The notes under the pieces were generated by a model. The model did no database searches. It saw nothing but the letters and a program-made list of their open reading frames with translations, and had not been told where the DNA came from. Shown here one piece after another: positions 1 through 64,000 of a DNA stretch of 64,000 bases. The stretch comes from Mycobacteriales bacterium. Its GTDB lineage: Bacteria > Actinomycetota > Actinomycetes > Mycobacteriales > QHCD01. A program made the translations under genes and the position numbers. Within the stretch, counting starts at the first letter, position 1. Each line of letters begins with the position of its first letter. The DNA lies in contig DASXJE010000046.1 of assembly GCA_036497565.1 (NCBI GenBank), forward strand, positions 15,929-79,928, given 5' to 3'.

Positions 1-1060
1 CGAGCGCGACATCGGCGTCGCGGTGGCCCAACGCCGCCGCGGCTCGACCCATGCTCGCAAGGCGTGCGGAGTCGCGTAGGACCGGTATCAGCTCCGACTC
101 GATCCAGGCCGGGGACAGGTCGGCGTCGTCGACGAGCAGCCCGCCGCCGGCCTGCACCACCGGAAGCGCGTTGAGCCGCTGCTCGCCGTTGCCGATGGGC
201 AGCGGGACGTAGGCCGCCGGGAGGCCGACGGCGGTCAGCTCGGACACGGTGTTCATCCCGGACCGGCACAGCACCATGTCGGCGGCGGCGTAGCCGAGGT
301 CCATCTCCTCGAGGAACGGGAGTACGACGTAGGGCGGACCACCGGACACATCCGCGACCGACACGACGTTCTTCGGCCCGGCGACGAGCAGCACCTGCAC
401 CCCCGCCGCCCGCAGCGCCGGGGCGGCGGCGGTCGCCGCCCGGTTCAGCGAGCGGGCGCCCTGCGAGCCGCCGGTCACCAGCAGGGTCGGGCGGTCCGGG
501 TCGAGCCCGAAGTGCTCGCGGGCCGCGCCGCGCGCGCCCGCGCGGTCGAGATCGCGGATCGTCGCGCGCAACGGGAGCCCGACCACCCGGGCGTGCGGCA
601 GCCGGATCGCCTCGTTGACCACCGCGACGTGCGGCGTCAGGCGGGCACCGATGCGGTTGCCCAGGCCGGGACGGATGTTGGCCTCGTGCACGACGAACGG
701 CAGCCGGCGGCGCCGGGCCGCGAGATAGGCGGGAAGGGCGACGTAGGAGCCGAACCCGACCAGGACGTCGGCGGCGGACCGCTCGAGCACCGCTCCGGCG
801 GCGCGGACGGCGGCGGCGACCCGCCCGGGCATGCGGAGCAGGTCGGCGGTGGGCTTACGCGGCAGCGGCACGGACGGGATCAGCTCCAGGTCGTAGCCGC
901 GGGCCGGGATCATCTCGACCTCCAGCCCACGCGCGGTGCCGAGGGCGGTGATCCGCACCGTCGGATCGTCCTCGCGCAGGCGGTCGGCGAGGGCGAGCGC
1001 CGGGGAGATGTGCCCGGCGGTCCCGCCGCCGGCGACCACGACGGACAGCGGGCGGCTCAC
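1..1060 (-). CDS. murG: MurG glycosyltransferase (lipid II synthesis); 3' end lies beyond the window start
   Basis: Absent from the ORF track because it runs off the edge. Manual translation from GTG at 1060 gives [20 protein letters not shown]..., the MurG glycine-rich N-terminus. The frame stays open to base 2 (...[19 protein letters not shown]). GTGA start/stop overlap with ftsW. Occupies the expected last position of the dcw order. Confidence 0.88.
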
Positions 1061-2415
1061 CGGGTCCGGCGTCCGTCGGTGCCGGTGGCCGGCAGGACGG
1101 TGCCGGCGCGCCCGCTGCCCCGACCACGGGGGGCGGGACCGGTCGCCCGCTCGGGGGGCCGGCGGATCCGGGTGATCCTGGCCGACTTCGGTCGTGGCTC
1201 CGCCGGTGCCGGCAGCCACAGGATGCGGGCCATCCGGCTCGGTCCTCGGGCCCGCAACGCCGCGGCCGCAGCCGGCTCATGGCGGGCGAAGGAGGCCAGC
1301 ATGCCCAGGGCGAACAGCGTGACGATCAACGAGGTCCCACCGAAGGAGATCAGCGGGAGCGGAATTCCGGTGACCGGCAACAGCCCCGTCACGTAACCGA
1401 TGTTGATCAGGGCCTGCCCGACCAGCCACACGGTGACCGCGGCGCTGGCCAGCCGGACGAACGGGTCGGTCGCGCGCCTGGCGATCCGCAGACCGGCGTA
1501 GGCGAGCACCGCGAACAGCGCCAGCACGAGCAGGCTCCCGACGAGCCCGAGCTCCTCACCGACGATCGCGAAGATGTAGTCGGTGTGCGCGTTGGGCAGC
1601 AGCCCCCACTTGAACCGGCTCTGCCCCAAGCCGACCCCGAACCAGCCACCGCTCGACAGGGAGTAGAGGCCCTCAGCCGCCTGATAGCCCTTGTCGCTCT
1701 GGTCTTTGAAGGGATTGAGGAAGCTGGTGAACCTGGTCATCCGGTAGGGCTCGATCATGATCAGCACGACCACGGCGCCGATGGTCGTGCTCGCGAGCAG
1801 CACGAACAACCGACCCGGAGCACCGACCGTCCACAGTAGACCGAACAGCACCAGGACCACGCAGATCGTCGTACCGAGATCGGGCTCGAGCATCACGAGT
1901 GCACATGCGGCGATCGCGACCGGCACGATCGGGATCAGCAGATGCCGCCATTGGTCGAGCAGCTTCTCCTTGCGTACCAGCAGGTCTGCGCCCCACAGCG
2001 CGAGCGCGAGCTTGGCCGGCTCGGAGGGTTGCAGCTGCAACGGACCGAGCTCGATCCACCGGCGTGAACCGCTCACCAGGTTTCCCACGCCGGGCACCAG
2101 CACCGCCAGCAGCGCCACGAATGACAACGCCAGCGCCGGATAGGCCAACCGCCGGTATGCCTTCGGGGAAAGCCGGATGCCCAGCCAGAAGATCGGGGCG
2201 CCGATGGCCACCCACATCAGTTGCTTCTTGAAGACGTCGAACGCCGATCCGGTCGCGGCGTAGGAGTCCACACTGGACGCCGACAGGACCATGACCAGAC
2301 CGATCACGGTCAGCAGGCCGGTGGTGACGAGGATCAGGTGCAGGGACGTCAACGGTCGGTCGAGAAACGCCAGCCGGCGGCGGATCGCGGTCCGGCTGGA
2401 GACCCCCGCCGTCAT
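1057..2415 (-). CDS. ftsW: SEDS-family cell division protein FtsW (lipid II flippase/polymerase), 452 aa
   Basis: C-terminal part of ORF 1057..3468. Residue 352 is the M of [30 protein letters not shown]... Multi-TM SEDS sequence ([31 protein letters not shown]). ATGA overlap with the murD stop. The upstream 351 codons of the track ORF are Arg-rich read-through. Confidence 0.9.
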
Positions 2416-3797
2416 TCCTCTTCCAGCCCGCGAACCGCCGCGGCGAAGGCGTCGCCGCGCGCCGCGTAGTCGGCGAACATGTCCAGCGATGCCGCGGCCG
2501 GGGCGAGCAGCACCGTGTCGCCCGGGCGGGCGAGCGCGGCAGCCTTGGTCACGACCTCGGTCATCGCTCCATCGTCGTCTGCGGTGACCTCGACAACCGG
2601 GAGATCCGGCGCGTGTCGCGCGAATGCGTCCGCGAACTGGGCCCGGTCGGCGCCGAGCAACACGGCCGCGGCGAGCCGCGGATGCACCGCGGCGACGAGT
2701 TCGTCGATCGGGGCGCCTTTGAGTTGGCCACCGGCGACCCAGACCACCCGCTCGTAGGCGGACAACGACGCCGCCGCCGCATGCGGGTTGGTCGCCTTGC
2801 TGTCGTCGACGTAGACGGCACCGCCGACCACACCGACCTGGGCATTGCGGTGGGCACCGGGAACGAAGCCGCGCAGGCCGTTGCGTACGTCGACCGCGGT
2901 GACGCCGTAGGCGCGGGCCAGAGAGGCGGCGGCGAGGGCGTTGGCGACGTTGTGCGGCCCGATCGGACGTACGTCGGAGACGCCGGCCAGGACCACGCTC
3001 TGCTCGGTGCCCCGGTCGATCCCGAAGGCGCGGTCGACCAGGTTGCCGGCGACGATCCCGACCTGGCCCGGGCCCGGCTCGCCAAGGGTGAAGCTGACCG
3101 CGTCGGGCAGCCCGTGGGCGAGCCGGAGCACCGTCGGGTCGTCGGCGTTCACGACGTTCGTGGCATCGTGCTGGAGGATCCGGGCCTTCGCCGCCACGTA
3201 GGCATCGAACGAACCGTGCCAGTCGACGTGGTCCGGAGCGAGGTTGAGCACGGCCGCCGCCCGCGGGCGCAGCGATGAACTCCAGTGCAGCTGAAAGCTC
3301 GACAGCTCGACGGCCAGCACGTCGTACGGCGGGTCGGCGTCGACCGCGTCGACGACTGGAAACCCGACGTTGCCGGTCGCGACGGCGCGCAGCCCGGCGG
3401 CACGCAGGATCGCCTCCAGCATGCCGACGGTCGTCGTCTTGCCGTTGGTCCCGGTCAGCGCGAGCCACGGTGCGGCGTCGGCCGGCCGCAGCCGCCAGGC
3501 GAGTTCGACGTCGCCGATCACCTCGATGCCTGCGTCGGCGGCCGCGAGCAGCAGCGGGTGATCCGGCCGCAGGCCCGGTGAAGTCACCACGAGCTTCGTC
3601 CCGTCGGGCGGCGCGGGCGGCTCCGGAAGTACGGCGATCCCGGCGGCCTCGAGCCGCCCGCTGGAGTCCGTGCCCCGCCGGTCGACGACGGTGACCTCCG
3701 CGCCGACTCGGGCCAGGGCTAGTGCCGCGGAGGCCCCTGAAACGCCCGCTCCGGCGACCAGCACCGGTGTCCCGACATAGTCCGTCGGGCCGCTCAT
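2412..3797 (-). CDS. murD: UDP-N-acetylmuramoylalanine--D-glutamate ligase MurD, 461 aa
   Basis: Residue 375 of ORF 2412..4919 starts [39 protein letters not shown] (Rossmann GxGxxG), followed by the Mur ligase P-loop [14 protein letters not shown] overlap with the mraY stop. Confidence 0.92.
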
Positions 3798-4879
3798 CCG
3801 GGCAGTCCGTAGGAGATGAACTCCGCGTAGAACAGGCCCATCCCGAATGCCACGGCGAGCCCGGTGATGATCCAGAACCGCACGATGACCGTCATCTCCT
3901 GCCACCCCGCTAATTCGAAGTGGTGGTGGATGGGCGCCATGTTGAACACCCGTTTTCGGGTTGCCTTGAAGACGGCGACCTGCAGGGCCACCGACAGGGT
4001 CTCGACGACGAACAGGCCTCCGAGTACGACGAGCAGCAGTTCGGTGCGGGTCATCACGGCGATCCCGGCGAGCAGCCCACCGAGGGCGAGCGAACCGGTG
4101 TCGCCCATGATGATCCGGGCCGGATAGGCGTTCCACCACAGGAAGCCGAAGCAGGCGCCCAATGCGGCCGCGGCGACGAGCGCGACGTCGAGCGGATCGC
4201 GGACCACGTAGCAGCCGGGCTTGGCGCCGAGGACGCCGCAGGCGTTGCGGAACTGGTAGAAGCTGATGATGACGTAGGCGCCGAGCACCATCACCGAGCT
4301 CCCGGCGGCGAGGCCGTCGAGGCCGTCGGTGAGGTTGACGGCGTTGGAGAAGCCGCTGATCAGCAGTACGGCGAACACGACGAAGCCGACCGAGCCGAAG
4401 CTGATGACCGCGATGTCGCGGACGAACGACAGGTGCACCGACGCGGGCGACAGCCGGCCGTGGCTGTGGAACTGCAGCGCCAGTACGGCGAAGCTCACCG
4501 CGGCGAACAGCTGGCCGACCAGCTTCGTCGTCGTGTTGAGCCCGAGGCTGCGTTGCTTGCGCACCTTGATGAAGTCGTCGAGGAAACCGACGAGGCCGAG
4601 CACGACCATCAGGTAGAGCACGAGCAGCCCGGAGGCGGTGGGCCCGCGACCGGTCTGGGTGGCGACGACGAGGTGGGACACCGTGTAGCCGAGGACGGTG
4701 CCGAGGATGATCACGGCCCCGCCCATGGTCGGGGTGCCACGCTTGGCGAGGTGGGTCTGCGGCCCGTCGTCGCGGATCTCCTGACCGAAGCCGTGGCGCC
4801 GGAACAGCTTGATGGCGGCCGGCGTGCACAGGATCGACACGACGAGCGCCACCAGGGCGGCGACGAGCACCGACTTCAC
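3794..4879 (-). CDS. mraY: Phospho-N-acetylmuramoyl-pentapeptide transferase MraY, 361 aa
   Basis: Residue 303 (GTG) of ORF 3794..5785 starts [54 protein letters not shown]. Also has [15 protein letters not shown] and APIHHHFE motifs. GTGA overlap with the murF stop. Confidence 0.92.
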
Positions 4880-6303
4880 CGGCGCTCCTCCGCATCGATC
4901 GGGGCGGCCGGGGCCGCAACCTCGCCGAGGGCGAGCGCGACCCGCTCGAGCCCGGCCGATCGCGAGGCCTTCACCAGGACGACGTCGCCCGGCCGCAGCT
5001 CGCGGTCGAGCAGCGCGCGTGCCGCGTCGACCTCCGGTACGAGCACCGACTCCCCTTCCCACGATCCGTCCCGCGTCGCCGCGACGTGCATCGGCGCGGC
5101 CTCCCCACCGACGACGACCAGCCGTGCGATGCCGAGCTCCGCCACCAGGCGACCGACCGCGTCGTGCGCGGCGGCGGTCTCCTCCCCGAGCTCGGCCATC
5201 GGGCCGAGCACAGCCCATCCGCGGCGACCGCGGGCGAGCGTGGCGAGTGTCTCCAACGCCACCCGCATCGATTCGGGGTTGGCGTTGTAGGCGTCGTTGA
5301 CGATAGTCACCCCGTCGGGGCGCTCCGTCACCTCCATCCGCCAGTGACTCGCCGCTCCCGTCTCGGCGAGCACATCGGCGATCTCCAGCCACCCGAGACC
5401 GAGCTCGTGGGCGACCGCCGCGGCGGCGAGGCTGTTGGCGACCTGATGGCGACCGACGAGGGCCAGCCGGACCCCGACCTCCTCCTCGGGCGTGACCAGC
5501 CGGAAGGACGGGCGGCCGTCGGCTCCGATCACCACGTCGACGGCGCGCAGGTCGGCGCCGGGCGACTCGCCCACGGTGAGCACCCGGGCCGCGGTGCGGT
5601 CGCGCATGGCGGCCACGAGCGGGTCGTCGGCGTTGAGCACGGCCACCCCGCCCTCGGCCGCGGCGGGCAGCGCCTCGACCAACTCGCCCTTGGCCGCGGC
5701 GATTGCCGCGCGGGAGCCGAATTCGCCGAGGTGGGCGCTGCCGACGTTGAGCACTACGCCGATCGTCGGCCGGGCGATCCGGCACAGCGCCGCGATATGG
5801 CCGGGGCCGCGCGCGCTGTTCTCGAGAACGAGGAACCGCGTGTCCACGGTGGACCGCAGCACGGTGTAGGGGTGGCCGAGCTCGTTGTTGAACGAACCCG
5901 GGGGCGCGACCGTCGGGCCGATCCGCCGGACCAGCGCGGCGACGAGGTCCTTCGTCGTGGTCTTGCCGGCCGACCCGGTGATCCCGACCACCGTCACCTC
6001 GGGAAGCCGGGCCAGCACCGACCTGGCCAGCGACGCGAGCGCCGCGAACGGCTCGGCCACGACGACGGAGGGGACACCCACCGGCCGGGTCGCGAGCACC
6101 GCGACGGCACCGCGCTCGACCGCGGCGGCGGCGTAGTCGTGGCCGTCGACCTGCTCACCGGGCAGCGCGACGAACAGGCCGCCCGGCGCGACCTGCCGGG
6201 AGTCGAACTCGACCGGCCCGGTCACCGTCGCGCCCTCGTCGGCGACGTCGACCAGGGTCCCGTCGACCGCGGCGGCGATCTCGGCCAGGGTGAGGGCGAT
6301 CAT
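4876..6303 (-). CDS. murF: UDP-MurNAc-tripeptide--D-Ala-D-Ala ligase MurF, 475 aa
   Basis: Residue 60 of ORF 4876..6480 starts [18 protein letters not shown]. Mur ligase P-loop [16 protein letters not shown] overlap with the murE stop. Confidence 0.92.
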
Positions 6304-7826
6304 CGTGCGGCCACCCCGATCGCGTCGCGGAGCACGCACCGGTCGTCGAAGGGCCGGATCTCCCCGGCGATCTCCTGGCCCTGCTCGTGGCCCTTGCCCG
6401 CGACGACCACGGTGTCCCCCGGCCCGGCCTGGCGCACCGCCTCGGCGATCGCGTCGGCCCGCCCGCCGATGGTGCGCCATTCCGCGCCCGGCACCCGACG
6501 TACGCCGGCCTCCATCTCGGCCCGGATCGCCGCCGGATCCTCCGACCGGGGGTTGTCGTCGGTCACGATCAACAGGTCGGCGCCGCGGGCGGCCGCCTCA
6601 CCCATCAACGGCCGTTTGCCGCGGTCGCGGTCGCCGCCGCAGCCGAGCACCATGATCAGCCGGCCGGCGGTGAGTGGCCGCACCGCGTCGAGGATCGCCG
6701 CCACGGCGCCGGGCTTGTGGGCGTAGTCGACGAAGGCGAGGAAGTCCTGGCCGGCGTCGACGCGCTCGAGCCGGCCGGGAACGGACACGTGCCGTAGCCC
6801 GGGAGCAGCCCGGGCCGGATCGACGCCCGCCGCGGCGACCGCGGCAAGGGCGATCATCGCGTTGGCCACGTTGAACGCGCCGGGTAGGTCCATCGCGACG
6901 TCGATGCTCACTCCGGCGGGGCCCTCGGCGGTGAACGTGGTGCCGCGGTCGGCGGTGGACTCGACCCGGACGGCGCGCCATGCCGCGCCCGGATCTCCAC
7001 CGGGAGACACGGTGACCGTCCCCTCTCGAACCAGCCGCCGGCCCCAGGCGTCGTCGGTGTTGACCACCTCGGCGGCGCTACGACCGTCGAAGAGCCGGGA
7101 CTTCGCGGCGAAGTAATCCTCCATGTCGGCGTGGAAGTCGAGGTGGTCCTGGCTCAGGTTGGTGAAGGCTCCGACGGCGAACCGGGTGCCGTCCACCCGG
7201 CCGAGCGCCAGCGCGTGGCTCGACACCTCCATCACCGCGGCGGTGACCCCCCGCTCGCGCATGGTGGCGAACAGCGCCTGCAACTCCGGCGCCTCGGGGG
7301 TGGTGCGAACGCTCGGCAGCACGTCGGTGCCGATCCTGGTCTCCACGGTGCCGAGCAGTCCGGTCGTCTCCCCGGCGGCCCGCAGGCCCGCTTCGACGAG
7401 ATAGGCCGTGGTCGTCTTGCCGTTGGTTCCGGTGATGCCGATCAGGGCGATCGACGCCGCCGGGTCGTCGTAGACCCAGACGGAAACCGCGCCGAGCGCC
7501 GACCGCGGATCGTCGACGACCAGCGTCGGTACGCCGCTCGCCCGGGCGCGGTCCCGGCCCGCCGGATCGGTCAGCACGGCGACCGCACCCCGGGCGACCG
7601 CCTCGGCGGCGAAGTCGGCGCCGTGCGCGCGGGCGCCGGACCGGGCGACGTAGAGGTCCCCGGGTTGCACCGACTGGGCGGCGTGGGAGACCCCGGTGAT
7701 CGACACGGCGGCCGGCGGATCAGCGGCCGACCCGGCGGGCAGGACGGGGACGCCGAGGAGCGCGCCGAGATCCGCGAGCGCGTGCGGCCCCGGGTGAGCG
7801 GGCCGCGGTGGGTGGGACGCGGACAC
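6300..7826 (-). CDS. murE: UDP-MurNAc-L-Ala-D-Glu--2,6-diaminopimelate ligase MurE, 508 aa
   Basis: Full ORF 6300..7826 with a GTG start. Contains [10 protein letters not shown] and DNPRSEDP (the DNPR motif typical of mDAP-adding MurE). Start codon not verified; no obvious SD. Confidence 0.9.
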   Translation of the reverse strand: MSASHPPRPAHPGPHALADLGALLGVPVLPAGSAADPPAAVSITGVSHAAQSVQPGDLYVARSGARAHGADFAAEAVARGAVAVLTDPAGRDRARASGVPTLVVDDPRSALGAVSVWVYDDPAASIALIGITGTNGKTTTAYLVEAGLRAAGETTGLLGTVETRIGTDVLPSVRTTPEAPELQALFATMRERGVTAAVMEVSSHALALGRVDGTRFAVGAFTNLSQDHLDFHADMEDYFAAKSRLFDGRSAAEVVNTDDAWGRRLVREGTVTVSPGGDPGAAWRAVRVESTADRGTTFTAEGPAGVSIDVAMDLPGAFNVANAMIALAAVAAAGVDPARAAPGLRHVSVPGRLERVDAGQDFLAFVDYAHKPGAVAAILDAVRPLTAGRLIMVLGCGGDRDRGKRPLMGEAAARGADLLIVTDDNPRSEDPAAIRAEMEAGVRRVPGAEWRTIGGRADAIAEAVRQAGPGDTVVVAGKGHEQGQEIAGEIRPFDDRCVLRDAIGVAAR

Positions 7827-7844
7827 GACAGTGAAGGCTACCGG

Positions 7845-9779
7845 TCAGGGTGCGAACAAGGGCAGGTGCGCGGGTGCCGCGCCGGTCGGGGCGACGTCGC
7901 CCTGCTTCAACGCGTAGCTCATCACCTCGTGGAACAGCGGAGCGGCCACGTCGCCACCGAGGTAGTCGGTCTGCGGGCTGTCGACCATGATCGACATGAC
8001 GTAGCGCGGGTGGTCGGCGGGTGCCATCCCGGCGAACGTCGACCAGTAACCGCCGCCCTCGTAGCAGTTGCAGGCGGGGTTCGGCTTCTGTCCGGTGCCG
8101 GTCTTACCGGCCGTCGTGAAGCCGTTGATCGCGGCCTTCGGCGCCGTACCGCCGTCCTGGGTCACCATTTGCAGCATCTCGCGCAGCGTCGCGGCAGTCT
8201 TGGCGCTGACCACCCGCACCGGCTTGCCCGGCACCGACTTCGTCACCCTGCCGGTCGGCCCGATCATCTTCTCCACGACGTGCGGCGGCACCCGGACCCC
8301 GTTGTTGGCGATGGCCTGGTACATGTCGGCGAGCTGCAGGCTGGTGACCGCGACGCCCTGGCCGATCGGCAGGTTGCCGAACGTGCTGCCCGACCAGTCC
8401 TTCATCGGCGGAAGGATGCCGGCGCTCTCGGCGGGTAGGGCGACGCCGGTGGGCTGACCCTCGCCGAACTTCTTGGCGTAGGAATCCCAGACCGCCGGAC
8501 CGAGCTTCTTGGCGATCATCAGGGTGCCGACGTTGCTGGACTTGGCCAGGACGCCGGTGGCGGTCCAGCCGACCGGGTCGTGCACCCAGTCGTCGTGGAT
8601 CGTGCGGTCGGCGAACTGGATCGTCCCGGGCACCGTCATCGCGGTCTTCGGCGTGATGAGCCCCCGCTGCAGCGCGGCCGCGAAGGTCACGACCTTGTTC
8701 GCCGAGCCGGGCTCGAACACGCTCGAGATGTTGGGGTTGGACAGGGACTGCGGGGTACGGCCCGGGTCCGCCGCGTCGTAGGTCGGGGCGGACGCCATCG
8801 CCTTGATCGCCCCGGTTTTGGCGTCGAGGATGGTGATCTGGCCGTCCTTGGCGCCGGTGGAGTGCACCGCCTGGTCGAGCGCCTTCTGGGCGACGTACTG
8901 CAGGTCCTGGGAGATGGTCAGCTGCACGGACGACCCGGGCACCGCGGGATCGTCCTTGTGGACGCCGGAGGGGATGACCTCGCCCCCGGCACCCTTCATC
9001 ACCGTGAGCCGGCCCGGCTTGCCGGCGAGTTTCGCGTCGAGGCCGCTCTCGATTCCGGCTATGCCGTGCCCGTCCCGGTCGGTGAACCCGACCACGTTGG
9101 CGCCGACGTCGTGGGCCGGGTGCAGGCGTTGCGACTCCGGCAGCACGTTGACCCCCGGCAGGGCGAGGTTCATCACCCGGGTCGCGGTCTGTGGCGTCTG
9201 CGACCGGGCGAGGTAGACGAACCGGCCCTTGTGGCTGAGCTTGTCCTGCAGGTCGACCACGGACTGCTTCAGCAGTGGCGCGAGTGCCTGCGCGGTCAGC
9301 AGCGGTGAGCTCACCAGGCTCGGGTCGGCGTAGACCGCCCGGGCGTCGACGCTGTAGGCGAGCACCCCGCCGTTCGCGTCGAGGATCCGGCCCCGCTCGG
9401 CCTCCAGGTCGGTCGTCATCGTCCGGCGCTGCTCCGCGGCCACCGCGAGGCCGGTCCCGTCGAGACCCTGCAGCTGCACCAGCCGGCCCCCGAGGATGAG
9501 GACCACGGTCGCGACAGCGGCGAACCCGACGGTGATCCGCCGTCTGCTGCTCCCGAGCCGCAGGGCCCGCCGGCGCGGACGACGCCGATTTGCGGTGGTG
9601 GTGCGCGGCGGGTTGCGCCGGGCGCCCGCCGACGTGGACCGGCGCTGCTCGCCGACGCGGCGCGTCGCTCCCCCGGACCCGGAGGTCCGAGGGGCCGGCC
9701 GACCGGCGCGTGCGGCGCCCGATCGCTGCGGGGCCCGGCCACCGGAGGGACGGTTACGGCGGGGCGGTTCGGGTGTCAC
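7845..9779 (-). CDS. ftsI: Class B penicillin-binding protein / division transpeptidase (FtsI/PbpB), 644 aa
   Basis: Residue 220 (GTG) of ORF 7845..10436 starts [14 protein letters not shown]. An Arg-rich cytoplasmic tail and one TM (ITVGFAAVATVVLILGG) precede the transpeptidase motifs SANK-like FEPGSANKV and KTGTG. GTGA overlap with the ftsL-like stop. Confidence 0.88.
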   Translation of the reverse strand: MTPEPPRRNRPSGGRAPQRSGAARAGRPAPRTSGSGGATRRVGEQRRSTSAGARRNPPRTTTANRRRPRRRALRLGSSRRRITVGFAAVATVVLILGGRLVQLQGLDGTGLAVAAEQRRTMTTDLEAERGRILDANGGVLAYSVDARAVYADPSLVSSPLLTAQALAPLLKQSVVDLQDKLSHKGRFVYLARSQTPQTATRVMNLALPGVNVLPESQRLHPAHDVGANVVGFTDRDGHGIAGIESGLDAKLAGKPGRLTVMKGAGGEVIPSGVHKDDPAVPGSSVQLTISQDLQYVAQKALDQAVHSTGAKDGQITILDAKTGAIKAMASAPTYDAADPGRTPQSLSNPNISSVFEPGSANKVVTFAAALQRGLITPKTAMTVPGTIQFADRTIHDDWVHDPVGWTATGVLAKSSNVGTLMIAKKLGPAVWDSYAKKFGEGQPTGVALPAESAGILPPMKDWSGSTFGNLPIGQGVAVTSLQLADMYQAIANNGVRVPPHVVEKMIGPTGRVTKSVPGKPVRVVSAKTAATLREMLQMVTQDGGTAPKAAINGFTTAGKTGTGQKPNPACNCYEGGGYWSTFAGMAPADHPRYVMSIMVDSPQTDYLGGDVAAPLFHEVMSYALKQGDVAPTGAAPAHLPLFAP

Positions 9780-10345
9780 CGATGGCCTCCCTGGGCGGGC
9801 TGGTGAGTGGCGGTGTGGGTGCTGTGCGCTGTCGGGTGCCCTGTCGGGTGCCCGGTCGGGTGCGCAGTCCCTCGGTGCTGGGTCGCCGGCTTCTTCTTCG
9901 AGACCGCCGTCTTGTCCGGCGGCGGCGGCGGGGGCGGGGGCGGTGCGGTGGCCGGCGCCGGGGACCCCAGGACCTTCGACGCCCCGTCCGGCAGGAGCAG
10001 CAGGAAGGCGGGATCGCCGCCGGGAACCATGCCGAGCCGGCGGGCCGCAGTCGACAGCGACTGCGGGGTGTCGAGCGTGTCGACCTGCTGGGCGAGTTGC
10101 TGCTGGCGTATGCCCAGCGTGTCGTTGCGCTGCTGCAGCGAGCTCTGCCGGAACGACGCACCGGCGTTCGCCGTGTTGATCAGCAGCACCAGGACGAGGC
10201 CGGCGACCAGCAGCGCGACGATGAGGATGACGAAGGGCCGCCGGGGCGCCCCGGACGACGCGGGCATCGCGGCGGACAGCGAGCGGCGCACCGGGGACGG
10301 GCCGTCGCCGGCCGACGTACGACGGCCGGTGATCGTCGACGTCAT
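9776..10345 (-). CDS. ftsL: FtsL-like bitopic division protein, 189 aa, with Pro9 and His-rich C-terminal tail
   Basis: ORF 9776..10345 sits between rsmH and ftsI. It has a single TM ([19 protein letters not shown]) and a Gln/Leu-rich coiled-coil-like segment ([23 protein letters not shown]). ATGA overlap with the rsmH stop. Identity is inferred from position and topology only. Confidence 0.7.
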
Positions 10346-11298
10346 GCCGCCTCCGCGATGCGCTCGGCGGCGCGCAGCCGGACCGATGCCGACCGGGGGT
10401 TGGCCGCGATCTCGGCCTCGTCGGCGACTTCCGCACCGCGGGTCAGCAGCCGCAACGTCGGGCCCGCGCCCGGCAGTTCGACCGGCAGACCGGGCGGCGT
10501 CCGCCCGGTCGCATGGGTGCTCAACGTGCGCTTGACCAACCGGTCCTCGAGCGACTGGTAGCTCATCACGACGATCCGTCCCTTCATCGCGAGGGCGTCG
10601 ACGGCGCCCGGGAGCGCATCCCGGAGCGCGTCGAGTTCGTGGTTGACCTCGATCCGCAGTGCCTGGAAGGTGCGCTTGGCCGGATGCCCGCCGGTGCGGC
10701 GGGTGGCCGCGGGGACGGCCGCGCGGACCAGGTCGGCCAGGGCGGCGCTGCTGTGCAGCGGCTCGCGGGACCGTTCCCGGACGATCGCCGACACGATCCG
10801 CCCGGCGAAGCGCTCCTCGCCGTAATCGCGCAGCACCGCGCGGAGCCGGTCGGGCGAGTAGGTGTTGACCACGTCGGCAGCGGTGAGCGGATCCTCGGGA
10901 TCCATCCGCATGTCCAGCGGCGCGTCCTGGGCGTAGGCGAAACCCCGACGGGGGTCGTCGAGCTGCAGCGAGGAGACACCGAGGTCGAAGAGCACGCCGT
11001 CGACCCGGGGCAGGCCGAGATCGGCGAGCACGGCGGGCATCGCGTCGTAGACGGCGTGCACGAGATGCACCCGGCCGCCGTAGGGCGCGAGCCGGTCCCG
11101 ACTGCTGTCGAGAGCCTCGGGGTCGCGGTCCAGCCCGACCAGGACGAGCTCGGGATGGCGGGCCAGCAGCGCCTCGGCATGCCCGCCGAGTCCGACCGTC
11201 GCATCGACGACGACGGCCGGGCGGTCCCCGATCGCGGGGGCGAACAGCGCGAGCACCCGGTCGAGCAGGACCGGGACGTGGCCGTGGTCGCGCGTCAC
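10342..11298 (-). CDS. rsmH: 16S rRNA (cytosine1402-N4)-methyltransferase RsmH/MraW, 318 aa
   Basis: Residue 122 (GTG) of ORF 10342..11661 starts [19 protein letters not shown]. Contains DATVGLGGH and [10 protein letters not shown] motifs. Confidence 0.9.
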
Positions 11299-11588
11299 AA
11301 CCGGCCGGCCAGCGTGATCAGCATGACGATCAGCGGGGTGCCGGCGACGACGAGCACCAGGAGGGCGAGCAGCAGAAGGCTCGACCGCACCTCCGCGCCC
11401 AGCGCGGGTGCCGGGGGCGCCGCCTGCGGTCGCGGCGGCTCGGTCGTCGCGGTGCCCACGACGAACGAGCTGTCCGTCACGCGTGTGCTCTCCGCAACGA
11501 GTGTGCTGACCTGCCCCATGCCGGTCCCCCCGTGGTCGCCGGACGCGTCCGGATCGCGTACTGCTCGGGCCGATTCGCTGACTGTCAT
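11295..11588 (-). CDS. Hypothetical small tail-anchored membrane protein: 97 aa from ATG 11588, or 74 aa from ATG 11519
   Basis: In-frame tail of ORF 11295..12014, ending ...[32 protein letters not shown]. By eye, nearly all third positions in the last ~70 codons are G/C, as in real genes here. GTGA overlap with the rsmH start. A purine-rich GGGGGGA lies upstream of ATG 11519. I recognise no homology. Confidence 0.4.
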
Positions 11589-11814
11589 TCCAGGCGCCTG
11601 CACTGTGCGGAGGGATGAACGGCTCGGGGCGGATGGGCTCTGCTCTCTTCGGCATCGGCACTCGGGTTCATACGTCGGGGTCCCCGCCCGCCTGGTGTCC
11701 TGGCACCGGGGAAGGTGCGCCAGGGGCTCCCGGCGGGGGGAGGCCTCGTCGTACGGGCTCGGTCGCCGCGGCTGGTGGCGCGGCGGACGGTCGGTGGGCG
11801 TCACGGGTGGGGAG

Positions 11815-12246
11815 TTACAGCACGCCGGGCAGCACCTCCGTCTCCAGATCGGCGAAGGTCTGCTCACGGTCGGCGAGGTAGTGCTCCCAGCTGCCCGTGT
11901 CCCAGATCTCCACCCGTGTGTTGGCGCCGATGACGACGCAGTCCTTCTCCAGCCCGGCGTACTCGCGCAGGCCGGCGGGAATCGTGATCCGCCCCTGCCG
12001 GTCGGGTACCTCATCCGATGCGCTGGCGAAGAACACCCGGCCGTAGTCGCGGACGGCCCGCTGGGTCACCGGTGCCTGCGAGAGCGCCTCGGTCACGCGG
12101 GCGAACTCCTGGACCGGGAAGACGAACAGGCAGCGCTCCTGACCCTTCGTCACCACGACCCCTTCCGCCAGTTCCTCCCGGAACTTCGCCGGCAGGAACA
12201 ACCGGCCCTTGTCATCGAGCCGAGGGTGATGGGTACCGAGAAACAT
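11815..12246 (-). CDS. mraZ: Transcriptional regulator MraZ, 143 aa
   Basis: Residue 69 of ORF 11815..12450 starts [26 protein letters not shown], with a second DxxGR repeat ([13 protein letters not shown]). GGAGGTGGGG SD directly upstream. Confidence 0.93.
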
Positions 12247-12292
12247 CCCCACCTCCCGACGAGATGGAGTGACCCCTCCTCCACCTCGCACC

Positions 12293-12320
12293 ACCCTACC
12301 CCACCACTCCCCACAGTCAA
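12293..12320 (-). promoter_or_regulatory. Candidate dcw (Pmra) promoter: TTGACT, 16-nt spacer, TAGGGT
   Basis: Read on the minus strand. TTGACT is the complement of 12315-12320. TAGGGT is the complement of 12293-12298 and fits the actinobacterial TANNNT -10. It lies about 45 nt upstream of the mraZ ATG. Confidence 0.4.
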
Positions 12321-12366
12321 CGCAAACCACACCCGTCCCGACCTGCGATCCCCACGGGATCCCCAC
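12299..12366 (-). promoter_or_regulatory. Candidate MraZ operator: four GTGGGG boxes in two pairs at 10-11 bp spacing
   Basis: Minus-strand GTGGGG at 12361-12366 and 12350-12355 (11 bp apart), and at 12309-12314 and 12299-12304 (10 bp apart). The second pair fills the spacer of the candidate promoter. Confidence 0.4.
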
Positions 12367-12529
12367 CAGCGCAATCGGAACGTGATCGCGGTCCGGCCTC
12401 GGGGATAGGCGGATCGGCGCATCATTTGACAGACTGCTGATACGGCTCACAGGTCACGGCGATCGCGGGTACCGCTTCGGTGCGGAACCGCCCGTCCCGG
12501 CGCGACCGCTCGGGACGAGGAGGACACGG

Positions 12530-13666
12530 GTGGCGGTGCACAATGCGGTGGACGGGCCATCGCGTCGCGAGGGCGACGACCGATTCGGTCGCGACCCGGA
12601 CGGCGTACTCGACGGGAGACGTCCCGAAGTGATCGGTGCCGGGCCTCCGGGTCGCCTGAACGCCGCCGAGACGCCGAGCCTGGCCGAACTCGACGAGGTC
12701 ATCCAGCGGGTCCGCGGCAACATCGAGCGCGTCATCGAGGGCAAGCCGGAAGCGGTCCGCCTCGCCGTCGTCGTGCTGCTCGCCGAGGGTCATCTGCTGA
12801 TCGAGGACGTCCCGGGCGTCGGCAAGACCAAGCTCGCCAAGGCGCTGGCGCGGTCGATCGACTGTTCGGTACGCCGGGTCCAGTTCACGCCGGACCTGCT
12901 CCCCAGCGACGTCACCGGGGTCAGCGTCTACAACCAGGAGACCCACGACTTCGAGTTCAAGCCGGGCGCCGTGTTCGCCCACCTCGTCGTCGGGGACGAG
13001 ATCAACCGCGCCTCGCCCAAGACCCAGTCGGCGCTGCTGGAGTGCATGGAAGAACGGCAGGTCACGGTCGACGGGACGACGTACATCCTCGAGAGCCCGT
13101 TCATGGTCATCGCGACCCAGAACCCGATCGAGATGGAAGGCACCTACCCGCTGCCGGAGGCGCAGCGCGACCGCTTCATGGCCCGGCTGGCGATGGGCTA
13201 CCCCGACGTGGACGCCGAGGTGAGCATGCTCGCCGACCACGCCGGCAACGACCCGCTCGCCGACCTGTCCCCCGTGTCCGACGCCGCCGAGGTCCGCGAC
13301 CTGATCCAGGCCGTGCACGACATCCACGTCTCGCCGGCCGTACGCCGCTACGCCGTCGACCTGGTCAACGCGACCAGGAAGTCTCCCGATCTGCGACTCG
13401 GTGGTTCTCCGCGCGCGACCCTGCAGCTGCTCCGGGCGGCGAAGGCCAACAGCGCACTGGAGGGGCGTGACTACGTCCTCCCCGACGACATCCAGCAACT
13501 GGCGATCCCGGTACTCGCGCACCGGGTCATCCCCACCGCGGAAGCCCAGATCGCCCGGCGGACCGCCGACGGGATCGTGGCAGACCTGGTCCGGCGGACC
13601 CCGGTGCCGCTGCCGGGAGACCGGGCCGGCGGGCGTGCGGTGCATCGGACCGTGAGTCACCCCTAA
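12530..13666 (+). CDS. MoxR-like AAA+ ATPase (start uncertain; alternative GTG at 12629)
   Basis: ORF 12530..13666. Walker A EDVPGVGKTKLAKALA, Walker B VVGDEINRASPKTQSALLECMEERQVTV. TAATG overlap with the next gene. Confidence 0.88.
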   Translation: MAVHNAVDGPSRREGDDRFGRDPDGVLDGRRPEVIGAGPPGRLNAAETPSLAELDEVIQRVRGNIERVIEGKPEAVRLAVVVLLAEGHLLIEDVPGVGKTKLAKALARSIDCSVRRVQFTPDLLPSDVTGVSVYNQETHDFEFKPGAVFAHLVVGDEINRASPKTQSALLECMEERQVTVDGTTYILESPFMVIATQNPIEMEGTYPLPEAQRDRFMARLAMGYPDVDAEVSMLADHAGNDPLADLSPVSDAAEVRDLIQAVHDIHVSPAVRRYAVDLVNATRKSPDLRLGGSPRATLQLLRAAKANSALEGRDYVLPDDIQQLAIPVLAHRVIPTAEAQIARRTADGIVADLVRRTPVPLPGDRAGGRAVHRTVSHP

Positions 13667-14931
13667 TGTCGGCGATTCGGGGGCTGACCACCCGCGGACG
13701 GTGCCTCCTCGCCGCCGGCTTCGCCGCCGCCATCTGTGCCCTGCTGCTCGGGGAGAAGGACCTGCTGCGGGTCGCGATCCTGCTGCTGGTGCTGCCGATG
13801 GCCTCGGTCGCCGTCGTCGCCCGGGCCCGGTTCCGGCTGTCCTGTGTCCGCAGCATCACCCCGGAGCGGATCGGGGTGGGCCAGACCACCGAGGTGCGAC
13901 TGCGGCTCGAAAACGTCTCGCTACTCACGACATCACTGCTCCTGCTCGAGGACGAACTCCCGTTCAGCCTCGGCAGCCGGCCCCGCTTCACCGCCGAGCG
14001 GCTCGCCCCCCGCCAGCACCGGGTGGTCCGCTATCCGGTGCGCTCCGACGTACGCGGGCGGTTTCGTGTCGGCCCGCTCCGACTGCGGCTGACCGACCCG
14101 TTCGGCCTCGTCGAGCTGACCCGTAGCTTCAGCGCGGTCGACCGGCTGACCGTCGTCCCGGCGACCACCCCGCTGCCCGTCGTGCGGATCGGCGGCGTGT
14201 GGGCGACCGGCGGCGCGGTGACCTCCCGTTCGGTGGCCTCGCGCGGCGAGGACGACGCGGCCACCCGCGAGTACCGCCACGGTGATGACCTGCGCAAGGT
14301 GCACTGGCGGTCGACGGCGCGGGTCGGCAAGCTCATGGTCCGCCGCGAGGAGCAGCCCTGGCAGGCGCGGGCGAGCCTGCTGCTCGACACCCGTGCCGTC
14401 GCTCATCGCGGTGACGGGCCCAGTTCGAGCTTCGAGTGGGCGGTGAGCGCCGCCGCCAGCATCGGCGTGCACCTGATCAGGCGCGGCTTCGCGCTGCAGA
14501 TGCTGACCGACGCGGGCATGCTCGACGCCGGCCTGTCCTCGGCCGACATCCTGCTCGACCACCTCGCCGACATCCGGCCCTCGCGGGTACGGGCCCTCGA
14601 CGACGCCACCGACGCGATCCGCAAGGCGGAGCGCGACGGCACCCTCATCGCCGTACTCGGTAACACCAACGCCGATCAAGCCCGGGTGCTCACCAGCGCG
14701 CGGCCGAGCGTCTCCTCCAACATCGTGATCCTGCTCGACTCGACGTCCTGGCTGACCCTGGGCTCGGAGGCCCGCACCAGGATCGACGCGGCGAACCGGG
14801 AGGCGACGACCGTCTTCGCGCAAGCCGGCTGGCATGTCATCCAGGCCGGGCGGGGCAGCTCGCTGGCCGAGGTCTGGTCGCAGGTGGGCGCCACGTCGTT
14901 CGCGGCCCCGGTGGTGGCGGGCGCCCGGTGA
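13666..14931 (+). CDS. DUF58 family protein (MoxR-associated, VWA-like), 421 aa
   Basis: ORF 13666..14931. Two N-terminal TM helices and the typical REYRHGDDLRKVHWRSTARVGKLMVRREE motif. Confidence 0.85.
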   Translation: MSAIRGLTTRGRCLLAAGFAAAICALLLGEKDLLRVAILLLVLPMASVAVVARARFRLSCVRSITPERIGVGQTTEVRLRLENVSLLTTSLLLLEDELPFSLGSRPRFTAERLAPRQHRVVRYPVRSDVRGRFRVGPLRLRLTDPFGLVELTRSFSAVDRLTVVPATTPLPVVRIGGVWATGGAVTSRSVASRGEDDAATREYRHGDDLRKVHWRSTARVGKLMVRREEQPWQARASLLLDTRAVAHRGDGPSSSFEWAVSAAASIGVHLIRRGFALQMLTDAGMLDAGLSSADILLDHLADIRPSRVRALDDATDAIRKAERDGTLIAVLGNTNADQARVLTSARPSVSSNIVILLDSTSWLTLGSEARTRIDAANREATTVFAQAGWHVIQAGRGSSLAEVWSQVGATSFAAPVVAGAR

Positions 14932-17327
14932 CCGCACCGACGCGGCTCACGCTCGCCGCAGGACTGGCCACCGTCCTCGGCGCGATACCCCTGGCCGGCG
15001 GCTTCGCGCAGCAGAGCTGGCTCTGGTACGCCGCCGCCGCGGTGGCCGCCGTGGCCGGCGTCGGCATCCTGGCCCGGCACTTCCACGTCCCGGCCGTCGC
15101 GATCCCGGTGTTGCAGGTGCTCGGCCTGCTCCTCTACTACACCGTCGTGTTCGCCGGTGGCAGCTCATTCCTCGGGGTGGTGCCCGGGCCGGGGACCTTC
15201 GAGGACCTCAACGCCATGCTCACCGCGGCGATGCACGACATCCAGTTCCTCGCCGCGCCGGTACCTACCCGCACCGAGCTGATCGTGCTCGCGGCGCTGT
15301 CGATCGGGCTGGTCGCCATCATCGTCGACGTCCTCGCGGTGACCCTGCGCCGGCCGGCGGTGGCGGGGCTCGCCATGCTGGCCCTCTTCGCCGTCGCGAC
15401 TTCGGTCGGCGGCGGCGTGCTGTGGGCGGAGTTCCTGCTCGCGGCAGTGGGCTTCCTACTGCTGCTCGCCGTCGAGGGTCGGGAGCGGCTGGTGCGGTGG
15501 GGACGGCTGGTCGTCGACGACGACCGCGAGCCGGCCGGCGGGACGAGACCGATCTCGGTACGCGTCCCGCGGCACAGCTCCGCCGGCCGGATCGGGGTGG
15601 TCGCCCTGGCCGCCGCCCTCGTCGTACCACCGTTCGTGCCGGGCTTCACCAGCAACGTCTTGAGCCACATCGGTCGTGGCCCGGGATCGGGGTCCGGGTC
15701 GGGCGCCACCGGCGCCCAGATCGACCCGTTCACCAACCTGCAGGGCCAACTCTCCCAGGACGCGACCTTCAACCTGCTGAAGGTCTCCGCCAGCGTGGAT
15801 CAGCCCTACTACCTGCGCACCACCACCCTCGACCGCTACACGTCGGCCGGCTGGCGGCTCGGCCCCGGTGACCGCGACTCGGTCGGCCTCGGGCCCAACC
15901 TGCCGCTGCCCGACCCGGTGGCCTCGCTGCGCGACGTCGGGCAGAGCCGCCGGGTGTCGGCCCGCATCACGGTCGAGCGCTACACCGACAACTACTTGCC
16001 CGTCTACTACGCCCCGACCTCCGTCCGGGGACTCGGCGACGAGTGGCGCTACGAGAACGACCGCGCCGACATCCGATCTGACCACGGGACGACCCGGCCC
16101 GGCCTGGCCTACACGGTGACCGCGATCGAACCCAAGCCGACCAAGGCGCACCTCGAGCAGGCCAAGCAGCTTCCGCCGGACAGCCCGATACAGCTGCAGT
16201 GGGGTGCGACGCCCACCGTGCGCCCCGAGGTGGGCCGGACCACCGCCGAGGTGATCGCCGGCGCGCGCACGCCGTTCGACCGTGCGGTCGCGCTCTACAA
16301 GTACTTCACCGACGGGACGCACGGCTTCCAGTACAGCCTGCAGACCAAGCACGGCCCGACCAGCGATCAGCTGCTGAACTTCCTGACCAACAAGCAGGGA
16401 TTCTGCGAGCAGTACGCGTCGGCGATGGCGGTGATGCTCCGACTGGCCGGCGTCCCGTCCCGGGTCGTCCTGGGTTACACCGCCGGCACGCACAACGTCG
16501 ACGGCTCGTGGACGATCACCAACCACGACGCCCACGCCTGGGTGGAGGCCTACCTCGACCAGGTCGGCTGGGTGTCGTTCGATCCGACCCCGTTGAGCGA
16601 CGGCCGGAGCCAGACCGGCCCCTATCTGCCCACGCCGCCCAACCAGATCCCCCTCGGCGGCACCCGGCGCGGGACATCCGGGGCAACGCCGGCGCCGCGA
16701 TCGACGCCGCACGCGCCGGCGGGCGCCCTCTCCGGGACGCACACGCCGGGCAGCGGTGGCGGATCGTCGACGGGCGGGATCGCCCCGGCCACGCTTGGCC
16801 TGTGGCTGGCCGTCGCGGTGCTCGTGGGCCTGCTCGCCGTCCCGGCGGTCACCCGCCGGGTGCAGCGCCGACGCCGGCTGCGGATCGGAGCAGGTGCTGA
16901 TCCCGCAGCCGCGGCCGGGTCGGCGTGGGACGAGGTGGTCTCCGACGCCCAGGACTACGGGATCGAGTTGTCGGCGATGCATTCCCCCCGGACGGCCGTC
17001 ACCATGCTGACCGCCGACCGGCAGCTGCCCGAATCGGCGATCGCCGGGCTGCGCCTCGTCGCACTGGCCGAGGAACGGTCCCGCTACGCACGCACCGCCG
17101 GGGTCGACGGCGATCTTCCCGGCGCGCTGGCGGCGATCCGTCGGGGCTTCGCGCGCGAAGCCGGCTGGCCCCGGCGGATCCGGGTCGTGGTGGCGCCGCC
17201 GTCGACGCTGCAGACGGCGGGCCGGGCGGTGCAGTCGACGGCCCGGGACGTCGAGCGGGCCCGGCGCGGCGTCGGGGACCTGCCGAGGCGGATCTGGCCG
17301 GCCCGGCCGCGCGGGGCACAGCACTAG
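14928..17327 (+). CDS. Transglutaminase-domain membrane protein, 799 aa
   Basis: ORF 14928..17327, GTGA overlap with DUF58. Multi-TM N-terminus, then a transglutaminase core with Cys/His/Asp (QGFCEQYASAMAVMLR ... HAWVEAYLDQVGWVSFDPTP), then a further TM. Confidence 0.85.
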   Translation: MTAPTRLTLAAGLATVLGAIPLAGGFAQQSWLWYAAAAVAAVAGVGILARHFHVPAVAIPVLQVLGLLLYYTVVFAGGSSFLGVVPGPGTFEDLNAMLTAAMHDIQFLAAPVPTRTELIVLAALSIGLVAIIVDVLAVTLRRPAVAGLAMLALFAVATSVGGGVLWAEFLLAAVGFLLLLAVEGRERLVRWGRLVVDDDREPAGGTRPISVRVPRHSSAGRIGVVALAAALVVPPFVPGFTSNVLSHIGRGPGSGSGSGATGAQIDPFTNLQGQLSQDATFNLLKVSASVDQPYYLRTTTLDRYTSAGWRLGPGDRDSVGLGPNLPLPDPVASLRDVGQSRRVSARITVERYTDNYLPVYYAPTSVRGLGDEWRYENDRADIRSDHGTTRPGLAYTVTAIEPKPTKAHLEQAKQLPPDSPIQLQWGATPTVRPEVGRTTAEVIAGARTPFDRAVALYKYFTDGTHGFQYSLQTKHGPTSDQLLNFLTNKQGFCEQYASAMAVMLRLAGVPSRVVLGYTAGTHNVDGSWTITNHDAHAWVEAYLDQVGWVSFDPTPLSDGRSQTGPYLPTPPNQIPLGGTRRGTSGATPAPRSTPHAPAGALSGTHTPGSGGGSSTGGIAPATLGLWLAVAVLVGLLAVPAVTRRVQRRRRLRIGAGADPAAAAGSAWDEVVSDAQDYGIELSAMHSPRTAVTMLTADRQLPESAIAGLRLVALAEERSRYARTAGVDGDLPGALAAIRRGFAREAGWPRRIRVVVAPPSTLQTAGRAVQSTARDVERARRGVGDLPRRIWPARPRGAQH

Positions 17328-17353
17328 AACCGGCCACAACGCCGACCGAGAAG

Positions 17354-17375
17354 GGCCGGCCGGGAAGGGCCGGCC
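17354..17375. terminator. GC hairpin between convergent genes (GGCCGGCC-GGGAAG-GGCCGGCC)
   Basis: Two copies of the self-complementary octamer GGCCGGCC separated by 6 nt, inside a tandem GAAGGGCCGGCCGG duplication. Located between the transglutaminase stop (17327) and the DUF3040 stop (17392). No U-tract. Confidence 0.3.
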
Positions 17376-17391
17376 GGGAAGGGTGGGGCGG

Positions 17392-17832
17392 CTAGCGCTC
17401 GTCGAAGCGGCGGTGGAAGCGCTCTTCCATCCGCTGCACCATTGAGGACTTCGAGGAGTTCGGGGACTTCTTGCGCCGCGCCGGCTTGGTCCGCGTCTGT
17501 GCCTCGGTGGCGCCTTGCTTCTCGGCGACGCGCAGCTCGGGCTTGCCGGTGAGCCGCTTGTACTGCGACCAGCCGTAGAGCGCCGATCCGAGCATGATGC
17601 AGAACCCGAGGACACCGAGCACCGGAACCCCGGCGACGAGCCGGTTGAAGATCACCCCGGCGAGGAGGACTCCCAGCCCGACGACGAAGAGAGCCGCGGC
17701 GCGCCGGATCCGGCGCCGGGCCACGGTTCGCAGGTCGGTCGCCCGCACCGTCGAGGCAAACTTCGGATCCTCGGCGTACAGAGCCTGCTCGATCTGCTCG
17801 AGCAGACGCTGCTCATGCTCCGAGAGCGGCAC
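17392..17832 (-). CDS. DUF3040 family membrane protein, 146 aa
   Basis: Residue 37 (GTG) of ORF 17392..17940 starts VPLSEHEQRLLEQIEQALYAEDPKFA, the typical DUF3040 N-terminus. Two TM helices follow. Confidence 0.8.
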   Translation of the reverse strand: MPLSEHEQRLLEQIEQALYAEDPKFASTVRATDLRTVARRRIRRAAALFVVGLGVLLAGVIFNRLVAGVPVLGVLGFCIMLGSALYGWSQYKRLTGKPELRVAEKQGATEAQTRTKPARRKKSPNSSKSSMVQRMEERFHRRFDER

Positions 17833-17976
17833 GGCGCTCCTCCCAGCAGTGCAGCCGCTGCGGGGGAACCTCGCGGCGGTGGTGGCGACGGCGGGTCGAC
17901 TTGCCACCCACCACCTCTGAGGATACGAGCACAACGGCACGCGCGAAAGGCGGAGTCCCCGGATGGCGCGCCGACA

Positions 17977-19224
17977 TCAGGTCTCTCGTCCTCCTTGGGG
18001 TGGTTCGTGGACCAACGAGGCCGGCCGGACGGCGTCCGCGCCGAACCGGCGGGTGGCCGCATCGATCGCCCGGTCGGCGTCCTGCCAGCCGTGGGCCGGC
18101 GCTCCGAGCCGCAACTGCTCGGCGGTCCCGCCCTCGTCGGCCAGCCCTTCGACGCGTACGCCGATCAGCCGGACCGGCGCGCCGGCCCGGTCCAGAGCGT
18201 CGAAGAGGGACCGGGCGACCGCGTAGACCTCCTGGCCCACGTCGGTCGGCCGGGACAGCGTCCGGGACCTGGTGAGCGTGGTGAAATCGGCCAGCCGCAC
18301 CTTGATCGACACCGTGCGGCCGTGCTGCCCGCCCGCGCGCAGCCGGGCCGCGGTCTGGGCGGCGAGCCGGAGCAGCTCGCGGTGAATCACCTCGGGGTCG
18401 GCGACGTCGAGGTCGAAGGTCCGCTCGGCGCCGACGGACTTCTCCGGGTCCCGCGGCTCCACCTGGCGGGGGTCGTGCCCGTGCGCGAGCGCGGACAGGT
18501 GGGCCGCCCCGGCCACCCCGAGGACGCCGCGCAGCCGGGCGACGGGCATGGCCGCGACGTCGCCGACGAGGCGCACCCCGATCCGGCGCAACTGCTCCTC
18601 GGTCCGTTCGCCGACTCCCCAGAGCGCCGCGACCGGCAGCGGGTGAAGGAAGTCGGTCACCGAGGCGGCGGGGACGACGAGCAGGCCGTCGGGCTTGCAC
18701 CGGGCGGAGGCGACCTTGGCGACGAACTTCGTCGGCGCGATCCCGACCGACGCGGTCAGCCCCTGCTCCCGGCTGATCCGGTCGCGGATCAGCGCGCCGA
18801 TCGCGGCCGGCGCGCCGAGCCGACGCTGGGCACCGGCGACGTCGAGGAACGCCTCGTCCAGGGAGAGCGGCTCCACCAACGGCGTGACCGCACGGAAGAT
18901 GTCCATGACGGCACGCGAGACCTCGACGTAGCCGGCGATGTCCGGCGGCACGACGACCGCGTGCGGACACAGCCGCCGGGCCCGGCCCATGGGCATCGCG
19001 CTGCGCACGCCGTAACGACGGGCCTCGTAACTCGCCGAGCTGACCACGCCCCGCGGGCCCACCCCGCCGACGATCACCGGGCGCGCCGCAAGCTCCGGGC
19101 GACGTCGGACCTCGACGCTGGCATAGAACGCATCCATGTCGACGTGCAGGATGCGGCATCCGGTGTCGTCACCGGGCGGTCCCGGCGGAGGTCCGGTGCG
19201 TGGCAGCTGCTGACTGCGCCCCAT
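17977..19224 (-). CDS. dinB: DNA polymerase IV (Y-family), 415 aa
   Basis: ORF 17977..19224. Contains ILHVDMDAFYASVE, SSASYEARRYGVRSAMP and SIDEAFLDV-like LSLDEAFLDV motifs. Confidence 0.9.
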   Translation of the reverse strand: MGRSQQLPRTGPPPGPPGDDTGCRILHVDMDAFYASVEVRRRPELAARPVIVGGVGPRGVVSSASYEARRYGVRSAMPMGRARRLCPHAVVVPPDIAGYVEVSRAVMDIFRAVTPLVEPLSLDEAFLDVAGAQRRLGAPAAIGALIRDRISREQGLTASVGIAPTKFVAKVASARCKPDGLLVVPAASVTDFLHPLPVAALWGVGERTEEQLRRIGVRLVGDVAAMPVARLRGVLGVAGAAHLSALAHGHDPRQVEPRDPEKSVGAERTFDLDVADPEVIHRELLRLAAQTAARLRAGGQHGRTVSIKVRLADFTTLTRSRTLSRPTDVGQEVYAVARSLFDALDRAGAPVRLIGVRVEGLADEGGTAEQLRLGAPAHGWQDADRAIDAATRRFGADAVRPASLVHEPPQGGRET

Positions 19225-19335
19225 GGCTGGCCGGTGACCTCCTTCGCGGGCGACTCGGGTCGTTGCTGCGGACAGTACCGCCCGGGACCGACCGGCAGCG
19301 GTCAGCGGAGCGGCGCCGCCCGCCCGCGCCGGCGG

Positions 19336-20058
19336 TCAGCTCCGACGGGCCAGCACATGTACCTGCGCGGCGATGTCCCGGTACGGCGGGAGCGCGCAGG
19401 CGTCGAGCTCGAGCTGGTGCAGCTCCTCGACGACCCCCGGATGGCCCTCGGCGACGGATCCGGGGACGAGGTCGGCGAAGACCCGGATGCCGTGTACCTG
19501 CTCGACCGTGAGATCAGCCGCGTCGAGCAGCGCAGCGATGCCGTCCACGTCGAACCGGCGCCGGACCGCGTCACCGGCGCCCCAGCGGCCGTCCGGGTCG
19601 TGCAGCACCTGCCGGGCCTGCGCCGGCTGCCCGGCCAGGGCGCGGGCAAGGACGGCCGCCGTGCGATTGGCCACCACCAGGCTCAGGGCGCCGGCGGGGC
19701 GCAGCGTCTGCGCCAGCGACGCGACCGCCGCGGCCGGGTCGTCGACGACCTCGAGCACGCTGTGACAGAGCACCACATCGTGGGCGTCGGCGGGCACGAC
19801 GTCGAGCAGGGTGTCGAGGTCGCCCTGCAGCGCCTCGACCCGCTCGTCCACGCCGGCCTCGGCCGCCCGGCGGCGCAGGGTGGCCAGCGCGTCGGCGCTG
19901 GCGTCGATCACGGTCACGGTGGCGCCGCGCTCCGCGAGAGGTACGGCGAGGACCCCGCTTCCGCCGCCGACGTCGAGGACGCGCGGTGCGCGGGCGACCC
20001 CGTCGAGTTCGGCGAGCAGCACCGACCAGACCACGCCGGGCGGTGCTGTCGCTCTCAC
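19336..20058 (-). CDS. Class I SAM-dependent methyltransferase, 240 aa
   Basis: ORF 19336..20058. SAM motif I VLDVGGGSGVLAVPLA. GTGA overlap with the upstream MetE-like gene. Confidence 0.8.
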   Translation of the reverse strand: MRATAPPGVVWSVLLAELDGVARAPRVLDVGGGSGVLAVPLAERGATVTVIDASADALATLRRRAAEAGVDERVEALQGDLDTLLDVVPADAHDVVLCHSVLEVVDDPAAAVASLAQTLRPAGALSLVVANRTAAVLARALAGQPAQARQVLHDPDGRWGAGDAVRRRFDVDGIAALLDAADLTVEQVHGIRVFADLVPGSVAEGHPGVVEELHQLELDACALPPYRDIAAQVHVLARRS

Positions 20059-21128
20059 GCGGGACCGCCTCGTGGGTGGTCGTCGGCGTCCCGGCCGTCG
20101 CCGGCCGAACGGCCGGACAGGGCGCGGGGCTCGGGGGCCTCGACGAGCCGGGCGGCCGCCTCGCGGCAGCGGGCGAGCGCGCGGCGGGCGTAGGCCGGCG
20201 ACGCTCCGGCCAGGCCACAGCCCGGGCTGAGCACCACCGTCGCGGCAAGGTCACCGGCCGGGAATCCCAGGCGCTGCCACAGCCGGCGCGCCGGGTCGGC
20301 GAGCACGTCCGCGCTCCCGAGCTCGGAATCGACGCCCGCCGCCACCCCGAGTACGAGGGTGAGACCGGCCTCCACCGCCTCCCCCAGCGCTTCGTCGTGT
20401 CGCTCGCCGAGCAGCGCCGCGTCGAGCGACAGGCCGGCCACCCCCGAGGTCCGGAGCAGCTCGATCGGCGGGTCGGCGGCGCAGCAATGCACCAGCACCG
20501 GAGCGTCGAGCGCGTCGACGAGCGCGGAGAGCGCGGCACCGGCCCGGTTCGCCTCCACGGCCGCGAGCGCGCCGTAGCCGCTGGCGGTGGGCACCCGCCC
20601 GGCCAGGACCCGCGGGAGCGACGGCTCGTCGATCTGGACGACGAGGCGGGCGCCGGGCACCCGGCGCCGCACGTCGGCGAGGTGCCGGCGCAGGCCTTCG
20701 GTGAGCGACGCGGTCAGGTCGCGCACCGCGCCCGGGTCGGCCAGCGCCTTGTCCCCGCGCGGCAGCTCGACCTCGGACGCCATGGTCCACGGGCCCGCGG
20801 CCTGCACCTTCAGGACGCCGGTGAACTCGTCGACCGCCTCCTGCAGGGCGTCGAGGTCGCGGGCGAGGAAGTCCCACGCCCGGCGGAGATCCATCCCGGG
20901 CCGGGGCACCAGCCGCCACCCGGACGGCTGCAGGTCGACGGCGAGGTCGACGAGCAGACCCGCGGTGCGGCCCACCATGTCCGCACCCGGGCCGCGGGCC
21001 GGCAACTCCGGCAGGAACGGCAGGTCGGGGACCTCGCCGACGACGAGCCTGGCTGTCTCGAGCGGGTCGGTGCCGGGCATCGAGCCCGCTCCGGTCGCCG
21101 TTCCTGCCGGTAGGTCGATTCCGGTCAC
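20055..21128 (-). CDS. Cobalamin-independent methionine synthase (MetE C-terminal/UROD-fold)-like protein of unknown function, 357 aa
   Basis: Residue 74 (GTG) of ORF 20055..21347 starts [25 protein letters not shown] recognise it as the conserved actinobacterial methionine-synthase-like family (IDEPSL, HCCA segments). GTGA overlap with the mnmA stop. Family assignment is from memory and was not searched. Confidence 0.65.
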
Positions 21129-22198
21129 CCGCTCACCCTCTCGATGGTCGCCGAGCCAAGCACCACGTCGTCGTCGTAGAGCACCACCGCCTGTCCGGCG
21201 GCCACCCCGCGCTGCGGGTCGTCGAGGTGGACGACGAGCCGGGTGCCATCGGGATCGACGGTGGCGTGGGCGCGCGACACCTGACCGTGGGCGCGCAGCT
21301 GTGCCATCCCGCCGAAGGTCGGTCCCGGCGGGCGGCCGGCGGTCCACACCGGGTCCACACCCTCGACCTCGGTGACGGCCAGCCGGTCGGCCGTGCCGAC
21401 CGTGACGGTGTTGCCGACCGGTTCGATGCCGAGGACGTAGCGCGGCGCCCCGTCACTCGCCGGCCGGTCGAGGCGCAGCCCGCGACGTTGCCCCACGGTG
21501 TAGCCGAAGGCCCCGCTGTGCCCGCCGACCACCTCACCGGTCTCGGCATCCACGACATCACCGGGTCGTTCGCCCAGCCGCGACCGCAGGAAGCCCCGGG
21601 TGTCGCCGTCGGCGATGAAGCACACGTCGTGGCTGTCCGGCTTCTCGGCGACGGCCAGGCCCCGCTCGGCGGCCTCGACCCGCACCTGCGCCTTGGTCGA
21701 ATCGCCCAGCGGGAACATCGCGTGGGCCAACTGCTCCGGCCGGCACACGGCGAGCACGTAGGACTGGTCCTTGGCCGGGTCGACGCTGCGCCGCAGCACG
21801 CCGTCGCGCAGCCGGGCATGGTGGCCGGTGACGACGGCGTCGAAGCCCAGCGCGCGTGCCCGGTCCAGCACCGCGGCGAACTTGATCCGCTCGTTGCACC
21901 GCAGGCACGGGTTGGGGGTGCGTCCGGCGGCGTACTCGGCGACGAAGTCGTCGACGACGTCGGCGTGGAACCGCTCGGCGAGGTCCCATACGTAGAAGGG
22001 GATGCCGAGTACGTCGGCCGCGCGGCGGGCATCGCGCGCGTCCTCCAGCGTGCAGCATCCGCGGGCGCCGGTGCGCACCGAGGCCGGTGCGCGGGACAGC
22101 GCGAGGTGCACCCCCGTCACGTCATGGCCGGCGTCGACCGCGCGGGCGGCCGCGACCGCCGAGTCGACCCCGCCGGACATCGCGGCGAGAACCCTCAT
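21125..22198 (-). CDS. mnmA: tRNA 2-thiouridine(34) synthase MnmA, 357 aa
   Basis: ORF 21125..22198. PP-loop [11 protein letters not shown] and catalytic-Cys contexts ([15 protein letters not shown]). ATGA overlap with the desulfurase stop. Confidence 0.92.
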
Positions 22199-23376
22199 CG
22201 GGCGGTCCCCGCGAGCCGGGCCCGCCGGGCCCGGTCGACGGCCGGCCCGATCGTCTCGACCGCCGCCGTCACATCGGGCCCGGTCGACGTGTGGCCGAGC
22301 GACATCCGCAACGACCCGCGGGCGAGTTCCTCACTCATGCCCATCGCGGCCAGCACGTGGCTCGGCCGGGAGACGCCGGCCGAGCAGGCCGAACCCGTGG
22401 AGCACTCGACACCCGCCGCGTCGAGGAGCATCAGCAGGGAGTCACCCTCACAACCGGGGAACGCCAGGTGCGCGATGCCGGGCAGCCGGGGCGCGTGCTC
22501 GGCGCTGACCACGACGTCGGGGACGGCGCGGCGTATGCCGTCGACCAGCCGGTCGCGCAGTTCGGCCATCCGCGCTGCGGCCGCCTCCCGCCCGACGGCC
22601 GCGTCGATCACCGCGGCCGCCAGACCCGCCACGCCGGCGGCGTCGAGGGTGCCCGACCGCACGTCGCGCTCCTGTCCCCCGCCGTGCAGCACCGGGACGA
22701 CGGTGGCGTCGCGGCGCAAGAGCAGCGCTCCGGACCCGACCGGCCCGCCGAGCTTGTGCCCGGTCAGGGTGAGTGCGTCGACACCGGTTGCCGCGAAGTC
22801 GACCGGCAGGACACCGGCCGCCTGGACGGCGTCGGTGTGGAACGGCACGCCGTGCGCGCGGGCGACCGCGGCGAGACCGGCGATCGGCGCGACGGTGCCG
22901 ACTTCGTTGTTGGCCCACATCACCGTGACCAGGGCGACGGTCCCGGCCTGCTCGGCGAGCGCCGCCTCGAGCGTCGACGGCGACAACAGCCCGTCGGCGT
23001 CGACCGGCAGCCACTCGATCTCGGCGTCCTCGTGCTCGGCCAGCCACAGCGCGGTGTCGAGGACGGCGTGGTGCTCGGTGGCCCCGACCAGCACCCGCCG
23101 GCGGCGGGGGTCCTCCGCGTGTCGGGCCCAGTACAGGCCCTTGACCGCCAGGTTGTCGCCCTCGGTACCGCCGGAGGTGAAGACCACGTCGATCGGTTGC
23201 GCGTGATAGGTCGCGGCGATCGCCTCCCGCGCCTCCTCGACCACCCGCCGGGCCGCCCGGCCGCCCGCGTGCAGGGACGAGGCGTTGCCGACATGACCGA
23301 ACTGCGCACTCGTCGCCGCTACGGCGGCCGGGCGCATCGGTGTGGTCGCGGCGTGATCGAGGTAGACCATCGCCAT
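22195..23376 (-). CDS. iscS: Cysteine desulfurase (NifS/IscS family), 393 aa
   Basis: ORF 22195..23376. Contains YLDHAATTP, the PLP-lysine context LTGHKLGGP and the active-site STGSACSAG. Confidence 0.9.
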
Positions 23377-23401
23377 CAGGATAACGGCGCGGCAGACACC
23401 C

Positions 23402-24805
23402 TCAGCCGGCCGTCACGCCGACCCCCCGCCGGACCGCGGCCCGGCCGGCGAGGGTCACGCCGGCCAGCGCGAAGACCGCCATCGACACGTCGATCGCCCC
23501 GACCGCCGTACGCAGGGAGAGTGCACCGTGTTCGGCGGCGGCGACCAGCACGCCGCCGAGCCCGATGCAGACCGCGCTGGTCATGACGTCGCAGATCTGC
23601 AGCGCGGCGGAGTTCTGCCCCCGCTCAGCCACCGGAGACATTTCGAGCAGCAGGATCGACAGGGACGGCATGACCAGTCCCATCCCGGTGCCGCCGACCA
23701 TCCAGGTCGGGTAGGCGATCCAACCCGGTAGGTGTGGCACGGTCAGCAGGGTCATGCCGAGTGCGGCGACCGCGACGAGGGCGAACCCCACCCGGATGAT
23801 CCGGTGCCGGGGGACATCGGGGCGGCGGCCCTGCCACCACGAGCCGGCCGACCAGCCGAGCGCTCCGAGCATGAGGGGCAGCCCGGCAGCGGTCGCGCCG
23901 TAGTGGTGCAGGTCGGTCAGGGTCAGCGGGACGTAGGAGTCGACCGCGAAGAACGAGCCCGCCACGATGCCACGGAACGCCACGACCGCCGGCAGGCCGC
24001 GCCGGACTCGCAGCGTGCCGGCCGGGAGGAGGACCCGCAGGGCCGGCGCGAGCAACAGCACCCCGGCGGCGAGCAGCGCGAGCGACCACCACCGCAGGTG
24101 CTGCCCGGCGTACTGCATGACCGCGATCCCGGCGGCGGCTAGCAGAGCGAACCGCCATCGACCCAGGCGGCCCGCGGCGGGGTCGCGGTGGTGCTCCGGC
24201 AATCCGCGCAGCGCCGAGCGGATCAAGGCGAGGCCGACCACGATGAACGGCGGGATCGTCAGGAAGACCAGCCGCCAGGTGAGGTGCTGGGTGAGCGCAC
24301 CGGACACGACGGGGCCGATCAGGGAGGGCAGCACCCACGCCGCCGACAGCGCGGCGAACATCCGCGGCCGCAATCGCTCGTCGTAGACCTCGGCGATCAC
24401 GACGTAGACCGCGACGATGACCAGACCGCTGCCCAGCCCCTGGACCGTGCGTCCGGCGACGAACACCGCCATCGTGGGAGCCAGTCCGGCGAGCAGCAGA
24501 CCGACGGTGAATATCGCCAGGCCGGCGAGCAGCGGCCGCCGGGGGCCGTCCCGGTCGGCCCACTCGCCGCCGGTCACGATGCCGACGACGTTGGCCACCA
24601 GGAACGCCGTGAACGGCCAGGCGTAGTAGGCCAGTCCGTGCAGCGCCGCGACCGCACGCGGCATCGCGGTCGCGACCGCCATCGCCTCGAACGCGACGAC
24701 CGTGATGACCAGCAGTAGGCCGATGGTGGCGGCGCGGTAGGGCTGTCGGACCAGTGCCGCGGCGGTCGGCGGCGTGCTGCCCCGGGGGGCACTGGTCGTC
24801 GTCAC
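23402..24805 (-). CDS. MFS transporter, 467 aa
   Basis: ORF 23402..24805, GTG start. About 12-14 predicted TM helices and an MFS loop motif GEWADRDGPRRPLL. Confidence 0.85.
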   Translation of the reverse strand: MTTTSAPRGSTPPTAAALVRQPYRAATIGLLLVITVVAFEAMAVATAMPRAVAALHGLAYYAWPFTAFLVANVVGIVTGGEWADRDGPRRPLLAGLAIFTVGLLLAGLAPTMAVFVAGRTVQGLGSGLVIVAVYVVIAEVYDERLRPRMFAALSAAWVLPSLIGPVVSGALTQHLTWRLVFLTIPPFIVVGLALIRSALRGLPEHHRDPAAGRLGRWRFALLAAAGIAVMQYAGQHLRWWSLALLAAGVLLLAPALRVLLPAGTLRVRRGLPAVVAFRGIVAGSFFAVDSYVPLTLTDLHHYGATAAGLPLMLGALGWSAGSWWQGRRPDVPRHRIIRVGFALVAVAALGMTLLTVPHLPGWIAYPTWMVGGTGMGLVMPSLSILLLEMSPVAERGQNSAALQICDVMTSAVCIGLGGVLVAAAEHGALSLRTAVGAIDVSMAVFALAGVTLAGRAAVRRGVGVTAG

Positions 24806-24875
24806 GGCTCCGACCGTACGGGGTCAGGACGACGGCCGGGTCCACCGTCGGGCCCGACGTGGTGGGCCGTAGGTC

Positions 24876-25835
24876 CTAGGACCGTCGCTTGGCGATCTCG
24901 TTGGTGAGCTGCGGCACGACGGCGAACAGGTCACCGACCACCCCGAAGTCGGCCAGTTCGAAGATCGGGGCCTCGGGGTCCTTGTTGATGGCGACGATCG
25001 TCTTCGAGGTCTGCATCCCGGCGCGGTGCTGGATCGCGCCGGAGATTCCGACCGCGACATAGAGCTGCGGCGACACGGTCACCCCGGTCTGACCGACCTG
25101 GTTCTGGTGCGGGTACCAGCCGGCATCGGTCGCGGCGCGCGACGCGCCGACCGCACCGCCCAGCAGGTCGGCGAGCTTCTCGACCAGGGCGAAGTTGTCC
25201 GCGCCGCCGACCCCGCGCCCGCCGGAGACCACGACGGAGGCCTCGGAGAGCTCCGGCCGGTCGCCGGCCTCCTCGATCTTGCGGTCGACGATGCGGGCCG
25301 ACCGGGCGGCGTCGGAGAGGGTCACCTCGACGGTCTGCTCGGTGGCCGGGCCCGCCTGCTGCTCGGCGGTGATGGCGTTGGGACGGACCGCGAAGATCGG
25401 CGTACCGGTGCTGACCCTCGCCCGGACGACGACCGACCCGCCGAAGATGGACTGGGTGGCGATCCCGTCGTCGGCGAGGTCCACGACGTCGGACAGGAAG
25501 CCGCTTGCCGTCCGGACGGCGAGCCGGCCGGCGATCTCCTTCCCCTCGCCGGTCGCCGCCACCAGCACGGCGGCGGGGTGCGCCGACTCGACCAGTCCGG
25601 CGAGGACGTCGACCTTCGGCACCACGAGGTAGGAGTCGACGTCGTCGGACTCGGCGACGTAGACCTTCTGCGCGCCGTAGGCCGCCAGTTCCTCGGCGCA
25701 GGCCGCGGCGGTGCCGGTGGGGCCGACCACGACGGCGGCCGGCTCACCGAGGCGACGGGCCGCGGTCAGCAGCTCCGACGTGACCTTCTTGGGCGCGCCG
25801 TCGCCGTGTTCGACCAGAACGAGAACCTCTGCCAT
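24876..25835 (-). CDS. etfA: Electron transfer flavoprotein alpha subunit, 319 aa
   Basis: ORF 24876..25835. FAD-binding C-terminus [19 protein letters not shown]. Confidence 0.92.
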
Positions 25836-25846
25836 GACGCTGCCCC

Positions 25847-26626
25847 TCAGACAATCTTCTCGGCGACGAGGAAGTCGGCGAGCTTGACGCCGCCGTCGCC
25901 CTCGTCGGTCACGATCTGACCCTTCGCCCGCGGCGGGCGCGGCGCGAAGTCGACCACCTCGCTGGTCGCGCCGGCGGCGCCGACATGCGCGGCGTCCAGG
26001 CCGAGGTCGGCGAGAGTGAGCGTCGTCAGCTCCTTCTTCTTCGCCGCCATGATTCCCTTGAACGACGGGTAGCGCGGCTCGTTGATCTTCTCGATGACGC
26101 TGACGACGACGGGGAGGTCGGCCTCGACCACCTCGTAGCCGGCGTCCAGCTGGCGCTCGATCCGCACCGTCCCTGCGTCGATCTCGACACTGCGTGCGGC
26201 GGTGAGCTGCGGTACGCCGAGGCGTTCGGCGAGCATCGCACCCATCGCGCCGACCCGGGCGTCACTCGCCTCGGTGCCGGCGATGACGATGTCGAAGTCG
26301 AGCGTGCCGATCGCGGCGGCCAGCGCGGCCGACGTACCGACGGCGCACGATCCGCGCAGCGCGTCGTCACTGACGTGGACGGCCTTGTCGGCGCCCATCG
26401 CGAGCGCCTTGCGGATGGTCTCCGCGGCCCGCTCCGGGCCCATGCAGACCACCGTGACCTCGCCGCCGTGGGCCTCCTTGAGCTTGAGGGCCTCTTCGAC
26501 GCCGTGCTCGTCCATCTCGTTGAAGACCGCGTCCGCGGCGTCGCGATCGACCGTCTTGTCGTCGGCGCGCAGCTTCCGCTCGGACCAGGTGTCGGGGACC
26601 TGTTTGACCAGTACGACGATGTTCAT
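25847..26626 (-). CDS. etfB: Electron transfer flavoprotein beta subunit, 259 aa
   Basis: ORF 25847..26626. N-terminus MNIVVLVKQVPDTWSERKL. Confidence 0.92.
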   Translation of the reverse strand: MNIVVLVKQVPDTWSERKLRADDKTVDRDAADAVFNEMDEHGVEEALKLKEAHGGEVTVVCMGPERAAETIRKALAMGADKAVHVSDDALRGSCAVGTSAALAAAIGTLDFDIVIAGTEASDARVGAMGAMLAERLGVPQLTAARSVEIDAGTVRIERQLDAGYEVVEADLPVVVSVIEKINEPRYPSFKGIMAAKKKELTTLTLADLGLDAAHVGAAGATSEVVDFAPRPPRAKGQIVTDEGDGGVKLADFLVAEKIV

Positions 26627-26695
26627 CGGTCGATGGTAACGACCGGTGACCGCGGACCGGCCGGCGCTGCGGTGAGGATCGTCACCCGCCGGCCG

Positions 26696-27205
26696 CTACC
26701 GCCGCGTCACCAGGCCACGCAGGTAGGCGGCCTGACCGGCGTGCTGCAGATCGTCGGACAGCACGCTGACGAGGCGCACGGCCAGGGTCACCGGCGGGTC
26801 CCACCGGTCGTCGACGACCCGTTGGACGTCGGACAGCGCCAGATGCTCGAGGTAGTCGATGGTGTGCTCGTGGACCGCGTCGTAATACTCCGTGAGCAGC
26901 TCCGCGGATTCGATCCGGGTGGCCTCGACGTCGGCCGGGCCGTGCCCGTATCCGGTCGCAGACGCGTCGAGCGGGAGACCGAAGCGGTCGGCGAAGCCGC
27001 CCGATGTCCAGATCTGCTCGGACTTCGCCACCGCCGCGATGTGGTCGTCCTGGACGCGGGTCAGATGCCAGACCAGCCATGCGATGGAGTTGGCCTCCGG
27101 ATCGGGCCGGTAGTTGAGGTCGTCGCCCGACAGACCGTCCACAGACTCGTGGACCACCTCGCGAATCCGGCCGAACGCGTCGACGAGCAGAGGAAGCTGA
27201 GTCAT
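26696..27205 (-). CDS. DinB/DUF664-family (mycothiol-transferase-like) protein, 169 aa
   Basis: Residue 253 of ORF 26696..27961 starts MTQLPLLVDAFGRIREVV. Contains NSIAWLVWHLTRVQDDH and DDLQHAGQAAYLRG, the helical-bundle His motifs of the DinB superfamily. Confidence 0.78.
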   Translation of the reverse strand: MTQLPLLVDAFGRIREVVHESVDGLSGDDLNYRPDPEANSIAWLVWHLTRVQDDHIAAVAKSEQIWTSGGFADRFGLPLDASATGYGHGPADVEATRIESAELLTEYYDAVHEHTIDYLEHLALSDVQRVVDDRWDPPVTLAVRLVSVLSDDLQHAGQAAYLRGLVTRR

Positions 27206-27223
27206 GGCGACTAGCCTACGACC

Positions 27224-27964
27224 GTGCCGGAGACACTGACACTGACGGGCGAACGAACCCTGCCCGGGATCGCCGTCGAGAACTACTGGTTCCGCCGCCA
27301 CGAAGCGGCCTACGAGATGATCGCCCCGTGGTGCCGGGGAGCGGTCGTCCTCGAAGCGGGCTGCGGGGAGGGCTACGGCGCGGAGCGACTTGCCGACTCC
27401 GCCCACCGGGTGGTCGGTGTCGACTACGACGAGGCGGCCGTCGGCCACGTGGCAGCCAGCTACCCCCGGATCGACGCCGTGCGCGCCAACCTCGCCCGCC
27501 TTCCCCTGCGTCCGGGAGCGGCCGACGTCGTCGTCTCGCTGCAGGTGATCGAGCATTTGTGGGATCAGGCGGAGTTCCTCGCCGACGCGGTGCGGGTGCT
27601 CCGCCCGGCCGGGAGCCTGATCATCAGTACGCCGAACCGGCTGACCTTCTCCCCGGCGGGTGCGCCGGTCAACCCGTTCCACACCCGCGAGTTGGCGCCG
27701 GCCGAGCTCGCCGACCTGCTCGCCGGGGCCGGATGCACGGTGACCCGCCTGCTCGGCCTGCGGCACGGCCGGCGGCTCCGTCGCCTGGACCGCCGGCACG
27801 GCGGCTCGTTCACGGCCACCCAACTCGGCGGCCCGCCGGACACCTGGTCGGCGCGGCTCCGACACGACGTCGCCACCGTCCGGGCGGCCGATTTCGTCGT
27901 GACCGACCGCGACGTGGACTCCAGCCTCGACCTGATCGCCATCGCGGTGGCGACACCGCACTGA
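27224..27964 (+). CDS. Class I SAM-dependent methyltransferase, 246 aa
   Basis: ORF 27224..27964, GTG start. SAM motif I VLEAGCGEGYG. Sits next to etfBA, as I recall for the Rv3030-type methyltransferase in mycobacteria (recollection only). Confidence 0.8.
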   Translation: MPETLTLTGERTLPGIAVENYWFRRHEAAYEMIAPWCRGAVVLEAGCGEGYGAERLADSAHRVVGVDYDEAAVGHVAASYPRIDAVRANLARLPLRPGAADVVVSLQVIEHLWDQAEFLADAVRVLRPAGSLIISTPNRLTFSPAGAPVNPFHTRELAPAELADLLAGAGCTVTRLLGLRHGRRLRRLDRRHGGSFTATQLGGPPDTWSARLRHDVATVRAADFVVTDRDVDSSLDLIAIAVATPH

Positions 27965-27979
27965 CTGGGCCCGGACAGG

Positions 27980-28018
27980 CCGGCACCCCCGGCCATGCGC
28001 GCTGACCGGAGGTGCCGG
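27980..28018. terminator. 13-bp-stem hairpin between convergent genes
   Basis: CCGGCACCCCCGG (27980-27992) pairs with CCGGAGGTGCCGG (28006-28018) with one mismatch and a 13-nt loop. Lies between the methyltransferase stop (27964) and the epimerase stop (28066). Confidence 0.35.
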
Positions 28019-28065
28019 AGCGTGTGGTTCAGAGCGTGCTCAGAGCATGTACCCGGAGCGTGTGT

Positions 28066-29277
28066 TCAGACGGCCGAGAACCCGAACTTGGTGGTCGAGT
28101 CGAACACTTCGCCGGGCCGGAGAACCGTGCTCGGATACGTCGGCTCGTTCGGCGAGTCCGGGTAGTGCTGCGTCTCGAGCGTGAACCCGTCGCCCTGCCG
28201 GTAGGTCTTGTCGCTCGGGCCGACCAGCGTGCCGTTGAGGAAGTTGCTGGTGTAGAACTGCACGCCGGGCTGGTCGGTGTGGCAGGTGAGAACCCGCCCA
28301 CTGCCCGGGTCGAAGGCCCGCGCGCAGAGCGTCAGCCCGTGCCCGTGGCCCTTGTTGAGGACCCAGTTGTGGTCATATCCCTGGGCGAAGAGGATCTGTT
28401 CCACCGCGTCGTGGATTCCCGACCCGATCGTGCGCGGTTTGGTGAAGTCGAACGGCGTCCCGAATACCTTGTCGAGCGGCCCGAGCGGAATCGACGTCGC
28501 ATCGATCGGGGTGTAGCGGTCGGCATTGATCCGTACGACGTGGTCGTAGATCTCGCCGGTCCCCTCGCCGCGGAGATTGGAGTAGGCGTGATTGGTGAGG
28601 TTGAGAACTGTGGGCGCGTCGGTGGTCGCCGAGTAGTGGATGGTCAACTCGTTACGCGGGTTGACCGTGTAGGTGACGACCGTCGTGAGAGTTCCCGGGT
28701 AGCCCTCTTCCCCGTCCGGGCTGACATAGACGAACCTGACGCCGACGCTGTTTCCAGTCCAGACCTCGGTGGCGTTCCAGACCCGCTGGTCGAACCCGGT
28801 CGTGCCGCCGTGCAGCGAGTTGGGCGGATTGTTGATCGGCAGGTGGTAAGTGGTTCCGTCGAGGGTGAACGTGCCGTCCTTGATGCGGTTGCCGTAGCGG
28901 CCGATCGTCGCGCCGAAATACGGCCGGCCCGGCACGACTTCGTACTCCTCGAGAGTCTTGAAGCCGAGGACGACGTCGGCGCGCCTGCCCCTGCTGTCCG
29001 GCGCCCAGATCTTCTGGACGGTGGCGCCGAAGGTGATCATCTGCACCTCGAAGCCGCGCCCGTTGCCGAACGAGTAGCGGTCGACGTCTTCGTTGCCACC
29101 CGTCGTGCCGAAAGGCTCTTTCTTTATCCACAGGCCCTTGGCTTTACCGGCCGCCATTGCTGCAGACGAGCCTGCAGCGGACGCGGTGCCGCCTCCGATC
29201 ACCGATGCCGCAACGGTTCCCACACCCAACGCGGCGGCTCCCCGCAACACACTGCGACGGGCTACGTCTCCAGCCAT
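28066..29277 (-). CDS. galM: Aldose 1-epimerase (mutarotase) with Tat-type signal peptide, 403 aa
   Basis: Residue 217 of ORF 28066..29925 starts MAGDVARRSVLRGAAALGVGTVAASV (twin-arginine motif). Epimerase motifs GATIGRYGNRI, NSLHGG, NLTNHAYSNL and LETQHYPDSPN. SD GGGGAG upstream. Confidence 0.85.
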   Translation of the reverse strand: MAGDVARRSVLRGAAALGVGTVAASVIGGGTASAAGSSAAMAAGKAKGLWIKKEPFGTTGGNEDVDRYSFGNGRGFEVQMITFGATVQKIWAPDSRGRRADVVLGFKTLEEYEVVPGRPYFGATIGRYGNRIKDGTFTLDGTTYHLPINNPPNSLHGGTTGFDQRVWNATEVWTGNSVGVRFVYVSPDGEEGYPGTLTTVVTYTVNPRNELTIHYSATTDAPTVLNLTNHAYSNLRGEGTGEIYDHVVRINADRYTPIDATSIPLGPLDKVFGTPFDFTKPRTIGSGIHDAVEQILFAQGYDHNWVLNKGHGHGLTLCARAFDPGSGRVLTCHTDQPGVQFYTSNFLNGTLVGPSDKTYRQGDGFTLETQHYPDSPNEPTYPSTVLRPGEVFDSTTKFGFSAV

Positions 29278-29477
29278 GTCCCACTCCCCAGGCTCGTTCC
29301 GAACCGACCAATGACAAAGGCTTAGACCCTTATGCGGAGCTGTGCAACACCCTGGACAAGGTAGCCCCGCGTCTGCGCGAAGACCAGCACCAGAAGATAG
29401 CGACGAATTCATCCGACGAATTTCGGCGCGCTGTGAGCGGCATTTTCCGGCCGTCGAGAGTAGCCGCGATGAACGCG

Positions 29478-30623
29478 TCAATGCGGGAGCGAAGGCCAAC
29501 TCCCGGTGGCCCGGAAGCTGTCGAGCGCCTCGGCGTACGGCGCGATGTCGATGCCCTGTTCGGCGAGCCAGGCATCGGAGTAGTAGGTGTGGGCGTAACG
29601 CTCGCCGCCGTCGCAGATCAAGGTGACGATGCTGCCCGTGCGACCGGCGGCGCGCATCTCGCCGACCAGCCGCAACGCGCCCCACAGGTTGGTTCCGGTC
29701 GAGCCGCCGGCGTGGGCACCGGTCACCGCGGCGAGGTGCCGCATCGCCGCGAACGACGCGGCGTCGGGCACGTGGACCATCCGGTCGAGTACCTGGCCGA
29801 CGAAGCTGGATTCGATCCGCGGCCGGCCGATCCCCTCGATCCGCGAGCTGCCCACCACGGTCCAGCCGGCGTCGTCGTGCGACCAGCCGTCGAAGAACGC
29901 CGAGTGCTCGGGATCGACCACGCACAGCCTGCTGGCATACCGGCGGTAGCGCAGGTAACGGCCGATCGTGGCGCTGGTGCCCCCGGTGCCGGCGCCCACG
30001 ACGATCCAGTCCGGGATCGGATGTCGCTCCGCGGCCATCTGCTCGTAGATGGATTCGGCGATGTTGTTGTTGCCCCGCCAGTCGGTGGCTCGTTCGGCGA
30101 AGGTGAACTGGTCCATGAAATGCCCGCCGGTCTCGGCGGCGAGCCGCCGCGACTCGGCGTAGACCGTCGTCGGATCGTCGACCAGATGGCAGCGCCCGCC
30201 ACGGAACTCGATCAGGTCGATCTTCTCGCGGCTGGTGCCGGCCGGCATGACCGCGATGAACGGCAGGCCGAGCATTCCGGCGAAGTACGCCTCGGACACC
30301 GCGGTCGAACCGCTCGAGGCCTCGACGACGGTGCTCCCCTCGCCGATCCAGCCGTTACACAGCGAGTACAGGAACAAGGAGCGGGCCAGCCGGTGCTTGA
30401 GGCTGCCGGTCGGGTGGGTGGACTCGTCCTTGAGGTAGAGGTCGATCCCCCACTCGGTGGGCAGCGGGAAGACGACGAGGTGTGTGTCCGCCGACCGGTT
30501 GGCGTCGGCCTCGACCTTGGCGATCGCGTCATTCGCCCAATCCCGGTCACCGTGGCCGAACCGGTCGAGGATGACCTCGACCTCGGTCCGATCGGTGCCG
30601 CGCGCGGGCCGGCGGACGGTCAC
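29478..30623 (-). CDS. PLP-dependent cysteine synthase family protein (CysK2-like), 381 aa
   Basis: ORF 29478..30623. PLP-lysine context [12 protein letters not shown] and glycine loop [14 protein letters not shown]. The exact reaction cannot be told from sequence. Confidence 0.82.
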
Positions 30624-30633
30624 GTCGCCGAGG

Positions 30634-31287
30634 CTATCGGCTGGCGGTCGCCCCGGGCGGCAGGTCGGGGGTATCGACCACCCGGCGTGGCCCGATCCGC
30701 TCTCTGGCAGGAGCCGGGATCCGGCTGCGCACCCGGCGCGCCGGCGCGCCCGCCGCGACGCTGTAGTCGGGCAGCGCCCCGCGCACCACGCTGTGGGCGG
30801 CGAGAACGCAGCCGCGACCGACCCGGCTGCCCCGCAGGATCGTGACCCGGGTGCCGATCCACACGTCCGGGCCGATCCGGACCGGTGACTTCACGATGCC
30901 CTGGTCCTTGATGGGGACCGTGAGGTCGCTGAACCGGTGGTCGAAGTCGCAGACGTAGACGTAGTCGGCCACGAGCGTCGCCGCACCGACCTCGAGATCG
31001 AGATAGCAGTTCAGCGTGTCGTCCTGGCCGAAGACGCATTTCTCGCCGATCCGCAATGTGCCCTCATGGCAACGGATTGAGGTCCCGTCGCCGACGTGCA
31101 CCCACCGACCGAGAACGAGCCGACCGTGGCCACGTCGGGCGTAGATGTCGACGCGCTTACCGAGGAAGACCATTCCCTCGGTGACGACGTGCGGCTGGCG
31201 GACCTTCAGCCAGAAGAACCGCCAGTAGCGGATGAGGTACCAGCCGGTCCACGCCCGGTGCCGGACCACCCACCGCAATGACGCCAA
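30634..31287 (-). CDS. Left-handed beta-helix (hexapeptide-repeat) acyltransferase, 217 aa
   Basis: ORF 30634..31287, TTG start with no upstream alternative in frame. Hexapeptide repeats [31 protein letters not shown]. Confidence 0.75.
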
Positions 31288-31413
31288 GGTGAAAATGCGC
31301 GCCTGCCGTGGATCGGACCGGGTGCCGAACCGACCGAAAGACGAACCCGCCGGGTCGCGACCGTAGTCGCGGCCCGACGGGCCGGTGCTGCTGAGCGTGA
31401 AGTCCGCCCTCGC

Positions 31414-31617
31414 TCAGGCGCCGCGGACGTTCTCCGCCTGCGGGCCCTTCTGGCCCTGCGTGACGTCGAACTCGACCCGCTGCCCCTCGTCGAGGCTGCG
31501 GTAGCCGTCGGCTGCGATCGCGGAGTAGTGCACGAAGACGTCAGCGCCGCCCCCGTCAACCGCGATGAAACCGAAACCCTTTTCGGCGTTGAACCACTTG
31601 ACCGTGCCTTGTGCCAT
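31414..31617 (-). CDS. cspA: Cold-shock protein (CspA family), 67 aa
   Basis: Residue 59 of ORF 31414..31791 starts [34 protein letters not shown] (RNP1 and RNP2 motifs). Confidence 0.95.
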
Positions 31618-31809
31618 GCCGTGCTCTCCCCTGGGGATGATGCGCCGCCCGCACCTCGCGGACGTCGAGTCGCTGCGGTGCCCGCCCGTAGTGGCGGTCA
31701 ATCCCGCGCCGCAGTCCCGCAGCGTGATCACACGATTGTGGAACGTCGAACGACTACCGCGGACGTTAGCACGTCCTAGCCCAATAGGCACCTTTCTGGG
31801 CGCGTCGGA
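31618..31809 (-). promoter_or_regulatory. cspA upstream region (promoter plus probably long 5' UTR)
   Basis: 192-bp non-coding, visibly lower-GC region upstream of cspA. Contains small palindromes on the minus strand (GGACGTGCTAACGTCC, GTGATCAC). Long structured leaders are typical of csp genes. TSS not determined. Confidence 0.3.
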
Positions 31810-32739
31810 CTACGGCCGAATGCCCGTTACCAAAGCATTGTAAAACAGACCTTGGGGAACGATTCGGGCGAGAACCCGGCTGTCGAACCCCGCGAGCCGC
31901 TGCCAGCTGCGATAGCAGAACAACGCCCACGGCAGGCCGAGCCGGCCCTGCGCGACGGCGTATTCGAACGTGCGAGCGGGCCATCCGAACCACGCCGCGG
32001 TGAGCTCCTCGGTGGCCACCTCGACGTCGATCGCCCCGGCCGCCAGCGCCATTCGGCGCAGATCCCGCGGCGGGAAGGTGTGCAGGTCGACGACCGCTTC
32101 GAGCGCGGCGGCCCGGGACGACTCGTCCAGCTCCTGCTGCGGACGCCGCCACGCCGCCAGCGCCGGCAGCCGGGTGACCCGGGTGGTGGCCGCCCAGGTC
32201 AGCCGGGAGAGCCGCCGGGCGATCACGTCGCCGTAGCGGGTGGGTTCGCCGGCGAACAGGAAGCGGCCGCCCGGGCGCAGCACCCGCAGCACCTCGCGCA
32301 GCGACCGCTCGACGTCCGGGATGTGGTGCAGGACGGCGTGGCCGACGACGAGGTCGAAGCTCTCGTCCGGATAGGGGATCGACTCCGCGTCGGCGACGCG
32401 ACCCTCGACCTCGAAGCCCAGCGACTGCGCATTGCGCCGGGCGACCTCGACCATCTTCGGGCTGATGTCGGTGACGTGGCCCTCGCCGACCACACCGGCC
32501 TGCTTGAGGTTGAGCAGGAAAAACCCGGTGCCGCAGCCGACTTCGAGCACCTGCGGGTAGGGCCAGCCGGCCGTGCCGGCGAGCGTGGTGAACCGGTCGC
32601 GGGCGTAGTCGATGCACCGCTCGTCGTAGGAGATCGACCACTTCTCGTCGTAGCTCTGCGCCTCCCAGTCGTGGTAGAGCACGTTGGCAAGTTTCGGGTC
32701 GGCGTACGCCGCCGCGACCTCCTCGGGCGTCGCGGCCAT
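31810..32739 (-). CDS. Class I SAM-dependent methyltransferase, 309 aa
   Basis: Residue 141 of ORF 31810..33159 starts MAATPEEVAAAYADPKLAN. SAM motif I VLEVGCGTGFF. 1-nt TGATG overlap with the echA stop. Confidence 0.8.
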   Translation of the reverse strand: MAATPEEVAAAYADPKLANVLYHDWEAQSYDEKWSISYDERCIDYARDRFTTLAGTAGWPYPQVLEVGCGTGFFLLNLKQAGVVGEGHVTDISPKMVEVARRNAQSLGFEVEGRVADAESIPYPDESFDLVVGHAVLHHIPDVERSLREVLRVLRPGGRFLFAGEPTRYGDVIARRLSRLTWAATTRVTRLPALAAWRRPQQELDESSRAAALEAVVDLHTFPPRDLRRMALAAGAIDVEVATEELTAAWFGWPARTFEYAVAQGRLGLPWALFCYRSWQRLAGFDSRVLARIVPQGLFYNALVTGIRP

Positions 32740-33518
32740 CAGCGACCCACGAACTCGGCCTTGCCGGGGCCGTTGTCGACGAACGACCGCATCCCGATCG
32801 CCCGGTCCTCGGTGGCGAACAGTCCGGCGAACAGGTAACTCTCCAGGCGGAGCCCGGAGGCGAGGTCGGTGTCGAGCCCGCCGTCGATCGCGGCCTTCGC
32901 CGCCCGCAGGGCCTGCGCCGGGCCGGCGGCGTAGCGGCGGGCCATCTCGACCGCGGCGTCGTAGACCTCGGCGTCGGGCACCACCCGGTCGGCGAGACCG
33001 ATCGACGCGGCCTCGGCGGCGTCGACGAAGCGGCCGGTGAACACGATGTCCTTGGCCTTGGCCGGCCCGACGAGCCGGCCGAGGCGCTGCGTCCCGCCGG
33101 CCCCGGGGATGATCCCGAGCAGGATCTCGGGCTGGCCGAGTTTCGCGCCCGCACCGCACACCCGGAAGTCGGCGGTGAGGGCAAGCTCACACCCGCCGCC
33201 GAGCGCGTAACCGGTGACGGCGGCGACGACCGGCTTCGGGATCCGCGCGACCGCGTCGAACGCGCTGGTCAAGGCCCCCGCCCGCGCGGACATGTCGGAG
33301 TAGGTCATGTCGACCATCTCCTTGATGTCAGCGCCCGCGGCGAAGACGTCGGGGCCGCCGTAGACGACGACGGCGCGCACGTCGGAGCGCTCGCCGGCCT
33401 CGAGCGCGGCGGCCCGGATCTCCTCCTGAACGACGATGTTGAGCGCGTTCATCGGGGGCCGGTCCAGTCGGATCGTGCCGACCCCGTCCTCGACCTCAAG
33501 CGTGACGAACTGCGGCAC
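32739..33518 (-). CDS. Enoyl-CoA hydratase/isomerase, 259 aa
   Basis: Residue 175 (GTG) of ORF 32739..34040 starts VPQFVTLEVEDGVGTIRLDRPPMNAL. Crotonase motif GYALGGGCELAL. GGAGGAG SD 7 nt upstream. Confidence 0.9.
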   Translation of the reverse strand: MPQFVTLEVEDGVGTIRLDRPPMNALNIVVQEEIRAAALEAGERSDVRAVVVYGGPDVFAAGADIKEMVDMTYSDMSARAGALTSAFDAVARIPKPVVAAVTGYALGGGCELALTADFRVCGAGAKLGQPEILLGIIPGAGGTQRLGRLVGPAKAKDIVFTGRFVDAAEAASIGLADRVVPDAEVYDAAVEMARRYAAGPAQALRAAKAAIDGGLDTDLASGLRLESYLFAGLFATEDRAIGMRSFVDNGPGKAEFVGR

Positions 33519-33550
33519 CGTGGGTCTCCTCCCGCCAGGTTGGCGCGAGC

Positions 33551-34411
33551 CTACCGGCCGGTTTGCGGGGAGCCCTCCGCCGCCGGGTGCGACGACGCGC
33601 GCGCGAAGAAGCGTCCGTCCACCCGGTCCAGGGCCAGCGGCAAACCGAACGTCTTGGACAGGTTGTCCGCGGTGATCACGTCGTCGAGCAACCCTTGGGC
33701 GACCACGCCGCCGTCGCGCATCAGCATGGCATGGGTGAACCCGGGCGGGATCTCCTCGACGTGGTGCGTGACCAGCACCAGGGCGGGCGCGTCCGGGTCG
33801 GCGGCCAGCGTGGACAGCCGGGCGACCAGGTCCTCGCGGCCGCCGAGGTCGAGACCCGCGGCCGGCTCGTCCAGCAGCATGAGTTCGGGGTCGGTCATCA
33901 GGGCCCGGGCGATCTGCACCCGCTTGCGCTCGCCCTCCGACAGGGTTCCGAAGAGCCGGTCGGCGAGGTGCTCGGCGCCGACCTGACTTAGCAGCCGGGC
34001 GGCCCGGGCGTGGTCGGCGCGGTCGTAGTCCTCCCGCCACCGGCCCAATACGGCGTACCCGGCGCTGACGACCAGATCGCTCACCCGCTCCCCCGGCGGG
34101 ATCCGCTGCCCGACCGCGGCGCTGGTCAGCCCGATCCGCGGGCGCAACTCGAACACGTCGACCCGGCCGAGCCGCTCACCGAGCAGGTGCACGGTGCCGG
34201 TCGTCGGGTGCAGGTGGGCACCCGCGAGCTGGAGCAGGGTCGTCTTGCCGGCGCCGTTCGCGCCGAGCACCACCCACCGCTCGTCCAGCTCCACCGTCCA
34301 GGTGATGTCCCGGACGAGGTGCGCGTCGCCACGGCGTACGCCGACCCGGTCGAACGCCACGACGACGTCGTCCAGCACCCCGATCCGCTCCTCCTCGTCC
34401 ACGAGATCCAT
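33551..34411 (-). CDS. Stand-alone ABC transporter ATP-binding protein, 286 aa
   Basis: Residue 41 (ATG) of ORF 33551..34531. Walker A GANGAGKTT, signature LSEGERKR, Walker B LMLLDEP. No adjacent permease gene. Confidence 0.85.
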   Translation of the reverse strand: MDLVDEEERIGVLDDVVVAFDRVGVRRGDAHLVRDITWTVELDERWVVLGANGAGKTTLLQLAGAHLHPTTGTVHLLGERLGRVDVFELRPRIGLTSAAVGQRIPPGERVSDLVVSAGYAVLGRWREDYDRADHARAARLLSQVGAEHLADRLFGTLSEGERKRVQIARALMTDPELMLLDEPAAGLDLGGREDLVARLSTLAADPDAPALVLVTHHVEEIPPGFTHAMLMRDGGVVAQGLLDDVITADNLSKTFGLPLALDRVDGRFFARASSHPAAEGSPQTGR

Positions 34412-34454
34412 CCAACCGCACGCCCGGATCGCGGCGACGGCTAGGTTGACCCCG

Positions 34455-36587
34455 GTGACGACTCCGCACGACCCTCCATGGCCCGGGCGGCCCACCCCGC
34501 TCGGGGCGACGTACGACGGGTCGGGCACCAACTTCGCGATGTGGAGCGCCGGCGCCGCCGGGGTCGACCTCTGCCTCTTCGGTCCAGGGGGCGAGGAGAC
34601 CAGGATCGAGCTGGAGGAATCGACCTACCACGTCTGGCACGGCTACCTCCCCCGGATCGGGCCCGGCCAGCGCTACGGCTACCGGGTCCGCGGCCCCTAC
34701 GACCCGTCCCGCGGGCTGCGCTACAACCCGGCCAAGCTGCTGCTCGACCCCTACGCCCGGGCGATCGACGGCGGCTTCGTGCCCGACGACGCGGTCCGCG
34801 GCTACGCCACCGACCCCCGCACCGGACCGGCCGACAGCCGCGACTCCGCCCCCTACGTCCCCCGTTCCGTCGTCGTGTCCCGCCGCGACCGGCGCGGCAG
34901 CTGGAACCGCCCGGCGGTGCCCTGGGAGGACACGGTCATCTACGAGCTGCACGTCCGCGGCTTCACGATGGCCCATCCCGAGGTTCCCGAGGAGCAGCGC
35001 GGCACCTTCTCCGGGCTGGCGCACCCGGCGGTCGTCGCGCACCTCAAGGGGCTTGGTGTGACGGCCGTCGAGCTCCAGCCGGTGCAGCAGTTCGTCACCG
35101 AGCCTGCCGTGAGCGCACGGGGGCTGACCAACTACTGGGGCTACAACACGATCGGGTACTTCGCCCCGCACTCGGCGTACGCGGCGGCGGGGTCGGCCGG
35201 CGGGCAGGTCGCGGAGTTCCGGGAGATGGTGCGCACCCTGCACGCCGCCGGTATCGAGGTGATCCTCGACGTCGTCTACAACCACACCGCCGAAGGCGAC
35301 GAATCCGGTCCGACGCTGTCCTTCCGCGGCATCGACAACGTCGGCTACTACCGGCTCCGGCAGGGCGACCGGAGCCGCTACGCCGACTACACCGGCTGCG
35401 GCAACACCCTCGACGTACGCCATCCCTACGTGCTGCAGATGCTGATGGACTCGCTGCGCTACTGGGTCACCGAGATGGGCGTCGACGGCTTCCGCTTCGA
35501 CCTCGCCTCGGCGCTGGCGCGCTCCATGCACGACGTCGACAAACTGTCGGCGTTCTTCGACGTCGTACACCAGGACCCGGTGGTCTCGACCGTGAAACTG
35601 ATCGCCGAGCCGTGGGACGTCGGCGAGGGCGGCTACCAGGTCGGCGAGTTTCCTCCACTGTGGACGGAATGGAACGGCCGGTACCGCGACACGGTGCGCC
35701 ATTTCTGGGCCAAGAGCCACGCCGGTGTCGCGGATCTGGGCTATCGCCTCACCGGCTCCTCCGACCTCTACGCCGACGACGGGCGCCGGCCGTTCGCCTC
35801 GGTGAACTTCGTCACCTGCCACGACGGTTTCACGATGCGCGATCTCACGACCTACGACCGCAAGCACAACGAGGCCAACGGCGAGAACAACCGCGACGGC
35901 ACCGACGACAACCACTCGTGGAACTCCGGCGTCGAGGGCGAGACAGACGATCCCGACGTGAACCGGCTGCGCCGCCGCCAGGTCCGCAACCTGATGGCCA
36001 CCGTGTTGCTGTCGACCGGCGTACCGATGCTGCTGGCGGGTGACGAGTTCCGACACACCCAGTTCGGCAACAACAACGCCTACTGCCTCGACTCGCCGAT
36101 CAACTGGCTCGACTGGTCGCCGGATGCCGATGCGCAACGGCTCGCCGCGTTCGTCGCTGAGCTGACCGCGCTACGGAGCCGGTCACCGGTGCTGCGGCAG
36201 CGACGTTTTCTCGGCGGCAACCCGGTGGCCGACGGCGGCGGCCGGCGCGACCTCGCCTGGTTCCGGCCGGACGGGGCCGAAATGACCACCGCCGACTGGA
36301 CCTCGCCGACGACCTCGACGCTCGGCATGTACCTGGACGGGCACGGGATCAAGCAACGCGGTCCGCGCGGCGAGACGGTGATCGACGACAGCTACCTGCT
36401 GCTCATGCACACCGGGTCGGACACCGCCCGGGTCACACTGCCCGGACTGCCCTGGGCGTCGGCCTACGACGTCGTGGTCGACACGGCCGAGGAGACCGGC
36501 TCCCGGCCGGAACCGACGACACTGCAGCCCGACGTACCGGTGCCGATGATCCCGCACAGTCTGCTGCTCTTGCGTGCCCGCCGGTGA
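34455..36587 (+). CDS. glgX: Glycogen debranching enzyme GlgX (GH13), about 710 aa; start is GTG 34455 or TTG 34446
   Basis: In frame with ORF 34194..36587. Begins (L)TPVTTPHDPPWPGRPTPLGATYDGSGTNF. GH13 regions VILDVVYNHT, GFRFDLAS, EPWD and FVTCHDGFT. Confidence 0.9.
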   Translation: MTTPHDPPWPGRPTPLGATYDGSGTNFAMWSAGAAGVDLCLFGPGGEETRIELEESTYHVWHGYLPRIGPGQRYGYRVRGPYDPSRGLRYNPAKLLLDPYARAIDGGFVPDDAVRGYATDPRTGPADSRDSAPYVPRSVVVSRRDRRGSWNRPAVPWEDTVIYELHVRGFTMAHPEVPEEQRGTFSGLAHPAVVAHLKGLGVTAVELQPVQQFVTEPAVSARGLTNYWGYNTIGYFAPHSAYAAAGSAGGQVAEFREMVRTLHAAGIEVILDVVYNHTAEGDESGPTLSFRGIDNVGYYRLRQGDRSRYADYTGCGNTLDVRHPYVLQMLMDSLRYWVTEMGVDGFRFDLASALARSMHDVDKLSAFFDVVHQDPVVSTVKLIAEPWDVGEGGYQVGEFPPLWTEWNGRYRDTVRHFWAKSHAGVADLGYRLTGSSDLYADDGRRPFASVNFVTCHDGFTMRDLTTYDRKHNEANGENNRDGTDDNHSWNSGVEGETDDPDVNRLRRRQVRNLMATVLLSTGVPMLLAGDEFRHTQFGNNNAYCLDSPINWLDWSPDADAQRLAAFVAELTALRSRSPVLRQRRFLGGNPVADGGGRRDLAWFRPDGAEMTTADWTSPTTSTLGMYLDGHGIKQRGPRGETVIDDSYLLLMHTGSDTARVTLPGLPWASAYDVVVDTAEETGSRPEPTTLQPDVPVPMIPHSLLLLRARR

Positions 36588-36612
36588 CGACGACCGACCG
36601 AAGGAGATTTCC

Positions 36613-37452
36613 GTGACCACCGACCTCGACCTGTTCACCGCAACCGTCCACTGCGACGGCTTCACCGCCGGTATCGAGGGGCCGTCCTGCGACGCCGACG
36701 GGGTTCTCTACGCCGTCAACTTCGGTGAGGAGGGGACGATCGGGCGCGTCACCGCCGACGGCGAGGCATCGGTGTGGGCGACCCTGCCGGAGGGAAGTGT
36801 CGGCAACGGCATCGTGATCAGCCCGGACGGCACGATGTACGTCGCCGACTACACCGGGCACAACGTGCTGCGGATCGACCCGGAGTCCCGCGCGATCACC
36901 GTGCACGCCCACCAGCCACTGATGAACCAGCCCAACGACCTGGCCATCCGCCCGGACGGCCTCATCTTCGCCAGCGACCCGAACTGGTCGAACGGCACCG
37001 GGCAGCTCTGGCGGGTCGACCGCGACGGATCGACGACGGTGCTCGAGGCCGACATGGGGACGACCAACGGCATCGAGGTGTCTCCCGACGCGGCCACCCT
37101 CTACCTCAACGAAACCGTGCAGCGGACGGTGTGGGCCTACGATCTGGCCGCCGACGGCACGATCGACAACAAGCGGTTGATCCACCGCTTTGCCGACCAC
37201 GGGCTGGACGGCATGCGCTGCGACGCGGAGGGCACGCTGTGGGTCGCGCGGCACGGCAAGGGCACGGTCGTCGCCCTCTCACCGGACGGCGACGTCATCC
37301 GGGAGATCGACCTGGTCAGCGGGAAACTGTGCACCAACGTCGCGTTCGGCGGCAGCGACGGGCGCACCGTGCACGTGACGGTCGCCGACGAGGGGACGGT
37401 CGAGCGGTTCCGCACCGCCGTTCCGGGCCGGGCGCCGTTCCCCCGTCCCTGA
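36613..37452 (+). CDS. SMP-30/gluconolactonase/LRE-family beta-propeller protein, 279 aa
   Basis: Residue 14 (GTG) of ORF 36574..37452, with an AAGGAG SD at 36601-36606. Propeller repeats with NDLAIRPDG, TNGIEVSPD and CTNVAFGG. Confidence 0.85.
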   Translation: MTTDLDLFTATVHCDGFTAGIEGPSCDADGVLYAVNFGEEGTIGRVTADGEASVWATLPEGSVGNGIVISPDGTMYVADYTGHNVLRIDPESRAITVHAHQPLMNQPNDLAIRPDGLIFASDPNWSNGTGQLWRVDRDGSTTVLEADMGTTNGIEVSPDAATLYLNETVQRTVWAYDLAADGTIDNKRLIHRFADHGLDGMRCDAEGTLWVARHGKGTVVALSPDGDVIREIDLVSGKLCTNVAFGGSDGRTVHVTVADEGTVERFRTAVPGRAPFPRP

Positions 37453-37497
37453 CACCTCGTCTCTGCGGTCGGCGACCCACTGCCGGCGACGTGACGG

Positions 37498-37558
37498 CGA
37501 CATCGGACGCTGTACTCGCATTTTCACGCCCCAGATGCGAGTACAACGTCCTACGTCG
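37498..37558. repeat. Solitary, diverged copy of the 23-15-23 hairpin element found in tandem at 55.5 kb
   Basis: CGACATCGGACGCTGTACTCGCA, a 15-nt loop, then TGCGAGTACAACGTCCTACGTCG. 20 of 23 arm positions pair. Same geometry and core (CGACATCG...TACTCGCA / TGCGAGTA...) as the units at 55467-55691. Lies between convergent genes. Confidence 0.75.
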
Positions 37559-37595
37559 GCCGGCGGACACGCCCAAGCGGGCGAGCCATCGCGAC

Positions 37596-40157
37596 TCAGG
37601 CCAGGGTTACGACGCCCAGATCGGCCGGCGTGGCCAGCAGCTCGTGCCGGGGCACGACCCGCACGGTGTAGCCGAACGCACCGGTGCGCGACAGCGGAAC
37701 CTCGACGCCGTAGTGCAGGTGCCCGTCCGCGTCTCCGGCCGGCGCCATCGACGAGACCGCGACGTCGTGCAGCCGGTTGACGTCGTCGACCCGGCCGTAG
37801 ACCGCCTGGACGTCGACGTCGTCCGGGGAGAGACCCGCGAGGTCGACCTCGGCGCGCAGCGCGAGCTTCGCACCCAGCGCCGGCGTGTCGCCGGCCCCAC
37901 CGGAATCGACATGCCGCACCCGGACACCCGGCCACCGGTCGAGCACCCGGGTCCGCCAGGCAGCCAACGCCTTCGCCCCGGCGTAGTCGTCCGCGGCGAG
38001 CCGGGCGGAGGTCGCCGCCGCCGGCGCATACAGCTCGCGGACGTAGTCGCGCACCATCCGGGTCGCCTGCACCTTCGGCCCGAGCGACTTGAGGGTGTGC
38101 CGCACCATCTCGACCCAGCGGGTGGGCACGCCGGCCAGGTCCCGGTCGTAGAACCGCGGCGTCACCTGGTTCTCGACCATGTCGTAGAGAGCCGCCGCCT
38201 CGAGTGCGTCGCGGCGGTCGCCGTCTTCGATGCCGTCCGCGGTCGGGATCACCCACCCGTTGCCGCCGTCGTACATCTCGTCCCACCAGCCGTCACGGAT
38301 CGACAGGTTCAGCCCGCCGTTGAGCGCGGACTTCATCCCCGAGGTCCCGCACGCCTCGAGCGGCCGCAGCGGGTTGTTGAGCCACACGTCGCACCCGGCG
38401 TAGAGCACCTTCGCCATGTCCATGTCGTAGTTCGGCAGGAAGACGATGCGATGGCGCACCTCCGGGTCGTCGGCGAAGCGCACCATCTGCTGGATCAGCG
38501 ACTTGCCCGGGTCGTCGTTGGGGTGCGACTTGCCGGCGATCACCAACTGCACGGGGCGCTGCGGGTCGAGCAGCAGCCGGCGCAGCCGTTCCGGGTCACG
38601 CAGCATGAGGGTCAGCCGCTTGTACGACGGGACCCGGCGGGCGAAGCCGATGGTGAGTACGTCGGGGTCGAAGACCTGCGCGGTCCAGCCGAGTTCGGCG
38701 GCCGGCATCCCGCGCTGCAGGTAGGACGCACGCACCCGCCGGCGTACCTCCTCGATCAGCCGTTCCCGCATCATCCGGCGGATCGACCAGATCGTGTCGG
38801 CCGGTAGCCGGTCGACGATCTCCCACCCGTCACCCTGGGCGAGGCGGGCCGGGTCGATCTCCCGCTCGACGATGTCGATCATCTCCCGACCCGTCCAGGT
38901 CGGTGCGTGTACGCCGTTGGTCACCGAGCTGATCGGCACCTCGTCGGTGTCGAAGCCCGGCCACAGCCGCCCGAACATGTCCCGGCTGACCCGGCCGTGC
39001 AGCTTGCTGACCCCGTTGGCGCGCTGGGCGAGACGCAGCCCCATGTGGGCCATGTTGAACAGCGCCGGGTCCTCCTCCGCGCCCAGCTGCACGATCCGCT
39101 CGGTCGGTGTCTGCGGCGACTCGTTCGCGCCGCCGAAGTAGGCCCGCACCAGGTCCCGGGTGAACCGGTCGATGCCCGCGGGCACCGGCGTGTGGGTGGT
39201 GAACACCGTGCCGGCCCGCACCGCCTGCGCGGCGTCGTCGAAGGAGAGACCCCTGCCCTCGGTGAGCTCGCGGATGCGCTCCACCCCGAGGAACCCGGCG
39301 TGGCCCTCGTTGGTGTGGAACACCTCCGGCTGCGGGTCCCCGGTGATCTCGCAGTAGGCGCGTACGGCGCGGACGCCGCCTATGCCGAGCAGCATCTCCT
39401 GCTGGAGCCGGTGGTCGGCGTTGCCGCCGTAGAGCTTGTCGGTGACCTGACGCTCCGGGGCGTCGTTCTCCTCGATGTCGGAGTCGAGCAGCAGCAGCGG
39501 CACCCGGCCGACCTGCGCCTTCCACACCTGGGCGGCCACCGACCGCCCGTCGAGCAACCCCACCCGGACCCGCAGCTCCGTGCCGTCCGGGTCGCGCAGC
39601 AACGCCAGCGGGAGGCCGTGCGGGTCGATCGACGGGTACTGCTCGAGCTGCCACCCGTCCGGGGACAGCGACTGGGCGAAGTAGCCGGCCCGGTAGAGCA
39701 GTCCGACCCCGATGATCGGGACGCCGAGGTCGGAAGCGGCCTTGAGGTGGTCGCCGGCGAGGATCCCGAGGCCGCCCGAATACTGCGGCAGCACCTCGGC
39801 GACCCCGAACTCCGGCGAGAAGTAGGCGATCGACCGGGGCGCGTCGGTGAGCGTCTGATACCAGCGGTCGCCGGTGAGGTAGCTCTCGAGGTCGTCGGCG
39901 GCGTCGGAGAGTCGCCGCCGGAACCGCCGGTCCCGGGCGAGCGCCGCCAGCCGCTCGGCCGAGACGGCGCCGAGCAGGCGGACCGGGTCGCCCCCGCAGT
40001 CCCGCCACAGCTCGGGGTCGACCGACTCGAGCAGGTCGAGTGACTCGGTATGCCAGCACCACCGCAGATTCATCACGAGCTCGTCCAGTACGGCGAGCTC
40101 GGGCGGCAGGGTGGGGCGGACGGTGAAACGACGCAGTGCTCTCACGGGCGCCGACAC
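37596..40157 (-). CDS. glgP: Alpha-glucan (glycogen/maltodextrin) phosphorylase, GT35, 853 aa
   Basis: ORF 37596..40157, GTG start. PLP-lysine region EACGTSGMKSALNGGLNLSIRDGWW. Confidence 0.9.
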   Translation of the reverse strand: MSAPVRALRRFTVRPTLPPELAVLDELVMNLRWCWHTESLDLLESVDPELWRDCGGDPVRLLGAVSAERLAALARDRRFRRRLSDAADDLESYLTGDRWYQTLTDAPRSIAYFSPEFGVAEVLPQYSGGLGILAGDHLKAASDLGVPIIGVGLLYRAGYFAQSLSPDGWQLEQYPSIDPHGLPLALLRDPDGTELRVRVGLLDGRSVAAQVWKAQVGRVPLLLLDSDIEENDAPERQVTDKLYGGNADHRLQQEMLLGIGGVRAVRAYCEITGDPQPEVFHTNEGHAGFLGVERIRELTEGRGLSFDDAAQAVRAGTVFTTHTPVPAGIDRFTRDLVRAYFGGANESPQTPTERIVQLGAEEDPALFNMAHMGLRLAQRANGVSKLHGRVSRDMFGRLWPGFDTDEVPISSVTNGVHAPTWTGREMIDIVEREIDPARLAQGDGWEIVDRLPADTIWSIRRMMRERLIEEVRRRVRASYLQRGMPAAELGWTAQVFDPDVLTIGFARRVPSYKRLTLMLRDPERLRRLLLDPQRPVQLVIAGKSHPNDDPGKSLIQQMVRFADDPEVRHRIVFLPNYDMDMAKVLYAGCDVWLNNPLRPLEACGTSGMKSALNGGLNLSIRDGWWDEMYDGGNGWVIPTADGIEDGDRRDALEAAALYDMVENQVTPRFYDRDLAGVPTRWVEMVRHTLKSLGPKVQATRMVRDYVRELYAPAAATSARLAADDYAGAKALAAWRTRVLDRWPGVRVRHVDSGGAGDTPALGAKLALRAEVDLAGLSPDDVDVQAVYGRVDDVNRLHDVAVSSMAPAGDADGHLHYGVEVPLSRTGAFGYTVRVVPRHELLATPADLGVVTLA

Positions 40158-40190
40158 TACCGGCGCGGACGGGCGCCGCGTGCCACACCG

Positions 40191-41222
40191 TCAGTGATCG
40201 CTCGAACGGCTCCACTCGAGCAGCCGATCGGCCGACCAGGTGTTGACGATCGACTGCTCCGGTACGCCGCACGCGCTCGCGCGTTCGCACCCATAGGGAA
40301 GCCAGTCGAGCTGCCCCGGGGCGTGCGCGTCGCTGTCGATCGAGATCAGGCACTCCGCCTCGACGGCGAGCCGGAGCAGCCGTTTCGGCGGGTCGAGCCG
40401 CTCCGGGCGGGAGTTGACCTCGACCGCCACACCGAACCGCTTGCACGCCGCGAAGACGATCTCCGCGTCGAAGTCCGATTCGGGTCGGTGTCGCTTACCG
40501 GTCACCATCCGCCCGGTGCAGTGGCCGAGTATGTCGGTGTGCCGGTTGGCGACCGCGGCGACCATCCGCGCCGTCATCGCGTCCCGTTCCATACGAAGTC
40601 CACTGTGGACACTCGCCACCACGACGTCGAGCCGATCGAGCAGGTCGCCCTGCTGGTCGAGGCGGCCGTCGTCGAGGATGTCGACCTCGATCCCGGTCAG
40701 CAGCCGGAACGGCGCGAGCCGGTCGTTGACCTCGTCGACCACGTCGAGCTGCGCCCGCAACCGGTCGGCAGTGAGTCCTCGGGCGACCGTGAGCCGCGGC
40801 GAGTGGTCGGTCAGCGCGGCGTATTCGTGGCCGAGCGCCTGCGCGGCCCGGGCCATCTCCTCGATCGGAGATCCCCCGTCGGACCAGTCGCTGTGGGTGT
40901 GCAGGTCGCCGCGAAGACTCCGCCGGAGCGCGTCGCCGGCCTCGGCGACCGACGTACCCGCCGTCGCGTCGAGCCGGCGCAGGTAGACCGGCTCCTCCCC
41001 GGCGAGCGACTCCGCGATGCATCGCGCGGTCACGTCGCCGACCCCGGGCAGCTCGGCGAGCGTGCCGGCCCGCGCCCTGGCCTCGACCTCGGACCGGTCG
41101 AGCCCGTCGAGCGCCGCCGCCGCCCGCCGGAAGGCCCGCACCCGGTAGGTCTGCTCCTGCGCCCGCTCGAGCAGGAAGGCGATCCGCCGGAGGTCGTCGC
41201 GGGGATCGCGGGCGCCGGGCAT
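40191..41222 (-). CDS. PHP-domain phosphoesterase with N-terminal helix-hairpin-helix (PolX C-terminal-like), 343 aa
   Basis: Residue 121 of ORF 40191..41582 starts MPGARDPRDDLRRIAFLLERA. HhH LAELPGVGDVTA, PHP motifs GDLHTHSDWSDG and DSDAH. Confidence 0.82.
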   Translation of the reverse strand: MPGARDPRDDLRRIAFLLERAQEQTYRVRAFRRAAAALDGLDRSEVEARARAGTLAELPGVGDVTARCIAESLAGEEPVYLRRLDATAGTSVAEAGDALRRSLRGDLHTHSDWSDGGSPIEEMARAAQALGHEYAALTDHSPRLTVARGLTADRLRAQLDVVDEVNDRLAPFRLLTGIEVDILDDGRLDQQGDLLDRLDVVVASVHSGLRMERDAMTARMVAAVANRHTDILGHCTGRMVTGKRHRPESDFDAEIVFAACKRFGVAVEVNSRPERLDPPKRLLRLAVEAECLISIDSDAHAPGQLDWLPYGCERASACGVPEQSIVNTWSADRLLEWSRSSDH

Positions 41223-41292
41223 GCCGCGATTGTGCTCGATCCGCCCGGGCCGGCCGGACCCCGGTCGCCGGCCGACGTGGCAGGCTCGGCCC

Positions 41293-42465
41293 GTGCCTGC
41301 TCCCCTTGTCGCGACACTGCGCCGGGTCGAGCGCGCGTCCGGGGCCCTGGCCACCCAGAGCGTGGCGCGGATGGACGAGCAGCTGGCGTGGTTCCGGGCG
41401 ATGCCGCCCGCCCAGCGGTCCTGGATCACGCTGGTCGCCCAGGCCGGGGTGGCGTCCTTCGTCGAGTGGCTGCGCGACCCCGACGTCTCGCCGTCCCCGA
41501 TCGGTGACGTGTTCAACACCGCGCCCCCGGATCTGGCCCGCCGGGTCTCGTTGCAGCAGACCGTGGAACTGGTACGGATCACGGTCGAGGTGGTCGAGTC
41601 GCGGGTGGCGAACCTGGCCGCCCCCGGTGAGGAGGCGGCGCTGCGCGAGGCCGTCCTCCGCTACAGCAGGGAGATCGCCTTCGCCGCGGCGCAGGTCTAC
41701 GCCGGTGTCGCGGAGACCCGCGGAGCCTGGGATGCCCGGCTCGAGGCCCTGGTCGTCGACGCGCTGCTGCGGGGCGAGCCGGACGAGTCGCTGCCCGGCC
41801 GGGCCGCCGCGCTCGGCTGGGCGTCGGTCACCGCGGTCGCCGTCGCGGTCGGCGAGGCACCGGCGGCCGATCCCGAGTCGGTGCTGGACGCCATCCAGCG
41901 AGCCGCCCGACCGGGCGGCGGACCGGTCCTGGCCGGAATCCACGCGGGCCGGCTCCTCGTCGCCGTCGGAGGCAGTGACGACGCGCGGCCGACGATCACC
42001 GCCCTCCTGCCGCAGTTCGGCCCCGGGCCGGTCGTGGTCGGCCCTACCGTCCGCGACCTGGGCGTAGCCGGCCGGTCGGCGACCGCCGCCTTGTCCGGGG
42101 TCCGGGCCGCCTGCGCCTGGCCGGCCGCGCCCCGCCCGGTCCTGGCCACCGATCTGCTACCCGAACGGGCGCTGTGCGGCGACCGGACGGCGCAGCAGGA
42201 GTTGGTGGACGACGTCTACGCTCCCCTCGCCGCCGCCGGCGGACCGCTGCTCGAAACCGCCACAATCTACCTCGACCGCGGCGGTGCCCTCGAGGCCACG
42301 GCGCGGGCGCTCTTTGTCCATCCCAACACTGTCCGCTACCGCCTCCGCCGGATCGCCGAGGTCTGCGGCCATCCGCCGGCCGAGCCGAGACACGCGTTCG
42401 TCCTCCAGATCGCGCTTGCGCTCGGCCGCCTCGCTGAGCAGGAAGCCCGGTCAGGCCCGGAGTAG
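41293..42465 (+). CDS. PucR/CdaR-family transcriptional regulator (FasR-like by position), about 390 aa
   Basis: Residue 25 (GTG) of ORF 41221..42465. C-terminal HTH LFVHPNTVRYRLRRI. Sits immediately upstream of fabD, like Streptomyces fasR. ATG 41221 would abut the divergent PHP gene start. Confidence 0.78.
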   Translation: MPAPLVATLRRVERASGALATQSVARMDEQLAWFRAMPPAQRSWITLVAQAGVASFVEWLRDPDVSPSPIGDVFNTAPPDLARRVSLQQTVELVRITVEVVESRVANLAAPGEEAALREAVLRYSREIAFAAAQVYAGVAETRGAWDARLEALVVDALLRGEPDESLPGRAAALGWASVTAVAVAVGEAPAADPESVLDAIQRAARPGGGPVLAGIHAGRLLVAVGGSDDARPTITALLPQFGPGPVVVGPTVRDLGVAGRSATAALSGVRAACAWPAAPRPVLATDLLPERALCGDRTAQQELVDDVYAPLAAAGGPLLETATIYLDRGGALEATARALFVHPNTVRYRLRRIAEVCGHPPAEPRHAFVLQIALALGRLAEQEARSGPE

Positions 42466-42468
42466 GGT

Positions 42469-42485
42469 TTGGAGGAAACCTCCAA
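42469..42485. promoter_or_regulatory. 17-bp palindrome TTGGAGGAAACCTCCAA followed by TTTCT (weak terminator or operator)
   Basis: Perfect 7-bp arms with a 3-nt loop, 4 nt after the regulator stop and 69 nt before the fabD GTG. Visibly low GC for this genome. Confidence 0.3.
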
Positions 42486-42553
42486 TTTCTCGGGGGTGGA
42501 CTTCGTGCGCGTCGGCATCGTCGCGGACCGCGTCGACGCGGGAGGCTTTAGGA

Positions 42554-43750
42554 GTGATCGCACTACTTGCCCCGGGCCAGGGGTCGCAGGCACCCGGCAT
42601 GCTCACGCCATGGCTGGAGGTGCCCGGAGCGCCCGCCCGGGTGCAATGGCTCTCCGAGGTCACCGGGCTCGACCTGGCCCGGCTCGGCACGAGTGCCTCC
42701 GCCGAGGAGATCCGCGACACCGCAGTCACCCAGCCCCTGATCGTCGCGCTCGGCCTGATCGCGGCCGCCGAACTCTCCCTCGACGACGTCGCGGTCACCG
42801 CCGGGCACAGCGTCGGCGAGCTGACCGCGGCCGCGCTGGCCGGGGTGCTGACGCCGGAGAGCGCCGCGGCGCTCGCGGCGCTGCGCGGCCGCGAGATGGC
42901 GGCGGCCTGCGGGCTCGCCGACACCGGCATGTCGGCGGTGCTGGGCGGCGACCCGGCCGAGGTGATCGCCCGGATCGAGGAGTGCGGCCTGGTCGCGGCC
43001 AACCGCAACGGCGCCGGTCAGGTGGTCGCCGCCGGCACGCTGGAGGGTCTGGCCGCGCTCGCGGAGACCCCGCCGGCCCGCGCCCGCGTCGTCCCGCTGC
43101 CGGTCGCCGGCGCCTTCCACACCGACTTCATGGCCCCGGCCGAGGCGGCACTGGCCGACGTCGCCGACGGCATCCCGGTCGCCGGGCCCGAGCGCATGCT
43201 GCTGTCCAACGCCGACGGCACCGCGGTGTCCAGCGGTCGCGAGATGATGAAGCGACTCGTCCGCCAGGTCCGGTCTCCGGTCCGATGGGACCTGTGCCAG
43301 GCGACCCTGCGCGACCTCGATGTCACCGCCGCGATCGAACTGCCGCCCGCGGGGACCCTCACCGGGCTCGCCAAGCGCGAACTCCCCGGCGTCGAGGTCG
43401 TCGCACTCAAGACTCCGGACGACCTGCCCGCGGCCCGCCGGCTCATCCTGCAGGCCGCGCCCAGCGGTCAGGCGGTGCACACCCCGGACTGGCGGGTGGT
43501 GGTGTCGCCGGCCGGCGGCACGTTCCACCCGACCGCTCTCGAGGAGGGCACGGCGCTGCCCGCCGGCTCACCGCTCGGCGTCATCCGCACCCGGCGCGAC
43601 GAACAGCACGTCAGCGCCAGCTACGACGGCGTACTCGTCGAATGGCTGGCCCAGGACGCCGATCTGGTCGATGCCGGCGAGCCGCTCGCGCTGCTCTACC
43701 CCGATCCCACCCTCGACGTCTCGACCACAGGAAAGGACGGCGCCCGGTGA
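42554..43750 (+). CDS. fabD: Malonyl-CoA:ACP transacylase FabD fused to a C-terminal lysine-less biotinyl/lipoyl-carrier-like domain, 398 aa
   Basis: Residue 91 (GTG) of ORF 42284..43750, with a GGAGG SD 9 nt upstream. FabD motifs LLAPGQGSQ, GHSVGE and AFHT in residues 1-300. Residues ~313-383 (VVSPAGGTFH...GSPLGVIRTRRDEQHVSASYDGVLVEWLAQDADLVDAGEPLALL) align by eye to the BCCP biotinyl domain. Confidence 0.88.
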   Translation: MIALLAPGQGSQAPGMLTPWLEVPGAPARVQWLSEVTGLDLARLGTSASAEEIRDTAVTQPLIVALGLIAAAELSLDDVAVTAGHSVGELTAAALAGVLTPESAAALAALRGREMAAACGLADTGMSAVLGGDPAEVIARIEECGLVAANRNGAGQVVAAGTLEGLAALAETPPARARVVPLPVAGAFHTDFMAPAEAALADVADGIPVAGPERMLLSNADGTAVSSGREMMKRLVRQVRSPVRWDLCQATLRDLDVTAAIELPPAGTLTGLAKRELPGVEVVALKTPDDLPAARRLILQAAPSGQAVHTPDWRVVVSPAGGTFHPTALEEGTALPAGSPLGVIRTRRDEQHVSASYDGVLVEWLAQDADLVDAGEPLALLYPDPTLDVSTTGKDGAR

Positions 43751-44700
43751 ATTCAGGCGACGGAGCACCGGGAGCGCGGATCCTCGCCATCGGCGACTAC
43801 CGGCCCACCCAGGTGGTGACCAACGACGACCTCGCGAAGCGGCTCGACACCAACGACGCGTGGATTCGCAGCCGGGTCGGCGTCGGCTCCCGGCACATCG
43901 CCGCCGACGGCGAGACCGTCGTCGACATGGGGACGGCCGCCGCGGGCAAGGCGCTGGCCGCCAGCGGGATCGCGCCGGAGAAGATCGACCTGGTGGTCAC
44001 CGCGACCTGCACCATGCCGACCGCGCTGCCCTCGGCCGCGCCGAGCATCGCCGCCCGGCTGGGGATCCCGACCCCGGGCGCCTACGACCTCAACGGTGCG
44101 TGCGCCGGCTTCTGCTACGGCCTGTCCATGGCCAGCGACGCGATCCGGGCCGGGTCCGCACGACACGTGCTGCTCATCGGTGCGGAGAAGCTGTCGGCCT
44201 GGCTGGACTGGACCGACCGCTCGACCTGCATCATCTTCGGCGACGGTGCCGGAGCCGCGGTGATCGGCCCGGCCGACGAACCCGGCATCGGCCCGGTGGT
44301 CTGGGGCAGCGACGGCGAGCAGGCCGAGGCGATCAGCACCAACGAGGAGCGCTACATCCAGATGGACGGCCGCGCGGTCTTCCGCTGGGCCACCACCAAG
44401 ATGGGCGCTGTCGCCCTCGAGGCCTGCGCCCGGGCCGGCATCTCCCCCGCCGACCTGGCGGTCGTCGTCCCGCACCAGGCCAACCTGCGCATCGTGGAAG
44501 CCATCGTCAAGCAACTCGGCACCCCCGACGCCATCGTGGCCCGGGACATCGTCGACACCGGCAACACCTCGTCGGCCTCCGTACCGCTGGCCCTGGCTCG
44601 CATGCGCGAACGCGGCGAGATCCGCACCGGCGACCACGCCCTGCTCATCGCCTTCGGCGCAGGGCTCACCTACGCCGGGCAGGTCATCACCTGCCCGTGA
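43747..44700 (+). CDS. fabH: 3-oxoacyl-ACP synthase III FabH, 317 aa
   Basis: GTG at 43747 in the frame of ORF 42469..44700 (residue 427). Catalytic contexts NGACAGF, PHQANLRI and GNTSSAS. GTGA overlap with the fabD stop. Confidence 0.92.
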   Translation: MNSGDGAPGARILAIGDYRPTQVVTNDDLAKRLDTNDAWIRSRVGVGSRHIAADGETVVDMGTAAAGKALAASGIAPEKIDLVVTATCTMPTALPSAAPSIAARLGIPTPGAYDLNGACAGFCYGLSMASDAIRAGSARHVLLIGAEKLSAWLDWTDRSTCIIFGDGAGAAVIGPADEPGIGPVVWGSDGEQAEAISTNEERYIQMDGRAVFRWATTKMGAVALEACARAGISPADLAVVVPHQANLRIVEAIVKQLGTPDAIVARDIVDTGNTSSASVPLALARMRERGEIRTGDHALLIAFGAGLTYAGQVITCP

Positions 44701-44755
44701 CACACCGGGCCGGGCACACCGCCCGTCCCGTCCACCGATGAAAGGACAGCACATC

Positions 44756-44998
44756 GTGACGACCGAGGAGATCCGCTCCGGCCTCGCCGACATCCTGGAA
44801 GAGGTCGCCGGGGTCCAGCCGGCCGACGTGGCCCCCGAGAAGTCCTTCGTCGACGACCTCGACGTGGACTCGCTCTCGATGGTCGAGGTCGCTCTCGCCG
44901 CCGAGGAGAAGTTCGGCGTCAAGATCCCCGACGACGAGCTGTCCAACCTCAAGACGGTCGGTGACGCGATCGCCTACATCGAGAAGAACCAGTCCTGA
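44756..44998 (+). CDS. acpP: Acyl carrier protein, 80 aa from GTG 44756 (ORF track start 44738)
   Basis: ORF 44738..44998. Phosphopantetheine site LDVDSLSMVE. AAAGGA SD inside the first codons of the longer ORF favours GTG 44756. Confidence 0.92.
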   Translation: MTTEEIRSGLADILEEVAGVQPADVAPEKSFVDDLDVDSLSMVEVALAAEEKFGVKIPDDELSNLKTVGDAIAYIEKNQS

Positions 44999-45083
44999 CC
45001 ACACCCGCGACCACGGGCCGGGCGATGACCGACACGACGGCGCAGCGAGAAGTCATCCGCGCTACGGAGGCCGAACCGAAGTC

Positions 45084-46325
45084 ATGACCGCAGAGCACGA
45101 CATCTACGTGACCGGAATGGGTGCGACGACGCCTCTCGGGGGGGACGTGTCGTCGACCTGGTCGGCCATGCTCGAAGGCCGCTCCGGGGTGACCGCGCTC
45201 GAGGACGACTGGGCAAAACAGCTGACGGCGCGCCTGGTGGCCCGGGTCGCGGTGGAACCCACCGAGACCCTGTCCCGGGTGGAGGCCCGCCGGCTCGACC
45301 GGTGCCAGCAACTGGCGCTGGTCGCCGCCCGGGAGGCCTGGGCCGACAGCGGTCTGGCCGGCTCAGCCGGCGACTCCAACGTCGACCCGGAGCGCCTGGC
45401 CGTCGTACTCGGCACCGGGATCGGCGGCGCGCTGACGCTGCTCGGCCAGGACGACGTGCTCGAGGCCAGCGGTCCGCGGCGGGTGTCGCCGTTGACCGTG
45501 CCGATGCTCATGCCCAACTCGCCGGCCGCGGCGGTCGGACTCGATGTCGGCGCCCGGGCCGGGGTACACGCCCCGGTCAGCGCCTGCGCCTCCGGTGCGG
45601 AGGCCCTGGCCTGGGCGGTCGACGTGATCCGCGCCGGGCGGGCCGACGTCGTGGTCAGCGGCGGCACCGAGGCCTGCATCCATCCGCTGCCGATGGCCGG
45701 CTTCGGGCAGATGCGCGCGCTGTCCACCCGCAACGACGACCCGGAGGCCGCGTCCCGGCCCTTCGACAAGGGGCGCGACGGCTTCGTCCTCGGCGAAGGG
45801 GCCGGCGTCCTGGTCCTCGAACGCGCCGACCACGCGCGGGCCCGGGGTGCCCAGGTCTACGGCGTACTCGCCGGCGGCGGCATCACCTCCGACGCGTACC
45901 ACATCACCGCACCCGATCCGGTCGGGTCCGGTGCGGCGCGGGCCATCGGGCTGGCGCTCGAACGCGGCGGCCTGACCCGCGCCGACATCGGGCACGTCAA
46001 CGCCCACGCGACGTCGACGGCCGTGGGCGACCTCGCCGAGGCCCAGGCGATCCGGGCGGCGCTCGGCAACGACCCGGTGGTCACCTCGACCAAGTCCATG
46101 ACGGGTCACCTGCTCGGTGCCGCCGGCGCGGTCGAGGCGATCGCCACCGTGCTCGCCATCCGCGACGGGATCATCCCGGTGACCCGCAACCTCGACGATC
46201 CCGACGACGAGATCGACCTGGATCTGGTCCGGATGACCGCCCGCAAGGTCTCACTCGACGCGGCAGTCAGCGACTCGTTCGGATTCGGCGGGCACAACGT
46301 CGCGCTCGCGTTCTGCCGGGCGTAG
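45084..46325 (+). CDS. fabF: 3-oxoacyl-ACP synthase II (FabF/KasA-type), 413 aa
   Basis: Residue 42 of ORF 44961..46325 starts MTAEHDIYVTGMGATTPLG. Cys-His-His contexts SACASGA, NAHATST and GHLLGAAG. Confidence 0.92.
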   Translation: MTAEHDIYVTGMGATTPLGGDVSSTWSAMLEGRSGVTALEDDWAKQLTARLVARVAVEPTETLSRVEARRLDRCQQLALVAAREAWADSGLAGSAGDSNVDPERLAVVLGTGIGGALTLLGQDDVLEASGPRRVSPLTVPMLMPNSPAAAVGLDVGARAGVHAPVSACASGAEALAWAVDVIRAGRADVVVSGGTEACIHPLPMAGFGQMRALSTRNDDPEAASRPFDKGRDGFVLGEGAGVLVLERADHARARGAQVYGVLAGGGITSDAYHITAPDPVGSGAARAIGLALERGGLTRADIGHVNAHATSTAVGDLAEAQAIRAALGNDPVVTSTKSMTGHLLGAAGAVEAIATVLAIRDGIIPVTRNLDDPDDEIDLDLVRMTARKVSLDAAVSDSFGFGGHNVALAFCRA

Positions 46326-46335
46326 CCGCCATGTC

Positions 46336-47805
46336 ATGTCGACGAGCCGATCGATCGCCCACCCTGAGGGGGAGCAACCAGTGACCACACTCGCGTCCGC
46401 CCCGGCCGCCGCCGGGCCCGCCCCGGACCTGCGCGATCCCGAGGTGCGGCTCGCCGCGCTCCTCGACGACGACTCGGTCGACCTGCTGTCCGAACACGAC
46501 AGCTGCGGAGTGCTCACCGCCCGTGGAACGGTCGACGGCGGCCCGGTGATCGCCTACGCGACCGACGGCACCGTCATGGGCGGCGCGATGGGCTCGGAGG
46601 GCTGCCGGCGGGTCGTCGACGCAATCGACACGGCCGTCCGCGAGCGGGTGCCGGTCATCGGGCTGTGGCACTGCGGCGGCGCGCGGCTGGCCGAGGGCGT
46701 GGAGGCGCTCGACGCCGTCGGCCAGGTGTTCGCCGCGATGGTGCGGGCCTCCGGCCGGGTACCCCAGATCTCGGTCGTGCTCGGCCCGGCGGCCGGTGGC
46801 GCGGCCTACGGCCCGGCCCTCACCGACATCGTCATCATGGGTCCGGCCGGACGGGTCTTCGTGACCGGTCCTGAGGTCGTCCGCAGTGTCACCGGCGAGA
46901 TGGTCGACATGGAGCGGCTCGGCGGACCCGACACCCACGGCCGACGCAGCGGCGTGGTCCACGTGGTCACCACCTCCGACGAGGAGGCGATGGAGCGGGC
47001 CCGGGCGCTGACCCAACTGCTCTCCGTACCGGGCCGGCTGACGCCCTCGGTCATCACCGAGGACGTCGATGTCTCGGCGCTGCTCCCGGACGCTCCCCAG
47101 CGGGCCTACGACGTCCACCCGGTGGTCGCCGCCATCCTCGACCCGGACGCAAGCCTGGTGGAGTTGCACCCGCGCTGGGCACCCAACGTCGTGACGGCGC
47201 TGGGTCGGCTGGCCGGGCGGACGGTCGGCGTCATCGCCAACAACCCGCTGCGCCTCGGCGGATGCCTCGACTCGGCGTCGGCGGAGAAGGCCGCGCGGTT
47301 CGTGCGGATGTGCGACGCGTTCGGCGTACCCCTGGTGGTTCTCGTCGACGTTCCCGGCTACCTGCCCGGGGTGGGACAGGAGTGGGACGGCGTCGTACGG
47401 CGCGGCGCCAAACTGCTGCACGCCTTCTCCGAGGCCGTGGTGCCCCGCGTCACGCTGATCACGCGCAAGGCCTACGGCGGCGCCTACATCGCGATGAACT
47501 CACGTGCGCTCGGCGCGGACGCCGTACTCGCGTGGCCGACCGCCGAGGTCGCCGTGATGGGCGCATCCGCCGCCGTCAACATCCTGCACCGCAAGAAGCT
47601 CGCCGCCGTACCGAACGACGAACGGCAGGCGCTGCATGCGCGGTTGACCGCCGAGCACGAGAAGATCGCCGGTGGCGTCAACCGCGCACTGGAGATCGGG
47701 GTCGTGGACGAGATCATCCAGCCCGACACCACCCGACGCCGACTGGCCGAGGCGCTGGCCGCCGCGCCCGCGGGTCGCGGCGCGCACGGCAACATCCCGC
47801 TGTAG
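46336..47805 (+). CDS. Acyl-CoA carboxylase carboxyltransferase beta subunit (AccD6-like by position), up to 489 aa
   Basis: ORF 46336..47805. Carboxyltransferase fold with two GG-loop regions (LWHCGGARLAEG, KAYGGAYIAM). Directly follows the KAS gene, as accD6 does in mycobacteria. Start uncertain. Confidence 0.87.
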   Translation: MSTSRSIAHPEGEQPVTTLASAPAAAGPAPDLRDPEVRLAALLDDDSVDLLSEHDSCGVLTARGTVDGGPVIAYATDGTVMGGAMGSEGCRRVVDAIDTAVRERVPVIGLWHCGGARLAEGVEALDAVGQVFAAMVRASGRVPQISVVLGPAAGGAAYGPALTDIVIMGPAGRVFVTGPEVVRSVTGEMVDMERLGGPDTHGRRSGVVHVVTTSDEEAMERARALTQLLSVPGRLTPSVITEDVDVSALLPDAPQRAYDVHPVVAAILDPDASLVELHPRWAPNVVTALGRLAGRTVGVIANNPLRLGGCLDSASAEKAARFVRMCDAFGVPLVVLVDVPGYLPGVGQEWDGVVRRGAKLLHAFSEAVVPRVTLITRKAYGGAYIAMNSRALGADAVLAWPTAEVAVMGASAAVNILHRKKLAAVPNDERQALHARLTAEHEKIAGGVNRALEIGVVDEIIQPDTTRRRLAEALAAAPAGRGAHGNIPL

Positions 47806-47822
47806 GCGATCTGCCGACAGTC

Positions 47823-48314
47823 TCAGCCGACCTGGTGCAGCCACCGGACCGGTGCGCCGTCGCCGGCCTGCCGGTAGGGCTCGAGCTCGGCGTCCCACGA
47901 CGCCCCGAGCATGGTGTCGATCGCATGCGCGAAGTCGTCGGCGGTCACGCAACCGGCCCGGGCGGCGCGCAGTTGCTGCTCGCCGATCACCAGGTCGCCG
48001 TTGGCACTCGTCGCCGCCCGGTGGGTTCCCCGGCCGGGGACGTGCACGATGCGCTCGCCGTCGCAGCCCGGGCTCGCGTCCTCGGTGACCTCGAACCGCA
48101 ACATGGGCCAGTCCCGCAGCGCCGCGGCGAGGCGGCCACCGGTGCCGGCCCGACCGCTCCATCCGCACTCTGCGCGCAGTGCGCCGGGCGCGGCGGGCTG
48201 CCCGGTCCACGACAGCGTGACCCGCATGTCGAGGACAGCCGAAATAGCCCACTCCACATGCGGGCAAACAGCGGGCGCGCACGAGTGGACATAGACGACG
48301 CCACGTGTGGCCAC
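47823..48314 (-). CDS. DUF3145 family protein, 163 aa
   Basis: Residue 126 (GTG) of ORF 47823..48689 starts VATRGVVYVHSCAPAVCPHVEWAISAVL. GGAGG SD 5 nt upstream. Confidence 0.8.
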   Translation of the reverse strand: MATRGVVYVHSCAPAVCPHVEWAISAVLDMRVTLSWTGQPAAPGALRAECGWSGRAGTGGRLAAALRDWPMLRFEVTEDASPGCDGERIVHVPGRGTHRAATSANGDLVIGEQQLRAARAGCVTADDFAHAIDTMLGASWDAELEPYRQAGDGAPVRWLHQVG

Positions 48315-48566
48315 GGTGACCTCCGGTTGGACGAGGGACGCCTTCCCCGACGACCTCGACCATGGGACACACGGTGACGCTGTGACGTTGCCGTGATCAT
48401 TGTGCCTGGTGAGACCCCTGATGCGCCAGCCATGCGCAGATCCACCCGGTCGGCTCCCCGATTCGGCGAAACGACGGCGCTGCCCGCCACGGTGCGTGAC
48501 GATGGGCACTGCCGGTCGACCCGGCCGGCCTAGCCGCGTCCCCATTGAGGTCCGGGGAGGACAACC

Positions 48567-48758
48567 ATGCGTAAGGTCGCCGACTGCCGTGACATGCCGA
48601 GCGAGTCCGGCTGCACTCTCACCATCAGCGGAGCAGAGGACGAGGTCGTCCGCGCCGCCGCCGAACATGCGGTCTCCGTGCACGGCCACACCGACTCACC
48701 CGAGTTCCGGAACGAGATCCGGGGCTCGCTGAAGGACGAGGCGCCCGCCGGCGTCTGA
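48567..48758 (+). CDS. DUF1059 family small protein, 63 aa
   Basis: ORF 48567..48758, MRKVADCRDMPSESGCTLTISGAEDEVVRAAAEHAVSVHGH. GGGGAGG SD upstream. Confidence 0.75.
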   Translation: MRKVADCRDMPSESGCTLTISGAEDEVVRAAAEHAVSVHGHTDSPEFRNEIRGSLKDEAPAGV

Positions 48759-48768
48759 GGGCTCTCGG

Positions 48769-50034
48769 CTATCCGAACAACCGGGCGAGCTCGCTCGTGA
48801 CGGTGGCTTTGACCTTGTCCAGCTCCGGCGCCGGCCTGGCGCCGCCGCGGATCACGTTGGTCAGCGCGTCGGCGTAGGCCGCGCTCATCTTCGGTGTCCA
48901 GTCCGGCGGCGTCACAGGCATCGCATAGTGCCGGGACAGCTGCAGCGCCTCGGCCGTGGGGCCGCTCGCCAGCGCGGTCGCCTTCTCCGCCACGCTCGTG
49001 CGCGCCGGCAGGTGCAGGCCGTAGTCGAGAGCGAACTCCGCCTGGTAGTCGGTGCGGTCGACCCAGAGCCACCGGACGAACGACTTGGCCGCGTCCAGGT
49101 TCGGGCTCTTGGCGTCGACCATCGCCGCGAAGGTGGTGATCGGGACGGACGGCCGGCCCTGCCCGTCGAGCGGCGGAAAGGCGGCCACGGCCACGTCCCC
49201 GCCCCACACCCGGGTGATCGCCGGCAGCGCCGACAGACCGGTCCACTGCATGGCGACGAGCCCGTGGACGAACGCCGACGGGTCGGACCAGTCGGTGGAC
49301 GAATCCAACAGCAAACTGTTGCTCGTGTAGAGCTGGCGCAGTTTCTCCAGCGCCGCCACGGCCCGCGGGCTGTCGAACCCCATCCGGTGCTCCGGCGTCG
49401 TGTAGGTCAGCCCGGCCGACCACAGCACCGGACCGCCCAGGGCACCCACCCCGCCGTCGTTGCCGACGAACAGACCCTTCACCTTCTTCGTCGTCAGCGC
49501 CTTCGCCGCGCCGATCAGCTCCTCGACGGTCGCCGGCGGCGGGAGTCCGGCCCGCTGCAGCAGACTCTTGCGGTAGTAGAGCAACTGCATGTCCTCGACC
49601 ATCGGGATCCCGTAAACCTTGCCGTTTACGGTGTTGGCCGCGAGGTCGGCCGGGGCGAAGTCCGGACGGGCCGCGCCGAGCAGGTCGTCGAGCGGCACCA
49701 GCTGCCCGGACCGGACGAGGTCGTCGCTCACCTGACCTTCGAAGATGTCGGGCGGCGCGGGGCCCAGCAGGGCGGCCGCCAGCGTGGCGGTGTAGTTGCC
49801 GGGCTTCCACCCCACCGTGACCCGGGCCTTGCCGAACGCCGCGGCGTAGCGCTTCGCGGCCCGCTCGGCGCCGGGTTGGCCGTAGTCGTGGTACCACTGC
49901 GTGAGTTGCGGCTCACCCGAGCCGACCGGACCCGGTTGCGATCGGCAGCCCGCGGCGAGTGCGCCGAGGACGACCAGCCCGCTCGACCGGCGGAGGAACG
50001 ACCGCCGGTCGGACACCGCGGACGTGATCTCCAT
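48769..50034 (-). CDS. Extracellular solute-binding lipoprotein (carbohydrate-type ABC SBP), 421 aa, with no cognate permease or ATPase nearby
   Basis: Residue 34 of ORF 48769..50133 starts MEITSAVSDRRSFLRRSSGLVVLGALAAGC (Tat-like RR plus lipobox). SBP family 1-like body. Confidence 0.83.
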   Translation of the reverse strand: MEITSAVSDRRSFLRRSSGLVVLGALAAGCRSQPGPVGSGEPQLTQWYHDYGQPGAERAAKRYAAAFGKARVTVGWKPGNYTATLAAALLGPAPPDIFEGQVSDDLVRSGQLVPLDDLLGAARPDFAPADLAANTVNGKVYGIPMVEDMQLLYYRKSLLQRAGLPPPATVEELIGAAKALTTKKVKGLFVGNDGGVGALGGPVLWSAGLTYTTPEHRMGFDSPRAVAALEKLRQLYTSNSLLLDSSTDWSDPSAFVHGLVAMQWTGLSALPAITRVWGGDVAVAAFPPLDGQGRPSVPITTFAAMVDAKSPNLDAAKSFVRWLWVDRTDYQAEFALDYGLHLPARTSVAEKATALASGPTAEALQLSRHYAMPVTPPDWTPKMSAAYADALTNVIRGGARPAPELDKVKATVTSELARLFG

Positions 50035-50062
50035 GCGACCGCACGATAACGGCGCGGCGGCG

Positions 50063-51259
50063 CTAAGTGTGCGACCCCGGATCGTGCGCGTCGTGCGCGT
50101 GCCCGCTGGAATCCGAACTCTCCGGACCCCCACCCATCATCCGCAGCATCGGGACGCCGCCGGTGCGCCAGAACCGCCAGACCAGTCCCGCCGCGAGGAT
50201 CAGGAACACGATGTTGAGCCAGGTCGTGTAGTTCCAGCTGATCCCGGAGTCGACGACCTTCGCCGTACGGGTCGAGGGGATCAGGCCGAGCGGGGTGAAG
50301 ACCAGCTCGACGACGTAGCCCGCGGCGGCCATCGTCACGTAGAACAGCGCCAGGATCCGCAGCATCATCGCCGTGCCGTAGTACTTCCGATAGATCAGCA
50401 GGATCGGGATGATGATGAGGTCGGCAAAGATGAACGCCACGACACCGCCGAAACTGATCCCGCCGTTCCACAGCACCGCAGCGAGCGGCACGTTGCCGAT
50501 CGAACACACGAACGAGATCACCGCGACGAGCGGTCCGATCAACGGTCCCCAGATCTTGGCGACCGTCGGGTCGCTGCTGAGGAAGACGTCGCGTAGCCAC
50601 GATTCAGGGACCCAGGCGGCGAACGCGCCCGCGATCAGCAGTCCGACGACGATGTCGCGGTAGACCGCCGCCCACTCCATCACGAAGATGTGCGAGGTGC
50701 TCGTGATGCCGGCCGGCGTACGCAGCCGACGCCAGATCGGGCCGGTCGCGTCGACGGACATGTCCATCGCAGCATGGCCTTCCATCGACCCGGCCACGCC
50801 CTTGTCGGCCTGCCTGCGGGCCGCCTCCACGATGCGGCGGTGGACGAACAACCGGAACAGCACGGCCAACAGCACGATCATGACCGGGCCGCCGACGAAC
50901 TCGGCCAGGGTGAACTGCCATCCCATGAGGAGTGCGAGGATGATTCCGAGCTCGACGACGAGGTTGGTGCTCGCGATCATGAAGGCCATCGCGGCGGTGA
51001 AGTTGGCGCCCTTGCGGAACAACGATCGGGCCAGCGCGACGGCGGCGTAAGAACACGACGACGACGCGATGCCCAGTCCGGTCGCGGTTGCCAGCGACCT
51101 GGGGCGGTCGTCGGGCAGCAGCCGTACGATCTCGTTCTTGTGCACGACCGCCTGCACCACGGCCGAGAGCGCGAACCCGAGGATCAGCGCCCAGAGGATC
51201 TCCCACGTCATCGACCCCGCGATGCCGAGGGCGTGCCCGATGGCGTTCAGGAACCGCAT
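50063..51259 (-). CDS. Predicted permease of the ArsP/DUF318 (YraQ-like) family with His-rich C-terminal tail, 398 aa
   Basis: ORF 50063..51259. About 8-10 TM helices, conserved Cys contexts GIASSSCSYAA and FVCSIGNVPLAA. C-terminus SSGHAHDAHDPGSHT. Family assignment by recognition only. Confidence 0.75.
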   Translation of the reverse strand: MRFLNAIGHALGIAGSMTWEILWALILGFALSAVVQAVVHKNEIVRLLPDDRPRSLATATGLGIASSSCSYAAVALARSLFRKGANFTAAMAFMIASTNLVVELGIILALLMGWQFTLAEFVGGPVMIVLLAVLFRLFVHRRIVEAARRQADKGVAGSMEGHAAMDMSVDATGPIWRRLRTPAGITSTSHIFVMEWAAVYRDIVVGLLIAGAFAAWVPESWLRDVFLSSDPTVAKIWGPLIGPLVAVISFVCSIGNVPLAAVLWNGGISFGGVVAFIFADLIIIPILLIYRKYYGTAMMLRILALFYVTMAAAGYVVELVFTPLGLIPSTRTAKVVDSGISWNYTTWLNIVFLILAAGLVWRFWRTGGVPMLRMMGGGPESSDSSGHAHDAHDPGSHT

Positions 51260-51378
51260 GGTCGGGAGACTACTACATACCCCTAGGCGGTATATGGGCC
51301 ACCGTGCCCGCGATCACCACTGCCGATGTCGCCGGTGTCAATGAGGCGCCGGATCGATCGCGCGCCTAGGCTCTTCCC

Positions 51379-52086
51379 GTGACGACCGAGCGGTCGTCGG
51401 CTCGGGTGCTGGTGGTCGACGACGATCCGACAGTGAGCGACGTCGTACGCCGATATCTCGAGCGCGACCATCTGACCGTCGACGTGGTCGGCGACGGAGC
51501 GGTCGCGCTCGCCCGCGCCCTGGCCGATCCGCCCGACCTGGTGGTGCTCGATCTGATGCTGCCCGGCCTGTCCGGGCTCGAGGTGTGCCGGGCGTTGCGG
51601 GCCGCGCACCCGGTGCCGATCGTCATGCTCACGGCTCTGGGGGACGAGGCCGACCGGGTGCTCGGTCTGGAGGTGGGCGCCGATGACTACCTGACCAAGC
51701 CGTTCTCGCCACGGGAGCTGAGCCTGCGGGTGAAGTCGGTGTTGCGTCGTACATCCGTGCCGCCGCGGCCGACCGAGGTGGTGCTGCGCGACGGGGGCCT
51801 GGTCGTTGATGTCGCTGCTCACCACGCCTCGCTCGACGGAGTCGAACTCACCGTCACCGCCCGTGAGTTCGATCTGCTCGCGTTTCTGCTTGCCCACCCC
51901 GGGAGGGCATTCAGTCGGACCGAGCTGTTCGAACGGGTGTGGGGCTGGACCTTCGGCGATCACGCGACGGTGACCGTGCACGTCCGCCGGCTGCGGGAGA
52001 AGATCGAGCCGGATGCGTCGGCGCCGACCCGGATCGTGACGGTGTGGGGTGTCGGCTACCGCTACGACGCCGAGGTGTCGGCATGA
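51379..52086 (+). CDS. OmpR-family response regulator, 235 aa
   Basis: ORF 51379..52086. Receiver VLVVDDD...[11 protein letters not shown]...KPF. Winged helix TVWGVGYRY. Confidence 0.9.
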
Positions 52087-53102
52087 TCCCGGACAGCTTC
52101 TCGGTCGCGGCGATCGCCGTGGGCTGCGCCCTTCCCGTTGTTCTCATCGGTGTCGTCGCGCTGTGGCTGCTGCGGCGCAGGTCGGTGACGGCCAACGTGT
52201 TCGTGGTGGTGCTGGTCGCTGTGCTGTCGGTGGTCAGCGGGGTCGTCGGGACCGCGTCGGCGATGTTCCTGTCCGGTCATGACCTCGGTGTCGTGCTGAT
52301 GGTGGTTGCGGTCGCGGGTCTGGTCGGCCTGAGCTCGGCGCTGATCCTAGGTCGCCGCCTGGCCCGGGCGAGCGTGTGGGAGCGGGAGGCCCGGATGCGG
52401 GAGCGGGCACTGGAGGCGAGCCGACGTGAGCTGGTCGCGTGGGTGTCGCACGATCTGCGGACGCCGCTCGCGGGGCTCCGCGCGATGGCGGAGGCGCTTG
52501 AAGACGGCGTGGTGGACGAACCCGCGCAGGTCGCCGATTATCACCGCCGGATCCGGTGCGAGACCGACCGGTTGGCCGGGATGGTCGACGACCTTTTCGA
52601 GCTGTCGCGGATTCAGGCCGGTGCGCTCGCGCTGCACTGGGATGTGGTGTCGCTGGCCGATCTGGTGTCCGACGCGGTCGCCTCGACGCTGCCCGCGGCG
52701 CAGGCCAAGCGGGTCGTCATCCGCGCCGAGGGCTCGGCCTGGCCGGTGGTCCGCGGCAGCGACGCGGAACTGTCCCGGGTGATGCGCAATCTGCTGGCGA
52801 ACGCGATCCGGCATACGCCGACCGACGGCACGGTGGTGGTCGCGGCCGGTGCGGACACCGACGGCGCCTGGCTGATGGTGCAGGACGCCTGTGGCGGTAT
52901 CCCGTCCGGGGACCTGCCGCGGATCTTCGACGTCGCGTTCCGGGGCGAGTCGGCGCGGTCGCCGCAGACCGCCCTCGACGGCGGAGCGGGTCTGGGGCTG
53001 GCGATCGCCCGAGGCCTCATCGAGGCCCACCAAGGTGAGATCGCGGTCGAGAACGTCGACCACGGATGCCGATTCATGATCCGCCTACCGCAGCACAGCT
53101 GA
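52083..53102 (+). CDS. Sensor histidine kinase, 339 aa
   Basis: Residue 49 of ORF 51939..53102 starts [13 protein letters not shown]. Two or three TM helices, H-box [10 protein letters not shown]-box [11 protein letters not shown]-box [14 protein letters not shown] overlap with the regulator stop. Confidence 0.9.
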
Positions 53103-53228
53103 GGCGCCGGCTACGCCATCGATCGGCGCAGAACCCCCGGCCCGTACGCCGCCCACACAGCGGCGTACACTCTAGGTAGCCAGGTCGCTACTTTAAGCGA
53201 CAGGCTGGTGAGGTCCGAGGCGGTGGGT

Positions 53229-54089
53229 ATGAGAAGGTATCGCCGGATCGTCACTGCCGTCGCAATCGGGGGAAGTGCCGCGATTGTGCTGGGCGCCGTC
53301 CCCTGGGTGTCCGCCGCCGAGGGGGCGACCGGTTCGGTCGTGCACCGGACGCTGCTCACCGGCGCCGATACGGCCGATGGCCGATTCGGCGCAGCCAACG
53401 CGCGGATCGGTCCGCTGCATGCGGTGCGGCGCTTTTACTCCGGTGCGCTGCCCTCGCGTTATTCGAAGCTTCATGTGCCGCGCGGCGTCGTGGCGTTCGT
53501 CTCTTACAAGACACCGAGCCGCAGAACCGTTGCGTTCGCCAGGTCATGCCCGCCGGGCACCCGGATCATCTTTCACCATGAGCCGGAGAACGACTACGGC
53601 GGAAACGGAGCGGCGTTCGTCGCCCAGTACGAGCGGCAGTACCACGTACTGAAGGCAGCCAACCGGCGGCTCCGCGTCGGCATGGCGGCGATGTCCTACC
53701 AGTACGCCGGCGGTCGTCACGGCCAGTCCGGGCGATTCCTGCCACCGGCCAGTCGCGTCGACTTCTACGCGGTCGACAACTACGAGGCGAAGCCGTCCGG
53801 CAAGGGCCTCGCCGCCGATACCGCATTCCAACACTGGTACCGCCTGGTCCGACATCGCGGCAAGCCGCTGGTCTTTGCCGAATACGGCGTGGGGGTCAGC
53901 CCTGTGCACGCCAAGACGGACAGGTGGTCCCACCGGCGGGCAGCGACGTTCCGGGCCGATCGGCGGTGGCTGGTCGCCCACCCGGCCTTCACGACAGTCC
54001 TGTACTGGTACAACACCGGCGCCCGCGGCGACTGGCGATTCCGGGACGGCAGTTCGATCGCCGCGTGGAGAGCGCTCCGGAACCTGTGA
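53229..54089 (+). CDS. Secreted hypothetical protein, possibly a clan GH-A (GH26/GH5-like) glycoside hydrolase, 286 aa
   Basis: Residue 8 of ORF 53208..54089 starts MRRYRRIVTAVAIGGSAAIVLGAVPWVSAAEG (signal peptide). FHHEPEND and LVFAEYG resemble the acid/base and nucleophile Glu motifs of GH-A TIM barrels. Codon use is atypical (AGA/AGG, TAT, ATT). Confidence 0.5.
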   Translation: MRRYRRIVTAVAIGGSAAIVLGAVPWVSAAEGATGSVVHRTLLTGADTADGRFGAANARIGPLHAVRRFYSGALPSRYSKLHVPRGVVAFVSYKTPSRRTVAFARSCPPGTRIIFHHEPENDYGGNGAAFVAQYERQYHVLKAANRRLRVGMAAMSYQYAGGRHGQSGRFLPPASRVDFYAVDNYEAKPSGKGLAADTAFQHWYRLVRHRGKPLVFAEYGVGVSPVHAKTDRWSHRRAATFRADRRWLVAHPAFTTVLYWYNTGARGDWRFRDGSSIAAWRALRNL

Positions 54090-54176
54090 CCGTGGTCGAC
54101 GTCCAGCGCGCTGCGTTTCCTTGGCCGGAACACCCGAGGACCCGGTCACGCTTGCGCATGACCGGGTCCAAGGGGT

Positions 54177-55313
54177 TCAGGAGGCGGCGATCCCTTCGCC
54201 TCCGACGGCGTCCGGAACGGTGACCGAGCCCAGCGGGGTCAAAGACCCGCGGTCGCCGACGCGGTACTCGTCCACGATTCCGTTTGCGCCCGTCTGCACG
54301 TAGACGTAGCGGCCGCCGGCGGTCGCGGCGGAGTCGACGGTGCCAGGATCGGTGGCCGTCGTACCGAGCGCCTGGAGCGCACCGGCGCCGCGGTCCTGGT
54401 AGCCCGAGACGGTGCCGCTCCCGGCGTTGGAGGCGTAGAAGTTCGCGCCGACGCGCAGGATCCAGCAGGTCGCGGCCTGCCCGGTCGCCGCCTGGGTAAT
54501 GGCGCTGAGGGTGCCGTCGCGGTGCAGGCGGAAGGTGGCCACCGCGTTGGGACCGGCTTCAGTGACGACCAGGTGACCCGCGGCGTCGAAGGTCAACGCG
54601 AACGGGACCGCGGCAGGCTCGACGTTGACGACCGGTGTGGTTGACGGGCCGCGGAGTCCGTGCAGCGCGAAGACGTCGATCGCGTTGCCGTTCGCCTTGG
54701 TGGTGACAATGAGCTTGGAGCCGTCGGGCGTGAACGTGACCTGGCCGGGCGTGCTGGTGAACTCCGGCGTCATCGTCGGGTCGAGCCCGAGGCTGCGGTG
54801 CCAGGCAGGGATGCGCAGCAGGGTGTCTCCGACGCGCAGGTAGCCCTGGATCGAGCCTCCGTTGCGGGCGTTGAGGACATAGACGAGGTGGCCGTGTTCG
54901 GCGATGCTGACGGGAAACGACCCGCCCGACGAGGTCACCTGGTGCCGGGAGAGACGGTCGCCGCGGACGGTGAAGGACGTGATCGTGTTGCTTCCGGCGT
55001 TGACGGCGTACAGCAGGCCGCGGGCGCGGTCGTAGGTCAGCGAGCCCTGCGACGCCAGGTGGTCGACGACCGACCCGGCGAGCACGCCGCCGAGACCGCC
55101 GGTCGCGTAGGTCCCGCGCCGGTGCAGGCTGCCGTCGGGTGACCGGCGATAGGCGACGACGGCGTTGCCGCTCGGGTTATCAGTCTGGACGAACACGGCC
55201 GCCCGATGCGGGGACGGGTGATGTGCCGGCGACGCGGACGCCGGTACGGCGAAGATTGCGGTGGCGGCGAGGGCGAGTCCGCCGACGCCGGCGAGACGAA
55301 CGCTGCTCTTCAT
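54177..55313 (-). CDS. Secreted 7-bladed beta-propeller lactonase-family protein, 378 aa
   Basis: Residue 70 of ORF 54177..55520 starts MKSSVRLAGVGGLALAATAIFAVPASASPA (Sec signal). Repeated blade pattern (LYAVNAGSNTITSF, VYVLNARNGGSIQGY, FYASNAGSGTVSGY). GAGGAG SD upstream. Confidence 0.72.
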   Translation of the reverse strand: MKSSVRLAGVGGLALAATAIFAVPASASPAHHPSPHRAAVFVQTDNPSGNAVVAYRRSPDGSLHRRGTYATGGLGGVLAGSVVDHLASQGSLTYDRARGLLYAVNAGSNTITSFTVRGDRLSRHQVTSSGGSFPVSIAEHGHLVYVLNARNGGSIQGYLRVGDTLLRIPAWHRSLGLDPTMTPEFTSTPGQVTFTPDGSKLIVTTKANGNAIDVFALHGLRGPSTTPVVNVEPAAVPFALTFDAAGHLVVTEAGPNAVATFRLHRDGTLSAITQAATGQAATCWILRVGANFYASNAGSGTVSGYQDRGAGALQALGTTATDPGTVDSAATAGGRYVYVQTGANGIVDEYRVGDRGSLTPLGSVTVPDAVGGEGIAAS

Positions 55314-55466
55314 GATTCTCCTCAGATGAACGCCAGTCGGATGGGAGATCGTGGTGTTCCTCAGGCGGATACTCACCCTGCTGCCGGCCGAAATCGAGGT
55401 CGTTTCGCACTTCGTAAGACTTGGCGCGGACCCGTACGCGACCGATGCGACCCCCGGCGGCCCCGG

Positions 55467-55691
55467 CGACATCGTGCCCGCTACTCGCATCTCGGGGCCA
55501 TTCCTGCGAGTACGGCGCACGATGTCGGCCGCCGTACGCGACCCCGGGCGACATCGGACGCGCTACTCGCAAAAAGCGCCGCAAAATGCGAGTACAGCGT
55601 CCGATGTCGACCTCCGGGGCCGAGCCCCGGCGACATCGTGCGCGCTACTCGCATCTCGAGGCCATTCCTGCGAGTACGGCGCACGATGTCG
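55467..55691. repeat. Tandem array of three 82-bp units, each a 23-nt arm / 15-nt loop / 23-nt arm hairpin
   Basis: Hairpins at 55467-55527, 55549-55609 and 55631-55691, with an exact 82-bp period. Arms are CGACATCG[TG/GA]C[C/G]CGCTACTCGCA and TGCGAGTAC[G/A]GCG[CA/TC]CGATGTCG. Units 1 and 3 are nearly identical; unit 2 is a variant. Confidence 0.85.
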
Positions 55692-55731
55692 GCCGCCGTG
55701 CGCGAACCGCCGCCCGTAGGTGGCCCCGGCG

Positions 55732-57435
55732 TCAGAGTTCCGCGAGGAGGTGATCGCGGCGGCGGGCGAGCACCTCTACCGTCGCCGATGCCGACGGCGG
55801 GCCGGGTACGGCGACGCGCAGCCGCATGTGCACAGCGGCGTGCGGCGACCCGGTGCGGGCGGCGACCTGGGCGACGAGGCTGTTGACCTCCCGCCGCAGT
55901 GCGGCGGCGGTTTCCCATGAGGTGTCGGGCGTGTCGTCGGACTCCCCGCCGGCCGGGCCGGGAACGGTGCGCGCCCGCAACTCGCGGTCGCGGCGGGCGA
56001 GCAGCGCGGCGGTCTGCTCCGGGGAGAGCAGCCCGGGCAGGCCGAGAAAGTCCTCGTCGTCGTCGGTGAGCGGTTCGGCGCTGCCGACCACCGCCTGCCC
56101 GGCGTGCAGCACGTGCGCGAACTCCGCCTCGGCGTGCAACGCCTCCCAGTCACCGCGCGCGCCCCGCTCGGCCTCGCTCTCCGGCACCGGATCGAGCAGG
56201 TCGTCGCTGTCCGGCTTGGGCCCGGGCGTGACGTGGTTGCGCTCGGATTCCATGTCCGCGGCCAGGGTGAGCAGCGGACGTACGGCGGGCAGGAAGACGG
56301 TCGCGGACTCCCCCGCGCGACGCGCCCGCACCACCCGGCCGACGGCCTGCGCGAAGAACAACGGAGTGCGGTACGACGTCAGCCACGCCAGGCAGGCAGC
56401 CCGGGGCAGGTCGACGCCCTCACTGATCATCCGCACGCAGACCGCGATCCGCTGCGCGGACTCGGTGAACGCCGCGATCTTCGCGCTGGCCTTCGGATCG
56501 TCGCTGAGGATCAGCGTGGGTCGTTCGCCGGTCACCTGCTCGACGATCCGCGCGTACGCGCGCGCGTCCTCATGGTCGCTCGCCAGGACCAGCCCCGCGG
56601 CGTCCTCCATGCCCGCCTCGCGCAGGTGGGTGATGCGGTCGTCCATCGCCGCGACGACGTGCGGCACCCACTGCCCGCGCGGGTCGAGCGCGGTCCGCCA
56701 CGCCGCCGCCTCGGTGCTCTTGGTCAGCGGTTCGGTGAGGGACGCGGCCACCACCTCGCCGGCGGAGTTCCGCCACCGGGAGACGCCGGTGTAGGCCGCG
56801 AAGACGACCGGGCGTACGACCCCGTCAGCCAGCGCGTCGCGGTAGCCGTAGCTGAAGTCGGCGACGCTCGCCAACGCGCCCTCTCCGTCGTCGGTGTACC
56901 GCACGAACGGGATCCGCTCGTCGGCCCGGGTCCGGAAGGGTGTCCCGGTGAGCGCCAGGCGCTGGCGGGCCGGGTCGAACGCCTCCAGTACGGCGTCCCC
57001 CCACGACAGTCCGTCGCCGGCGTGGTGGATCTCGTCGAGGATCACCAGGCTGGGCCGGGCCTCGACCCGACGCCGGTGCAGCATCGGTTTGGCCGCGACC
57101 TGGGCGTAGGTCGCCACGTAACCGGTCGAGTCGGCGCGCACCGGCCCGGTCGCGTTGGACAGATGGGGATCGAGCGCGATGCCCGCGGCGGCCGAAGCCT
57201 GCGCCCACTGCAGGCGCAGATGATCGGTCGGGCAGACGACGACGACCCGCGCCACCCGTCGACTCGCCAGGAGCCGCGCCGCGGCAGTCAGCGCGAAGGT
57301 CGTCTTGCCCGAGCCGGGCGTCGCGGTCACCAGGAAGTCCTCGTGCGCGCCGTCGCCGTACGCCTCGAGTGCAGCGCGCTGCCACGCGCGCAGCGGCCGG
57401 CCGGGTTCAGGTCGCAGTATCGTGCCGACACTCAA
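55732..57435 (-). CDS. Superfamily 2 DEAH-type helicase (type III restriction res-subunit-like helicase core), 567 aa
   Basis: ORF 55732..57435, TTG start. Walker A TATPGSGKTT, motif II ILDEIHHAG, motif III LTGTPFR, motif VI AQAVGRVVR. Acidic linker and conserved-looking C-terminal domain. Confidence 0.85.
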   Translation of the reverse strand: MSVGTILRPEPGRPLRAWQRAALEAYGDGAHEDFLVTATPGSGKTTFALTAAARLLASRRVARVVVVCPTDHLRLQWAQASAAAGIALDPHLSNATGPVRADSTGYVATYAQVAAKPMLHRRRVEARPSLVILDEIHHAGDGLSWGDAVLEAFDPARQRLALTGTPFRTRADERIPFVRYTDDGEGALASVADFSYGYRDALADGVVRPVVFAAYTGVSRWRNSAGEVVAASLTEPLTKSTEAAAWRTALDPRGQWVPHVVAAMDDRITHLREAGMEDAAGLVLASDHEDARAYARIVEQVTGERPTLILSDDPKASAKIAAFTESAQRIAVCVRMISEGVDLPRAACLAWLTSYRTPLFFAQAVGRVVRARRAGESATVFLPAVRPLLTLAADMESERNHVTPGPKPDSDDLLDPVPESEAERGARGDWEALHAEAEFAHVLHAGQAVVGSAEPLTDDDEDFLGLPGLLSPEQTAALLARRDRELRARTVPGPAGGESDDTPDTSWETAAALRREVNSLVAQVAARTGSPHAAVHMRLRVAVPGPPSASATVEVLARRRDHLLAEL

Positions 57436-57576
57436 CGGTGCTGCCGTCTCCGTTCGGGTCGTGGTTGCACCGCTGCCGCGCGGCGGGACACCGGCGCGGT
57501 CCGGGTGATCGGCGTTCCGACATTAGTGGGTGGGCACGGGTGGGCCGCACCACACCCAACAGCGTGTCGAAACCGA

Positions 57577-58080
57577 TCAGGCGTTGGCGTCGGCGCTGGC
57601 GCCGTGCAGGGCCGTCTGCAGCTCTGCTTCGTCCTTCTTGGACAGCGACGATTTCAGCACGGTGCCGCCGTACTTGCTCATCGCCTCGATGGCCTTGTCG
57701 GGCGTGGCGTGCTCGACGACGAGGAAGAGCGCCGACGTACCCGGCTGCAGCATGTCCCGGACCTGGTCCTGGAACTCCTTGTCGATCCCGACCTTCTCCA
57801 CCTTGCCCATCAGCGCGCCCAATCCGGCGCCGATGGCCATCCCGAAGACCGGGACGAAGAAGAGCAACCCGAACAGCACTCCCCAGAACATCCCCCACGT
57901 CGCGCCCCCGGCGACCGGGTGGTGGTTGGTCTCGACGTGGAACTTGCCTTCCCGGTCGCGTCGGATGACCGCGATCGCGTCCGGTTCGATGATCAGCTCC
58001 TTGGTGAGCCGCTGCGCCTCGTCGGCGGCCCTGGCGGCGGTCGTTTCGTCCGGATAGCCGATGGCGATCAGAGTGGACAT
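57577..58080 (-). CDS. DUF1269 family membrane protein, 167 aa
   Basis: Residue 123 of ORF 57577..58446 starts MSTLIAIGYPDETTAARAADEAQRL. Central glycine-zipper TM region GMFWGVLFGLLFFVPVFGMAIGAGLGALMG. Confidence 0.8.
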   Translation of the reverse strand: MSTLIAIGYPDETTAARAADEAQRLTKELIIEPDAIAVIRRDREGKFHVETNHHPVAGGATWGMFWGVLFGLLFFVPVFGMAIGAGLGALMGKVEKVGIDKEFQDQVRDMLQPGTSALFLVVEHATPDKAIEAMSKYGGTVLKSSLSKKDEAELQTALHGASADANA

Positions 58081-58288
58081 ACGGGCCTGCCTCGTCGGGA
58101 TGGTCGGGGGCGTGTGGTGGCGATCACGCTCCACCCGGGCGGCGGTCGGAGTCGTCATCCGGAGCGGATGAACGGCCGGTTTCGCCCGGACGAAGACCCA
58201 TCGAACCTCGGGGAAACCGCTGCACGGAGCGATCGGGGGTGCGAGCCTCGTTATGGCGCGGGTCCGACCGTGCCGAGGGGGCTTGGCG

Positions 58289-60607
58289 ATGACCGACCTG
58301 TCCGCCCGCCCGCCGACCGGAGAGGCTGCCCCGGGCGTGGCGCTGCGCCCGGGTGGAACGTCCCGTCCGGCGGCGGTGGGGTTCGTTCCGGTCGCGGCCA
58401 AGCTACGCAGGCCACGGAGTCGGGACGGGCTGGTGCTGCGCCGCACGTCGGCCCACCTGTTGACGGCATCGGCCGAGCAGTCGGTGATCCTCGTGGCCGC
58501 CCCGTCCGGCTACGGCAAGACCACTCTGCTGACGCAGTGGGCGGACCGCGAGTCGCGGCCGGTCGCCTGGGTCAGCTTGGAGGACTCCGACAACGACCCC
58601 GGCGTCTTTCTCGCCTACCTCCTGCTTGCGCTCGAGACGGTGCAGCCGCTGGATCCCGCCGTCGCCGCCGCACTGCGGACCGGGGGTACGGCGGTCTTCT
58701 CGACCGCACTCCCGCGCCTCGGTCGCGCGCTGATGCAGCTGCCGCCGTTCGTGCTCATGCTCGACGACGCCCACCGGCTCACCGATCCGGTCTGCCTGGA
58801 CGTCCTGACGCTGCTGTTCCGGCACCTGCCGGCGGGGTCACAGGTGGTGCTCGCGGCCCGCGGCCGGCCCGGGCTGCCATGGGGGCGGTTGCGCGCGCAG
58901 GGCCGGGTGCGCCAGGTCGGGACGATGGAGTTGACCCTGTCTCTGGACGAGGGCCGGGCCCTGCTCGCCGCCCAGGGACTCAACCTGCACAGCGATGACG
59001 CCGTCGCATTGATGCGCCGTACGGAGGGCTGGCCGGCCGGACTGCACCTGGCCGCTCTCACGATCCGGGCCGGCGGCGGCGGCGAGGACTCGGTCGCCCG
59101 GTTCCTCGGCGACGAGACCCTGCTCGCCGACTACCTGCGCGACGACCTGCTGGCTCGCACGACCCCGGACCAGCAGGCCTTCCTGACCCGCACATCCATC
59201 CTGGCGACCGTCTCGCCGGAGCTCTGCGACGCCGTACTGCAGACGCACGGGTCGGGGTCGACGCTGCGCGAGCTCGCCGAGTCGGACATGTTCCTCGCGC
59301 CGATGGATCAGCACCAGAAGCGGTTCCGCTACCACGGGCTCTTCGCTCGGATGCTCCGCAGCGAACTGCGCCAGCGCGAGCCCGAGGCCGAGGTCGGCCT
59401 GCACGCCCGGGCCAGCGAGTGGTTGGCCGAGCACGGGGACATGGACGAGGCGATCACGCACGCGCATGCGGCCGGCGATCTGAACAGGGCAGCGGAACTG
59501 GTGTGGTCGCAGGTGCCGTGGCGACTCGGTCACGGGGAATGGGCCACGCTGGAGACCTGGGTGGCCGGCTTCGCCGCCGACGAGGTTCTCGCCCAGCCCC
59601 TGCTGGCGCTGGCCGCGGCCTGGTGCGCCGTACCGGCCGGACGGGACATCGAGCCGTGGCTGGCGGCCGCCGAACGCGCGGACGAACACGCGGACGCGGC
59701 GCAGGACACCGGCCCGCTGACCTCGGCGGTCGCGTTGCTGCGCGCGACGCTGGCCGCCGACGGCATCGACCGGATGCGCCAGGACGCCGAGCTCGCCGAG
59801 CAACTGCAGGCTCCGGAGGATCCCTGGCGCAGCCTCGCGCTGTTCTACCAGGGCGTCGCGGCACAGCTGTCCGGGGAACCCGCGGCCGGCCAGGCCCTGT
59901 TCGAGCAGGCGGAGCAGCTGGCGACCGCCCTCGACGTCGGACCACCGCACGCGCTGAGCCTCGCCCAGCTCTCGCTGGAGGCACTGGACCGGGGCGCGTG
60001 GACCGGTGCCGAGGAGCTGGCCGCCCGGGGCGTGGAGGTCGTCGAGCGTTACGGACTGCAGGACATGGCCTCGATGGGCCCGGTGGCCTGCGTCTCCGCC
60101 CTGATGCTGGCCCACCGCGGCGAGCTCGACCAGGCCCGCGCGCAGGTACGCCGCGCCCGACGCCAGATCGCGGTCATCACCCAGGTGGCGCCGTGGCTGG
60201 CTGTGGAGGCCCGCGTCGTACTCGCCCGGACCTACCTGTTGCTGGGCGACCCGGCCGCCGCGCGGGTGCTGCTCTCCGAAGGACAGAACCTCGTCTCGCA
60301 GGTGCCCGACGGTCCGGTCCTGCAGGAGTGGCTGGACGACGGCTGGCGCATGGTGCAGCGGATGCCGGTGACCACGGCGCTGGGCCCGTCCGCGCTGACC
60401 GCCGCCGAGCTGCGCGTGGTGCAGTACCTGCCGACGCACCTGTCCTTCGAGGAGATCGGCCGGCGGCTCTTCCTGTCCCGCAACACCGTCAAGACGCAGG
60501 CGATCTCGGCCTACCGCAAGCTCGGGGTGAGTTCACGCGCCGACGCGGTCGAGCAGGCGCAGGCCTTCGGCGTACTCCGGTACGGCGATCCGGCAACGGC
60601 GGGGTGA
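58289..60607 (+). CDS. Large ATP-binding LuxR-family (LAL/MalT-like STAND) transcriptional regulator, 772 aa
   Basis: Residue 13 (ATG) of ORF 58253..60607, with GAGGGGG upstream. P-loop VAAPSGYGKTTLL, TPR-like helical middle, C-terminal LuxR HTH LSFEEIGRRLFLSRNTVKTQAISAYRKLGV. Confidence 0.85.
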   Translation: MTDLSARPPTGEAAPGVALRPGGTSRPAAVGFVPVAAKLRRPRSRDGLVLRRTSAHLLTASAEQSVILVAAPSGYGKTTLLTQWADRESRPVAWVSLEDSDNDPGVFLAYLLLALETVQPLDPAVAAALRTGGTAVFSTALPRLGRALMQLPPFVLMLDDAHRLTDPVCLDVLTLLFRHLPAGSQVVLAARGRPGLPWGRLRAQGRVRQVGTMELTLSLDEGRALLAAQGLNLHSDDAVALMRRTEGWPAGLHLAALTIRAGGGGEDSVARFLGDETLLADYLRDDLLARTTPDQQAFLTRTSILATVSPELCDAVLQTHGSGSTLRELAESDMFLAPMDQHQKRFRYHGLFARMLRSELRQREPEAEVGLHARASEWLAEHGDMDEAITHAHAAGDLNRAAELVWSQVPWRLGHGEWATLETWVAGFAADEVLAQPLLALAAAWCAVPAGRDIEPWLAAAERADEHADAAQDTGPLTSAVALLRATLAADGIDRMRQDAELAEQLQAPEDPWRSLALFYQGVAAQLSGEPAAGQALFEQAEQLATALDVGPPHALSLAQLSLEALDRGAWTGAEELAARGVEVVERYGLQDMASMGPVACVSALMLAHRGELDQARAQVRRARRQIAVITQVAPWLAVEARVVLARTYLLLGDPAAARVLLSEGQNLVSQVPDGPVLQEWLDDGWRMVQRMPVTTALGPSALTAAELRVVQYLPTHLSFEEIGRRLFLSRNTVKTQAISAYRKLGVSSRADAVEQAQAFGVLRYGDPATAG

Positions 60608-60613
60608 TGCACG

Positions 60614-62062
60614 GTGAGCGACTCTGCAGGCTCGCTGCCCCAGGTACAGAACCCGCTCACCCTGCTGCGGTCCCGCAGCTACCTGGCACTGCTGCTGATC
60701 GCCGCGGTCCTCGGCGTACCGATCTCGGTGGTCGCCTACTACTTCCTGCAGCTGACCACCCACATGCAGACGTGGCTGTTCACCGATCTCCCGAAGGGGG
60801 TCGGATTCCACGGCGTACCGACCTGGTGGCCGGCGCCGGTGCTCGCGGTGGGCGGATTGCTGGTCGCGCTGACGATCCGCTACCTGCCGGGTAAGGGCGG
60901 CGCGTCGCCCGCGGACGGCTTCAAGGTGCACGGTGCGCCGACCGCGATCCAGCTGCCGAGCGTCATCCTCGCGTCGGTGCTCACCCTCGGCTTCGGGGCG
61001 GTCCTCGGCCCGGAGGCACCGCTGATCGCCATCGGCGCCGGACTTGCCGCCTGGTCGATCCGGCTGATCAAGCGCGGGGCAAACGCGCAGGCCGTGGCCG
61101 TGGTCGGCGCCGCGGGGAGCTTCGCCGCGATCAGCACGCTGCTGGGTTCGCCACTGCTCGGCGCGTTCCTGCTGATGGAAGCATCCGGGCTCGGTGGCGC
61201 GACCGCGTCGCTCGTACTGGTGCCGGGACTGTTGTCGGCCGGGATCGGTTCGTTGGTGTTCATCGGGCTGGACTCATTGACCGGACTCGGCAAGACGTCC
61301 CTCTCGATCCCCAACCTGCCGCCCTTCACCCGGCCCGACGTCGCCGAATTCGGCTGGGCGTTCGCCATCGGACTGGCCGCGGCCATCGTCGGTCTCGGGA
61401 TCCATCGTCTCGGTCTGTGGATGCGGACGCCGGTGGAGCGGCGCCTGCTGATCGCCGCACCGATCGTCGGGTTGATCGTCGCGGGCCTCGCGATCGCCTA
61501 CTTCGAAGGGAGCGGCCATCCCTCCTCCGAAGTGCTCTTCTCCGGCCAGGCGGACCTGGGTCCGCTGATACTGCACAGCAGCGCCTATACGGCCGGCGCG
61601 CTGGCGCTACTCGTCGCCTGCAAGAGCATCGCCTACGGCGCATCGTTGAGTACGTTCCGCGGCGGCCCGATCTTCCCGGCGATGTTCATCGGTGGAGCGG
61701 GCGGGATCCTGATGTCGCATCTGCCAGGGCTGCCGCTCGTCCCGGCAGTGGCGATGGGGATCGGCGCGATGTGCGTGTCGATGCTGCGGCTGCCGTTCAC
61801 GTCGGTGTTACTGGCCACGCTGTTGCTCTACTCCGACGGCGTGGCAGCCATGCCGCTGGTGATCCTTGCGGTGGTGGTCGCCCACGTGGCGTCCGCCCAT
61901 CTCAACCCGGTCCCGGATACGCCGGCTCCGGCTCCCGAGCCGGCGCCGCCGGCCCCCGCGGGGCACCCGAATGGCTCATCCGGTCGGGATGATGCCCCGC
62001 TCGTCCCGGGCCGCGCAGGCTCGGGCGACACCACCAATCCGGAGGTAGCTCATGATGGCTGA
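60614..62062 (+). CDS. ClC-family voltage-gated chloride channel/antiporter homologue, 482 aa
   Basis: ORF 60614..62062, GTG start 7 nt after the regulator stop. ClC signature-like segments GKGGASP, GPEAPL and RGGPIFPAMFIG. Confidence 0.87.
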   Translation: MSDSAGSLPQVQNPLTLLRSRSYLALLLIAAVLGVPISVVAYYFLQLTTHMQTWLFTDLPKGVGFHGVPTWWPAPVLAVGGLLVALTIRYLPGKGGASPADGFKVHGAPTAIQLPSVILASVLTLGFGAVLGPEAPLIAIGAGLAAWSIRLIKRGANAQAVAVVGAAGSFAAISTLLGSPLLGAFLLMEASGLGGATASLVLVPGLLSAGIGSLVFIGLDSLTGLGKTSLSIPNLPPFTRPDVAEFGWAFAIGLAAAIVGLGIHRLGLWMRTPVERRLLIAAPIVGLIVAGLAIAYFEGSGHPSSEVLFSGQADLGPLILHSSAYTAGALALLVACKSIAYGASLSTFRGGPIFPAMFIGGAGGILMSHLPGLPLVPAVAMGIGAMCVSMLRLPFTSVLLATLLLYSDGVAAMPLVILAVVVAHVASAHLNPVPDTPAPAPEPAPPAPAGHPNGSSGRDDAPLVPGRAGSGDTTNPEVAHDG

Positions 62063-62447
62063 CGCAGGCGGATCCCCGTCCGTGAGCAAGGACACCGAGG
62101 ACATTCTGCTCGGCTTGTCCGCCGGTGACGTCGCCGTACTCGAGGCGCTCGAGATGCGTGAGGCGCAACAGGACCGCACCGGCCTCGACGCCCGGACGTT
62201 CGCCCTCGTGAAGATCGCTGCGCTGATCGCGCTCGACGCGCCACCGGCGTCGTACATGTGGCAGGTTGCGAACGCTCTCGCCGTCGGCGCGACGCCGGAG
62301 GACATCCTCGGCGTGATGCGCGCGATCGCACCGCAGATCGGCCTGCCGAAGGTCGTCGCCGCCGCGCCGGAGATCATGGTCGCGCTCGGACTGAGCCTGC
62401 CGGGCGAGGACGACGGGACCCCGTCACCCAACGGCGGCGGACGGTAA
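62052..62447 (+). CDS. Carboxymuconolactone decarboxylase (AhpD-like) family protein, 131 aa
   Basis: ORF 62052..62447, overlapping the ClC 3' end by 11 nt. All-helical CMD-like sequence (DARTFALVKIAALIALDAPPASY...EDILGVMRAIAPQIG). No CxxC motif. Confidence 0.75.
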   Translation: MMADAGGSPSVSKDTEDILLGLSAGDVAVLEALEMREAQQDRTGLDARTFALVKIAALIALDAPPASYMWQVANALAVGATPEDILGVMRAIAPQIGLPKVVAAAPEIMVALGLSLPGEDDGTPSPNGGGR

Positions 62448-62632
62448 TGCTGCGCCGCAGGCGCACTCTGCTGCGGGCCGCCGCGGTCGGCGGAGCGGCG
62501 TACCACGTCGGGAAGAAGCGGGCGCAGCGCAACGACACCGAGGCCGAGCAGAACGCGAAGGTCACGCAGGTCGAGCAACAGCAGCAGATGAGCCAGCCGT
62601 CGGCGACCCCCGGCGCCCCACCGATCGGCTAG
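62447..62632 (+). CDS. Hypothetical small protein, 61 aa (MLRRRRTLLRAAAVGGAAYHVGKKRAQRNDTEAEQ...)
   Basis: Residue 64 (ATG) of ORF 62258..62632. TAATG overlap with the CMD stop. Basic/hydrophobic N-terminus, then a polar Gln-rich tail. Coding status unproven. Confidence 0.4.
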   Translation: MLRRRRTLLRAAAVGGAAYHVGKKRAQRNDTEAEQNAKVTQVEQQQQMSQPSATPGAPPIG

Positions 62633-62656
62633 CCGCAGCCGCTGTCCCCGCGGCCC

Positions 62657-62845
62657 GACCAAAACGCACTCCTAGTGCGTTTTGGTCGTGTGGCACGGCG
62701 TGTCGCGGACCACAACGCACTAGGAGTGCGTTTTGGTCACCGCGGTGAGCGGCCACCCCGTGGACAAAACCCACTAGTAGTGGGTTTTGGACGTGTCGTA
62801 CGGCGTGTCGTGGTCCACAACCCACTAGTAGTGGGTTTTGTCCAC
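62657..62845. repeat. Four low-GC palindromic hairpins in two related two-hairpin units (possible stacked bidirectional terminators or a palindromic repeat element)
   Basis: - H1 62657-62687: GACCAAAACGCACT-CCT-AGTGCGTTTTGGTC.
- H2 62708-62738: GACCACAACGCACT-AGG-AGTGCGTTTTGGTC.
- H3 62765-62789: CAAAACCCACT-AGT-AGTGGGTTTTG.
- H4 62816-62840: CCACAACCCACT-AGT-AGTGGGTTTTG.
- H1-H2 and H3-H4 are each 51 bp apart, with GTGTCG-rich spacers. Confidence 0.85.
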
Positions 62846-64000
62846 CGGGTCCACGGGGTCAACGGCGGCGGTGGAGTCGTGCGCGAGGAGGTCGGCGTAC
62901 GGGCCGGGCGTTTGAGCGAGGTCCGCGGGCCGCCCGCGTTGCACCACCCGGCCGGAGTCGAGTACGAGCACCTCGTCCACGCCGTCCAGCCCGGCAAGGC
63001 GGTGGGTCACCAACAGCACCGCCCGGTCGCGCCCGGCCGCCAGCAGATCCGCGGTCACGGCCTCGGCCGTCGCCGGGTCGAGCGCCGCGGTCGGTTCGTC
63101 GAGCAGCAGTACAGGACGCCGGGCGAGCAGTGCGCGGGCGAGCGCGAGCCGGGTGCGTTCCCCACCCGACATCCGTGCGCCGCGTTCGCCGACGTAGGTG
63201 TCGACGCCCTCGGGCAGACTGCGCACCCACTCGGTCAGACGGGCCTGGTGCATGGCGTCCCAGAGTTCCTCCTCCGTCGCGTCGGGACGTGCCAGGCGCA
63301 GGTTCTCGCGCACGGTCGAGTCGAAGATGTGCGCGTCGCCTGCGACGTGCCCGATCCGCATCCGCACGTCATCCGCCGACGCGGCGAGGACATCCGTGCC
63401 GTCGAGGACGTAGTCCCCGCCCGACACGTCGACGAAGCGCAGCAGCGCCGCAGCAAGGGTGGTCTTGCCCGCGCCGGTCGGCCCGACGACGGCGACCCGG
63501 CGACCAGGACCCAGGTCGAGATCCACCCCGGACACGCCGCGCGGCCGATCGTCATCCGGAGCATCGGGGTCGGCCGGCCACCGCGCAGTCAGCCGGCGCA
63601 CCGCGATTCGGCCGGGACCGTCCGCGACCGGCACCGGCACCGCCGGCGAAGCGACCGGCACCGGCGCGTCGAGTACGTCGGCCAGCCGCCCGGCCGACGT
63701 ACGCACCCGTGACCACACCGACAACGCGGGCGCGATCGCCGACACCGCCTCCCAGGTCGCGAGCGGGAGCAGGACCACCACTGCCAGGTCGACGCCGCGC
63801 AGCGTCCCGGACCGTACGGCGGGGATCCCGACCTCGACCATGCCCCAGACGGCGAGTCCGCCGACGAGGGCCGCGAGCCCTGCGCCGATGCCTTCGACCC
63901 GCCCGGTGGCGCGGGCGACCCGGGAGAGCTCGGCGTCGGCGTCCTCGGCGCGGGCCAGCCATTGCCGGTCGGCGCCGCACGCGACGAGATCCGGTGCCGC
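62825..64000 (-). CDS. ABC exporter, fused TMD-NBD, CydC/CydD-like; 5' end lies beyond the window end
   Basis: ORF 62825..63841, and I checked by hand that the frame stays open upstream to base 64000. Walker A GPTGAGKTT, signature MSGGERTR, Walker B LLLDEPTAALD. The CydC/CydD subtype is only a guess. Confidence 0.85.
   Translation of the reverse strand, partial: AAPDLVACGADRQWLARAEDADAELSRVARATGRVEGIGAGLAALVGGLAVWGMVEVGIPAVRSGTLRGVDLAVVVLLPLATWEAVSAIAPALSVWSRVRTSAGRLADVLDAPVPVASPAVPVPVADGPGRIAVRRLTARWPADPDAPDDDRPRGVSGVDLDLGPGRRVAVVGPTGAGKTTLAAALLRFVDVSGGDYVLDGTDVLAASADDVRMRIGHVAGDAHIFDSTVRENLRLARPDATEEELWDAMHQARLTEWVRSLPEGVDTYVGERGARMSGGERTRLALARALLARRPVLLLDEPTAALDPATAEAVTADLLAAGRDRAVLLVTHRLAGLDGVDEVLVLDSGRVVQRGRPADLAQTPGPYADLLAHDSTAAVDPVDPVDKTHY

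Follow-up and report, generated by a model that had tools for sequence, protein, structure and literature searches.

A predicted biotinyl-type domain with a conserved arginine at its hairpin tip, fused to FabD in Actinomycetota

Here, we describe a malonyl-CoA:ACP transacylase (FabD) of a Mycobacteriales bacterium whose complete catalytic domain continues, in the same open reading frame (ORF), into a C-terminal tail. In structural terms, this tail very probably belongs to the biotinyl/lipoyl hybrid-motif superfamily. An arginine occupies the place of the biotin-bearing lysine, and the tail therefore cannot carry biotin.

The fabD gene and its C-terminal domain

The fabD ORF extends from 42554 to 43750 on the + strand of the window, i.e., the whole 64-kb stretch of DNA that was analyzed. 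It encodes 398 amino acids (aa) and ends with TGA at 43748-43750. Translation most likely starts at the GTG at 42554, which has a GGGAGG box 7 nt upstream. The protein comprises an MCAT domain (residues 1 to about 300), a partly disordered linker, and a 70-residue beta domain (residues 313-383).

The catalytic domain (residues 1-300; 42554..43453, + strand) was recognized by Pfam Acyl_transf_1 (7e-19) and by Foldseek matches to the FabDs of Streptomyces coelicolor (1nm2) and Mycobacterium tuberculosis (2qc3), with which it shares 57-59% identity. When the full-length AlphaFold model was superposed on these structures, about 300-303 columns were aligned at a TM of 0.95-0.97 (TMt 0.95-0.96), and the domain had a pLDDT above 90. 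It contains GQGSQ (residues 8-12), the nucleophile elbow GHSVGE (84-89), and the catalytic His in GAFH (186-189; AGAFH, 185-189), and the GQGSQ, GHSxGE-type, and AGAFH motifs were invariant across 39 homologues. The TIGR00128 score was 160 bits, under the equivalog cut-off of 261 bits; such scores are common for high-GC actinobacterial FabDs. NCBIfam has no dedicated model for the form of FabD fused to the tail. The protein shares its catalytic motifs with canonical FabDs, and its gene likewise follows that of a PucR-type regulator in the fab operon. However, the FabDs that have been solved or studied are 302-316 aa long (305 aa in 1nm2 and 302 aa in 2qc3), end where the linker begins here, and lack the C-terminal beta domain. 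Together with the ORF coordinates, these lengths bear out the original prediction that the FabD region is complete by about residue 300 and that the ORF runs on to a GTGA junction with fabH.

The interdomain linker (residues 301-312; 43454..43489, + strand), which begins with codon 301 at 43454, was delimited by pLDDT and conservation. Its variable first stretch, for which disorder is predicted (pLDDT below 50 at residues 305-310), is followed by a conserved HTPDW motif (H309, T310, P311, D312, and W313, each conserved at 86-94%). The whole-protein pTM of 0.75 equals 300/398, as would be expected if the FabD domain alone were positioned confidently. Behind the beta domain, residues 384-398 and the stop codon (43703..43750, + strand) form an unconserved extension. 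It is predicted to be disordered (pLDDT below 50 at residues 388-398), and its columns were mostly gaps in the homologues. At its end, the fabD TGA overlaps the GTG start of fabH in the GTGA at 43747-43750.

The beta domain itself (residues 313-383; 43490..43702, + strand) is contiguous, predicted to be all beta, and free of lysine, and it was identified as a pseudo-biotinyl (barrel-sandwich hybrid) domain from Pfam, alignments to PDB entries, AlphaFold and Foldseek, and GC3. Pfam Biotin_lipoyl (PF00364) aligned to the window tail over positions 4-72 of its 73 at E = 2-4e-4 and 20.6-21.4 bits, a borderline score just under the gathering score of 22.1. The same model matched all 23 of 23 diverse homologous tails, the best at 1.6e-8. 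The tail was aligned without gaps to the transcarboxylase 1.3S biotinyl domain (1dcz) by phmmer (E = 0.005), and a profile of the tail family matched lipoyl and biotinyl domains in the PDB at 2e-10 to 1e-7. Conversely, when five canonical biotinyl domains were made into an HMM and a six-frame translation of the window was searched with it, the fabD ORF was the sole match (E = 4e-7). The tail profile matched the BCCP domain of mycobacterial AccA3 weakly (1.5e-4); thus, the tail was not copied from the cognate carrier recently. Other families that matched the same tails were HlyD_3, Biotin_lipoyl_2, QRPTase_N, and Peptidase_M23. The HlyD_3 matches (7e-4 on the window tail) span just the last 30-35 residues, and many homologues bear a precomputed assignment to PF25997 (BSH_YhbJ).

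Because a fold search with the full-length model returned FabDs alone, the tail was modeled by itself. The resulting AlphaFold model (pLDDT 92.8) contained seven to eight strands and no helices, which suggests a flattened beta-barrel of about eight strands, the barrel-sandwich hybrid. All of the top 29 Foldseek matches in the PDB were BCCP or biotinyl domains, led by the BCCP of Pyrococcus horikoshii (2d5d; TMt 0.88, rmsd 1.3 Å). Compared with the biotinyl domains 2d5d, 1dcz, and 1bdo (TMt 0.80-0.88, rmsd 1.3-1.5 Å), the tail has the same fold and length, aligns without gaps, and keeps the framework of Gly, Pro, and hydrophobic residues. It differs from them in that the hairpin reads R-T-R-R-D-E rather than E-A-M-K-M, the E. 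coli-type "thumb" is missing, residues Y357, E363-W364, and D370 are invariant and specific to the tail, and the domain is attached to FabD and not to a carboxylase. The likeness of residues 313-383 to the biotinyl domain of BCCP had been proposed from an alignment by eye; tested by profile and structure searches, it was found both as statistical similarity and as a barrel-sandwich hybrid fold.

Hairpin tip, constraint, and spread of the fusion

The tip of the beta-hairpin, R345-T-R-R-D-E350, is encoded at 43586..43603 (+ strand). In the HMMER alignment to 1dcz, MKM lies opposite R347-R348-D349, so that R348 (codon 43595-43597) stands where the biotinyl or lipoyl lysine would be. There is no lysine in residues 301-393, and K394 is the only one in the tail. 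Thus, the earlier reading of this position as RTRRD in a lysine-free stretch holds for the window protein, with the qualification that some homologues do have a lysine here. Among 76 species loci, position 348 was Arg in 70, Lys in 4, Ala in 1, and Gln in 1, and the following residue was Asp or Glu in 64 of the 76. Lys occupied the same position in 16 of 121 metagenomic homologues, in which Arg and Gln were the other common residues, and the residue before it was Lys in 57 of 121. The absence of lysine is therefore not universal in the tail family. A modifiable lysine within an (A/S)MKM or DKA motif, by which a functional carrier is recognized, is missing from the tail. A pseudo-substrate role of R348 was considered and rejected on geometry; biocytin greatly exceeds an arginine side chain in length, and R348 could therefore not reach the active site of biotin carboxylase (BC) or carboxyltransferase (CT).

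The arginine at the tip is conserved across several actinobacterial orders and is not a product of random decay. Mean pairwise identity was 63% for the tail, 70% for the catalytic domain, and 52% for the linker, and the identity of the tail followed that of the catalytic domain in every divergence bin (correlation, 0.73). Hence, purifying selection on the tail is about as strong as that on the catalytic domain, and the two diverge at nearly the same rate. The Nei-Gojobori dN/dS was about 0.5 for both domains, a value that is inflated because a GC3 near 0.9 compresses dS; it was used as a relative comparison and then replaced by the tracking of identity by bin. In view of this constraint and of the conserved arginine, the term "degenerate" in the original prediction is misleading.

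The tail was in frame with a FabD bearing the GQGSQ and GHSxGE motifs in 76 of the 82 loci fetched, which came from Geodermatophilaceae, Nocardioidaceae, Frankiaceae, Acidothermaceae, and Streptosporangiales. Four of the six exceptions were contig truncations (L048, L051, L073, and L078), and the other two (L001 and L045) had no in-frame FabD motifs. A seventh locus, L067, gave no more than a tail ORF of 119 aa, and the match to the catalytic domain lay in a different frame. Matches came from at least 549 species genomes, and the cultivable genera with the tail include Nocardioides, Blastococcus, Modestobacter, and Geodermatophilus. A fused protein with 99% identity was present in an independent metagenome. 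In the window, the tail had a GC3 of 0.88 in its own frame, whereas the two alternative frames gave 0.78 and 0.53, and GC3 was 0.92 in the catalytic part.

The databases also contain stand-alone entries of 74-84 aa, named "biotin/lipoyl-binding protein," that match the tail. Such stand-alone tail proteins (P0006-P0017) were examined as candidates, and the two that were traced to their contigs were both artefacts. In L002, an internal start had been called within an intact fused ORF of 419 aa, and in L001, frameshifts were found in both fabD and fabH. When 1.84 billion representative proteins were searched with the tail profile, the strongest matches were FabD C-termini or fragments, followed by biotinyl and lipoyl domains of the ordinary type, by membrane-fusion proteins, and by TIR or SIR2 proteins in which biotinyl-like repeats occur. 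Of 24 longer or multi-stretch matches inspected for other architectures, those with the EWL..DGD signature of the tail were all FabD C-terminal pieces. No description of a FabD with a biotinyl-type domain was found in open-access full texts.

Candidate roles of the tail in the fab operon

The operon order in the window and in the related loci is regulator-fabD-fabH-acpP-fabF-accD6. The regulator (41221..42465, + strand) is a conserved upstream neighbor of the PucR type, FasR/MabR-like, with GGDEF_2 (8e-12) and HTH_30 (1.9e-21) domains; its true start codon may lie further downstream. Downstream of fabD, all on the + strand, are fabH for ketoacyl-ACP synthase III (43747..44700; Pfam ACP_syn_III and ACP_syn_III_C, about 4e-31 each), acpP/acpM for the acyl carrier protein (44738..44998; PP-binding, 8e-15), and a ketoacyl-ACP synthase gene of the fabF/kasA type (45084..46325, with the ATG before MTAEHDIYVTGMG as its start; ketoacyl-synt, 1e-53, and Ketoacyl-synt_C, 1e-32). 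The last gene, accD6 (46336..47805), encodes the carboxyltransferase beta subunit of an acyl-CoA carboxylase (Carboxyl_trans, 5e-130). In phmmer, its product matched M. tuberculosis AccD6 (4fb8 and 4l6w) end to end at E = 1e-199, versus 1e-125 for the next best, PccB. The carboxyltransferase, which had been called AccD6-like, is thus an AccD6 orthologue. In all related loci, the gene next downstream of the tail is fabH, at a spacing from fabD of a few to more than 100 nt, and accD6 follows wherever the related locus extends far enough.

We tentatively propose that the tail is a docking module that holds FabD at the AccA-AccD6 carboxylase. The ancestral partners of the fold are the BC and CT of acyl-CoA carboxylase, and accD6 is in the same operon; docking to the carboxylase is therefore the most likely role. 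The tail is also the sole biotinyl-type domain in the window. It would fold independently, be flexibly tethered to FabD, and work by binding another protein. With FabD held at AccA-AccD6, malonyl-CoA could be passed to ACP where it is made, and the arginine-tipped hairpin might tune carboxylase activity to the occupancy of FabD. In a more far-reaching and somewhat more doubtful form of this proposal, the tail would be a swinging arm that couples FabD to AccA-AccD6, with the arginine at the docking site of BCCP. Malonyl-CoA synthesis and ACP loading might then be co-localized and mutually regulated in a carboxylase-transacylase metabolon across much of Actinomycetota, as an independently evolved bacterial counterpart of plant BADC.

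Several observations limit the docking proposal. The contacts of biotinyl domains with the active sites of BC and CT are transient and are made largely by the biotin, and in E. coli and plants it is the N-terminal part of BCCP, missing from the FabD tail, that is used for binding to BC. Thus, a tail without biotin may have little affinity for BC or CT. The synteny with accD6 is complete in the sampled loci, yet it is inseparable from common descent. In the mirror-tree test of the tail against AccD6, FabH, ACP, FabF, the regulator, and the catalytic domain, all partial correlations were small (-0.08 to 0.33) and no partner-specific signal was obtained; the value for AccD6 (0.15) was no higher than those for ACP (0.26), FabF, or the regulator. 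In addition, M. tuberculosis presumably has accD6 in its fabD operon together with a tail-less FabD, whose length of 302 aa is confirmed by 2qc3, so that the tail is not required for AccD6 function. With S. coelicolor FabD also tail-less, the tail is dispensable for FAS-II and acyl-CoA carboxylase function in general.

It is also possible, at a probability below that of carboxylase docking, that the tail serves docking or oligomerization within FAS-II; it would bind FabH, ACP, or a ketosynthase, or would dimerize FabD, and so build an initiation complex independent of the carboxylase. The barrel-sandwich hybrid is a general protein-binding fold, consistent with the range of Pfam families that the tails match, and the basic residues of the hairpin tip could contact the acidic ACP. 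The gene immediately 3' is fabH in every locus, and in the window its start overlaps the fabD stop, but this overlap is not conserved. In two-hybrid studies, mycobacterial FabD reportedly interacts with FAS-II condensing enzymes, which we count in favor of this alternative. Against it, the mirror-tree value for FabH was -0.08 and that for ACP just 0.26, and the nearest structural relatives of the tail are biotinyl carrier domains, not other classes of barrel-sandwich fold.

A negative regulator that competes with the BCCP of AccA for the BC and CT sites, and so throttles malonyl-CoA synthesis by the amount or state of FabD, is unlikely. In actinobacteria, BCCP is covalently fused to BC in AccA; thus, it cannot be displaced from a subcomplex. 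Furthermore, a stoichiometric inhibitor co-expressed in the same essential operon is hard to rationalize. The tail does have a BCCP fold minus the lysine and accD6 in its operon, and plant BADCs were first characterized as negative regulators of ACCase (PMC12706156). However, BADCs are free-standing with a BCCP-like N-terminal part and disordered regions, whereas the tail is the mobile domain alone and is fused to the enzyme that consumes the product.

It is still less probable that the tail might receive a regulator of biotinyl domains, such as PII or biotin protein ligase, by which FabD would be tied to nitrogen and energy status or to biotin status. In Arabidopsis, PII binds both BCCP and the non-biotinylated BADCs (PMC12706156). 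The best structural match of the tail is the P. horikoshii BCCP domain, which was crystallized with its biotin ligase (2ejf). However, no gene for such a regulator was linked to the locus in the window and 80 related loci, and we know of no precedent for the regulation of FabD via a receiver of this type; the case for such a receiver is one of analogy.

We consider it very improbable that the tail is a cryptic carrier that is still modified posttranslationally, on the lysine of some homologues or on another residue. The aligned and preceding-position lysines counted above would favor this, but the window protein has none in residues 301-393, the arginine is conserved, and Arg, Lys, and Gln replace one another at the position, as they could not if an attachment site were required there. 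Also missing are the Met residues that flank the lysine in the biotinyl motif and the lipoyl motif Asp-Lys-Ala. Finally, an artefact, i.e., a frameshift, a read-through, or a separate small gene misjoined to fabD, was suggested by the stand-alone entries and by the different frames of catalytic domain and tail in L045 and L067, but it is effectively refuted by the miscalls behind those entries, the in-frame fusion in nearly all fetched loci, the nearly identical fused protein from the independent metagenome, and a tail GC3 like that of the catalytic part; the test for a separate ORF or a sequencing artefact that accompanied the original prediction thus came out for the fusion.

Relation to known systems and significance

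FabD and acyl-CoA carboxylase catalyze the two committed steps by which bacterial fatty-acid synthesis is entered, and in actinobacteria both are drug targets. No physical coupling of FabD to the carboxylase for malonyl-CoA transfer in bacteria was found in the open-access literature. The closest parallel is provided by the plant BADCs, BCCP homologues without the biotinylation motif that function in the first steps of fatty-acid synthesis through protein-protein contacts on acetyl-CoA carboxylase (PMC12706156). By that definition (PMC12706156), the tail is likewise a BCCP homologue without a biotinylation motif. However, BADCs are proteins of plants and algae that stand free, have long disordered regions, and bind BC, whereas the tail is bacterial, comprises nothing but the mobile domain, and is joined covalently to the enzyme that acts next in the pathway. 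A shared superfamily is the extent of the homology shown between them.

The membrane-fusion proteins (HlyD, CusB, and YhbJ) also make use of the fold without lysine and not as a carrier, and they gave weak profile matches. Their hybrid domain is interrupted by an alpha-hairpin within a periplasmic multi-domain protein, and beta-barrel and membrane-proximal domains come after it. In contrast, the tail is contiguous, cytoplasmic, and C-terminal, is not split, and is structurally closest to BCCP.

At present, the fused proteins are annotated as plain FabD or as "acyltransferase domain-containing protein." In some annotations, the tail is detached and listed as a "biotin/lipoyl-binding protein" of its own; such spurious entries can mislead inventories of biotin enzymes. 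The conserved, carrier-dead biotinyl domain on FabD offers a testable handle on the handover of malonyl-CoA. If docking to the carboxylase is true, the tail would be the first bacterial BCCP-like module without biotin at the start of fatty-acid synthesis, an independent parallel to the plant BADCs. If another partner is bound, it would still be an uncharacterized accessory domain of an essential enzyme.

FabD and the fold of its C-terminal tail

The fabD ORF most likely starts at GTG 42554 (VIALLAPGQGSQ...), with a GGGAGG box 7 nt upstream, and stops at TGA 43748-43750, encoding 398 aa. The additional segment proposed in the original prediction (43454-43750) begins exactly at codon 301 and is composed of a linker (residues 301 to 312), a beta domain (313 to 383), and an extension (384 to 398), here called the tail. 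Residues 7 to 275 matched Pfam Acyl_transf_1 (E = 7e-19). The full-length AlphaFold model (mean pLDDT 91.2) was aligned over approximately 300 to 303 columns with FabD of S. coelicolor (1nm2, 305 aa; 57% identity, TMt 0.96) and M. tuberculosis (2qc3, 302 aa; 59% identity, TMt 0.95), both of which end where the linker of the window protein starts. The first 300 residues make up a complete FabD of the ordinary kind, and by every test applied, the protein belongs to the FabD family. Since the catalytic domain is similarly close to these tail-less enzymes (57 to 59% identity) and to tail-bearing Nocardioides enzymes (53 to 57%), the tail-bearing proteins are orthologous housekeeping FabDs rather than a separate paralogue.

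The tail had been likened by eye to a biotin carrier domain, and this similarity was borne out by family-level Pfam and PDB profile matches and by a BCCP-like predicted fold. Searched alone, the window tail covered positions 4 to 72 of the 73 in Pfam Biotin_lipoyl (E = 2-4e-4) at 20.6 to 21.4 bits, just below the gathering score of 22.1 bits, and phmmer against the PDB aligned it without gaps to the transcarboxylase 1.3S biotinyl domain (E = 0.005) and P. horikoshii BCCP. PF00364 was matched by all 23 of 23 diverse homologous tails (best, 1.6e-8). A tail-family profile found lipoyl and biotinyl domains in the PDB at 2e-10 to 1e-7 and, among 1.84 billion representatives, canonical AMKM biotinyl and DKA/DKV lipoyl domains at 1e-13 to 1e-21. 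When an HMM was built only from five canonical biotinyl domains, its sole match in the six-frame translation of the window was the fabD ORF (E = 4e-7), and no canonical BCCP was found by this search in the 64 kb. The tail-only AlphaFold model was all-beta (pLDDT 92.8), and its top 29 Foldseek matches in the PDB were all BCCP or biotinyl domains, led by 2d5d (TMt 0.88; rmsd, 1.3 Å) and including E. coli BCCP (1bdo, TMt 0.80) and the BCCP domains of LCC, MCC, PCC, and PC. Sequence profiles left biotinyl and lipoyl ancestry unseparated, and the structural ranking placed biotinyl first. Judged by sequence and predicted fold, the tail belongs to the biotinyl/lipoyl hybrid-motif superfamily.

The tail profile also retrieved, outside the window, TIR proteins (P0232, P0285, and P0156) and SIR2 proteins (P0229 and P0255), in which two to five biotinyl-like domains, several of them without the MKM lysine, stand in tandem after an N-terminal TIR or SIR2-like domain. 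This architecture looks defense related, and to our knowledge, it has not been described.

Genomic context and distribution of the fusion

The operon runs from a PucR-type regulator (41221-42465) through fabD with its tail, fabH, acpP, and fabF/kasA to a carboxyltransferase gene (46336-47805), and this order was the same in all related loci whose sequence extended far enough. The carboxyltransferase, predicted to be AccD6-like, is an AccD6 orthologue, matching M. tuberculosis AccD6 end to end at E = 1e-199 and PccB at E = 1e-125. The convergent DUF3145 gene (47823-48689, minus strand) is conserved downstream of the fab-accD6 operon, occurring there in most of the 80 related loci, which span several actinobacterial orders. 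Other flanking genes, encoding a 63-aa DUF1059 protein (48567-48758, plus strand), a PHP-domain/helix-hairpin-helix (PolX-like) protein (40191-41582, minus strand), and an alpha-glucan phosphorylase with a DUF3417 N terminus (37596-40157, minus strand), look ordinary and have no apparent link to the tail. The fabD stop and the fabH GTG start overlap as GTGA at 43747-43750; compared with loci L003 to L082, this overlap was confined to the window and its close relatives. In other tail-bearing species, the distance between fabD and fabH varied between a few nucleotides and over 100, and translational coupling is thus not a conserved feature.

The best 120 full-length homologues were all 372 to 487 aa long. 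A degenerate-pattern scan with one genome per species gave at least 549 confirmed matches, the best 80 of which came from Geodermatophilaceae (Blastococcus, Modestobacter, Geodermatophilus, and Klenkia), Nocardioidaceae (Nocardioides and Marmoricola), Frankiaceae, Acidothermaceae, and Streptosporangiales; Propionibacteriaceae and Propionicimonas were present among cluster members. Of the 82 loci fetched, 76 had the tail in one ORF with the GQGSQ and GHSxGE motifs (estimated protein length, 385 to 410 aa), confirming that the fusion is genuine. Exceptions were L048, L051, L073, and L078 (each cut by a contig end), L001, L045, and L067. L001 carried frameshifts in fabD and fabH; the catalytic domain and tail lay in different frames in L045 and L067, probably through assembly error, and L067 had no intact fabH. 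Codon-position GC in the window was alike for the tail (0.79/0.53/0.88) and the catalytic part (0.80/0.55/0.92) and differed in the other two frames. The fusion is genuine and old; it is probable that the tail arose early and that some lineages later lost it.

In public annotations, the fused proteins appear as FabD or "acyltransferase domain-containing protein"; no NCBIfam model exists for the fusion, and no description of a FabD-biotinyl-type fusion was found in the open-access full-text literature. Entries of 74 to 84 aa named "biotin/lipoyl-binding protein" or "biotin carboxyl carrier protein" (P0006 to P0014, P0016, and P0017) were also retrieved. The two that were traced, P0006 (L001, 5001-5255) and P0017 (L002, 2178-2402, within an intact fused ORF of 419 aa), were the fabD C terminus rather than stand-alone genes, arising from internal start calls or frameshifted long-read assemblies. 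Such miscalled entries could swell counts of biotin-dependent proteins. As called, P0171 (485 aa) has a low-complexity Pro/Ala/Ser-rich insertion of about 100 residues immediately before GHSVGE, and P0083 (487 aa) is about 90 residues above the typical length. One 90%-identity cluster (representative, P0189) mixes 402-aa FabD-tail proteins with 331-aa FabH proteins from the same Propionibacteriaceae contigs, probably a clustering quirk from overlapping or adjacent gene calls and a point to bear in mind when cluster names are used.

Conservation, predicted tethering, and the hairpin tip

Among 121 homologues, mean pairwise identity was 70% in the catalytic domain, 52% in the linker, and 63% in the beta domain, and the identities of the two domains were correlated (r = 0.73). 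Tail and catalytic identities also moved together in every divergence bin of the species loci (92/90%, 86/82%, 77/65%, 63/62%, and 55/49%). Nei-Gojobori dN/dS was equal for the two parts (0.53 versus 0.56), absolute values being unreliable at a GC3 of ~0.9. In the full-length model, pLDDT exceeded 90 in both domains and fell below 50 at residues 305 to 310 and 388 to 398. The pTM of 0.75 equals 300/398, which we infer is the value expected if the small domain is unplaced relative to FabD. With the low linker pLDDT, this makes the tail look like a module that folds by itself and is flexibly tethered to FabD, a predicted geometry like that of BCCP domains in carboxylases.

As predicted, residues 301 to 393 are free of lysine; the tail has a single lysine, K394, among its unconserved last few residues. 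The by-eye motif alignment agreed with HMMER in setting A-M-K-M opposite T346-R347-R348-D349, with R348 at the biotinyl-lysine position. In 76 species loci, position 348 was Arg in 70, Lys in 4, and Ala and Gln in 1 each, and the next residue was Asp or Glu in 64. In the 121 metagenomic homologues, it was Lys in 16, with Arg and Gln as the other common residues; the preceding position was Arg or Lys in roughly equal numbers, and 43 tails had no lysine at all. A position where Arg, Lys, and Gln replace one another cannot be an obligatory attachment site, and the dominance of Arg across orders shows that the tip was repurposed. Further family-specific invariants were Y357, E363-W364, D370, and an HTPDW-R motif leading into strand 1. 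The tail lacks the modifiable lysine that defines a carrier; by its sequence, it is a noncarrier whose tip is conserved rather than decayed.

Possible roles of the tail

We tentatively favor docking of the tail to the AccA-AccD6 carboxylase. Four points speak for it: the ancestral partners of the fold are biotin carboxylase (BC) and carboxyltransferase (CT); two successive steps of the pathway are fused, as in Rosetta-stone logic; every tail-bearing lineage has accD6 in the operon; and the plant BADCs illustrate that a BCCP homologue lacking biotin is able to act on acetyl-CoA carboxylase (PMC12706156). Against such docking, fabD-accD6 synteny is confounded with descent, and a mirror-tree test of the tail gave no AccD6-specific signal. 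M. tuberculosis has its accD6 beside a fabD that lacks a tail. Without biotin, a mobile domain may have only weak affinity for BC and CT, and an Arg side chain cannot mimic the reach of biocytin.

A docking or oligomerization module internal to FAS-II is possible but doubtful. Among known systems, the tail may best be compared with the BADCs, as a nonbiotinylated BCCP homologue kept at the entry to fatty acid synthesis; it falls outside that family, being neither free-standing nor equipped with the BC-binding N-terminal region, and a BADC-like inhibitor is unlikely. Nor is it the hybrid domain of a membrane fusion protein, since it is contiguous and cytoplasmic. That the tail receives PII or BirA is quite improbable, a cryptic carrier is highly improbable, and an artefact can be practically discounted.

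What the housekeeping FabD carries is a conserved, flexibly tethered, biotinyl-type domain that is dead as a carrier, and this fused tail is real, widespread, and conserved.

Follow-up and report, generated by a model that had tools for sequence, protein, structure and literature searches.

In the window, by which we mean the whole 64,000-nucleotide stretch of DNA analysed here, a gene of the CMD family and a 61-aa ORF run toward a convergent ABC-transporter gene on the minus strand (ORF 62825..63841; ABC_tran domain E = 2.8e-27), and between and into these genes lie four 25-nt palindromes that form two two-hairpin units of 82-86 nt, A and B (Table 1). All four palindromes match CAMAACSCACTNNNAGTGSGTTTTG on the plus strand with 0 mismatches; a shuffled-sequence control for such palindromes gives 0.00 matches, which means that none are expected by chance. 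Units A and B are 83% identical over the 83 nt compared, at an offset of 105 nt. A search of the whole 64-kb window with the unit HMM finds these two units (E = 1.7e-26 for unit A and 9e-29 for unit B) and no copies beyond them. A first-pass annotation of this DNA had described four hairpins flanked by the end of the small ORF and the end of the convergent ABC-transporter ORF, and its account of the layout is borne out: the 51-nt spacing from hairpin to hairpin inside each unit, the G/C exchange between the stems of units A and B, the CAAAAC of the first and the CACAAC of the second hairpin in both units, the complementarity of 62760-62775 to 62830-62845 and the CTAG/ACTAGT at the hairpin centres are all present. 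The low GC content that it reported holds as a local dip, to 0.59-0.63 against about 0.72 in the surrounding DNA, and 0.59-0.63 is the full extent of that dip.

At 62445-62449 the sequence TAATG joins the CMD-family gene to the 61-aa ORF: the stop codon of the former and the start codon of the latter share one base, and the two are probably translationally coupled. The 61-aa ORF belongs to no Pfam family, and the exact sequence of its protein is encoded on 4 metagenome contigs. An exact look-up of the 131-aa CMD protein returned no match because gene callers begin this gene later, giving 121 aa.

Table 1. Positions of the repeat units, their parts and the adjoining features in the window
Feature	Position	Strand	Description
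Upstream 61-aa ORF	62447..62632	+	Stop 24 nt before unit A; flanking context only
Unit A, type 2 (G:C subfamily)	62657..62738	.	Hairpin 1, spacer, hairpin 2; inverted repeat with 31-nt arms, 97% complementary
Unit A terminal arms			GACCAAAACGCACT / AGTGCGTTTTGGTC, which pair across the unit
Hairpin 1	62660..62684	.	CAAAACGCACT-CCT-AGTGCGTTTTG
Spacer motif ACGGCGTGTCG, unit A	62695..62705	+	Invariant columns in alignment A1
Hairpin 2	62711..62735	.	CACAACGCACT-AGG-AGTGCGTTTTG; the third-base C is a mismatch
Unit B, type 1 (C:G subfamily)	62755..62850	.	Core 62760-62845, GTGGACAAAACCCACT...AGTGGGTTTTGTCCAC
Hairpin 3	62765..62789	.	CAAAACCCACT-AGT-AGTGGGTTTTG
Spacer motif ACGGCGTGTCG, unit B	62800..62810	+	Orientation as in unit A
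Hairpin 4	62816..62840	.	CACAACCCACT-AGT-AGTGGGTTTTG
TAG stop of convergent ABC-transporter gene	62825..62827	-	Supplied by the CTAG around the hairpin 4 loop
9-nt tandem repeat GTCCACSGG	62840..62860	.	Found by TRF; starts within the right-hand end of unit B

We scanned one genome for each of 185,579 species with the pattern CAMAACNCACTNNNAGTGNGTTKTG, a genome-wide motif search that the first-pass annotation had named as a check, and obtained 72 loci: 52 in the MAG CAVZJT01, 17 in the MAG CAWINQ01 and 3 that are chance matches. These two related MAGs, both labelled uncultured Actinomycetota, are the only genomes with the motif among the 185,579 species. The window belongs to neither of them; over several kilobases it is 91% identical to CAVZJT locus L056 and 82% identical to CAWINQ locus L060, and a comparison of the intergenic region shows that both relatives carry elements at the same site. 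A relaxed scan (up to 4 substitutions) gave 146 + 43 + 4 hairpins, and the CAVZJT and CAWINQ loci that we fetched hold 146 and 43. These loci are fixed 8-kb blocks, and for about one third of the clusters the sequence available on one side is shorter than 1.5 kb. Together the fetched MAG sequences contain 189 hairpins, 89 two-hairpin units and 69 loci, neighbouring hairpins are spaced 51 nt apart in 86 cases, and repeat copies stand at more than 70 gene ends across the two MAGs. Of the 92 two-hairpin units that we extracted, 91 make up alignment A1. A palindromic mobile element of MITE-like character, which the first-pass annotation had offered as an alternative, thus came near the truth, in that the family is dispersed and one of the related genomes has at least 70 of its units.

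Elsewhere, the motif is absent from the viral contigs scanned. A scan of metagenome contigs returned six isolated hairpins in low-GC contigs, which are ordinary AT-rich terminators outside the family. A search of Rfam 15, also suggested at first pass, returned no known RNA family above the gathering score; at a permissive E-value it produced just eukaryotic miRNA-precursor models, far below their thresholds, as generic long-hairpin matches.

Across the family, a unit is 82-96 nt long (typically about 85) and follows a constant plan of a 5-nt terminal flank, a palindrome, a spacer, a second palindrome and a complementary terminal flank. The palindromes are perfect, with 11-bp arms and a 3-nt loop, and the spacer joins a variable left half to an invariant right half, ACGGCGTGTCG. 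The consensus reads, on the left, [CCCC] GTGGA - CAAAACCCACT-AST-AGTGGGTTTTG - GRC followed by about 8 variable nt and, on the right, ACGGCGTGTCG - YGGAC - CAAAACSCACT-NNN-AGTGSGTTTTG - TCCAC [GGGG]. The motif GGCGTGTC is invariant in 91/91 aligned units, and because the spacer motif is asymmetric, each unit has an orientation. Within CAVZJT, the outer arms depart from the majority base at a rate of 0.6-1.1%, the inner arms at 2.3-4.0% and the spacer motif at 1.1%, whereas the variable spacer half reaches 33%. Within the window, the perfect stem of hairpin 1 reaches 15 bp when its flanks (62656-62688) are counted. The palindrome of unit B is continued by a weaker extension, ACCCC / GGGT, and the unit as a whole is an inverted repeat with 38-nt arms that are 92% complementary.

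The four palindromes are real, but the reading of each unit as two short hairpins needs revision, as the minimum-energy fold on either strand is one hairpin of about 38 bp per unit; unit A, for instance, folds as one long hairpin. The core palindromes themselves are compatible with either structure. The discriminating columns show compensatory changes: in alignment A1, pair 12:91 is AU in 43 units and CG in 30, pair 11:92 is GC in 40 and AU in 21, and pair 10:93 is GC in 67 and CG in 7. The terminal flanks of the units are inverted relative to each other, and the flanks of the short hairpins pair poorly (18-48%). In four CAWINQ units, ACAAAC...GTTTGT pairs solely in the long-range fold, and RNAalifold, run unguided, predicts the long-range helix. 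As judged from this alignment, the discriminating columns favour end-to-end pairing of the unit. A covarying stem pair among them, 19:84, is CG in 48 units and GC in 39, and so is paired in 87/91 and unpaired in 4. Relative to shuffled sequence, the folds have z-scores of -13.7 and -16.4 on the two window strands and of -9 to -16 overall. Pair 35:68 of the long hairpin is non-standard in 41/91 units, through a change of T35 to G/A (21 units) or of A68 to C (23 units) that almost never occur together; window positions 62713 and 62818 are this column-68 C, and columns 15 and 88, the outer partners of 35:68, are nearly invariant. The pattern may reflect a hot spot of mutation, or else a mismatch that is favoured.

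The loops behave differently from the arms. They occur in both reverse-complement forms and in every combination (AGT/ACT in type 1 and AGG/CCT in type 2; columns 24-26 and 77-79), which suggests that they have been inverted frequently at the palindromes; in unit A, the AGG loop of hairpin 2 is the inverse of the CCT loop of hairpin 1. Because the palindrome arms are perfect, the orientation of a doublet can be read from its loops and flanks alone. The two loops of one unit are identical in 42 cases and complementary in 20, and since they are more often identical than complementary, the unit does not read cleanly as two inverted REPs.

The stem difference between units A and B reflects two subfamilies, type 1 (ACCCACT/AGTGGGT) and type 2 (ACGCACT/AGTGCGT), both of which are found genome-wide. 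In CAVZJT, 34 units are C:G in both hairpins and 34 are G:C in both; the stem variants are never mixed inside one unit. Adjacent unit pairs nonetheless consist of one unit of each type in 16/16 cases (p ~1.5e-5 under random pairing). The types also differ in their flanks. GTGGA is the commonest 5' flank (25/91 units), with GTGGAC before hairpin 2 in 31 units, whereas type 2 units have CTGAC or GTGAC as the 5' flank and GCGGAC before hairpin 2. These subfamilies change the history of the locus as it was first told, namely that a unit was duplicated locally and then co-varied. The nearest relative of unit B is a unit at locus L040 (7808-7883), from which it is 1.3% diverged, compared with 2.6% from its ortholog at L056 and 17% from unit A. 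Because units A and B belong to separate subfamilies, the G/C exchange between them is real covariation, but it is one inherited difference. The CACAAC of the second hairpins, which had been taken as a further sign of duplication, is a recurrent polymorphism present in 23/91 units of both types and varies between strains: hairpin 4 of strain L080, from the same population as the window, has CAAAAC in its place.

Comparison of the two MAGs bears on how the repeats evolve. Orthologs in CAVZJT exist for 13/17 CAWINQ loci, and 14 site pairs carry elements in the same intergenic region, yet the types are mismatched at these 14 orthologous site pairs, CAWINQ having mostly hybrid units with a G.G mismatch, plus the ACAAAC variant. 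For 66/70 and 18/19 units the closest copy is found within the same genome, whereas orthologous copies rank 43rd-86th of 90. That same-genome copies are closer to one another than orthologs are indicates within-genome homogenisation or turnover at preferred sites. The palindromic units of E. coli and Salmonella are likewise species-specific.

The sites themselves are predominantly gene ends. By crude GC3-based gene calls, made without a gene finder, the clusters lie between convergent genes in 23 cases, tandem genes in 32 and divergent genes in 7, and 5/77 clusters are possibly inside an ORF. A gene 3' end is located within 100 nt of 56/91 units, typically at a distance of 10-60 nt. Units point the same way as the upstream gene in 22 cases and the opposite way in 32, which is no significant bias (p = 0.22). 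The operator array that the first-pass annotation had considered equally possible is unlikely with sites at gene ends and not at promoters, and the distribution and position of the units led us to reject operator-array, integron attC and CRISPR readings.

The closest known kinds of repeat are the REPINs (with RAYT transposases; Pseudomonas, Enterobacteria) and the BIMEs (PMC3116915, PMC3337134, PMC2817692). Like REPINs, the elements described here are short extragenic palindromes that are over-represented in the genome and clustered, they form fixed-distance doublets that fold into one long hairpin, and they have a species-specific consensus, with the same loci kept in related genomes and no target-site duplication. 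In the REPIN/RAYT system, GT(A/G)G forms a head on the 5' side of the palindrome (PMC2817692); at this position a GTGG-type sequence occurs in type 1 units, and CTGAC or GTGAC in type 2 units. Several properties set the family apart. No RAYT gene adjoins any copy in the DNA searched, the orientation of the loops is random within the doublet, and the spacer contains an invariant motif, whereas the loop is the least conserved part of a REPIN. The palindromes are perfect, flanked by AT-tracts and closed by 3-nt loops, unlike REPs, which are GC-rich and imperfect. Because a RAYT association does not appear in the available DNA, we name the family REP/BIME/REPIN-like and not a member of the REPIN/RAYT group.

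The BIMEs of E. coli are bacterial interspersed mosaic elements assembled from Y and Z REPs and linker motifs. Gyrase and IHF bind them, and binding of IHF, gyrase or Pol I helps to define their classes. The present family resembles BIMEs in combining two REP variants with a conserved linker, GGCGTGTC, in the alternation of the variants within clusters and in its location between convergent or co-directional genes; it differs in that the CAVZJT variants are never mixed within a unit, yet neighbours always differ. There is also a likeness to the Correia elements of Neisseria and to ERIC, RUP and BOX, hairpin-forming MITEs with an effect on mRNA 3' ends, which are likewise non-autonomous, measure about 100 nt and have inverted termini. 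Like them, the units here would be co-transcribed with neighbouring genes and could change gene ends, but those elements have target-site duplications or a known parent IS, neither of which was found for this family.

Based on these comparisons, we propose that the window probably holds two members of a lineage-specific, interspersed extragenic palindromic repeat family that is organised like REP/BIME/REPIN elements. A local duplication does not explain the four hairpins, and neither does a one-off array of terminators. That groups of units have a common spacer variant indicates that whole units were copied. We propose that spread of the units as non-autonomous DNA occurs, or once occurred, via a single-strand hairpin intermediate, in which case the likely agent would be an enzyme that acts without target duplication, such as a RAYT or an IS200/IS605-type HUH transposase; none was found. 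No RAYT or Y1 HUH gene was detected in 640 kb by tblastn with E. coli TnpA-REP (the exact sequence, verified against 4ER8) and two HUH...Y regex scans, and tblastn of the same 640 kb with an approximate IS200 TnpA sequence gave no credible match. The genes lying between two units offer no mobilising enzyme either: those with a beta-lactamase fold, an OLD-like TOPRIM and a DUF559/AbiEi domain, the GNAT gene with a TetR gene, and the gene for an Rpf-like protein do not encode a transposase, and two of these genes, for the beta-lactamase-fold and OLD-like TOPRIM proteins, have no counterpart in the other MAG, which keeps the repeats. Gene conversion could replace a transposase in this scheme. Among the compared loci we saw no insertion or empty-site polymorphism; the synteny of locus L014 with the window ends after a single gene.

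A more far-reaching interpretation is that this is a RAYT-independent system, in which two co-resident and compensatorily distinct doublet families are kept uniform, and mixed in pairs, by a lineage-specific protein or recombination activity. We regard it as tentative and, on balance, improbable. The maintaining agent of such a system would read GGCGTGTC together with the paired termini, and either a new mobilising enzyme or a module domesticated by the host to mark gene ends could fill this part.

Of the other explanations, the least improbable, already raised at first pass, is that the units are mainly bidirectional intrinsic terminators, a modular cassette recruited because canonical terminators are scarce in GC-rich DNA. 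Like bidirectional Rho-independent terminators, the elements present an A-tract, a stem-loop and a T-tract in that order, and they are enriched between convergent genes, 10-60 nt past the stop codons. The 25-mer pattern as it occurs in low-GC metagenome contigs resembles ordinary terminators, function in either orientation agrees with the lack of orientation bias, and consensus terminators in a 20-kb part of the window number 4 where 3.3 would be expected, no more than chance. We nevertheless consider this explanation unlikely. A consensus terminator scan requiring a G+C-rich stem-loop and, directly behind it, a T-run of at least 5 of 8 found none in 61500-64000, the T-run here being GTTTTG with 4 T; the core stem alone is 6-7 bp (-6 to -7 kcal/mol), followed by UUUUG, and in the minimum-energy fold the T-tract is itself paired within the stem. 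Unlike Rho-independent terminators, moreover, these are some 190 near-identical copied hairpins organised as doublets with a conserved spacer. Termination does not account for a spacer motif that is invariant and asymmetric, for unit termini that covary or for the strict pairing of type 1 with type 2, and spread by copying would still be required. A lineage-specific DNA-binding protein, either nucleoid-associated or topology-related, for which the palindromes and spacer motif are the sites and with which the species-specific consensus co-evolved, would account for perfect dyad symmetry over 25 bp, sites 51 bp apart, an invariant GGCGTGTC, a consensus that is species-specific at orthologous sites and an orientation that is unbiased relative to transcription. 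It is a distinctly improbable account, however, as no candidate protein was identified, the sites are at gene ends and not promoters, the loop bases flip freely, and symmetric binding does not explain the covariation of unit ends 80 nt apart.

Two explanations that start from the origin of the units fare worse. A MITE of the classical kind, derived by deletion from a DDE-type IS and moved in trans by the transposase of that IS, would fit the terminal inverted repeats of at least 16 nt, the size of about 85 nt, the many dispersed copies and the sub-lineages. Target-site duplication is absent, however: at any boundary offset we found no consistent signal, the best being 10/91 matching 3-mers against 3.2 expected. 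The flanks of the units instead prolong the palindrome, C-rich on the left and G-rich on the right, and positions are conserved between genomes that are 82% identical in DNA. Nor does any longer element with these ends occur among the 52 CAVZJT loci (~416 kb), which have no shared segment longer than about 250 nt, and therefore no parent IS is seen. These points make a MITE very unlikely. The first-pass proposal, in which a two-hairpin unit was duplicated locally and the compensatory stem changes arose in place, is hardly credible: although the units are adjacent and 83% identical, units at other loci and in a second genome resemble each of them far more closely than its neighbour does, both stem forms (G:C and C:G) are subfamilies spread across the genome with 34 members each, and all 16 adjacent pairs comprise one unit per subfamily.

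Within the repeat family that we favour, individual units could still act on RNA. The short hairpin with its A/U tracts has a predicted stability of -21 to -22 kcal/mol. Based on this stability and the position of the units, a role as bidirectional terminator, as 3'-end stabiliser or as barrier to 3' exonucleases is plausible. Transcribed units would form very stable stem-loops at the 3' ends of flanking mRNAs, and these would be expected to block 3' exonucleases and probably to stop or slow RNA polymerase arriving from either side. The pair in the window would thereby act as an insulator between the small-ORF operon and the convergent ABC exporter gene, to which it also gives the stop codon.

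To our knowledge, REP/REPIN-type repeats have been studied almost solely in proteobacteria, where they depend on RAYT transposases, and a full-text literature search found no paper joining REPIN, RAYT and Actinobacteria. The actinobacterial family is clear-cut and abundant, and it is unusual in having no visible RAYT, an invariant spacer motif, subfamilies in mixed pairs and a species-specific consensus at orthologous sites; these traits would make it a useful test of whether such repeats arise or persist by other mechanisms.

The repeats also affect the genes and sequences around them. They rewrite gene ends, as seen in the tail of the ABC exporter: because the stop codon of this gene lies in the CTAG of hairpin 4, its last residues (...VDKTHY*) are encoded by the element. 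The exporter ortholog at L056 has the same tail, and a TetR gene at L006 has a similar one (...LDKTH*), so that several genes, these three among them, run into an element and end at its TAG. Short tandem repeats adjoin the units as well. Those with a period of 4-30 occur within 65 nt of units 36 times against 8.4 expected from sequence length, an excess of about 4-fold, and near units at loci L001-L072 they often begin at a unit terminus (for example, L005 922-992 and L072 4473-4553). The GTCCACSGG repeat in the window sits in the C-terminal tail of the ABC exporter, where copy number alters the count of PVD tripeptides; there are 2 copies in L082, 3 in L081 and at least 3 in L080, on contigs that are 99.4-99.7% identical to the window.

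Variable accessory genes are a further neighbour of the repeats. At three sites, accessory genes beside or between CAVZJT units are missing at the orthologous CAWINQ sites, which keep a unit (L004 2407-3640 vs L050; L008 2825-3454 vs L057; L029 3304-4569 vs L012), and they include genes for beta-lactamase-fold, OLD-like TOPRIM and secreted proteins. With accessory genes lost or gained beside retained units, the repeats mark spots of gene gain and loss. Assembly of metagenomes, too, is broken by the repeats. Of the four metagenome contigs of this population that carry the locus, two end at the repeat cluster: L079 stops 28 nt past the small ORF, and L080 stops within the tandem repeat that follows unit B, as would be expected if the repeats interrupt short-read assembly.
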